A stretch of 64,000 nucleotides of DNA from Trichinella spiralis. Its lineage: Eukaryota. This document shows positions 1 to 64,000 of the stretch, piece by piece; position 1 is the stretch's first letter, and each line of letters opens with the position of its first letter. The stretch spans positions 4,965,081 to 5,029,080 of the forward strand of contig NW_003526943.1 in NCBI RefSeq assembly GCF_000181795.1, in the 5' to 3' direction. A program made the translations under genes and the position numbers. The notes below the pieces were generated by a model, which had not been told where the DNA came from, searched no databases, and saw nothing but the letters and a program-made list of their open reading frames with translations.

Positions 1-856
1 GCCATCAAACAAATGTTGTTGTTGTTGTGGCCACAAGTGCATTTTTTCAATGCCAACAAACACGAAGCACCTGCGTTATCAAAGTTGACATGCTTGACAA
101 TGGTAGAAATATTTCCCTTTTTCAATACTTCAGTGGTTTTTGATGATTGATTTATCCAGAGTGAACAGCAGCGTTGGTTGCTTTAAAACGAATGGTCATT
201 TCGAGAAAGCAAACACAGAACGAGTTTAATATTTTATGACAATAATAATCAGCGCTATTTGACAACTGCAATGCAATATCTGCTTGGTATCATGTTTGAT
301 ATTGCTCCGATATTGACAGTGTTCATGTTTCAAAACATTATTATTCAATTATTTGTTTATTTCAATACTGAACGATGATTTGATTTGATTTGATTTGATT
401 TGATGACAAATTTCAGTTTTCTATTTAAAATGCAATTAAATTCATCGTGTATTTTTCACCGTGCGATAGATGAATAATTTAAATTCAAAGCAGAAATTAT
501 TAATGAACATCATTTTCAGAATCAAAACAAGGTAGTCAAAGGTAGTGAATTTTTCAGATGTAAATAAGTAATAAATTAATTATTCAAATGGCCAGATTAA
601 AGCGCGAGTTGATGGACGTGCCGTGCCAGTTTGCAAATGCGTAAATTTGAAAAACACGCGCAGGGTAATTTATTGGGAATTAATTGTCACGAGGAGACGA
701 ACCCAAACTGAATGATGTTGGTCCGCATGAAGTAGAAACCCCAATTTCAACAGAGTGGAATTTTATTCAACTGCAAAAGTTGAAAAACAAATCAACAGAG
801 AGATAGATAATTAGTAAAAAATGAACAAATATCAGCTAATATGTAAAGTAAACAGA

Positions 857-3346
857 TTATGCAAATGAGAATAGAAGTTGAGGTATAAGGACCAAGGAGA
901 ACCAGAGCAGCGGTGGGAAAATTGTGGATCGAGCAGAGTCGCCGGTCGACTGAAGAAGCTGGTCAAAGTGGTCGTTGCGCTGGTTCGACAACGAATGCTT
1001 GCAACGGTTCGTCGACGACTTGCAGGCGTTGTTGGCGTTGTTTATGGAGTCAATCGCCCGGTGCAGACGTTGATACTGGGAACACGGCACGGTGTTGTTG
1101 GCAAAGCAGAGGCGTTTGGCGTTTTCGACCGCTGGCACACCTTCGACGTGGTCGATCACATTGTCCACAATGTCCACTTGGCCAGTTCGAATGGCAGACA
1201 AAGTGGCAAAATTGAAACTGAGAAAATGGTTCTGATTCAAAATCAGCTGACCGATTCGAGCACCGTCGACGGTCAGTGGTCGCCAGTGGCCGAGTTGGGA
1301 ATTTTCGACGACCAGACGTGCGACGTCGGTCTGCGCCAGCCAGTGGGCTTCGATTCCTGCCGTTTCGACGACGGTCACATTTTCCAAGCGCATTTGAAGC
1401 AATGGATTTTTAGTCCCAAATCCAACCGGCGACTCCTTCGACATTTCCAACAAACAGTCGACAATGGTCAAACTGACCAATTTGTCCATCGCGCTGAACA
1501 CTTGGCCGTCGATGAGCAGAGTGCTGTTGTGCAAAATCACCGACTGAGCATGGCCAGCCAGATTGTCGACCAAACGCAGCGATTCGCAATTGCCCACACG
1601 AACCACGGACGTGTTGAACGTCAGAATCGGCGGACGGTCGCCAGCCGAAAAGGGCGTGGCCGTGCACGTGCATTCGGTCAACAATGGTTCGACCGATGAG
1701 CAACGCAGTGGTCCAACTTGCCAGTGGATCGAGTTTCCAGTGTCGGTGTGGTCGGCGCAGTGCCGCTTGCTGAAGTTGGCAAAACTGACCACCGGTCGAC
1801 GTGATGGTTGATCAGCAGCACAGCCGTTCGAGTGGACCGTCCAGTGGGACGATGTAGATGCGGTGGCTTCGAGACGGATCATCTCGTCGAGCCAACTCGT
1901 CGAACACTGGCAACGAAACTGATTGCCAGTCAATTGTAGCTGGCCGAAGGAGAAATTAGCAAAGTGGATTTGGTTGGAAAAGCGATTTTCGCTCACGTTG
2001 ATCCGGTCGGCGTGCAGGTCGGCCAGCCAAGCCGGGTCGGCGTCGGTGATGTTGTTGCGCTTGAAAGTGAACTCGCCGGCCAAAGTCCGACGGAACACAC
2101 CCGACGCGACAGTGCCCAGTCTCGAGTCGACCACTCGGAGCTGGTCGACTGTGGTCGATTCAATCGACGAGCTGTGCCAATTTTGCACTCGACTCGAGTC
2201 GACGATCAAGCTGCCAATCGAACAGTCGCGGAACGCAGACCTGTGCACCGTCTGGACCGTAGTGGACAACAGCATCAAGTAGTCGACCTGGTGGAGCGAG
2301 ACAAAACTACCTCCGGCGATGTGGTCGATCAACGTCCGGTCGAAGCGAATGCTGCCGACGCGCCGGGCTCCGTCGAACGCACCCTCGTCCACCGCGCCGA
2401 CGCTACTGCTGACCAACGCGACAGACCGCACGTCACGCAGACGCATCGCCGACGCGCCCAGACGGTCGAATCGACACTGGTCGAAGTGGAGTTCGGCGAC
2501 GTTCGAAAACGCGCCCATGCGCAAGGGGCCGGCGACGGCGACGTTGAAAAAGTGGACCCGGCCGCCGCCGTCTGTCGGATCGAACGTCGCGCCGTCGCCG
2601 GTCGTGCCGACACGACCAATTCGACAGTTGAACAGTTCGACCGAGTCGAACCGACCGGCGCCGACGACCAGCGCGTGAGCGTCGGCGGTTTCAATTTTCG
2701 CATCTTCGAGCACGAATTTGCCGAACGTCGACCGTTTCAACAGGGCGGGCCCGAGCCAGCCGACCGCCAGACGGCCGCGCATGAACACGTTGCTGACGTT
2801 GGTCAGCCAGCCCAAGGCGCCGGTCTCCAACGTACCGATATTTGCCTCGCGGAAATACAAATACTGCACATCGGACAAATGCCGGAACGCGCCGGTCTGG
2901 ATCCGACCGACACTGACGTTGCGGAACCAGACGTGCTTGGCTTGGCGAAAGCCGGCGAACGCGTTCTCGGCCACCAGTTCCAAACCGCTGTCGCGTACCG
3001 TCAACTGGTCGGGGCATTTGGTCATGTCGCGGAACGCGTACGACTGGACGGTCAGCGAGCTGACGTTGGTGATGCTGATCTCGTGGCCCACTGCCAGACC
3101 GGCGAACGTGTCGGCGCTGATCACCAACTTCCTGCAACTGTGGATGAATATTTTGCCGATGTATTCGATACCGCGGAACGAGTCGAGCGTGGTGTGATTC
3201 GAAGGCGCGTCGGCGCAAGTGCACACGATCACCGTATCCGCACAGACGCAATATGCTGGACAACGTGCCGACGTGACCACATCCGACGCCAAGCACGCTT
3301 GGAACCAAACGACAATCAACAGCGACAGTCGAAAACGACCAGTCAT
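857..3346 (-). CDS. Intronless leucine-rich-repeat cell-surface protein (signal peptide, LRRNT, LRRs, LRRCT-like Cys motif, probable GPI-anchor tail)
   Basis: Part of the 849-aa ORF 857-3406. Likely ATG at 3346 (MTGRFRLSLLIVVWFQACLAS, signal-peptide-like). CPAYCVC N-cap; repeated 'ISADTFAGL/VQSYAFRDM/VAENAFAGF/IQTGAFRHL' units; 'LTGNQFRCQCSTSWL' LRRCT-like motif; hydrophobic C-terminus (PPLLWFSLVLIPQLLFSFA) with no cytoplasmic tail. Confidence 0.85.
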   Translation of the reverse strand: MTGRFRLSLLIVVWFQACLASDVVTSARCPAYCVCADTVIVCTCADAPSNHTTLDSFRGIEYIGKIFIHSCRKLVISADTFAGLAVGHEISITNVSSLTVQSYAFRDMTKCPDQLTVRDSGLELVAENAFAGFRQAKHVWFRNVSVGRIQTGAFRHLSDVQYLYFREANIGTLETGALGWLTNVSNVFMRGRLAVGWLGPALLKRSTFGKFVLEDAKIETADAHALVVGAGRFDSVELFNCRIGRVGTTGDGATFDPTDGGGRVHFFNVAVAGPLRMGAFSNVAELHFDQCRFDRLGASAMRLRDVRSVALVSSSVGAVDEGAFDGARRVGSIRFDRTLIDHIAGGSFVSLHQVDYLMLLSTTVQTVHRSAFRDCSIGSLIVDSSRVQNWHSSSIESTTVDQLRVVDSRLGTVASGVFRRTLAGEFTFKRNNITDADPAWLADLHADRINVSENRFSNQIHFANFSFGQLQLTGNQFRCQCSTSWLDEMIRLEATASTSSHWTVHSNGCAADQPSRRPVVSFANFSKRHCADHTDTGNSIHWQVGPLRCSSVEPLLTECTCTATPFSAGDRPPILTFNTSVVRVGNCESLRLVDNLAGHAQSVILHNSTLLIDGQVFSAMDKLVSLTIVDCLLEMSKESPVGFGTKNPLLQMRLENVTVVETAGIEAHWLAQTDVARLVVENSQLGHWRPLTVDGARIGQLILNQNHFLSFNFATLSAIRTGQVDIVDNVIDHVEGVPAVENAKRLCFANNTVPCSQYQRLHRAIDSINNANNACKSSTNRCKHSLSNQRNDHFDQLLQSTGDSARSTIFPPLLWFSLVLIPQLLFSFA

Positions 3347-6300
3347 CGTCGACAAGTAAGCAATCATCAATAATGAGGCAAGAGACAGAAACAAACAGAA
3401 CAACAAAGAACCTTTCGCCGACCGCTCACCCAGCTAATGCTTCGGCGTCTGGATAAATAAAAACAGCTAACAATTCACAATGCAGGTATTGCCAGTTGGC
3501 AGCTGCCAGTCCGCAATGCCAATCAAATTCAACTGCCGCTGCCCGTTTTTGAACGGCTGACCTTGGCACCGGAACAACAAATGAATAAATGAGGAAATTG
3601 CCCACACACGGCTCGACTTTTCTTCCGGCCCCAACCAACTTCGCCACTCGATTCGAGTTCCAAGCTCACGCGACGTGCCGCCAGCTTAAAAATGAACTGC
3701 CAAAATAACTACAATCCGGGGAGGCACCGCGACAACACTCAGCGCCATCTGGCGGACCAATCATTGGCCTCGCCAAAAATTTGAAAAGCAATCAATCAAT
3801 AGGCGCCCCCAGCTCGCAGCTCGTTAATGTCCACTTTACGTCCTAATCGTATAAAGCTCCGCTGTACTGATTGCCACTTGATCGACTTGATCGCACGAGC
3901 AACAACGTTATTTTTTCCTTTTTTTCCACTCGCCAAATTATTCTCAGATTTAATCTCATCGACACGTGTGTGTGTGTTTTGATTTATTCAAATTTTTTTT
4001 CATTCATTCATAACTCGAACTTTTGTGATTTTATTATTCAGCTTATCAAGAAAACTTTTACGTTGCTAATCTTTCAAAATCTATTTAACTTCCTCTAAGA
4101 TGGCGTTTGTCATCAGAAATTAAAAATTTACCTCTTGCCAATTTGGAAAAACACATGCAAAATTTTTTCACATATTATTTGTTTATTTATTTATTTTGAT
4201 TCAACTTTATTAGAAATGTTAACAGTTTTAATGGAAATTAGTTAAATGGACTAAATTTTTCTTTCTTCCTTTCTTTCTTTGTTATTATTAGAAACTTCAA
4301 ATATTTATTTTATTCAAATATAATTGGACCATAAAATAATATGAAAAATTTTTCGAATAATAACAATCACTTGTAAAACTTAATGTTTGAATTGAAAAAA
4401 ATGCATAAGAAATTGTGCTATATTTACCTATCGATCATATTACAAACGTTCTTTATTGAATGAAATTGTAAATTTCCAAACTATTTTTCACTTTTACATG
4501 TGAAAATTATTTTATTTTCACTGATCCCCATTGACAGAAAAACTACATTCATTAGCATTGCATTGGATTTTAAAAATTTAATTTATTTCTTAATAAAATA
4601 AGCCAAATTTATATTTTGTAAATGTAATTTTAAACTTAATACAATTGTTGTTGTTTGTCAATAAAAAGTAGTTCGTCTACTAAAAGCAAATTATATACTG
4701 TTCCACTTGAACTTGAAATCAACGAAATCAATTTATTCCCAATTTCAAATTACCACTGCTACACTATGCAAAGTATGAACAATAAAGTACAATATGAAAA
4801 ATTTTCCATTCAATTTTGTTCATACTTGTTGCGATTTATTCATTCATAAGGGATTATTATTTATTTATTTATTGAATATTCTATAATAATTTTATAAGCA
4901 AGTAAAAAGAATTGCAAATGAAATTCAAATTGCAGTGACTGTTTTCTTTAATTAATATAATTGACATTGAGATGCAAATTTCACAACTTTTCATAATTAA
5001 AACCAATTTGGCTATTGTTGTAAGCTGTAAATGGCATTTGTTCGTTTCTTTGTTTAGCCAACTTTATTGGAATATGCTGATTCATTCATTCCACCTTATT
5101 ATATATAATAACAACAGATAATTTTTTAAAGAAAACTATTTCACAAAATTTTTCCAATTACAATTTATTGTTTTTGATTTTTTTCCAATCAATTTCATAT
5201 ATTCAAATTCGAATAAGTCAACATGTAATAAATTAGCAATTTGTCAATTTTGTCAGTGACATATGCAAAAGCTGTAAAATGTGATTTGATGTATCCTATT
5301 TTGAGAAAATTGATATATTAAAAAAAGGTTTTGCAATATTTTTCAATTTCAAAAACAGCAACATCACTTTTGAAAAGCGACAGACACTTATTTTGGCAAA
5401 TTTTAAAAGTATCATTGAAGTTGCAAAATTCAATATTATAACTGTTCCATATGTTGCAACTGTCCTGGTGATTCATCTCACGTGATCTCAGGCATTATTT
5501 CTTTGGTTGGAAGCAATTTTGTTGCTTTGTGTTTTATTCGAAACTAATATCCACAACACCAATAACAGTTTCAACATCGAAAAGCAACATGCTTTATTAG
5601 CACGCAAATTATCAACCGACTTCGTATGCAGTAGCATATGCAACAGCATGTGGTTTGTGCATTCGACCAAATCGACTGAGGCTGAAATTTGCTTCACACT
5701 TGACAACAGCACTGGTGATTTCACGGATGATTGCCTCTGAAATTTCCGCCTTTTGCACGATGTAAGCTGTGTTTTGTTCTCCTGATTTTCTCCAGCTCCT
5801 GAGGCTATCTTTCCTCGCTTCCGTCTATTTCTTACCATTGTTGGACGGTGTAAATATTTTTCACGCTGTGAACAACATACTATTATGACTTTTTGACATC
5901 TTCGGATGCTTCTGGGGATGTCCGTTTTCACAGAGCTCTAATTTCTGCCGAGCAGAAAGCCAGAAACGTTCTACACAGCCAACAATCTTGGAAATAATCC
6001 TACTACTTTCTAAAGTCCCACTATTTAATAATTTTTTAAACAATATTAATAAAAAAGCAAATGTTCTTACATATATTAAATTCCAGTTTTCTCTCAACAT
6101 TCGCGGCATGCGCGAATGTCAAATTCCAGCGAATACTTGCCACTTCTATTCATACAGACCCCCGATGCCTTATAATCCTACGCAACTGTTTGAAAGCTGC
6201 AAGGGATATCACGGACCGTGAAATGATTTTCATGTTAAATATTTATCCCACATTTATTTTTTATTCGTTTGATTGAGTGCATAACAGTCAAAATCATTGC

Positions 6301-6560
6301 CAGAAGCAGATGGACTGTTCAGCGCATCTTTTTGAAAAAACATTGTGACTATAGTATTTACTTCATGCATTACATGTCTGTTTATATTTTGCGTGATTTT
6401 TACGCTGCGTTGGACTGTGTTAGCATGAAAGCGGACATTCTGCACTTCCAGACACGTCCGGACCAAGCGCCTGGAATTGAGGGACCGGTGCCACCGTAAG
6501 CCAATTCACTCCTCCTTTCCCTCCACCCTAATTTTTTTATATTTCTCATCTTAGCATTAG

Positions 6561-6680
6561 TTTGACATTTTGAAAAAAGATATTGCACTTGTAACGCTTA
6601 AATTGGAAGTTGAATTCACCGACAACCTGCGACCAATTTGCTTCCCAGTTTTGTTAAGTCGTTATCACTACTGTTATTGA
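6561..6680 (+). pseudogene. Trypsin-like (S1A) serine protease exon or fragment
   Basis: After a ttag acceptor the sequence translates as FDILKKDIALVTLKLEVEFTDNLRPICFP, matching the S1A 'DIALLxL...V.F...I.PICLP' segment around the catalytic Asp. No convincing His or Ser exons were found nearby. Confidence 0.5.
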
Positions 6681-9252
6681 GCGGAAACTCATAAGCGGAA
6701 ACAACCTTGCACTGAACATGCAGATCCACAGCATACATACCCGCTAGGGTCTAAAATTAGGATTTATCTTTTGGCGGTTTTGAAATATGCGAATAATCAA
6801 ATTCGTGAATGTTCGGGGCCGACCGTATTACAATACATAAGTTGAAAGAGAATTTGAAAGCGCTGAAAAGTTTCAAATTATTTTAAAATTTTCAGGACAG
6901 AAATAATTCAGTATTAATGGATGAATGTATAATTATTTTTATTTAAATAAAAGTATATTAGAAAGTGTTTTTCTGGAAAAAGAAAAAATATTTGTTTAAA
7001 AGTATTAGAAATGTTCAAGTTTTATTTGCTTACTGTAAATTTTAAACGATCAAATTCGAAACGCGTATGTGGAAATTGCGCATGCTGCAATGAGGTTGAA
7101 TGGAATCTGTGCAATAATTATAGTCAGTTAATATTTAAATTGCCATATTAGGGATATTAATAAGCAATGTTCGAAATGTAATGAAAGAGCTGTGTATAAA
7201 TAAAATTACAATTGATGAAGATTCACTACGATGATGTCATCATGAATGATGCATATCGTATGGTGGGCGTGGAAAAATAATATTATTTATTGAATTAGAA
7301 AAGAAAAACAAACAAAACAATGTTGCGAAGAACTTTTTAGCATAGTAGTAATATAGTAGTAATTGTTACGAAATGAAGCGTGTTGTTGGTTAAAAATGCT
7401 CAACGTCAGCTTATTTATTTATTATGCTAATGACCAGAGAGGAGTGATATTTTTGCATGTTTGTTTTTTTAATGAATATTATTATGTTGATTTAGTTATT
7501 TTATGCAAAACAAAATATTTATGTTTAATAAAATGGCAAAAAATCCAAACAGTTATAGAGTTTGTCTGTGATATTAATCATCAACAAAATATGCTTTGAC
7601 TAAGGATGGTTCATGTTGGTGTTAGCTTTTGAAATTGGAGAAAATGTCAGTCAAAAAGTTGTATATACTTCGTCACTTTTTGATTGTCAAAAAATTCTGT
7701 GATTTTCTTTTTCAATTGTCAAATGCGAAATATAAATTTTCGCAAAATTTCCAAAGTTGATTTGATGACAAAGAAAAAAGCACGCTTGAAATAATTTGAA
7801 TTATTGAAATTCATTAATCATCAATGAGGAAAAAAAAGAAGAAAACAAAATTCTCAAATGTACAGTAAACCAGACATTGTTTGTTCCATTCCAGACTGCA
7901 TGGTGTGTTTGGACAAGTTTCAGTCATAACAAAAAACAATAATAATTATAATAAGAAGAAGAAAGTATCAAAAAAGTAAAAACAAAAAAAGTGTAAAATG
8001 ACGAAAAAACCGGTTTTGCTCGTGTATAATTTTCTCGTAAAGTTGTTGTCGGCGGAGGTAAAATCAATCTACTCAGTGACGGTCTGTCTGGGTGCCGTGG
8101 GCTAAACGCTAAAATATGCAAAAATTTTTCCAACGCCGTCGGCCGATAACCAGCCCTCCAATGGCCTCACGTTATTACTCGGCGTGCCATTGCTCAGTTT
8201 GGATTGGGCAACCGGCGCTGTGCGCTGCTAGGCCAGAGTTGATTATTCATATCACTGCGCGCTATTCGATTCTTCTTCTACTGTTCGGCCATTTTCACTT
8301 CTTTCTCTTTTCACTTCCTTGTCGTTCGTCGCTTTTTCTACTGTAATAAGCTGCGCCTATTCTGCTAGTTCTTGCTTGGATTTCTCGCCTCGCAGCTAAT
8401 TTTCCAACTCTACACACAATTTTCGTTTTCGAAAAACGACAAAAAAAAACAATTATCTTCAACTTACAGTAAGCTTCCGTTTCATCATTTTATTTCGTCC
8501 GATCAACTAGACAATAAACAACACTTCGAATTTTACCTTTTCATTCACTTTTGCTCTGTTGCTCTTCATTTCAACTTCTTTTTTTATCACTTTTTCTTCT
8601 CGAATCTATTCAAATTTTTCTCTCCAATCCGAAAGAAATCTTCTTCTCGTCGCATGCAAATTTATTACATCTCGACGATCATCTTCTATTTCTTGTTTGT
8701 TGTCGTTTTTATGAATATGTAAAATTTGAAAAATTTATCTCAATTTATTATACTAAATTTTATTATTGAAACACATTTCACTTTTTTACCAGTCGTTCTT
8801 TTTTTAAAATAGTTTTTACAATTTTTTCCACTACAGTTGATCAATTATTGTTGTACAACAGCAACAACATGCTCAATGACGATGATGGTGTTGCAATTGT
8901 TTTGATGCTTTTTATGAAAAAGATCAACAATTCATGTAAAATTTTATCTTTTTTGTCGAAATCATGTTCGCTTATGCAGTTCAAATTCAACCTACTATTT
9001 ACTACTACCGTTAGCCTTTTTGATTTTCATTTTAATAGTTGTTCATCACGGTCACATACAATCACATTCAGTGAATTTTCTTTTTTAGAATCTTATCACG
9101 AAGCACAACTGTTTTACCTGCATTTTAAAGGTAATTTTTATTCACTTTTATTAAAATATTGTTCATTTCATTTATTAAAATTAACAAACAATCAATTCAC
9201 TTTTCTTCTTACTAACTGATTGGTAAAGTTGGTTTGTTTGATTTGCAGAAAA

Positions 9253-11939
9253 ATGAGCAACTTTGCGCCGAATTCGCCTGATTCTGGACGAGATACATCC
9301 AGCCATTCGCCGGCAGTGACAACCGTCTCCACTCCTAGAGTTGGCACTCTTATTCCTAATCGCATTTTTGTCGGTGGTTTTCCTCCTGCCGTATGTTTGC
9401 AATTTATAATTTTTCCTATTCACTCAACAATAATATTCACTTCAGACTGTGGAACACGATTTGCGAGCATTTTTTGATAAATGCGGTACTGTAAAAGATG
9501 TGAAAATTATTCGAGACCAAACTGGAATTTCAAAGGGGTTCGTTATCGAAACATCTACGCTTTAAATATTCATTTCATTCTCTTTTACTTTTTCTTTTTT
9601 CATATTTAGATATGGGTTTGTTACTTTCGAAACTGATGAAGAAGCGAAATCATTGATTGAGGTTTCAAAAAAAAATATATATATTAAGCAACTTATTGTT
9701 TTTTTATTTTCATTTTTTGGCTTTTATAGAAAGCTGAACCATTTGAATTCAAAGGTCGGCATTTGAACATCGGTGCTGCTGTGCGTAAATCTTCAAACCA
9801 GTTTAAAACTTATGGTAATTTTGTTTTATTTAAAAAAATAATAAGCAGTCATTGCACAATTTCAATTATGCAATTAATTTGATTTAGATATTGTTCCACA
9901 AGGCGCGGTGTTGTGCAGCTACGGCATGCCATATGCATTGCAGAATGGCATAACTTTGCTCGCTAGCCCCGATGCTTATGCTGTGGCTCAACCTATTCAA
10001 GTAACTACATGCAACTGTTTTCTTTTTCTTTATCATACCTTGAATTTATTACTTTTTTGAAATGTAGCATTCTGTTCAGTATCCGTTTGTTTTTCCGCAC
10101 GGCTTGCAGCCGATGCTTTACCCGTCGGTGCCGATCGGAACAGCTAATAACCAGACTTCGAATGCTACACAAATTACCATTGCTAGCCCTCACGCGGCAA
10201 ATCAACAACAGGTAGTAGCTAAGTTGAATTTAAATTTTTTGAAATTGCCCATTTAGCAATTTACACAGAATAATCTATACCATAAACAAGTTTCTATACA
10301 ACTGAAATGAAAATATTAAAATTAATTCACTTTACTTTTGTTTCAATGGAAACGTTTTAAAATTAAAAATTAATCAAGCTGTTGTAGTTTATTTTAAAAC
10401 TGTATCGATCTGATTAAGTTTTATGTAGAATTGGAATGAAAATAATAATTATTTTTAATTATTTGAGCATAACACTTGAGAACATCAAATATCCATGTTG
10501 TATGAAAATTGTGCAATATAATGAAAATATTTGATAGACACAGCATTGCGTTGCGCAGCAAGTTCAGCAGAGTAATTCTAATCAAGGCTCTCCATCAAAA
10601 GTAATTTTTAGGAAAAAAAATTTGTTTACTGTATTTTTTAAGTTATTATTTTTTTGCAGAAAACTCCTGCGCCTCTGCAGTTGCAGCCAAATATGGTTTC
10701 GCTGAACAACGTAGTTAACACACTTCCGGCAAATCTTGGCAATTTAACTTTAGGAACACAGATCAATCCCCAAGCGCAGTATCGTTTTGCTGCTCCGGTA
10801 GAATTTGAATGTGCAAAAAGCAAATGCCAATTAAATTTAAAGTTAAACTGTTTTTCAGGCCGTAGCTCCGCCACTGACGCATTACATTTATCCCAATTCA
10901 GTTGCTTACCAGAACGTTGTACAAGAGATTCCGTCTTATCCAGCAACGATTCCTGCTAATGCTTACGTTCATCAAGAATTTACTGAAGTTTACCCAAACA
11001 ATAATAACAACTACGAATCTTACAATGAAGCAAGTGATGTTCTCTTGTAGAAAATTATTATTCTCATTTTTTGCTACTACTACTACTACTACTGATTTCA
11101 TTGCATGCGCGTTAACAATTTATGCTAATAATTTTGCATGATTTGGACCTGTCAAAATTGCTTTCGTCTAGATTATGCAAAAACAAATTGCTCCTACTGT
11201 AATTGGAGTGTTGATTCCTCTGGAACAGCAATGCGACCAATGTACAGTCAACACAACAGAAAATAATTGCTGCACTGTAAACCGCAGTGCAGACTGTATT
11301 CCAGAAAATAGCTGTTGTGAAGATTGGCAAGATAATGCAGTCGATTTTGCGGAACTGCGTTCGCTGATTCCGCGAAACTGTTTGTCATTGCCGTGTTCAC
11401 CTGCTATTAAAAATTCCTTAGAAGGAATCATTTCAAATTTGCATGGCAAAACAATAGAAGGAGTAAGCATACTAAAACTATTTGTTACTTGTATTTTACT
11501 AATCTTTTTTTTCTCATACACAACGGGTATATATACCCGTATTGTTTTGGTTGTGGTTCTTTTCTTTTTTGTGGGTTTTATGTTGTTTGAAGCTATGCTT
11601 ATTTTTGCCGTATAGGGCCGAAATGCTCGTTACGGCAGTCCGCGAAAACAGACTACCTATACTAATCACGGCAATGTAATTAGCTCAGGAAGTCCACGAT
11701 TCAGCAACACAACTCCACCGAAAAGTGGATACCGATACACTGGTGAGATTTGCTTTTCATTTTTAATTTTAATAAAATTACAAAAATCGCTTTTTTAAGG
11801 AAAATCTGGTGGGAATGGCTACCACAAAATGGTCACTTGCGCAGGTTGCGAATATGACCCGAACAAAGCAGATGTGAAACAGCCGCCTGGAAGTGTTGTC
11901 ACACCTCCACCCACTCCTATTGCCCCGGAATACAAATAA
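9253..11939 (+). CDS. boule: Boule/DAZ-family RRM RNA-binding protein (multi-exon)
   Basis: Spliced translation: MSNFAPNSP...GTLIPNRIFVGGFPPA | TVEHDLRAFFDKCGTVKDVKIIRDQTGISKG | YGFVTFETDEEAKSLIE | KAEPFEFKGRHLNIGAAVRK. PNRIFVGG and KGYGFVTF are the Boule RNP2 and RNP1 signatures. Introns are GT-AG (e.g. 9391-9445). Last exon ends TPPPTPIAPEYK* at 11939. Middle exon boundaries are approximate. Confidence 0.9.
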
Positions 11940-12181
11940 TTTGGTTTCATGTTTATAGTAGAGTGAAATTTGTCGGTGTTTCCTATCATCATTTATTCAT
12001 GCAATCATTTATAATATGAAATATTATTTGTAGCACTTTCCACTTTTTTTTCTGTATATGTTGTGAGTGTCAGTGTCAGTCTCTGTTTGTGTGGATGTGA
12101 GTGGCTTGCTTGTTTACGTTATTATCTGCACGAACGTCGTTTGCCCCACTTTAGTCGGTTTTAACTTGTTTGTAAAGCATT

Positions 12182-12217
<36 letters not shown>

Positions 12218-13329
12218 TCACAATGGATGGTAATTATTTCATACTACATATGGTCAGTTCTGAGGTTCGAAGATACTAATGAAAAAAAAAGAACTTGTGA
12301 AAAAACATTAACTTGATTTGCATTTTTATTATTAATGCTGTGTGGTATTAATGTGAGTAACAGTCGTTCGTGGTTAGCCGGTACAATTTCAAAGTTCAAA
12401 AGTGTTTTTCTCAGTATCATGAAAATTGCTGAATGCAAAATCTTTTGACTTTTTTATGAAGCATGTTACGTTTGGTTTGTTGACGATGAACAACAGTCAC
12501 TGATCAAACTGCAGTTGTTGAAAACGCGACGTTAATTGGCGGAAAGTTGCTCTTCTCAATGCGCTTTCTGTACAATTTCGTTTTACAGTTTATGGTTCTT
12601 CAAGTCTGAATGTAGTTTCAAGTTCAACATTTTTCGCTTAATGTGTAAAGATTCTTCATTCCTTCGTTGGACATATCTCGTGGGTTTTCAAGGTGTAGGG
12701 TTGTGCAACGTATACACCTCATTATCATTATCACTATTATTATTATTATTATTATCATCATCATTCATATTATTACCATCGTCATCATTATTATATTATC
12801 ATTGACGGACTAATGTGTCGAATAAAAAATTGTTCTAACCATTTATTTGTCAAGTTTTGTTATCAGTTAAATGAATGCGAACGAATTTCCTTTTGAATAA
12901 GACTTATCAAGTTAATAAATGAAACGAAAGCAAAAAATTAAGATGTATTGCATTGTATGTACATGTAAAAGTATCAAAACACCATTGCACTGCAAGGGTT
13001 TTTTATTGTAAAAAAATAGTCGTATTGGGCTGCCTCTCTAAGAGATTGCGGTTCAGTTTATCACAGTCAGTTAAATGAATGATGATGATAACAATAATCA
13101 TTATCTTCTCCTTCACATAATTTAACTAAATTCAATGCAACTTCAATTAATTAATGCGTCAATAAATTTACTTTTACCACAGTGATTCATAACAAACATT
13201 ACAAGCGCATAATTAATGAAAAATTATTTACCGAAAAAATAACTCACGAATAAACATTTCAAACATGCGTGTGAGATTGTGCGTAATATAATTACAATAA
13301 AATAATATATATAGTTATAATATTATATA

Positions 13330-13870
13330 CAGAAATACCCCGCTTAATGCTGTTTTTTGGCAAGCAGGTCACTCGTTTTTCCTTAAAGTGAGACATTTAG
13401 CTAAGCGATTTTATTACATCATGTTGCTTGGATTATTTCATTCATTCTATCAATCATTTATAGTAACTGGTTTGGATTCTGTTACTTTTTCATATATTTG
13501 ATCACATATTTTTGATATGTTCTGTTCAATATTTCATAACGACGGCCTTAGCAATGATGATTTGAAACAACTAGCAGAGCTGCGCACTGATAATCAACCA
13601 ACAGTCATGAATTCAAAAGAGGATATACCTTTGAGAAAACTCTACCAGCAAAATTCCTTAAGAACAGCGTCACCAAGATTACACATATTATGCACCTGTT
13701 CATAGAACAGAATTTGGTTAATGAGTTGCAAACAAATTCCAAAGCAAGTTGGGATGTTCTTGGAATAATATCTTGTTTTCAAGAAATTCAACATGAGAGA
13801 AAACGTAAGGAGTAGCACTTGATAGTTTCATCATCAAGAAACCAAACGTTGACCAGTGAAACGTTGGTTC
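13330..13870 (+). mobile_element. Tigger/pogo-family DNA transposon relic (TIR-like end plus transposase C-terminal fragment)
   Basis: TA|CAGAAATACCCCGCTTAATGC at 13330 resembles a pogo/Tigger TIR. The broken translation LSNDDLKQL...CFQEIQHERKRK..TLDSFIIKK matches the TIGD1-like C-terminus. A weak inverted match (GCGTTAAGTGGAGT) lies near 15173. Confidence 0.55.
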
Positions 13871-16681
13871 AATGAATAATATGAACAATAAAGTATGTAA
13901 ACATTTTTATAAAAATTTCAAATAAAGTTTGTTGTATATATTGCGACTTTTGTTAGAACAGTTGTATTGTAAGCACGTGCTATAAAGTCCTGGTACAATG
14001 CTGTTTTGCTTAAAGCTCTTTTTTCAGAAACTGAACCAGAACGTCAAACGGAGTAGGCTAGTATAATGAAAAGTAACCATAACTGCTGAATAATTACAAA
14101 ACAAATGATATGAGGAAGATTTTTTGAGAAACAATATAAATAATACTGATAAAGCAATATTTACAAAAAATAATTACATATAGCAATTCTACCACAAATT
14201 GCTAATATTCTATATAATCAGTAATAAATGGTAGAAACAATATGTTGGACAGTAAAAAAATAGCACAGCAATTATAATCGTAATTGTTAGTGATGAATAT
14301 TTAAGTAGCAAAGAAAAACAGCATTAATAGTTATTGAGAATCACTATGATTAGTTTATGTAATAAAATTGTTCATAACAATAACGGCGGGATACGGCTGT
14401 GCGCGTGATCCTTTGCCGGCGTGAAATGTTGAAAATGGTATCTCCGGGCTATGTAACTGAGGTAGCTCCTCGCCCGCATTTAAAAGCGCATATAAAAATT
14501 TTTGATAATTTTCATAACTCATGAATTTATCGATTAATGTACATGTAAGCTTTATGATCGCTTTAGATTTGTATTAAAACCAAATTTCGCTTTTTCAATT
14601 TTCTTTCGTTTTTCTCAGACGTCATTGGGTGCTTCTATACAAGTTCACTTTGAATGTAGTAGTTTTCGATAGAAATAAATGTGAAATGGAAATAAAATAA
14701 TTACACAACCCATGTCAAATTTATGTTAGTATTCTCTGTATTTATTGGAATAGTTTTGTGATATCTTTTTATACGATATATAATACAAATGGCATAGATT
14801 TTGAAAATTGTAGTAAATTTTTATTGGTTGCTTCACGAGTGCAATTAATATTGTGCAATTTAGATGTAATGAAATTTTCAATTATATGCAGCCGTGGATT
14901 TCATGAGAAATTTGCCAAAACAGCTTGTCAGAATAAATGATACTTTATAATAGAAATAAATAAATATCATTGCAAAAATTTTATATCAAAACTCATCACG
15001 CTTTACATAATATATACACTTTTTATACGCGCTATAACCTTAGCTATTTTTGGAAGATGGAAAGCGTTTTTTCTAAATTTTCGATTGTGACCGATAAGTG
15101 AATGCAAATTAGATATACGGTCTAGTATTCGATTCAACACAATTTATTGTGTTAGTTCAATTTGACGTAAAGGCGTTAAGTGGAGTTCCCGGTGTGGCTT
15201 GACTTATGACAAAGAGTAAGAATGAATTGGATTATTCTGTATAATAGCAACAGAATACATTAAAACAATTGACCAGGTATGGAGTCGCTATGCATTCTGC
15301 CACGGTAGCAGTTAAAGTTACCCTCAATGTTCCAAATGTGGTACCAGTAAGTATTGAAATTATTCTTGGTTTGGATTCTGCTACTTTTCATATATTTGAT
15401 CATATATTTTTGGTGTGTTCTGTTCAATATTTCACAACGACAATGATGATTTGAAACGACCAGCAGAAAGAGCTATGCACTGATAATCAACCAGCAGTCA
15501 TTGATTCAAAAGAGGATATACCTTTGAGAAAATTCTAACAGCAAAATTCCTTAAGAACCGCATCACCAACGTTACACAAATCATAGATCACTTCATAGAA
15601 CAGGATTTTGTTCATGAGTTGCAAAGAAGCTCCAAAGCAAGTCGGGATGTTCTTGAAATAATATCTTGTTATCAAGAAATTCAACATGAGAGAAAACGTA
15701 AGGTGAGACAGTAAACACTTGATGATTTCATCACCAAGAAACCCAACATTGGGGAATCAATGGCTTGTCCATTATGCAAATGATTATTAACATTATCAGT
15801 ATAGTAAGTAAGTGAACATTTTTATAAATATTTCAAATAAATTTTATTGTGGAAATTCTGACTTTTGTTAGAATCAATGAATGTATTGTAAGCACATGCT
15901 ATAATGTCCTGGTACAATGCTGTTTTGCTTAAAGCTTTTTTTTCAGGAACTGAACCAGAACGTCAAACGGAGTAGGCTAGTACAAAGAAAAGTAACCATA
16001 ACTGCTGAATAATTACAAAACAAATGATATGAGGAAGATTTTTTGAGAAACAATATAAATAATACTGATAAAGCAATATTTACAAAAAATAATTACATGT
16101 AGCAATTTTACCATAAATTGCTAATATTCTATTTAATCAGTAATAAATGGTAGAAACAATATTTTGGACAGTAAAAAAATAGCACAGCAATTATAATCGT
16201 AATTGTTAGTGATGAATATTTAAATAGCAAAGAAAAACAGCATTAATAGTTATTGAGAATCACTATGATTAGTTTATGTAATAAAATTGTTCATAACAAT
16301 AACGGCGGGATACGGCTGTGCGCGTGATCCTTTGCCGGCGTGAAATGTTGAAAATGGTATCTCCGGGCTATGTAACTGAGGTAGCTCCTCGCCCGCATTT
16401 AAAAGCGCATATAAAAATTTTTGATAATTTTCATAACTCATGAATTTATCGATTAATGTACATGTAAGCTCTATGATCGCTTTAGATTTGTATTAAAACC
16501 AAATTTCGATTTTTCAATTTTCTTTCGTTTTTCTCAGACGTCATTGGGTGCTTCTATACAAGTTTACTTTGTATGTAGTAGTTTTCGATAGAAATAAATG
16601 CGAAATGGAAATAAAATAATTACACAACCCATGTCAAATTTATGTTAGTATTCCTCTGTATTTTAATTTGGAAATAGTTTT
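13470..16681. repeat. Tandem duplication with a period of about 1.9 kb
   Basis: 13470-14755 recurs at about 15370-16681. For example, cgtcaaacggagtaggctag occurs at 14042 and 15961. The second copy runs into the N gap. Confidence 0.9.
15440..15745 (+). mobile_element. Second copy of the Tigger/pogo transposase C-terminal relic
   Basis: Translates in part as LQRSSKASRDVLEIISCYQEIQHERKRKVRQ*TLDDFITKK. Confidence 0.55.
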
Positions 16682-16691
16682 NNNNNNNNNN

Positions 16692-18280
16692 ATTGCAAAC
16701 TGTGCCATCAGGCACAGGACTTGGCAAATGTTTGCCATCGAATTCATCAAAAATTTCCAAGACTTGTGCATCGTCTTGCTAAAAAAATTTACAATTAACG
16801 CAAAGTACAGAAACTGAAACGCAAAGCATTTGGAAAAGCACTGAGGATAATTCTAATAAATGCATTATAAAATATTACAAATCAAAAACTCTCTATGTCG
16901 GCCACACATGCAATTCATTTTTATAAAATTTGCTGTAAAAATAAGAGAAACGCAGCAACCTTATTTTTTAGTTGCAACTTTGTGATATGTATGATGACAG
17001 AAAGACAACTGTCAGTGCAATAATTATAAAAGGATAAAAATGCAAAAGTTACAGATGAGAAAGATTATAAAATAGCTATAAAATGGACGCACAGAATTTG
17101 TTTAATTGAGATGTAAAATAGCTGAACAGTAACTATCTGAAACTAAAATAACCATAACATTTGTACGATGATTTTACCTCTTTTTGAAATATTGTTTGAC
17201 TTTATTGAAAATGAACAAATATTGTCATTATATTTTCTTGGAATCAAATATTGCTCTACTGAAAGTTTATTTGCGTTCATAAAATGAAAATATTTTTTGC
17301 TAATAATTATTGAGCATTTCAATTTTTCAATGGGGATATATTTAAACTTTTCTATTTATGAAATGAAATAATTTAATTAAGTTTTTTGAAGCAATTTTAT
17401 TGCTTATAATCTAAAACTTTTTCCAGTGCATAATATTACTTTTTAACTTCAAATGATTCTAAACTGCATATAAATGATAAATCTATATGATTATAAAATA
17501 CACCTTGTAATCATTAATCAATCAGTAATAATCTGTGATCGAGTTAAAAAAATTGCTGCAATTGCTTTTACTATTGTTGATTATAACATTATTAAGAGAA
17601 AGTGCGCAATACTCTATTTTAAAGTTATATTTTGTTGGTAAACTGAAATTAAATTAAATTTAAATAAGCTTTTTATTTAAATTTTTCAGTGATCTAATAT
17701 TGCAAGTAGTAATATTCTATAATTCTGAAGAAAAGAAAAAATTTTAGAAAAAGAAAAACAACTAAGTAGTTTATGTTCTATGTTCAAAATTAAAGAAATT
17801 ACCAAATCACATAATGAAGCCGACACTAAGAAAGCAGATAAAATCCACGCTATACTTTTAAACGCCATCTGATGATAACTGAATTAACATCTTTTGAATT
17901 TGTCTTTATATAATAAGTAATTAATTGAAACATTGCTGTTTGTTTACGTCATGTATTTACAATATGCATTTTATTAAATATAATTCACGAAGCATTTCCT
18001 TGACAAATTGTTTTTATTATGAGAAAACATTGTACTGCTACAGTTGAATAAATTCAAATACATGATAAATTTTAAGGATGCTTTACGCTTTTTGAAAAAT
18101 ATTTGCATCTAGACAATATGAAATATAAAAAAAACAGAAATTGACTACGCCATATCTCTTTTTGATGACTAAAATTATATTGTATTGCCATTTGTCAATA
18201 TACAATATTGAAGTATGCTTAATTTAAGTACGAAGCATGACTTTCTTTTGTTGGACAATCTGGTATTTTAGTTCATTTTA
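16692..18280 (+). repeat. Left arm of a large inverted repeat
   Basis: Reverse complement of about 22750-24340. The ORF track shows near-identical peptides at 17686-17868 (-) and 23171-23353 (+). Confidence 0.9.
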
Positions 18281-19949
18281 AAATTCATTTTATTTAAAAG
18301 GTAAAATAATTAGCCATGAAAAATATTTAAATTAAATGAAAATTCTTTTTAATTTCTTACCCAAAAAAATTTCACCTGTAGTTATAACAACTGTTGTACT
18401 GAAATTACATTACTAACAGTAGAAATGCTCGTCCTGTTTAAAATTGCTTTTTTTGACTTTACTTTAAAGCAGTATTTGCTCAAAATTAAGTGTACGTAAT
18501 TTTAGATTTGAATTTTTGAATGCACTTTTCAGTTTTAATATTTCATAAACATTAATAACTTGTGTTGATAAAATTACAACCATGAACATATAAATTTGCA
18601 AACTCAAGCATTTAAGTAGAATTATAAATGTATCAATATAGATGAAAATATAATAAAATATGAAAAATAAAAAAACGTACAATTGTTAAATAATTTTTTC
18701 GTAAATTTTTTGAAAAATTCAACTGATGAAATGAAATCTTTTTCTGATTCATTATAGCTATTTACCATTGCATTTTTAAATTAAAAGGGCATTGAAAGTA
18801 CTGCTTAATTGTACAATCATATCACAAATAAAAATTCATTATTTGTAAGTGCGTAAAAACTTTGCTGTTTAATTGGAAAATCAGCCAAGATGTTACTAAA
18901 GATATGAAAGAAGGATAAACTTAAATATTTTTCTAAAGTTCTTTTAAACATTTCATCAGACATTCACAAACGGTGTTATATATAGAGGACAACATTGTGA
19001 TTATGCAGTTGAAAAATGTACTCATTCTGGCCTTTTAACTTCACTTCTAATTGGACAGAGAACGCAGAGATGCAACGCAACCATTATTGTTTTTGGTCAG
19101 CGTTTCCATTCCGCTTTCAATCAGTATTGTGGCAGTGTGGCTGTTTATCATCATTTTTACTTCGTAGCTAGTGCGCTTGGCATTACAAAGATTTTATTAC
19201 ACTGAATAAAAGCAAAAACCCAGTTAGGAACAAAACTAATAAAATTGAATCAAATAGACAGGCTTCATAAGCAGGCACGTTACACATGATATCCAAAATA
19301 AATGTCCATCAGTTCAAAATTCAGTGCGCCATTTATTATGATGATTTGCTCATAATTCATCAGTTCTGCTTAAAATTATACATATAAGTAAACATAAAAC
19401 TAAACATTGAAAAGAGATGGAAAGGTAAATAACATTAAACAAATAGTTGGAAATCACCAAGGATTCATAATTAAATTATGGCACTTTAGTAAGGATGCAA
19501 TAAAACATGAACTCTTGCTGCACAAAATATTTCAAAAAGCAGTTTTCTTGCTTTAACTTCAAAAACTAGATATGAACATTGCTTCATCGTCTGGAAAATG
19601 TACATATATTCGTTTATATAGTTAAGGTTTTTTATTCACAACAAATAAACAGCAGTTTCTTGCTTATTCTAAATCAAAATGTAGAATAAAGCGGCCATTA
19701 TTAATGTACTTCCACTTTTTCACCTTCAGCTTTTCTTTGAAGAGCTTAGCACTAAAAAGCTCGCAGACAGCTATGCCAGGATTTTTTAACGTTAATTTTG
19801 TTGAATTTTTTGCCAATAAAAGGCTGTAAAATTATCGAAATTGAAAATGCTATGATACCATCAAATACAGCATTTTTCGTACTATCCAATAAAACAAATT
19901 TCATAAAAATTGAACATAGTTCCAGCTTTTTACACGTGTTTTTCTAAAC

Positions 19950-20177
19950 TAGGGTGTGCCACACCCCAACAATCCAACAACGTACCTTTTAACTTTACGA
20001 TGTTCTGTAGACGGAACAAAAATTCCTGAAACATTGCAATGTTTTTTTCAAAATATGCCTTATTGTTTCAAAAGGCATTTCACAAAGATTCAGACTATAA
20101 AATGAAAATTGACAGAATGAGTCGAAAAGAAAACCCGTTGGTGGGTGATACACCTCAACAATCCATCAAAGGGTTAA
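19950..20177. mobile_element. Possible piggyBac-type terminus
   Basis: Ends ...AAAGGG|TTAA (20173/20174-20177), with a repeated subterminal motif acacc(c/t)caacaatcca near 19961 and 20150. Confidence 0.4.
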
Positions 20178-20239
20178 TAATAAAAATATTTATAATTCGA
20201 GAATTATATTGAGTTTGTTTCACTCAAAATTTATGAAGC

Positions 20240-20870
20240 TTTATCATTCATTGAAGTTTTGTTTTTTAATGCATTATTTGTGGTGAAGTTTAACTCTTTA
20301 GTGATCATCATTTTCAATAATAATCTTTATCATTATTCTATATTTTATTGTACTAAAGTGACGTTATACCTAATGCGATAATAATAATTCAGAAAAAACA
20401 ACAAAGTGATTTTGGGATGATCCAATTCGGTCTCACTTTTCAACCCATTTTATTATTGGTCGTTGACTGCGCTATTTTATTGGGCCGTGATTTCGTTGTC
20501 TTATTGATTTTCCTTGTCTAATTGCTCATTCATTCAAACCTTTCACTTGTGATTATCAGTAATATTTTTTCATTTCATTGATTCAGATATTTTATTTAGG
20601 ATTATGTAATTTTAATAGCATTGACGTAACATTAGTAGTGAAAATTTTTATTATTCGAAAATTATATTGTCTGTTTGAAGTTTCGTCATTCATTGAAATT
20701 TTGTTTATTCAAATATATTATTTGTGGTGAAGTTTATACTTCTTCATGATCAGCATTCTCGAAAATAATTTTTATCATTCTATATTTTATTGTAAAAAAG
20801 TGACGTCATATCAAATGCAATAGTAATAATTCAAGAAAAACAATACAAAAAATAAGTTAAATAGTGATTT
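20240..20870. repeat. Diverged ~170 bp direct repeat (about 20240-20413 and 20685-20870)
   Basis: Both copies share cattcattgaa...ttatttgtggtgaagttta...ttctatattttattgta...aaagtgacgt...taataattca. Confidence 0.7.
20414..20560. mobile_element. Fragment of the MULE-type TIR family seen complete at 33774-34061
   Basis: tcggtctcactttt...attggtcgttgactgcgctattttattgggccgtga...tccttgtctaattgctcattcattcaaac is the reverse complement of sequence in 33850-34060 and 25220-25351. Confidence 0.65.
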
Positions 20871-21450
20871 TCATTTTTCACTAACCAACAGCAGCAACAA
20901 CAGTAAAGAACAACTAACAACAACAATGATAAACAACATATCAGTGAACGACTTTAAAGTGGTATTAGGGCGATTTCAAAATCACAAATTATTGTTTGTG
21001 GATTAAGAGCGACTCTGAGGATTGTCGCTTTGTTTATTAAAACTTAAAAAATATACCCGTATGTGCCAATATCTTTACCTGTACATAAACAGTAGACAGC
21101 TGGCACCAGCTTACTCACACAAAGGCAAAGATCGTAGAAAGCTGTTGATACCATTGAGGTACGATCGTGAATGTAACATCCATGCTCCAGGTTCTCCTAA
21201 TTTCTAGCAATCTAATGTTAGAACCCGTAGTAAGTACCAGTACATGTTTAGATTTACTCTGCCAAAACAAAGTCTTCCCCAGACGTCATTGTCTTAAAGT
21301 ATTTAAAATGATATTAAATGATGCATTTGAAAAGCTTCGGCGTTTTACATTTCACTGATTACAGAAGATTATTCTACTTGAAGTAATAATTTGCTTTTGC
21401 AATTTTTATTTCTTCAAGTCTATACTGATCAGCAGACTACGGTTTGTTCT

Positions 21451-21656
21451 AAACCGGGGGAATTTTTGTTTGCGCATTCCAATTGGTTGTTAAAAAATCA
21501 TTTTCCCATTGGATGATAATGCCATGAAAAGTTTCATAAGAGAACCAATATCATGGCGCCATTAGTATGAAATGAGACCCTACGCCATTATTATCCAATG
21601 GGAAAGCGATTTTTTAACAACCAATTGGAAAGCGCAAGCAAAAATTCCTCTGGTTT
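21451..21656. repeat. Foldback/MITE-like hairpin with ~70 bp arms
   Basis: 21451-21521 is an imperfect reverse complement of 21586-21656. Confidence 0.8.
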
Positions 21657-21689
21657 CGACCATCCCGGTTCCAACATCAATAAATGGGA

Positions 21690-21764
21690 AATAACGAGTT
21701 GGGGCCAGCGGACCCCACGCTATCACTAACGGTCAGATCATGCACGTCACCACCCAAGGGTTAA
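21690..21764. mobile_element. Possible second piggyBac-type terminus
   Basis: A GGGGCC-AGC-GGACCCC subterminal palindrome is followed by ...CAAGGG|TTAA (21760/21761-21764). Confidence 0.4.
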
Positions 21765-22749
21765 ATTTCCCCTAATCTAGGGAAAAGCATTTTTATTTTA
21801 ATCTGTGCAGCAGCTACGCTGCATCTGAGAAATTTTTCACATACTTTTTATATAATGTGAAGTCAGTGCATACTGCACCACATACTTATTAAACATTTCA
21901 CACTGCCCTACGCTGGCATTTCAGTATCTCTGACCACTATTATGACATAGAAATGCACAAGGCATAAATGCAAGCAATACTACTGCTAGCCTGGAATTTT
22001 TACAATGCTGCAGGCAGACGCTTTCTCAAATGGGCAACTCACTGCTTGACCCAGACAGCGAACCCTTTGATGTTGCGCAGTTATTGTTCACTCTCAACAA
22101 TAGGAATGAAAATTACGGCGGCAAGTGAAAACGGATAATTAACAATGACTATATTTCAGCAGAGCATATGCGGTACTAGAGCAAGATAATGGACACACCC
22201 ATAATGGAGTGAACTTGAGATGAAAAATAACTGTCTCTGCTTTTAGTTTTGTTTGGTAAAATGATTTCAAAATCCAACAGATTCTTTTTGATCTGGAATG
22301 CTGAACATTTGATTATCATCGTAATACAACAATTGCAACTTGAATGTTTAGTCAACCCAGTAGCCAGTTTATTTTAAATATTGAGAAACAAATTTAATTC
22401 AATTTACAAAAAATGTATAAACACAGATGGCTATTTTAAATAAAATCCGATATTCTTATTTTTTTAATTTAAAATAAACATAAGAAAAAACAATAACTCT
22501 TGTGAACGGGTGCTAAAGAAACTTGAAAGAAAGCAAAGATAAGATTCTCATCGAAACCAGAAACATTTTCAGAGAACACTACAGGTGAAATCAGAAAATA
22601 TGTCGATGCTAACATTCAGCAATCACAATCTTACTTTTAGCCGAAAACTGCAGCTGTTGACAATTTATAAATTTTAGATTTTCCCTTTGTACTTGAATAG
22701 CCTTTAGCTACTCAGAAGAACAATATCTGACAAACAGAAAAGAAAACAA

Positions 22750-24340
22750 TTAAAATCAAAGTAAAGCACCAGATTGCCCAGGAAAAGAAAGTTATGCTGC
22801 GTACTTAAATTAAACACACTTCAATATTGTATATTGACAAATAGCAATACGATATAATTTTAGTCATCAAAAAGAAATAGAGAGAAGTCAGTTTGTGTTA
22901 TTTTTAATCTTTCATATTGTTTAGATGCAAATATTTTCAGAAACGCATGAAGCATCCTTAAAATTTATCTTGTATTTGCATTTATTCAACTGCAGCACTG
23001 TAATGTTTTCTCATAATAAAAATAATCAGAATAACTCAAGGAAATGTTTTACGAATTATATTTAATAAAGTGCATAATGTAAATACATGACATAAACAAA
23101 CAACAGTGTTTCAATTAATTATACATCATATAAAGACAAATTCAAAAGATGTTATTTCAGTTATCATCAGATGGCGTTTAATAGTATAGCGTGGATTTTA
23201 TCTAATTTTTTAGTGTCGGCTTCATTATGTGATTTGGTAATTTCTTTAATTTTGAACATAGAACATAAACTACTTAGTTGTTTTTCTTTTTCTAAAATTT
23301 TTTCTTTTCTTCAGAATTATAGAATATTACTACTTGCAATATTAGATCACTGAAAAATTTAAATAAAAAGCTTATTTAAATTTAGTTTAATTTCAGTTTA
23401 CCAACAAAATATAACTTTAAAATAGAGTATTGCGTACATTCCCTTAATAATGTTATAATGAACAATAGTAAAAGCAATTGCAGCAATTTTTTAACTCGAT
23501 CACAGATTATTACTGATTGATTAATGATTGCAAAGTGTATTTTATAATCATATACATTTATCATTTATATGCAGTTTAGAATCATTTGAGGTAAAAAGTA
23601 ATATTATGCACTGGAAAAAGTTTTAGATTATAAGCAATAAAATTGCTTCAAAAAACTTAATTAAATTATTTCATTTCATAAATAGAAAAGTTTAAATATA
23701 TCCCCATTGAAAAATTGAAATGCTCAATAATTATTAGCAAAAAATATTTTCATTTTATGAACGCAAATAAACTTTCAGTAGAGCAATATTTGATTCCAAG
23801 AAAATATAATGACAATATTTGTTCATTTTCAATAAAGTCAAACAATATTTCAAAAAGAGGTAAAATCATCGTACAAATGTTATGGTTATTTTAGTTTCAG
23901 ATAGTTACTGTTCAGCTATTTTACATCTCAATTAAACAAATTCTGTGCGTCCATTTTATAGCTATTTTATAATCTTTCTCATCTGTAACTTTTGCATTTT
24001 TATCCTTTTATAATTATTGCACTGACAGTTGTCTTTCTGTCATCATACATATCACAAAGTTGCAACTAAAAAATAAGGTTGCTGCGTTTCTCTTATTTTT
24101 ACAGCAAATTTTATAAAAATGAATTGCATGTGTGGCCGACATAGAGAGTTTTTGATTTGTAATATTTTATAAGGCATTTATTAGAATTATCCTCAGTGCT
24201 TTTCCAAATGCTTGCGTTTCAGTTTTCTGTACTTTGCGTAATTGTAAATTTTTTTAGCAGACGATGCACAGTCTGAAATTTTGATGATCGATGGCAACAT
24301 TGCCAGTCTGTGCCTGATGCCAGAGCAATTTTTCCAATTC
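22750..24340 (-). repeat. Right arm of the large inverted repeat
   Basis: Reverse complement of 16692-18280; ends at the 24342-24940 N gap. Confidence 0.9.
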
Positions 24341-25219
24341 TNNNNNNNNNNNNNNNNNNNNNNNNNNNNNNNNNNNNNNNNNNNNNNNNNNNNNNNNNNN
24401 NNNNNNNNNNNNNNNNNNNNNNNNNNNNNNNNNNNNNNNNNNNNNNNNNNNNNNNNNNNNNNNNNNNNNNNNNNNNNNNNNNNNNNNNNNNNNNNNNNNN
24501 NNNNNNNNNNNNNNNNNNNNNNNNNNNNNNNNNNNNNNNNNNNNNNNNNNNNNNNNNNNNNNNNNNNNNNNNNNNNNNNNNNNNNNNNNNNNNNNNNNNN
24601 NNNNNNNNNNNNNNNNNNNNNNNNNNNNNNNNNNNNNNNNNNNNNNNNNNNNNNNNNNNNNNNNNNNNNNNNNNNNNNNNNNNNNNNNNNNNNNNNNNNN
24701 NNNNNNNNNNNNNNNNNNNNNNNNNNNNNNNNNNNNNNNNNNNNNNNNNNNNNNNNNNNNNNNNNNNNNNNNNNNNNNNNNNNNNNNNNNNNNNNNNNNN
24801 NNNNNNNNNNNNNNNNNNNNNNNNNNNNNNNNNNNNNNNNNNNNNNNNNNNNNNNNNNNNNNNNNNNNNNNNNNNNNNNNNNNNNNNNNNNNNNNNNNNN
24901 NNNNNNNNNNNNNNNNNNNNNNNNNNNNNNNNNNNNNNNNGCAAAGTTTCAAGGGAACGTGCACTCAGTGGGTTTAGGTATAATAATATTGATAACAATA
25001 TAATAATGGTATTCTGGAATCAATAGTGGTAATAAGGAAAGATTTCTGCACAGATTGTATATTAAAATAAACAAAATATCAATTTTTTTTTCATGCTTCA
25101 ATCAGTCTCGATTCAGGGGGGGGGGGGGAAAAAAAAAAGGGGGGGGTATTGGTACCCCCCCACTATTAAAGGTGCGTAATCCTAAACCGAATAAATGAAC
25201 CAATGAAATGCAAAAATAT

Positions 25220-25351
25220 CACAGCTAATCTCAAGGAAAGATTTGAATCAATGAGCAGCAAGGAAAACCAATATGACAACGACTTGACGACCCAATAAAA
25301 TAGCGCGATCAACGACCAATAAGTGAAAAGTGGGACCGGTCTGGACTATCC
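25220..25351. mobile_element. MULE-type TIR fragment (same family as 33774-34061)
   Basis: tttgaatcaatgagca...aaggaaaaccaatatgacaac...aataaaatagcgcg...gaccaat...gaaaagtgggaccg matches the right part of the 33774-34061 element. Confidence 0.65.
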
Positions 25352-25379
25352 TGGATATCAATGGCACGGGAGAAGGCGA

Positions 25380-26130
25380 AGCAGACTTTCCGTATTCAAG
25401 GCCGCCGCCGCAGAGCTGCATCATCTGTAGCAAGCCTTGGATACGGACTGCATCCAGAGAGAGCTCATCAAGAATCGAATCCGTTGGTTCCTGAACTGTT
25501 CATCAGTACATCCTTGAACGATCCCCCTGGATGGGTGGCTACTGGGAGCGCCTGGTCTGCTCAATGAAGTAGTCACTGAGAAAGGTTTTAGGAAGAGATA
25601 TGCTCGACGAGGAGGAGCTGCAGACGCCGCTTTGTTAAGTTGAAGCGACCATTGACAATCCTTGAAGAAGACAGAGTTTCCCAGCCGCTGAGTCTTTTTC
25701 AGCTGCTCACCGGCATAGACTACGCTGACCTTCCGGCGACTGAAGACCGCGATCCGGATTGGCGGCCTTCAAGGACCAACAGTTTGCAGTAGACGGTCAG
25801 ATGGAGATATCGACAGCAGTTGATAACCAAGTGGTGGCGTAAGTGAAGATCCAGCTATCTCACCACTCTGCTCTCTCGACGAAAGTGGGGAGGTACGCAA
25901 GTCAGCCCATAGACTGATGTTCTAGTACTGATCCTCGAAGACAACCTTCCCCAGACGCGTTGCCTGATCAGAGTGATTTCCCAGCTGTTCCCTGGTCGTG
26001 ACGGGGTGGTCAGAGCCTTGCGGATTCTGACTTCCAAGGAAGAAGTCACCAGGCTGGTCGCCAAGTTGGTGGTGTTGGAGCCAGCCAGCGTAGCCAATGG
26101 GGAAGAAGATTCCTTATCGCGGGGGAAGAT
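25380..26130 (+). mobile_element. BEL/Pao LTR retrotransposon relic: integrase C-terminus and DUF5641-like domain with stops
   Basis: Broken translation ERSPWMGGYWERLVCSMK*SLRKVLGRDMLDEEELQT...WRYRQQLITKWWRK..SYLTTL..RRKW...LILEDNLP...ISQLFPGRDGVVRALRILTSKEEVTRLVAKLVVLEP, followed by the polypurine tract GCGGGGGAAGA. Confidence 0.85.
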
Positions 26131-26314
26131 TGTTGACAACAAAACTTGATCGCCTGAGCATCAGTAGACTGTATTATTCTTCACGCGGGAGGTCAATCTC
26201 ATTTGATTGTCTGACGGTTGATTAGCCCCGTTTGTTTCCGAACGAGAAGAGAGGGAACAAAGCGGTAACGGGTAGACTTTATTAAAGATTTGACAACAAG
26301 CAACAGTGTCAACA
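26131..26314 (+). mobile_element. 3' LTR of the BEL/Pao element (184 bp)
   Basis: Starts TGTTGACA directly after the PPT and ends TGTCAACA (8 bp inverted termini). ATTAAA at 26281. Confidence 0.75.
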
Positions 26315-27099
26315 TTACTAGAGAATTCTACGAGAGTCAGAATACCGAAATAACGCCAACCAAAACTAGCACGTTTAGAGTGACAAAATGATACACACAC
26401 GCACGCAACACAAGCTATATATATATATTTCCTATTACGTCATCTAACGTAGACCGCTACCGTAATCATGAACGCAGGTGCTAATTCGCATGAGTCCAGG
26501 AGCGACAAATAATTTCCACCAAAGATATTTCCGACGGAACAGTGGAGATACTGTAGCACTTTGAACCTGTATATCATAGTACTGTAGTACCAGAGAGTTA
26601 TTGGTAATGCTGTGAGTATGAGCGCGAAAAATAAAGCTTTTTTACCCCCGTTGCTTGCGTCTTGTATTTGTTCGGCACTCTCAAAACTTGAGTCGACCCT
26701 AGATTCAAAATGTACAGTCCACTATGAATTATCAGAAGAGTTCACGGCCCGCATTGCAGTGAACACATTTACTTCTGTATCAGTTCTGGCCATATGGCTC
26801 GCTTGGTTCCAGATCCGGCTGAAAAAAGAGGCGGGACTTGATCTCCTCACGGAACCGGCACTGTTGCAATTATATTACAGTAGAAAGCACGTTTACACCT
26901 TATTGTCAAAATGGGGTTACGGTAGGAAGGGACATATTAGGCATCATTAGTGTTGTTGGTCGCGGTACGCTGTTGATCGACCGTGGTGACCATACGACAC
27001 CTGTGATCGATCAGCGCTTTCTGTAGTCTCTGTTTTTCCATAATTTATGCCGGGCTTCTGTCAAATCACATACTGAGGCTGCTCTTTATGGCTGTTCGT

Positions 27100-29553
27100 A
27101 TCAGCGGTTTCCAAGCAGTCAGCAGTAATCTGGACCTGTTCAGAGAGCAATTCCAAGATGGGCTAACTGTGAAAGAGCACCTGAATGCAGTCACTCTTCA
27201 TTTGAATAAGTTGAAGTTGAAGTAAATAAGCTTAGTGAATCATTCTGCGTCAATGCGCCAGTAGCAGAAATGTTGTCTCTGCGTCACCCAAACGAAACGA
27301 TCACAAATCATTTAAGATACTCAATGATGTCGATTCGACAACAATACTTGGAAAAGGCACTTCAGTGAGTATGTGAAATTACTCTGTACTTGATGATCGA
27401 CTGCATCACTAAGACCACAAATGCTGTAAAAGATTTGCAGTGCATTTCCAGCGACGTGAACGGTTGTGACTTCGAACTTGCAACGATGTGACTGTTCCAA
27501 GTGATATTTCAGCGCTTCCCTCCAATGTCACGTTGAACTCATTGACTTAGTGAAGCAGAGCAGTGAAATCCGCCCTATGGAGCGTTTTGAGCAGTTGCTC
27601 CACTTCTAATGGAATATTTTGATGAATCTGGTAGATGAGAAAGCTTCTCAGAATGGTGCAAACAGGAAAATGGATGTTTGATTTGGTGATTCAGATGGCA
27701 GGTGTAGTTATGCGATACTGAAAGTGCTATTGGTAACGGGAAAAATGTCAGCGGACTGCAGAATACGATGAAACTACAACTGGGCAAGTATGAATAGATG
27801 TCTGACATTGACATTGACAAAGAGCCTCACGAGGCAAAGAGCGTTGAATAGCTGGCTAAAAATTCTGACTCATGCTGCCGACCAGTCAAAACAATTAGAT
27901 TTAGAGAAGTACTCCAAGAAGTGTTATCTGTGAAAGAGCAACTGAATACGGTCACTGTTCATTTGCATCCAGTGAATCTGCTTTGCGAATGGTTATCTTG
28001 CACTGGGCAGATGGTGGAAGAGGATTCTGAATATCAAACATAGAAAACAGTTAGCAATTATTTACGATTATTGCATTCGATTAAGTCGATTTGATTGCAA
28101 GATTTGGAAAAAAGCACTTCAGAGAGTCTGTGACATACAAAGGCAAGTAGTTCTCATCATTGATTGTATCGCCAAGTGCAGGAACGCTTTACAGTACTTG
28201 CAGCGTATTTAGAGGGATATAAAAAACGTAGATGTACAATTGGAAATATTGAAAGTCATTTGATCTACCAGTGAATATCTAGTTGAAATGAGTGTCTCTC
28301 TTACACAGGTCAATGAATCACGTTAAATAGCTTCATGAGGCTGTTCTTTGACTATGCGGTGGATACCATAGACTGAGGGCTGAAGCAACATGAGGAAGTA
28401 CACCTTCAGGTGCCTAAATGTTAATGAAAAACGAGCATGCGGCAATGTTAAACAAGTGTTGAAAAATTCTGACTCGCGCTGACGGGTCGAAGCTATTGAA
28501 TTTGGTTCCATTTTTCCACCAACTGGAACACCTTTATCACAGATACGACGAACTAGAAATAGAATTTGGAAAGACTGACTTGCATTTGTTGCCGCCTGTA
28601 TTGCCCATGTTGAACAGCGCATCTTAACGCTAAAGACAATGGTCATCTGGAGTGAACCACCTCCACCAATTTGAGAAAGCACGGTTGAAGAGCCACCTGA
28701 AAGCGACAGCGCTGAAGATGTGCTAATCACACCGAGAACTTTCAACTTCGAATCTTGAACTGAACAATCCCTGTGGACAGAAAGCGTGCAGTCAAAAGCG
28801 ATTGGCTTCATCACCTCAGGTCAGAGTGTGGCTGTGGCCGTTGATCCAGGAAAATCCTGATTCACGTTGCACGTAAAACCGACGATTGCATTTGAAGACC
28901 AAGAATCTGTGCAACTAGTTATGATAAATGAATTGGAATTAGACCATTTCGGCAAAGCGTCCGGGATGACATTGCGCAATCACATCTTGGCCGTGTGTTC
29001 GTACACCTTTGGTCAGATTGTACTGCTTGAACCAGAAACTTTGAAAAAATTGACAGTACTGAATTGTGATGGTTGTACATTATTTGATTTGGACATCATG
29101 TCCAACGGAGATATTGTCAGTGTAGATGCAAAGCATGAAAAAGTTATCAAAATGAGATCAACCGGAGAACGTTTAGCTGAACGGCACGTCCATGGAGCAA
29201 CCAGAGGTGTTTCGGTCTGCATGGACGACCGCATTTATGTACTAGTTGAAGGAGGCCCGTATATACATTTGCTCGACTCCTTCCTCAACAATTTAGGAAC
29301 GATTAGTTTTTATAAAAATCAACCCTCAAAATTGGACTGTAGATATTCGTTGTGCATTGAAAATTTACTCCATATTAGCTGCGACGATGCTGTTTACTTG
29401 CTTGACGTGCAAAATGGAAACGTCACTGCAATTCAACCAACGGAAAACTCCGTTTACTGATTGGAAGTTGGTGTAGATGCAAGCGACAACGTGTCTGCTG
29501 CAAAATGAGGTTCAAGCTCAGTGGATGTATTCGCAAAGGATGGTCAGTTCTGA
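27100..29553 (+). pseudogene. Intronless decayed gene: duplicated helical segment plus C-terminal NHL-like beta-propeller (TRIM-NHL-like)
   Basis: ORF 28867-29460 has propeller-like repeats (FDLDIMSNGDIVSVD, RGVSVCMDDRIYV). Reading past the stops gives GVDASDNV...SSVDVFAKDGQF. Upstream, about 27130-27490 and 27890-28250 are diverged copies of each other with many stops. Confidence 0.55.
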
Positions 29554-31045
29554 AACAGTCTATAACAAGCAACGTAAAAACCCCAATTAGAAAGTTTATA
29601 GTTTACAGATGTCTAAATTTTAATTCAATCTTTTCATAATAAAATGTTTCTTTCTGAACTTTTATATACTGACTTTGATAACAAAACATGTTTATTAAAA
29701 GAAATTCATGTTATTTCCGTGACAAAAATTTAATACAATAATTTGTTGTATGAAATTTATTTATTTTCACAGCAATGAAGAATTATGAAATTTCAGTAAT
29801 TTTACTGATATCTTTTCGTAAATCCAAATTTGAAATTTAGGTTTTGTTGAAAAAAAAATTGAAAAATATTTTAAAATCTTTGTCATGCACGACAGATCTA
29901 TTCAGTTAATAAAATTGAATTCTACATAGGTAATCCAATGTATTAAAAACGTATAGTTAAAAGTAACCACATCCATAAATTTATTACTGTAAGCTGAATA
30001 GTCCGTTTTGTTTGCTATGCAAGTAAATTTATTAAAAGTCAAATGACAAATTATAACTTTTTAACAGTTAGTCGGCAATTCAGCAAAACCGTTCTCAATC
30101 ACTGTTTAAAGTGAAAATTCATTATATTCACTCATTACGTTCATAATATTTATATATTCAATAGTAATTATTTATATTTAAGTAAAAAGCTGCATGTGAA
30201 TCTCAAACATCTAAAAATCATGTGCAATTAGCATTAGAAAAAATCCTACGTAGAAGAATTTTAATTCAATTATCAGTTCTGTTGAGACTAAGCAATTAAT
30301 TAATAATCTCTCTTTGAGAGTACTCACATCAATAAAAGTAATATTTGAATCTCTCATAGTATTTGTGATTTCAGCTAGTTCAGCACTCTCTGCAATAGCT
30401 ACACCTGTTATGTAGTTATGTTCCAGAGCGACAACACTATTAAATAATAAGAGAATAAATAATTCAAAGTTTCATTTTCATAATTACACAATTATGCAAA
30501 CATCATTTCTGAAAAATGATTTTGATGTGCACACAAGAAAGCCAAGTCAATCTACAGCTGAAATAAAATTAGAACTAATCATTGACGTTTCTTCAAAATT
30601 ATGAAGCAGCAGCTGCAAAAATAACGTGATACAATTAAGAAAGAATTGTATAATAGCTGATTTAAATATAATTTATATAAAAATGTGAATTTGAAAGTTA
30701 TATCAATTTCTGCTATATCTAATGCTTATTTATGTTGCTTTCATTGTGAAATGTTTCTTAAATTTTTTTAAAATTCAACATTTGGTTGTCTTTTTATTGA
30801 ATAACTGTTTATGTTCATTATGCCTAATATGCTTTTGCAACCGTATAGCATTAAGAAAAGTTTTGATCGTGAATTCTGTTTACTTTATTTTCAAGTACCA
30901 CAAATCAAAATTAGCTTACTATGACATTATTAAACTAGTCAAAGATAGATATGGTGATAAAACATATTTTAACAAACATTTCAGGTTAAAAGAAGAAAAT
31001 AAATGAAAAGTAAAAAGACTTTTTATTATAGTAAAGTGAATATAA

Positions 31046-31138
31046 AGGAATTCTTTATGATTTCCCAGTCAAAAATTCTGTACAACAAATATTTGTTGTA
31101 CACATTTCATTTACCTTCAAACAAATTGAAAGGTATTT
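31046..31138 (-). ncRNA. Spliced-leader (SL) RNA gene, leader AAATACCTTTCAATTTGTTTGAAG
   Basis: 24-nt leader (31138-31115) then GTAAAT donor. TACCTT-CAA pairs with TTGAAGGTA (stem I). Perfect palindrome TGTACAACAAAT/ATTTGTTGTACA (stem II). Sm site AATTTTTG at 31077-31070. GGGAA..TTCCT stem III. The leader resembles, from memory, a published T. spiralis SL; this needs verifying. Confidence 0.85.
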
Positions 31139-31190
31139 GAAATATTTTATAATGAAATCCATCTATTCTAATAGAAACTTGATTTTTAAA

Positions 31191-31200
31191 TTGGGTTTTG
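31191..31200 (-). promoter_or_regulatory. Putative snRNA-type proximal sequence element (CAAAACCCAA)
   Basis: The same motif lies about 60 nt upstream of each SL-type gene (also at 33611 and 46827), and occurs at 31651 (+) and 45568-45577 (-). Confidence 0.55.
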
Positions 31201-31712
31201 TAACTGAATCCAGTCTTATAAAAACACCATTTTAATTAGTAAAATTCTCAGTATTGTTATTTATTCATTGCTTAATTTATTCAAAACTGATATAGTTATT
31301 TTTGAAATAAAATCAAATATTATGACAGTGCAGATTACATCCGCTCGATTTTAGTTACGCATAATTTTAAGATGATATTTGAAAATCATATCTATTTAAT
31401 TAGAATGCAATTTGTGTAATGCTCGTGGATTTTTTCAGTATCTGTACTAAACTTTTAAATAAAGAAATATCTGTCAAAACCCAATTATTTTTATTGTGAA
31501 CAAGTTATGGGTAAGGAATGATAAGAATCAGTAATCAGTAAATGTTGCGTGTATAATAAAAAAATTATGCTAGATCTGATTACCTCAACAAAATCCGCCT
31601 ACTGTTTCTCAGTGAATTTCATTGGTTGCCGCTCTGATGCACTGCATAGCAAAACCCAATTTATTACTCGGCTTTCCCTGGTTGTTATAATATCGCTTGG
31701 AATTGCGCTCGT

Positions 31713-31830
31713 GATTGCTCAATTCTTATTGTTGTTGTTTTTGTTGAACTTCTTACTCAATTAGTGTTGTTATACTATGTTAGTATTTTTGTTATAGACC
31801 ATTAGGGTCTGGGAAACCTTAGGGTCTCCC
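31713..31830 (+). ncRNA. Candidate Sm-site small RNA lacking a splice donor (SL-related or SmY-like)
   Basis: AAAACCCAA at 31651, about 62 nt upstream. 5' end GATTGCTCAATT resembles the 46891 leader. TATTTTTG Sm-like site, then hairpins AGACC-ATTAG-GGTCT and GGGAAACCT-T-AGGGTCTCCC. Confidence 0.4.
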
Positions 31831-33667
31831 GTATGAGTATTACTGTATGTATCTTAGGTTCATAATTTTTTCTCAATTAAAGTAAAAGACTAATTCTTAG
31901 TCTTTAATAAATTATGTGATTTTTAGTAGTTCAAGCTGTTTAACTCCCAAATGTCTAAGGTTTATTTGTTTTAATGCATTTTAGAAATGTTGTTATTTTT
32001 TGCGTTGTCATGTCAGTACTGAGTCATTTTACTTTACCTTTATGTTAATCATTTTAGGAATCTTCTTTTTTACGTACTGGAGTGTTTTGATTGCTGATCA
32101 GCCCAGCTTCTTAAAAATGTTGTCGGTCCACCTCACTGGATATATTTATTGTATTTTCAACACAGATGTTGATTTTTTTCCATTTTCAAGCCAATCATGC
32201 TTTTGATAATTGAAACAACCCAGACTTTTTACAGAACGCCATGCATGTTGGCTTAGAAGTAACTACTGCATCATAGTAATTTCCACAAGAAAACAACTGG
32301 CGAACACCGCAGCACGCTGTAGCACGTTCACAACTGCTACTACAGTTGCTGAGTTCATCGTCCTTAGATTAGCCACAAAATGCTATTAAATAGCTTGTAG
32401 TTTTTCTTCGTTCTGCTGGTTGTGTTTACGCCTGAGAATTCGAATGGTTTTTTAATATCTACATTCTCGACGCCAGATTTGGTTCGATTATTCTATTTAA
32501 TAATTTCAGTGTTATTTTTTCTCATCTCAGCACGTAGCATTATCATCATGCACTGACAATAGCAGAATGACGCCTTTGTTGCTCCGTTTCACATTGTTAG
32601 TTACCAGTCAAAACAGTAAATAGATGCGCCAGGCTTTTGACCGTTGGCTATAATCATCTTAGTTCAATGGCAGATATGAATTTTCTGAACCAATCGAACA
32701 ACAGTAATTTTGCTGGCCAACGAATTTTCAGCTTTTTTTCCTTGCAAGTTATCGAGGCCACAGTACAGTATGTACCTGAGTGCCCTTACAGACAGTATGC
32801 CCAATTTTTGAATTTGTTATTATTACATCACCATTGTCGAAGTTAGCTACGCTCTCGATTGCTGTCTCTCTCTTCCTCTCTCTTGACTTCATTTCGAATC
32901 ACCGTCATCCACGACACAAGTAAACAACCTGTTGCGTTCCTTCCTTTTCCACACCATGGTAAAAATTTATTGATTACAATTCCCTGTTCTGGCTTGCTGT
33001 CAAAGTATATTTCACCAGCGCTAATGGGCAGGGCATCTCACAGCACCACAATGCCGTTATTTCACCTCTTCTGTCCTGAAAAATCAGTAAGCGGAAGAAG
33101 ACACTTCAACAGCGCCTGTTTGGCAGGTACAAACTATTGTTTCCAAATATGGTATCATTTGTTTTGTTTCTTATGATGGCATGGCACACTGCACGGTCTA
33201 TGTTAAGGCTTAACACTAAATACCACAGGGGAAAGTAGAACATGGCAAGGCCGGAAGGATATCGAAGGAGCAAATCGTCTTGTGGAGAGTTTTACAATAG
33301 TCAAATTCGGCCTAAAGTTTCATCGCGTTTTCTCACTGGTCGTTGAACGCGTTATCTTATTGGACCTTTGTACCGTATTGCTGTGTAGCTTCTAGCTTTT
33401 CTGAACCATTCTTAAACATTCCTAATTCCTTTGTTCTCATATGATATAATGCTTTGGTGAATATGGATGATGTTGCAGGACTGGCATAAACGGCCAAATT
33501 CTTGTAATGCAAATTGCTGTGTGTTGCCAGGTATGTTCCAACAAAGCTTTAACAAAAAATTTATATATTGTTGATTTTATTTTAAATAATGTTACTAAAT
33601 TTCTGTTTGGAAACCCAATTTTTAATTTATTTGATATAAGAAGGTTAAGATTTTGATGAATTGTGTG

Positions 33668-33762
33668 TACCTTGTTATTTTCCTTGAAGGTGAATTGTTA
33701 CATATATGCAACAAAAATTTGTTGCATTAAATTTTTCCCTTGCAAATCATTGGGATTTCCTT
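33668..33762 (+). ncRNA. Divergent SL RNA gene or pseudogene, leader TACCTTGTTATTTTCCTTGAAG
   Basis: AAACCCAA at 33611. 22-nt leader ending GAAG, then GTGAAT donor at 33690. Stem II ATGCAACAAA-AA-TTTGTTGCAT. The Sm-like site AAATTTTTCC lacks the final G. Weak stem III AAATC..GATTT. Confidence 0.6.
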
Positions 33763-33773
33763 TATTATAATCT

Positions 33774-34061
33774 GGGTTTGGTACTACTCGGTCCCGCTTT
33801 TCTCTCATTGGTCTTTACCCACGCTATTTTATTGGATCGTCAAATCTTAATCACAACTGAAGAGTTTGAATCAATGAGCAATTAGACAAGGAAAACCAAT
33901 ACGACAAAGATTTCACTGAGCAATTAGACAAAGAAAACCATTACGACAAAGACTTCACGGCCAAATAAAATGAAAACCAATACAACAAAGATTTGACGGT
34001 CTAATAAAATAGCGTGGGCAAAGACCAATGAGAGAAAAGCGGGACCGAGTAAAACCACCCC
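33774..34061. mobile_element. Complete Mutator-like (MULE) MITE with ~75 bp TIRs and 9 bp TSD
   Basis: Termini GGGTTTGGTACTACTCGGTCCCGCTTTTCTCTCATTGGTCTTT... and ...AAAGACCAATGAGAGAAAAGCGGGACCGAGTAAAACCACCCC. Flanked by TTATAATCT at 33765-33773 and 34062-34070. Internal short tandem repeats (gaaaaccaatacgacaaaga). Confidence 0.85.
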
Positions 34062-34619
34062 TTATAATCTGATTTATTAAAACTTTGATTTTATCTTAGT
34101 TTTTGGATGCTAAAATGAAAGAAATACAGTTGGTGTTTTTATATGTTTATAGGTGTTGACGTGTTCTTCCCAGCACAAAATCGCAAATGCCCACATAAGA
34201 AAAAGTTTTAAACAGAAACAGAGCTGATGTTCATTATACTTAACACATAAGTTTTGTTGAGACGCAGGGAAACGTGTAAAACAGCTACATGTTAATTCAA
34301 GCATTCAGGACAATTTGCTGGGCATTAGTTATTGGGATGATAATTTACAGACTCACAAATGTTATCTGGCAAGAGGAAAAAGCAGGAGCTAAATTACAAG
34401 CCGTGCTTTTGATCTGAAATTTTCAAATTTTTGTTTCATTGAATAACAGATCAGAAAATGACAGGCTATAAAAGTTGTGATAATTTATCACGCAAATTCA
34501 TAAGCTAATGGTGATATTTAAAGGCAAAAATGATAATCAACTGTTAATTTGTCCAAAGTTGCAGCTGTTGAACTAAAACTACGAATAGAATCAGCAGGAG
34601 CAGCTGTCAGCTTACTTTC

Positions 34620-34964
34620 ATGAAATTACTGCTGAAAAAAAATTTTGGTCATCTAGCAGCGATGGCAGGTGGGCACGTGACAGCAGTTCTGAAAGCGAAG
34701 GATTCTGCGACACTGAAAAGAAAGGCTGAAGAAACTGCTGGACGAGATTGAATGTCATCGCGGTGTTTGATCGTGAACGGACGAGATCCTTGGAATGGAG
34801 CACTGATTGCCCTGCGGGGGGAGGTGTGGAGCGCTTCATAACCAGCTGTTGCACAAGCCATCCACCGTAATGAGTTTAATAAAGTATAAAAGATAAATCC
34901 ATATATGTCAATGTCTTTACCCGCATATAAACTATATACTGCTGGCACCAATTTACTGGCCACA
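34620..34964 (+). mobile_element. Possible BEL/Pao 3' end (PPT plus short LTR)
   Basis: GCGGGGGGAGG is followed by TGTGG (34825) ... CCACA (34964), with an internal AATAAA. The upstream DUF5641-like trace is weak. Confidence 0.35.
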
Positions 34965-36654
34965 CAGCCATGGACATTAAAAAATTGTTAATAGCACTGT
35001 GGTACAATCTTGAATGTATTATTCATGCCCTGGGTTTTCCTGTTTTCCAGCAGTATAATGCAGTGCTTGTGTGAAAATATTGTAGTAAACTCAAGTAGAA
35101 TCAGTTGACTATTTTTGTACATGCAATGAATTGTGCAAATTGTTTTCATCACTGCTGATTGCTTCTACATGGCAGGAATGCTTATCATCAGTTTATACAA
35201 AAAGAAGCTGCAATCATCTGAACAATGAGAATGAAATCTTTCTTGTATAAGTTAATATTTTTCAAATCATTTGAAACCCTAGTGCACAGAATATAGATTT
35301 CTATATTTGAAATTATTCCAAAACATAACAGAATATCACTATTGCCATAATTTGATGTTCTCAGTATTTGATGCAAATTATTTCTTACTATATTTTCTAT
35401 AAAATCTTCAGTGTGAAAGACTGTTTTAGCTTCTAATTGATAGTTTAGTTTTAAAACACCAATTTGCTAACATGATGCATAATAATGCATATTACTATGA
35501 TTATTATCCCAATGCCTGATTTATCAGAAACATTTATTAGGCACTGATTTGTAGTTTTCTCAAAATTCCTATCTAAACTGATCGCTATCTTGTAAAGAAC
35601 GTGGTGAATGACTAATGTTTGTTTGCAGGAAAGAAATAAAAGAAGATCATAGGGAGATCTTTTTTAACTTGTTGCTGACATAGATAAATACTGATAAATG
35701 AGAAAAAGTATTCTTAGATGAACATTTCTTTCAAATCAATAGAAAGTCACCTACTCACATGGGTGAAATGTCACTCATGATTGCATGAAAAAAATTTAGT
35801 GAAATCTCAATTTTTCATTAAACCTTTTACATATATATTTTATTTATCATTAGTTTAATTCACTGTTTTGTTTATTTAAAAATCAGATTCGATAAAAACT
35901 CTTCAAAAGAATCATGAACAGTTACCTTTGAAGAGATTACTGTATTAAATAATAGAAGAAACATTCATTGAAATTTAATGTTATGGTTTCATATTGATGA
36001 AGTTCATGATATATGCAGCCATGTTTTAAGCAGTCACTTCTGGAATTAACTTTTGATTTATACTATGAAAAACCAAGGAAATAAATTGGGAAAATAAATT
36101 TTTAACTAATTTTGCACGTTGTTTTAAAATTATGAAACAAATGTAAATCTCACACAGGTCAGTTAAATAAAAATTATATTGCTTCTAATTGAAATATGAC
36201 TGCCTTGAAAATGCAAATTTGAAAAGTTAAATTAACATCAACATCAATGCCTTATTTTAAAAGAAATTTCATTGCTCACTATGAGAATGGGAAGGTAGCT
36301 GAGTTCTCATTCAAATTCAGCATGGGCATCATACGACGCTCAATAAAACTCATTAATTTGGAACGTTACGCTAACTTAAAAATATTATAAAAATAATGTT
36401 AAAAACGTTTAACAAATAAAACTACAGCATATGTGTTTTTCAATTTGCGGTAGGAATATTTTAAATAAATAATTTTTTAAAAACCTTTTCAATTATAATA
36501 ACTCCTAAGAATGACCTTTGTTTAAAGCCATATCACTTTAAACAAAACTAAACTTTAAAAGCAGCAGTTTAAAGTTGGGCCATAGATATATAAAATAGGT
36601 TGATTGAAGTCACAAAGCTCATTCTCTCATTCCTTCAATTATCACAACAGCAGT

Positions 36655-49294: not shown

Positions 49295-51424
49295 TCAGCC
49301 GTCTTCCATATTACTATCACCAAAGCCGTCTGGAATAACTGTCGGATCATATGAAATTTCAGCTTCAGCGTTTGTAAATGGCGAACAAGGCGTACACGGT
49401 GGCACAGGAGGCAGCTGCGAATCATCGTGTATAACAGTACAACCAGGAATATCGACCGGAATGGATGGAACTGAAAAATTCTACACAAAAAGAAAATGCA
49501 TCATATATGAAGATCAAATATCTTTATATAATGCAAAAAAAGTTACTTCGGAGTCGTTGCATAATGAAGGATTTGCTCTGTTAACAAGAGCAATCTCAGA
49601 ATCAACATTACAAATTGCACTTCCTTGCCCTTGATAACGTGACAACGCTACATCAAAAAAAACGAAATTAACATTTCGTAATAATAATTCAGTTAAGCAA
49701 TGTAAGTTATAAACAAATTCTATTTAAAATTCCATTCCATATACATAATATTCATTAAGCATAACAGAACTCACTATTAAGAGAACCTGCTAAAACATTT
49801 TCATTTATTTCTATCGAATCACCATCCGAGCATGATGTCTTTGCCATCATTTGTGTCACACCGAGCAGACCTGATTCTTCCACTAGAATAATGCACCATA
49901 TTGTCTCTACAAAACATTAACATAAAGTATTTCCTTTAACATCATTTGCAGGTGCTAAATTAGTTAAAAAAAAATACATGCTTCAAATAGGAAGCGTTCG
50001 CTGAAAACTGCAAAACAGAACTGAGTAAAAAAAAATTTTTTTTGAATTATTCTTCTAAAATAATACTCACCACCGAATGGATATCCACTGTTTGTAGCCA
50101 TTTTCCAACGTGATTGGTATACTCCTGCAGCAGAGGGACTTACCATTGTAACACTAATATCTGCTTCTTCCCCAGGCTGCAAAGCCTTCACTTCCATTAT
50201 CCTATTTTCGATGTAAAACTCAGAATGAACAAGGCGAAGCATACAACCAGGTGGCCATGGTTTGCTTCCTGAATTGGCAACACGCCAAACTTTAACGAAA
50301 CTTGTATTTGGCGGAATGCTTTCTCCTTCACCAACAGTTTCATCACGAATAAATGTCATAGATGGAATGGAAATTTGATCTCTCATACGATAATCATAGA
50401 AACTACCTAAAGCTGCTTGTAAATTCCTAAGAAAGAAAGCATTATTATATTTAGTTTAAGAATTTAATTATAATAATAACAACTGTCCTGAAATAACATA
50501 ACATATAGAGATGAAGAATCATAAAATGAAAGTCTGCAAACAGTAATAATAAAAATAATACGAAATAAAAAAATTAATATAATAAAAACATAATTACTCA
50601 TTTTTCTCCTAATACAAAACTGGTTTAAGAAATACATTGCAATTAATGTCACAAAAAATGATAAAAAGGGCTAAATGCAACACTCATTTAAATTACCTAT
50701 GATAAACTCATCAACAATGACAACAACATACTGCTTACCAGATTACAACATGGAGAAAATTAAAGATTAGAACAACTTATCGTATTACTTATGCATTAAT
50801 TGTATTACTTTTTACAAATAATTTAAATTCATGTGCAACTATCATTATAATATAAACTGAGGAATAATGTGCCAGTTTCCAGAAAATAACATCATATTTC
50901 GTCATTCAAGCAGTCATGAATTAGAAATACAAGAATCAATAAATAATTAAAGCTGCTCAAAAACTTGATATAATCATTTACATGCATTCTTTTTGACAGC
51001 TCGAACATGACAAAGTGAAAAAGTAAATTAAATAACAAAAACAAAAAGATCATTTCTACTAAAATGATATACTTAAACATAAATCGTTTACAAGCTTTAA
51101 AAAGAAAAAATACAATTACTGGCTAGACAACTGTTACAACTTTCAAAACGTTGCAGCCGATGTCGTCGGTAAAGTAAATAAATTAAAAAGATTTTCAAAA
51201 CTAATAACATATTAAATCACCACATGAAAAGAAAAAACAAGCAAAGATTTAAAAGATTCTAACCAGTTATTCATATCCAGCAGATTTCGATAAGTCTCGG
51301 GTTCCAAATTACAATCACTACCAACAATTTCTATGAAATGCTGAACAAGAGCGTCATGGTCAGATGTACCAAGACAGCGAAGTTCTTGCGCCAACTTTCC
51401 ATCTACATCTGAATCAATATCCAT
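49295..51424 (-). CDS. ILRUN: ILRUN/C6orf106 homolog (UBA-like plus NBR1-type FW domain)
   Basis: MDIDSDVDGKLAQELRCLGTSDHDALVQHF...LDMNNW | NLQAALGSFYD...PSMTFIRDETVGEGESIPPNTSFVKVWRVANSG..WPPGC.L...YQSRWKM...FG | ETIWCIILVEESGLLGVTQ. The last exon ends ...NMEDG*. Confidence 0.9.
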
Positions 51425-52522
51425 TGTCAAGTGAAAAAAAGTCAAGTTATCAAGGCAAAACGACTCCCACAACAAAAACTATACTGTATCTTTTTCTAAA
51501 AAATACTGTAAACATCATTAAGTAATTGCAAGTACATATAAATAAATACGTTTAATTTATCATTTTTTTAACTATGTGAAATGTTCGTAGTAATAAAATT
51601 ATTTTAAAAATTTATTTAAATGATTTTAATGATAATTTTACTGCAAAATAATGCATACTAATAATTTCTATATTATTGTCAGTTAGCTGGCTAATTGTTT
51701 TTCTTAATCAAGAAAGTTTTATTCCCTTTTACACAGAGTAATTTGATTTTATTTTATTTGTAGCATCCATTTATATTTCCAAACTTATTGTATATATAAA
51801 CTTCTTTTGTTAAAATGATATTTTTATAAAAAACGCGATGTTCGAGTAGAAGCGACGATTAGTCAGTGTTTACGTTTGTCCACTGTCTGATCACTAAAAT
51901 CATTATTTATATTTTTTAATTAAAAACTTCGGTTAAAAATCGATAGTTTTGCGTTTATAAAGCAGCACTGTATGGCATGTTTTTTATTTTATTGTTTTAT
52001 AATTCTCCAAAAAATATTAACAAAAAATTGTTTCTAAGTAATTTGATTTTGTTTTTGTGGATGATTTTAATTTGCAAAATTATATTCCTAATTAATATTT
52101 GGACAGAATCGTGTGATTTTATTTTCACATATCACATAAATTGTTACACAGAATTTCAAGAACTTTGTTTCAATTTGTGTTAACAAACTTCGTTTTCATG
52201 GTTATCATTTTTTTATTTCAGTTTTATTTACTGATCGTATTTGCAGTTTAAAATTTATCATTTTTTCTTTTACTTAAATAAATAAATTCATAACACACTT
52301 AACTCTAATGCAGTAATAATAATAATTGTTGTTGTTATTAAAACACTGAAAGTATATATATATAATGCACAAAATATCAAAATGTACGCAGAAAAATAAG
52401 AATTTGTCATTCATGGGTTTTACAAAATAGTTTTTCATTGTTTTCTATGAAATGTTTATCTTCTTTAATCAGATACTACAAACGCTTCGTACAGGTCATT
52501 TTACGCACGCCTACGTTTTCGT

Positions 52523-55037
52523 TTAGCAGCAAACATTTTCACTTTCGGCTACTTCCTGCTCGCTGTATGTGCAGTTTCAGCTAGAGATATTTATCATCAG
52601 TATGACACAAACGCACATGTTATGATTAATATCGCACATGAAATCAATAACAACTGTTGAATATCCAATGTTTTATTCTTCTCCAAATTTGTGAATCATA
52701 CTGAATGAATATCAATAAGTAAACAACCTGAGATGAGTGAAAAGAACGAGTAAATGTTTCGTTTTCAAATCAGTGGCAGGATAAAGTCCCTGAACTTTTG
52801 TCATTCTTTGATGAACTTTAAAATCGATGCAAGCTATTTACAGCATGGTTATAGAGTGTCGACTTTTAGATCCTTAAAATTATACAATTAACATGACATA
52901 TCCAATGTAATTACAGCAGTTACCTTTATTTGAATCAGTCAAAAGTTGAGCTAACAAGCATTGGGTATTTTCAAAAGTTTTGAAACCTGATGGCGTATCT
53001 TTTTGCAACAGATACAATTCCGTTTGCCTGAAAGAGAAAAAAAATGTAAATAATAATTTTTGAAAATTTTCACACACAATTTACCGATAAATGTAATGTC
53101 GAATTGTGAAAGATTCGATTTGCTTTGTCCATGGATTTCGAAAAGAGCACCATTCAGCAAAAACAGAAATCGGTTTGTTTTCTTTTGGTTTCAAACGATA
53201 ATTGCACTTTTGAGAACGAGTTGTACGCATTGCTGTAAATTGATAAACTTTAAAATTTAAGCAAGTTCAAGCCTGCTAACTGACCATTTCTGTGAAAACT
53301 CAACGTCGCTTGTAAATCTTCCTCGAATACATAATTATGATAAGAATTGCCGATCATATCTTGCGGTAGAAGTCCAAGTATGCATGCACATCTGAAATTT
53401 GAGTATATAAATAAATTTGCTTTAAAAACTACCGAATACATTTTTAATAAGTGGTCATATATTACAGCAAATCTACATGAGAAATGGTGCCGTCAGTGTG
53501 GTGTCTTGTGACGAATTCCAATTTTGCGTTATTGCCTAAACATAAAATGCTAATATTCAATGTAGGAACAAAAATTTGATTTTTTACAATTTTCCAGTAC
53601 CTTGAAAAATATGATCATACAAAGGAGCCATTGGTCTGGCCACAAATGCTAAACACGAAGAACCCGTGTCGTTAGACAAATCTGAAGAATCACTGTCCAA
53701 GTCGGAATGTTCATTGATGCCGTTCAATATTGGATTGCAGTTGCTTTGCATGACACCAGTGCAATAAAATTCCATATATTTGGTTTGAAGAAAATTTTCT
53801 GGACATCCCTGACTTGCATTTATCGGTTCGAGATATCTGTAACAAAAAATTCATTTTTTATTGCTATTTTAAATTGTACAAAATGTCAAAGCAAACTGAT
53901 TATTGCACAGTGCAAAGAATAATGATAAATTTGAGCTTACTGAAATTGTTCCACAGGAACGGGTTTGCATTTCAAGCGACAAAAGAAAGAACGACTGGCA
54001 ATGACTTCTTGAGAATCAGAAAAAGATGGCTCAGGACTGGGATGTGAACAATCAGATTCACATTCTGGATTTGCAAGTGATTTATTTGCACTTTTGTTTT
54101 CTAAAATATCTAATTATTCAATTTAAATTTAAATTTTTTTAAAATAAAAGCCCATTTTCTTTTACCTTTTCTCATTTGAGGACAAAATATTTCGTTACCG
54201 GTGTAAATTTGTTTTTTAAACGTCAGCAAATCTTTCGGATGAATGAGATCATAGAAGCTTTTATTAAGCACGTCGTTCCGTTTGTAACCGAGATATTGAT
54301 GAACAGATTCCGAAGCGTAAGCAATTCGACCGCACTTTTTCATCACAATCATGCAAAAACCGTCGACTGCTTCTTCAAACAAACGATCCAAGTCAATTTC
54401 GCAAAAAATTTTCGGCACACTGCTCAAATATTTTGCATTGGCATCTGAAACTTTGTAAAGTTTTCATTATTTTCTATAATAAATATTATTCAATTTTAAA
54501 TTCGTCAAATTATATGATGAAAACAGAAAACAATTGAAAATCGCCTCAGCATCCGGTAAAAATTTCTGATCAAATAAAATTTTTGAAAATCTCTTTCAAA
54601 ACACATTTTTAACTTAAAAATTCAAGCAAATCAATTTTTTCTTATGTCTACGAGAAAAAAATTATAAAAATTGAAAATTTTAAACTACAATTCAATTCTC
54701 TTGGAATTCAATTTCAAACAATAAATCAAACTTACTGAGATATCTTTTGATGTGTTGCAATGCAAATTTCAAAACTGTAAGCTTGTCCAATTTTGGTGAT
54801 CCTGGTGAACAATTTGGTACAAGCGCACTAATTTCTGTTATGTAGGCGTTCAACTTGTCTCTTCGACGTTTTTCAATTTTGCTATGGTTCGACGTTCTGA
54901 ATTTACTAAAAAAAACAATTGCATTAAAAAAATTTCACATTTTTTATTCCATATTTAATTTTAAAAATAATTAATAACGTACTTAATATTACTTTTTCTT
55001 CTTTTCCATACTTCTGAATCGGTTTCTCTTTTTGCAT
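52523..55037 (-). CDS. bHLH-PAS transcription factor of the cycle/BMAL1(ARNTL)-ARNT group, most like cycle/BMAL1
   Basis: bHLH NHSKIEKRRRDKLNAYITEISALVP..KLDKLTVLKFALQHI; PAS-A EAVDGFCMIV..CGRIAYASESV..YLGY...SFYDLIHPKD; PAS-B EFVTRH..DG...VD..CACILGLLPQDMIGNS, ...WCSFRNPWTKQIE. The 3' exons and stop are tentative. Confidence 0.88.
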
Positions 55038-58000
55038 ATATACTGCTAAATATTGAAATCGGTAAAATAAAATAAATTAAAAAAAACTTGAAACAGTTTT
55101 ATTTATGAATGTTTTAATATAAAATCATTTAATTGAAATAATTTTGTAAAATTTTACAACAGCAAATCCTGCATTTTTTTTAACTGAGTTGGAACAAATA
55201 CTGTACTACGGTTTTGTTCCCCAGAAATCAACGGGCGATACAGTAGCTCGAGAGAAGAAACCGTAATCGTTTCGAAGTTTGTGTTTTTTTCATAAATAAC
55301 AAATAATAATATATATTTTTTATACGTATGTATGTCTTCTTTATAATAAAGATTAATTTTACTGTTTAACCGAAAAAAACAGGTGACGAAAATTGATTTT
55401 TGTTTTTTTGTCATTGTTTTTTTAACTTTTTTAATGTTTAATTATTATTAATATTGTTTTATACGTTTTTTTTGATTATGTTATTAAATTTAAATTTCAT
55501 TAAATATGTTTTGCATTCGTTTATTTTTTCTTCTAGGTGCTTACTTATTCTGCCGATTTTATTCTTTCCCGTGTGACCATTTTGTAAGATGATGGGACAG
55601 AAAATAAAAGTCAAATTTAAATTTATGCATTTATAAACCCGGTCGATTGCCCGTCCCTTGGTTGCTGTTCGTGTTCTGTGATGTATTTTTACATAGTAGA
55701 GCGATTCTGGTATTCTTCGTCATTGCTGTAGGGCGTGAACTATGATCTAAGAATGAATTAATTAATTGATTGAGAAAATGTTTTTTTCTGATAATTTGTT
55801 TTTTGAATGTTTTTTTGTTCAATTTTGGCTGAAGAGAAATTTCGATCTTCAGTTGAGAGAAATAGTCAGTTAGCCGTGCAACAATATTAGCTGACATCTG
55901 GACAAGGTCACGCTGGCCAATCAGATTCCGTTTGCTGACCTATCGCTTTTTCGACCCTATCGATTTTTTTCTGACCTCAACACTGTCGACAGTAAGCTTT
56001 TACAGTTGTTGTCTTTTGAATTTTTGCGTAAAGAGGATAGCAAATATTTTGAAGAGAAATAAGTTGCAAACATAAAAAGCAACAATGTCGAAATAGCAGA
56101 GAATAGCTAGCTTATTTTCCGGTTGAATAGTTTTGGACAATAGGCTGGTTGGTGAATAAAATTTCCTCTATTCTCTAGGCGAAATTGAATCTCAAAAGCA
56201 GCTGAAAAAGTAAGTTGCCTATGCTCACTTCAGGCGAGGCTATTTTTACACTGCTGTTGTATATATCTTCAGCTTAATGGCCTAAAGAACAGTTGTTCCA
56301 CTCAGATTCAGATTGACAACTGGGAAAAGCTTCTTTTTTTTCCGCTTCATTTCATCTTTCAATTTTCAAAATACGGTGAGCTATATGTATGTATATATAT
56401 TTTTTTTTCATCAGTTCCCATAACGTGTGAACGAAATTTATTCGAGCTTGTCTTGTGTTTGTTCGTCAAATGGAATTTTACTTTCTCGAGGCAGCAAAAT
56501 CGAGCTTGTTGCTTAGTGGTGAAAAATTGGTTGACAGTTGCAGGCTAAAATTTTATTTTCATTCGTTCACAATTGACGAAAAAGCTAACCTTTTCCGTCG
56601 CATCCAACTTACACTTCCTTGTTTCTTTCTATCCTAAGCTTTTTATATTGAATGCCTGTACGCGGTATAATAAAAGTGAAGGTATTTTTTCTTACCAAAA
56701 TTTAAATTATTACATTTATAAATAAAATTTATTTCATGCTTCACTTGTTGTAAAAAAATAAAGTTATGTAATTTTTTTTATAACATCAGCAATGCTTACC
56801 GAATTTTGTCATCGGATAAAAGGTTTCTCCTCATAATTAATAATACTTTTTTTTATAAAGATGTATGTGTAATGTAAAAGAAAATTTCAATACGCAAATA
56901 TTTTTAAGCTTTTACGTTTCACTTCAAAGTTTTTATAGATGAATTTTTCATATTTGTAAAATACAAAGAGCATTTGCTAATTGATGAAGATAATATCTTT
57001 ACATTTGTGAAGATAAAAATGCCTGTTGAAAAAAAATTACATGTTGGCACGATGAATATAATAAGAAGTATAGTTCTGTCTGTGTAAGATTAAGATTTCA
57101 TTACAAAATAAATGATTAGAAAAATTATTAACAATTTTTGTAGATGACGCATTGTATAGTAGCTTTGCAATTTCGTATGGCTGGCCTTTGCGATTGGTTA
57201 TATGACTCATGGTCGTAGTGTGTACTACAGGAAATGAAACATGTGCGCCGCTGCTGTTTCTGGCGAAGGCCAACCAATTGATATCTCCTAATCTTTCATT
57301 CTGCCTATTGCTCTCGCTCTGTCGCTCTCTCTCTCTTTTAGTTGCACTTGGCCTGTCACTTTCTTTTTCCTTCTCTCTCTCTCCCTCTCTCCCTTGCTCT
57401 CTCTTCATACCCATCTTGCCTGCAGTTTTCCTGTATAAGCTTGCTAATAGGGTCGGCTAATATTGTATTATAGCTGGGTTAGATGGTGGGCTTCAAAAAT
57501 TGAACGGGATGGGGAAATTATCGAACGGTGGCACCTGGTCATGTTATCATTTTTATGCCTTGTTGTTGACGAGATGGTCAGTTGTCTGAATGGATAATAA
57601 ATAATAATTTTTTCCTTTAACTTCAATTGAATTCAGTTCGGTCGTAACTTTTTCTTAATAGCCGTCAGTTGTCAATCAGAAGGAGAGATTTTTTGGGTGC
57701 GGCACCGCTCCATTTTTTTTTGCTTTCACATTAAACTTTGTCCGGCAACTTTTCCAACACCAGCTAATAAGCTAATAGAACAGCCGAACGACGGAGAAGA
57801 AGAAGAGGAAAAAAAAATGTTCACCCCTCAAAAGCTGGCTTGTTTCTTTCTCTAGACGGCGGTCATTTTCTGCTGCGGCGCAATGCAGCTAACATTCTGT
57901 GTCTTCTTTGTCAACAATGTTGACAACACTGACCGGCAAGCAGGAGGAAGAAGAGGAGGACTGACTGAGAATGAATGCAGTTTTCAGCTTGGGTTAAATA

Positions 58001-58193
58001 TTAGCTTTGCGTCGACCGAGAACGTGTGAGACTAACTGGCCTGTTTGGCGGTTTTTCGCGCCTTGTAAAATTTTCAATTCCAAGCCAACGTTGGCGCGTA
58101 AACAAGCAACATCCGTCTGTTTGTTTCGAATAATCTGTTTCGATTATTGTGTTTCGAGGATGAATTAATTTTTAATTTTTTACCAGACAAATC

Positions 58194-59909
58194 ATGGCTT
58201 TGCCTTTTCTGGACGTTGCGTTTCGTGCTTTGCACAAGCAATACTACGACGACTTCACCGATCGACTGAACTATTATTACACCACATTGTTCTTATTGTT
58301 CATGTCAATTTTGGTCAGCGCTAAACAATACGTCGGTTCTCCAATACATTGCTGGGTACCTGCACAATTTCGAGGCGGTTGGGAAGAGTACGCGGAAAGT
58401 TACTGTTTCATACAAAACACTTACTTCCTGCCATTCGGCAAAGATGTTCCCAGGTTTGTAAATCGATATATAAAGCTTGTTCTATACTACTGTTTTATTT
58501 TGTTTTGTCTTTTCACAGCGATATTATTGAACGAGACTATCGAAAAATTGGCTATTATCAATGGGTCCCTGTGGTGTTGGCACTGCAAGCTGCATTATTC
58601 TACATGCCGAATTTGATATGGAAAATGATGAGTTACAACACTGGTAAAAAAAAAGAGAAAGAAATTGATACTTTTTTTTGCCGTTGGCTTTTTTTCTTCC
58701 ATTTGTCAAGTTTTTTCTTTTAATTTTGAGGAATCAAACTGAAATCGTTGTTGCAGTATGCTAGCAGCATACCGTTGACGAGTTCAGAAGAACGTACCGA
58801 GACAGTGAACCGATTGTGTCTAATTGTGGAAGATTGTCTGAATTATCAAGCATCGAAAAGAAGTGTAATCAGCAAGATCCTTTGCTTTTATTGTCGACAG
58901 ACCAGCAGCTGCTATCTCACGTTTTGCTACTTGCTGATGAAATTGCTCTATTTGATCAACGTTTGTGGACAATTTTTAATTCTCAACGATTTTCTCTCCA
59001 CCAAATACACATTTTGGGGACTGCAAATTCTCATGGACATCGCACAAGGTCGTGATTGGAACACCAGTGGTCATTTTCCAAGAGTTACATTGTATATATA
59101 TATACATCTGTTTTTTTTCTTCTTTTTATACTTCCTGTTTATGCTTTAATTTCTTCAATTGAAACATTTTTAGCTGCGATTTTGAAGTTCGTGAATTGGG
59201 CAACAGTCACCGCCATACAGTCCAATGCGTATTGATGATCAACATGTTCAACGAGAAGATTTATCTGTTCTTTTGGTTCTGGTTCTTGTTCCTTGGCATC
59301 ATCACGGGCGTGAATCTGATGTACTGGGTGAGCAGTTTCGTGTCGAGAACTTACAAAGAAGACCTGGTGCGCCATAAATTACGTCTTACCATCGACTTCA
59401 AGGATCGCCTCTTCGAACGCCGTTTGACACAACAATTTATTCGTGACGCTCTACATCCGGATGGTTTGCTGATAATGCGTTTCATCGGAACTCACGCCGG
59501 AGAACTTATCTCATCCGAAATGATGGGGAAAATGTTTCGGTATGTTTTTCATATCCTAATTAATCTAACAGTTTTTGAAACAATCTGTCTCTCTCTAATC
59601 ATTGCATTTTTAAATAAATCATATATACTTTTTTTTCTTTGTATTAATAGGGACTATATGAAACGAAGTCAGATGAGTCATCAAATATTGGATTCTGTTA
59701 GAGAGAAAGATATTCCATCATTTAGTAGCAGTGGCCGTGATGTAGACCATGGATTTAGCGAGGCAATGTATGACGATGGAAAGGCTCCGAATGATGGATC
59801 GTTGAATACACCTCTGTTACCAACTGCGCCAAAAATGGTAGAAACCAATACATTGAAGGTCGACAATCGATTTCCACCTGAAGTTCCACCGAAACCGAAA
59901 GACATTTAA
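58194..59909 (+). CDS. Innexin gap-junction protein (exons 58194-58453, 58519-58643, 58731-59091, 59174-59539, 59651-59909)
   Basis: DDFTDRLNYYYT, KQYVGSPIHCWVP..F...WEEYAESYCFIQNTY, YYQWVP, GHFPRVTFCDFEVR, QCVLMINMFNEKIYLFFWFW. All splice phases are consistent. Confidence 0.96.
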
Positions 59910-61841
59910 AATTTGGAAGAACTAACTAACTACAAGAGAAGAATCTACAAAAATTTAAGAACTACAACATTTCTTTACTGGCGTTATTTATATCTTTCTT
60001 CACTTCACTGTCTATCTCACTATCCCCACTATTCACTATCACTTCTTTTTACTATTTATGCAAATATCGCTCATTACATTATGGCAGCGGCATAATAAGA
60101 TTATTATTATTATTATTCCAGTTATTTTATTCAAAAAGACGATCTATCTCTATATCTATTATGGGTAACTGTTAACTGATTTGTTGCAGTTATATGAAAA
60201 GTTTGCCGCATACAGCATTTTCTCTAAAGATATTTTCTTCCCACGTATCTTATCGCCTTTCTCTACCTTTCTGAAAATAGCCATACTATCCACATATATA
60301 TGCGTATATATCTATCTATCTCAGGCTAGAGGAAAGTCTTGTTACATCATCTATTGTTTCTTGCACTTCTTTGCATGAATAAAAGCACTTTCAAGCACAT
60401 CATTTAAACTAGCTGTCGAACAAGCACAATTTATGATAAAATGTTTGACGACAAATGACAGCTACAACCGAGAGGTCGCTATGGAAACTGCTCCAACTCC
60501 GGTTTAACTCAAGTTTTTGCATTTTCATCAGTTGAAGTGTGCGCGCTAAATTCTGTTGCAAAGCTTTCCCCATCACATTCATTCTTCAATGTGTCGCGCT
60601 TTATCGCAGAAGGAAACGTTGCAGCTATTCAATCAAATCATCATCACTGCAACTTTGTTACTTGTTTTTTTCTGTTTAGCTACATTTCAAAACAAGTTTT
60701 TTAATATGTACATTTAACAATTACATGTAATTTTTAAAAAAATATTTGTAACAACAGTTTTATCAATTTAAAAATTTTTTCATCAAAAACGAAATCATCA
60801 ATAATTAAAATAAATAAATTTTCATAATAAAAATATTTTTTTACAGTTTTGAAATAAATTTAATTAACATAAAATTATCGTCATTTTTTTGAACAAATAT
60901 TCTGCTAATCATCAATTTTCAACATCAATTAGCACCAATTTGAACGATACAGTGGATAGCAGAGAGGGAGGGACATTTATCGGACAACAGCAGTAATAAT
61001 AATAATAATAATAATAATATGTATGTTTGTGTATTTATCGTTTGTCTGAACAATAAAAAAAATACTTTTAAGCATTCATAAGTAGCTTTACAATAAATGA
61101 ATCAAGTCTGTGAGTTGGAGACCAGTTTTAAACCTTAGTTTACGAATCAGAGCATATAGCTTTTGACAACCTTAAACATGGCCCCAATTCTACAATCATA
61201 AAAAAGAGAATCTTTTCGTTCTTGCCTACCATTTATTTGATAATTAAAAATGAAAAGCTTTTATTCATCATTCGAAAATAAAAGTCACTTTTACCTTTCA
61301 CCACTTTGACAACTTATTTTCAATAATGCTTAAAATGCAAAACACATTTTCTGAATAATATAAAGTTAAAAAATATAAGAATAGTATTTTTTTGAAGGGA
61401 TATATTTTTAAAAAAATATGAAATTTGCAATAGTATAAAAAAATTTTTTATCCAAATATTCAGTTTAAACAAAAACCGAAAAGCGATTCAATGAAAAGAT
61501 AAAAAAAATTGAACATATCCACATTTTTAATTGTACAGTAAGTAAACTAACTGATCAAGCCAATAAATAAAATTGACAATGTTGGTTTTTAAAAATTCTA
61601 TTCCAAGTATCAGTTTTGTACAATATTTTATAGAATGTTTGTAATTTTCTTTTTATATCATGAAAAGAAATTGAATAATGATACTGTAGAAAAATACACA
61701 AGAATAATTTAAATACCAATGATAGAGAATGGTGTTTTCTTTCCCACTGTATACAGCTTGTTGCTTATCAAAAGAGAAAGTTACAAAACTTTTTAATGAT
61801 TAAATTCAATTGAATTGCAAAAATGAACAAAATTCAACATA

Positions 61842-61940
61842 CCTGGGTTCATTTGGATATGAATTTGCGTGAAACGCATCTTGCAGTGATAAGTAAGGTG
61901 CAGTGGTATCGGCTGAGACTCGTAGAACCGTTTCAGACAT
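61842..61940 (-). CDS. Possible first exon of an unidentified small gene
   Basis: MSETVLRVSADTTAPYLSLQDAFHANSYPNEP followed by a CAG|GTATGT donor. No downstream exon could be assigned with confidence. Confidence 0.25.
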
Positions 61941-63127
61941 GCTGCTTTGAAAAATGACCACCAGCAGAAGAAGAAGTAGTAGTAGTAGTAGTAGAAGATG
62001 TGCTTTGATAGAACAAATACGGATCAGCAAAAAATAAGGGTAGCAGTAGTAAAAGCAAGTGGGACAATGTTGACAACTGGATGCTTTTCGTGTGTTGGAA
62101 TAAAAGTGAACGTCCAGTTTTTGGCAAAAACTTGCCGACCTTCGTATTCAATTTAACCCATTTTCATACAGGCCTAATAATAAAAGTTGTCACTTTTTGA
62201 GGAGGTGCAACGCCCACAATTTTTGTCTGCTTCTAATAATGACAATTAGTCACAGTTGGAATTGAACCATTTCATCCCATACGGCCCTTTTTTCTTTCAT
62301 CCAATCCACAGGTTAAGCAAGCATCACTCGTGAAAAACTATTCCTTCATTAATTTGCATTATGAATAAAACTTTTTTAATGTTCGTTTTTTGTCTAATGT
62401 ATAATAATTTTTACAGCAAATAAATTCTGTTTCCTGTTCAACAATTCAAATCATAGTTTATCAAAATACCCCGATTATTTCTAGTTTGGAATTTCAGCAT
62501 TGAAATGAAATCCACAACACACCAACAATATTATGCGAATTTGTGAACAAGAAAAAGTAATTTACACAATTAATATACATATATATATCCAGATATACAC
62601 TTTAAACGCTTCATTTATTCGCTACTTGAATATATTTTATAAAATTCATACTTTTATCCCTTTCCTTGGCATATGACGTAGTATTTGAATAATTCATTGA
62701 AATAATTAATTACTTATGAATTGCATTCAAAAAAATAGCTCATCAATCAACTATTTTCAACATTTTTATAATAAAAAAATGTTACTTTCTAAAAATGAAG
62801 CACACCTAAATAGAATAGTTACCTAATGCAGAACTAGGTCTTGATCATTTACTACTTTTACGCTACTGCCCTACTGACTGCTGAAAATGAAAGTCTCTTT
62901 TGAAGATAATTATCACTTTGGCCTGAATTTTCTTTCACCTGACCTATGAGTTGCAACTGAATTTTAAATTAACACGCAAAATTATTTTCAACACACACTG
63001 ATTTATTCATTTATCTATTTATCAAAAACAATGCATTAAAAAAAACGGCCCAATGTCATTTCAAAAACAGTTTCTGGAATAAAATATATTGCATCAATGT
63101 AGCATTTACTATTTATGTTCACCGCTT

Positions 63128-63412
63128 TCAACCAAAAAATTCATAATTTTCAATTTCATCACTCCGATCTAACAAACGACTGATAAGAGAAAGTCGATTT
63201 GAGAAAACTGTCATCGACGAATCCATTTTAGCACAAAAACCTTCAAATGTGTCTTCACGCTTACGAACAGCTTCCAACCAGCCTTTCATCTGATTCAATC
63301 CTTCCTTTAAATCAACAACTAATTCTTGAATAAGATCATTCGCTGTAACGCGAGTTCGCAAATTTCGAGACTGCTCTCCAGCAACTTCCTCATCAGATAT
63401 TGGCACAGGCAT
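63128..63412 (-). CDS. Probable terminal exon (or single-exon ORF) encoding an uncharacterised coiled-coil peptide
   Basis: 94-aa ORF with normal composition and a heptad-like pattern, directly preceded by a ttcttctttattag acceptor. Confidence 0.5.
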   Translation of the reverse strand: MPVPISDEEVAGEQSRNLRTRVTANDLIQELVVDLKEGLNQMKGWLEAVRKREDTFEGFCAKMDSSMTVFSNRLSLISRLLDRSDEIENYEFFG

Positions 63413-64000
63413 CTAATAAAGAAGAAACCAAATTAATTACTTAAGCACAACATCTATTGTCTTAAACTTTTTCATCATTCGGTTTAATAAAAAGCATTCT
63501 TTTTTAATATTAACAACAATTTCTATCCATAAAAAGTACAGTACAAATGTGACATACAGGTTTAACTTGGAAATGAACACAGTAACCTTATCTGATGCGT
63601 ATTCTTTGCTTAAATAATAATTCTATTTTATAATTTGTAATTTAAAACATCTAAAAATGTTTAATAACTAAATAGCTCATATCTAATGAAATATCAGTAC
63701 AGCAGTAAAATGGCAAAGACTCTCTAAAAGCTATTTGATAATGGTAATTTTCATGTTATTCAGTTGCCAACATCACAAGTCTAACATAGGGTTGTTTTTG
63801 TTATGTCAAATAATGTCAATAATAAAATATATGAGTACTCATTTTAGAAGTTCTAACCCAACAACTTTGAGAAAAATACTCTTAACGACAGTATGAATTA
63901 AAATAAAACTTGATTATGAAAAAGGTTGACAGTGAGTTTTGGTTGTTGGCGGAAAAGAGATGTAAAGAGATCAATATTATTAGACAAGCGTATTCCAAAT

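Follow-up and report, generated by a model that had tools for sequence, protein, structure and literature searches.

A candidate decayed SL4-type spliced-leader RNA gene of Trichinella spiralis that probably still starts a long RNA

Sequence comparison and transcript contigs from a 64,000-nt stretch of the Trichinella spiralis genome (contig NW_003526943.1, positions 4,965,081 to 5,029,080; hereafter the window, with coordinates counted from its first letter) point to what is likely a decayed spliced-leader (SL) RNA gene of the SL4 type, whose promoter probably remains active and gives rise to a long RNA that is trans-spliced and probably non-coding. In public contigs, the front part of this candidate is spliced to a downstream exon that also receives a normal leader; it therefore probably begins a longer RNA and is not a new small RNA. 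The preliminary description of the locus had offered two possibilities: an undescribed Sm-class RNA, such as a clade I analogue of the SmY RNAs, or a remodelled SL gene. The latter option is backed by the paralogous position of the candidate and by a collinear promoter, start, and terminal hairpin.

The candidate adjoins the SL RNA gene Tsp-SL5 (31042-31138, minus strand), a divergent neighbour whose leader is identical to the published row (PMC7986045 supplement). The sequence bears out the divergent placement at about 575 nt that had been described, with the candidate 575 nt from position 31138. A block at 31185-31566 is paralogous to 45562-46329 (blastn; four pieces, 76-89% identical), and the candidate therefore occupies the place that Tsp-SL4 (46889-46985, plus strand; its leader matches the upper-case letters of the row in the same supplement exactly) holds in the other copy. 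Further copies of the duplicated block, which carries divergent SL genes, are present in contigs of runs guessed to be DNA; in one of them, a leader of the SL15 type takes the place of SL5, as seen from a loose end at 31121.

Two additional SL-like copies lie in the same region. One (29695-29788, minus strand; motif AAAACCTAA at 29837-29845) resembles SL5 and has the second stem-loop, the Sm site, and the third hairpin; it is very AT-rich and lacks a donor, with GAAAAT in place of the GAAGGT found elsewhere. Judged by these features, it is a closer fit to a putative donor-less, SL-derived Sm RNA than the candidate itself. The other (33667-33765, plus strand; motif GAAACCCAA at 33610) is 72% like SL5 and has an intact donor and an Sm run that is not closed by G. 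The end of its leader is absent among the T. spiralis rows searched in the SLIDR supplement, and one contig of run X17 crosses both its promoter and its body.

The exact motif AAAACCCAA is located at 31651-31659 on the plus strand. Judging from its position, this SL-gene upstream motif is presumably a promoter element of the snRNA type, and it lies at the distance usual for a functional SL RNA gene. A matrix built from the promoters of four SL-type genes ranks 31646 highest in the window outside the training set (17.2 bits, next 13.6 bits). Exact copies of the motif are enriched in the window (5 versus 1.31 ± 1.17 expected, a number reached in 1 of 100 simulations); copies with one mismatch are not (39 versus 37.5 expected), and the copy at 31476, although exact, lacks an SL-like body. 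An interspersed repeat (31571-31641) abuts the motif on its upstream side, where contigs from other loci align with loose ends. This repeat and another at 32470-33420 occur in many contigs of the runs guessed to be DNA and RNA; the section at 33300-33370 has a very high copy number and is related to 20421-20486, 25260-25338, and 33779-34057. Elsewhere in the window, a long inverted duplication (16782-18282 and 22750-24255) has arms that are 85-98% complementary and several kilobases apart, and a 199-aa open frame (28861-29460, plus strand) resembles a beta-propeller exon by eye but has no Pfam match.

Transcription of the candidate would start at an SL4-like sequence (31711-31720, plus strand) that is identical to 46889-46898 in 8 of 10 positions, a likeness found 53 times in 125,512 window positions. 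The preliminary description had correctly reported that GATTGCTCAATT follows the motif by 62 nt, at 31713, but had set the SL4 leader start at 46891. Because the published SL4 leader begins at 46889, 61 nt after its motif, the matching start of the candidate is 31711. The spacing between AAAACCCAA and this start is 60 nt, compared with 61 nt in both SL4 and SL5.

The body of the candidate contains all elements that had been described, namely a GU-rich tract followed by TATTTTTG and two hairpins, the latter predicted by folding. The tract is a low-complexity (TTG)n stretch (31727-31747, plus strand) that takes the place where the alignment with SL4 would put the leader donor GAAG/GT (the slash marks the splice site). 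The donor AAG/GT, which is seen in all 15 Tsp leaders listed in the SLIDR supplement, is absent from 31711-31835, and in this the candidate differs from a functional SL RNA, whose short leader at the 5′ end stops at a splice donor. The putative Sm-like site ATTTTTG (31785-31791, plus strand), which is TATTTTTG with the A at 31785, is recognizable from sequence only; it is preceded by T, where SL4 and SL5 have a purine. It is followed on the same strand by hairpin 1 (31796-31810, 5 bp in the predicted fold) and hairpin 2 (31811-31830, 7 bp with an A.C mismatch), the probable homologue of the third stem-loop of SL4. Since 31798-31810 is the same as 31816-31827 except for a 1-nt indel, hairpin 1 apparently arose locally, by tandem duplication of the core of hairpin 2; TRF scored no tandem repeat at the hairpins. 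The unit TTAGGG occurs twice, and a telomerase template was considered and rejected, as each occurrence stands alone as one unit and is accounted for by the local duplication.

The predicted fold differs from that of a functional SL RNA, which has three stem-loops and an Sm site that separates the second from the third. No stable 5′ stem-loop is predicted for the first 78 nt (z -0.68; 43 of 200 shuffles as good), and the entire body folds with a z of -1.7 (10 of 200 shuffles as good) versus -3.3 for SL4 and -4.1 for SL5. An Sm-like run with stable hairpins behind it is not rare: among the 230 AT4-6G sites in the window, 11 are followed by a 44-mer with a folding energy of -10 kcal/mol or lower, and the candidate ranks third behind two stronger sites.

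An origin of the candidate from an SL gene is likely, as judged from blocks that have kept their order. Positions 31810-31834 are identical to the terminal hairpin of SL4 (46960-46984) in 18 of 25 positions, the sole match of this quality among 125,392 positions. Compared with SL4, hairpin 2 has five identical pairs, one double-sided change, one pair gained, and one broken; the A.C mismatch replaces a G-C pair that is present in both SL4 and hairpin 1. When the 39 sites that match the motif with at most one mismatch are scored for start and hairpin together, the candidate (8 + 18 = 26) comes directly after SL4, and the next site reaches 20. A 25-nt matrix from three SL genes, the register of which was set by hand, places the candidate second among 126,194 positions (26.0 bits, next 14.6 bits). 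Removal of one 16-nt repeat unit gives the same spacing between Sm site and hairpin as in SL5.

Searches with complete units gave a different picture. The alignment of the whole unit to SL4 is not significant, its local score being reached by 118 of 300 shuffles for 31591-31900 and by 17 of 300 for the body. With SL4 as query, the candidate is outside the top 8 of 4,111 segments; in the reverse search, SL4 ranks sixth. A covariance model of four SL genes assigns the candidate 15.3 bits (E 3.4), compared with 76-100 bits for the training genes, and a model of Sm site and hairpin alone misses it among 27 hits down to E 10, which is expected if a 16-nt insertion separates the two elements. Because whole-gene alignments and covariance models fail to recognize the candidate, its SL ancestry rests on the collinear blocks, and the matching SL4 blocks were chosen after the alignment had been viewed.

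Transcript evidence comes from 7 of 24 listed public runs, all examined as contigs. None of the runs is on record as RNA; the type of each was guessed, which assigned five of the examined runs to RNA and two to DNA. The transcript contigs stem from three studies (X18; X20; X16 and X17). In one contig of X18, position 31778 is spliced to 32058 on the plus strand, with 279 nt skipped between GT and AG (31779-32057). The contig covers 31743-31778 of a first exon that would begin at 31711 (36 nt on this side of the joint; depth 6.6). In contigs of both runs guessed to be DNA, 31779-32057 is unbroken and the joint is absent. The donor is situated six bases before the Sm-like site, and the Sm-like site and both hairpins are therefore part of an intron in the X18 form. 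Of the 14 GTs in the body, that at 31779 most resembles a donor (6 of 8 positions of the consensus). Hence, the candidate had been rightly called donor-less with respect to the leader donor AAG/GT, but a GT within its body is used in one contig.

The acceptor TTTTAG/G (32056-32058, plus strand) serves both cis splicing, in the X18 contig, and SL1 trans-splicing: in one contig of the second study (X20), the last 12 nt of Tsp-SL1 are joined at 32058, and a contig of X19 ends exactly at this position. Two repeat-laden contigs of the third study (X16, from 31725 to beyond 32300; X17, 31727-33197), both from runs guessed to be RNA, are unspliced and pass through the hairpins. They would represent read-through on the plus strand; being unstranded, they may also come from the 3′ terminus of an RNA on the other strand, given the minus-strand AATAAG at 31730. 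The left contig ends, 31725 and 31727 in one study and 31743 in another, do not amount even to a weak indication of where transcription begins. Contigs cover the body of the SL5 gene in none of the five runs guessed to be RNA, which was not used as evidence. The downstream RNA is probably non-coding, because it is rich in multi-copy DNA, its longest ATG frames comprise only 59 and 50 aa, and none of nine nearby frames matched Pfam. An extra A at 32143, present in all seven runs that list or cover the site, is likely an error or a private allele of the window.

If the candidate is a decayed SL4-type gene, its history would have involved the duplication of a divergent pair of SL genes, the loss of the leader donor in the candidate copy through overwriting by the (TTG)n tract, the erosion of the middle stem-loop, and the partial duplication of the terminal hairpin. 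Directed by the snRNA-type motif, RNA polymerase II would begin transcription near 31711 and, in at least some rounds, run on past the hairpins. The first 347 nt of the transcript would form an outron that is replaced by SL1 at 32058. Less often, the GT at 31779 would be used in cis, whereby the 68-nt first exon is kept and the old Sm site and hairpins are removed. A stable short RNA is probably not produced.

Variation within the species provides limited information on constraint. A second haplotype, represented by X11 and X14 and common to X18, has 15 differing sites in each contig of 1.0-1.2 kb. Among the substitutions listed, 4 of 15 (1.8 expected, p 0.10) and 3 of 15 (1.5 expected, p 0.18) fall into the 125-nt body, which shows no sign of overall constraint in a comparison of little power. 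The variant in hairpin 1 converts C-G to U.G and keeps the pairing, and hairpin 2 has no substitution among those listed between the haplotypes. The double-sided change and the absence of listed substitutions in hairpin 2, together with the G.U pair kept in hairpin 1, fit some constraint. The candidate itself appears to be single-copy: in both runs guessed to be DNA, the depth over 31710-31899 equals that of the main contig alone, and contig depth gave no indication of a second copy at 80% likeness. The block upstream of the candidate is multi-copy in the contigs of these runs. Runs labelled as organism B carry the same haplotype as those of organism A.

The alternative that survives best, albeit an unlikely one, is that an SL gene gave rise to a separate RNA of some 125 nt that is capped and bound by Sm proteins, lacks a leader donor, and plays an SmY-like role in trans-splicing; the long contigs would then reflect leak-through favoured by libraries of the poly(A) type. 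The promoter motif, start, Sm-like site, and terminal hairpin have been kept in order, hairpin 2 has gained one pair and changed another on both sides relative to SL4, no substitution is listed in hairpin 2, and the one in hairpin 1 keeps the pairing. SmY is essential in Caenorhabditis elegans yet reported only in clades III-V in the accessible part of PMC11229312, and SNA-3 is said, in the excerpt available from PMC9303266, to be conserved throughout nematodes. The two stem-loops of SmY flank its Sm site, and the loop of the first is conserved (PMC11229312, in the part available). By contrast, both stable hairpins of the candidate are located 3′ of the Sm-like site, its 5′ part folds no better than shuffled sequence, and an Rfam search down to E 10 yielded no SmY match. 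Substitutions are not depleted in the body (at low power), hairpin 2 contains a mismatch, the Sm-like site is located in an intron that is used, and a second copy was not seen. Pairing with the SL RNAs, which had been suggested as a check, is at the level of shuffled sequence (97, 32, and 51 of 100 shuffles as good for SL4, SL5, and the copy at 33667). As far as the same excerpt allows a comparison, the candidate resembles SmY in its Sm-type site and the lack of a leader donor; a link to trans-splicing is suggested by context only. The SmY-like RNA of the preliminary description gained no support. Its most specific form is improbable: an SL gene copy would have turned into an Sm snRNA that lacks a leader donor, carries its 3′ hairpin in duplicate, is made as a discrete capped RNA from the divergent SL promoter, and is the clade I counterpart of SmY, with the long contigs as read-through.

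Equally improbable is a chance resemblance without SL ancestry, in which AT-rich DNA simply holds an ordinary promoter or the end of a transcript. The failure of whole-unit alignments and both covariance models agrees with this explanation, as do the abundance of AT4-6G sites, two of which have stronger downstream folds, the repeat abutting the motif, and the minus-strand AATAAG near the contig ends. It does not account for three collinear blocks at the right distances, two of which have frequencies of 53 in 125,512 and 1 in 125,392, at a position paralogous to that of SL4. A very unlikely alternative is an SL RNA of unusual form, the 68-nt leader of which is donated in trans at 31778/31779, directly before the Sm site. 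The best donor-like GT is indeed used and is followed by the Sm-like site and the hairpins, but the sole joint seen leads to an acceptor of the same locus 279 nt downstream, no loose end at 31778 is among those listed, and the exon end is absent from the T. spiralis SLIDR candidates searched (rows 15-16 and those after SL127 by string comparison), although the SLIDR pattern would exclude such spacing.

That the candidate is a highly diverged spliceosomal or histone-processing snRNA (U4atac or U7) is hardly credible: the snRNA-type motif and Sm-like site would fit, and the 2008 screen, in the part available, lists U11, U12, and U6atac but not U4atac among the minor snRNAs of T. spiralis (PMC2396436), but two hairpins follow the Sm-like site, the last of them SL4-like, and no Rfam snRNA family matches down to E 10. 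The latter result upholds the preliminary description, in which the candidate was not recognized as a known snRNA. Covariance matches and hallmark pairing motifs of U1, U2, U4, U5, U11, U12, and U4atac were not found, the hallmarks of U1, U2, U5, U7, U11, U12, and U4atac being absent from the body; the Sm pattern of U7 is likewise missing, and U7 has a single 3′ hairpin instead of two. No hits at the gathering score were obtained in the window, and hits down to E 10 around the candidate comprised only unrelated bacterial families. Rfam overlooks the genuine genes of SL4 and SL5 as well, so this blank says nothing about SL-type RNAs. The literature search found no paper linking Trichinella with Lsm10.

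Like the SL genes of T. spiralis, and particularly Tsp-SL4 (PMC7986045), the candidate has the motif at 60-61 nt, a start with 8 of 10 identical positions, an Sm-like site, and a terminal hairpin with 18 of 25 identical positions; like Tsp-SL4, it lies opposite an SL5-type gene in a paralogous position. Unlike Tsp-SL4, it has no GAAG/GT donor and no stable first or second stem-loop, carries an extra hairpin, and is about 125 nt rather than 97 nt long, and contigs run through it. According to the accessible text of PMC7986045, many of 29 additional SL copies in T. spiralis may be non-functional. The candidate resembles these copies, as far as they are described there, in being a degenerate copy within an SL cluster and differs from them in that, by contig evidence, the remnant is spliced into a downstream exon.

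In C. elegans without Integrator, snRNA and SL genes are read through into long chimeric RNAs, as reported in the available parts of PMC6390993 and bioRxiv 10.64898/2026.04.18.719358. The chimeric sn-mRNAs described there (PMC6390993) are like the candidate in that a long RNA begins in an snRNA or SL locus and extends beyond it. They arise by Integrator loss from an intact SL gene, whereas the gene in T. spiralis is probably decayed and, in the contigs from public runs, is used with a new donor in cis and with an acceptor for SL1; the treatments of the samples are unrecorded.

No printed description of the candidate locus was found in a search that did not extend to the gene lists of Pettitt 2008 and 2014. 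In its most likely reading, the locus is a warning that a promoter motif, an Sm-like run, and hairpins do not make an snRNA. SmY RNAs, which C. elegans needs for trans-splicing, are unreported in clade I; if a short RNA exists and is conserved, an SL-derived substitute for SmY would suggest how such RNAs arise. As a decayed SL4-type gene, the candidate would show on a modest scale how what is left of an SL gene can be put to new use as the beginning and outron of a long RNA.
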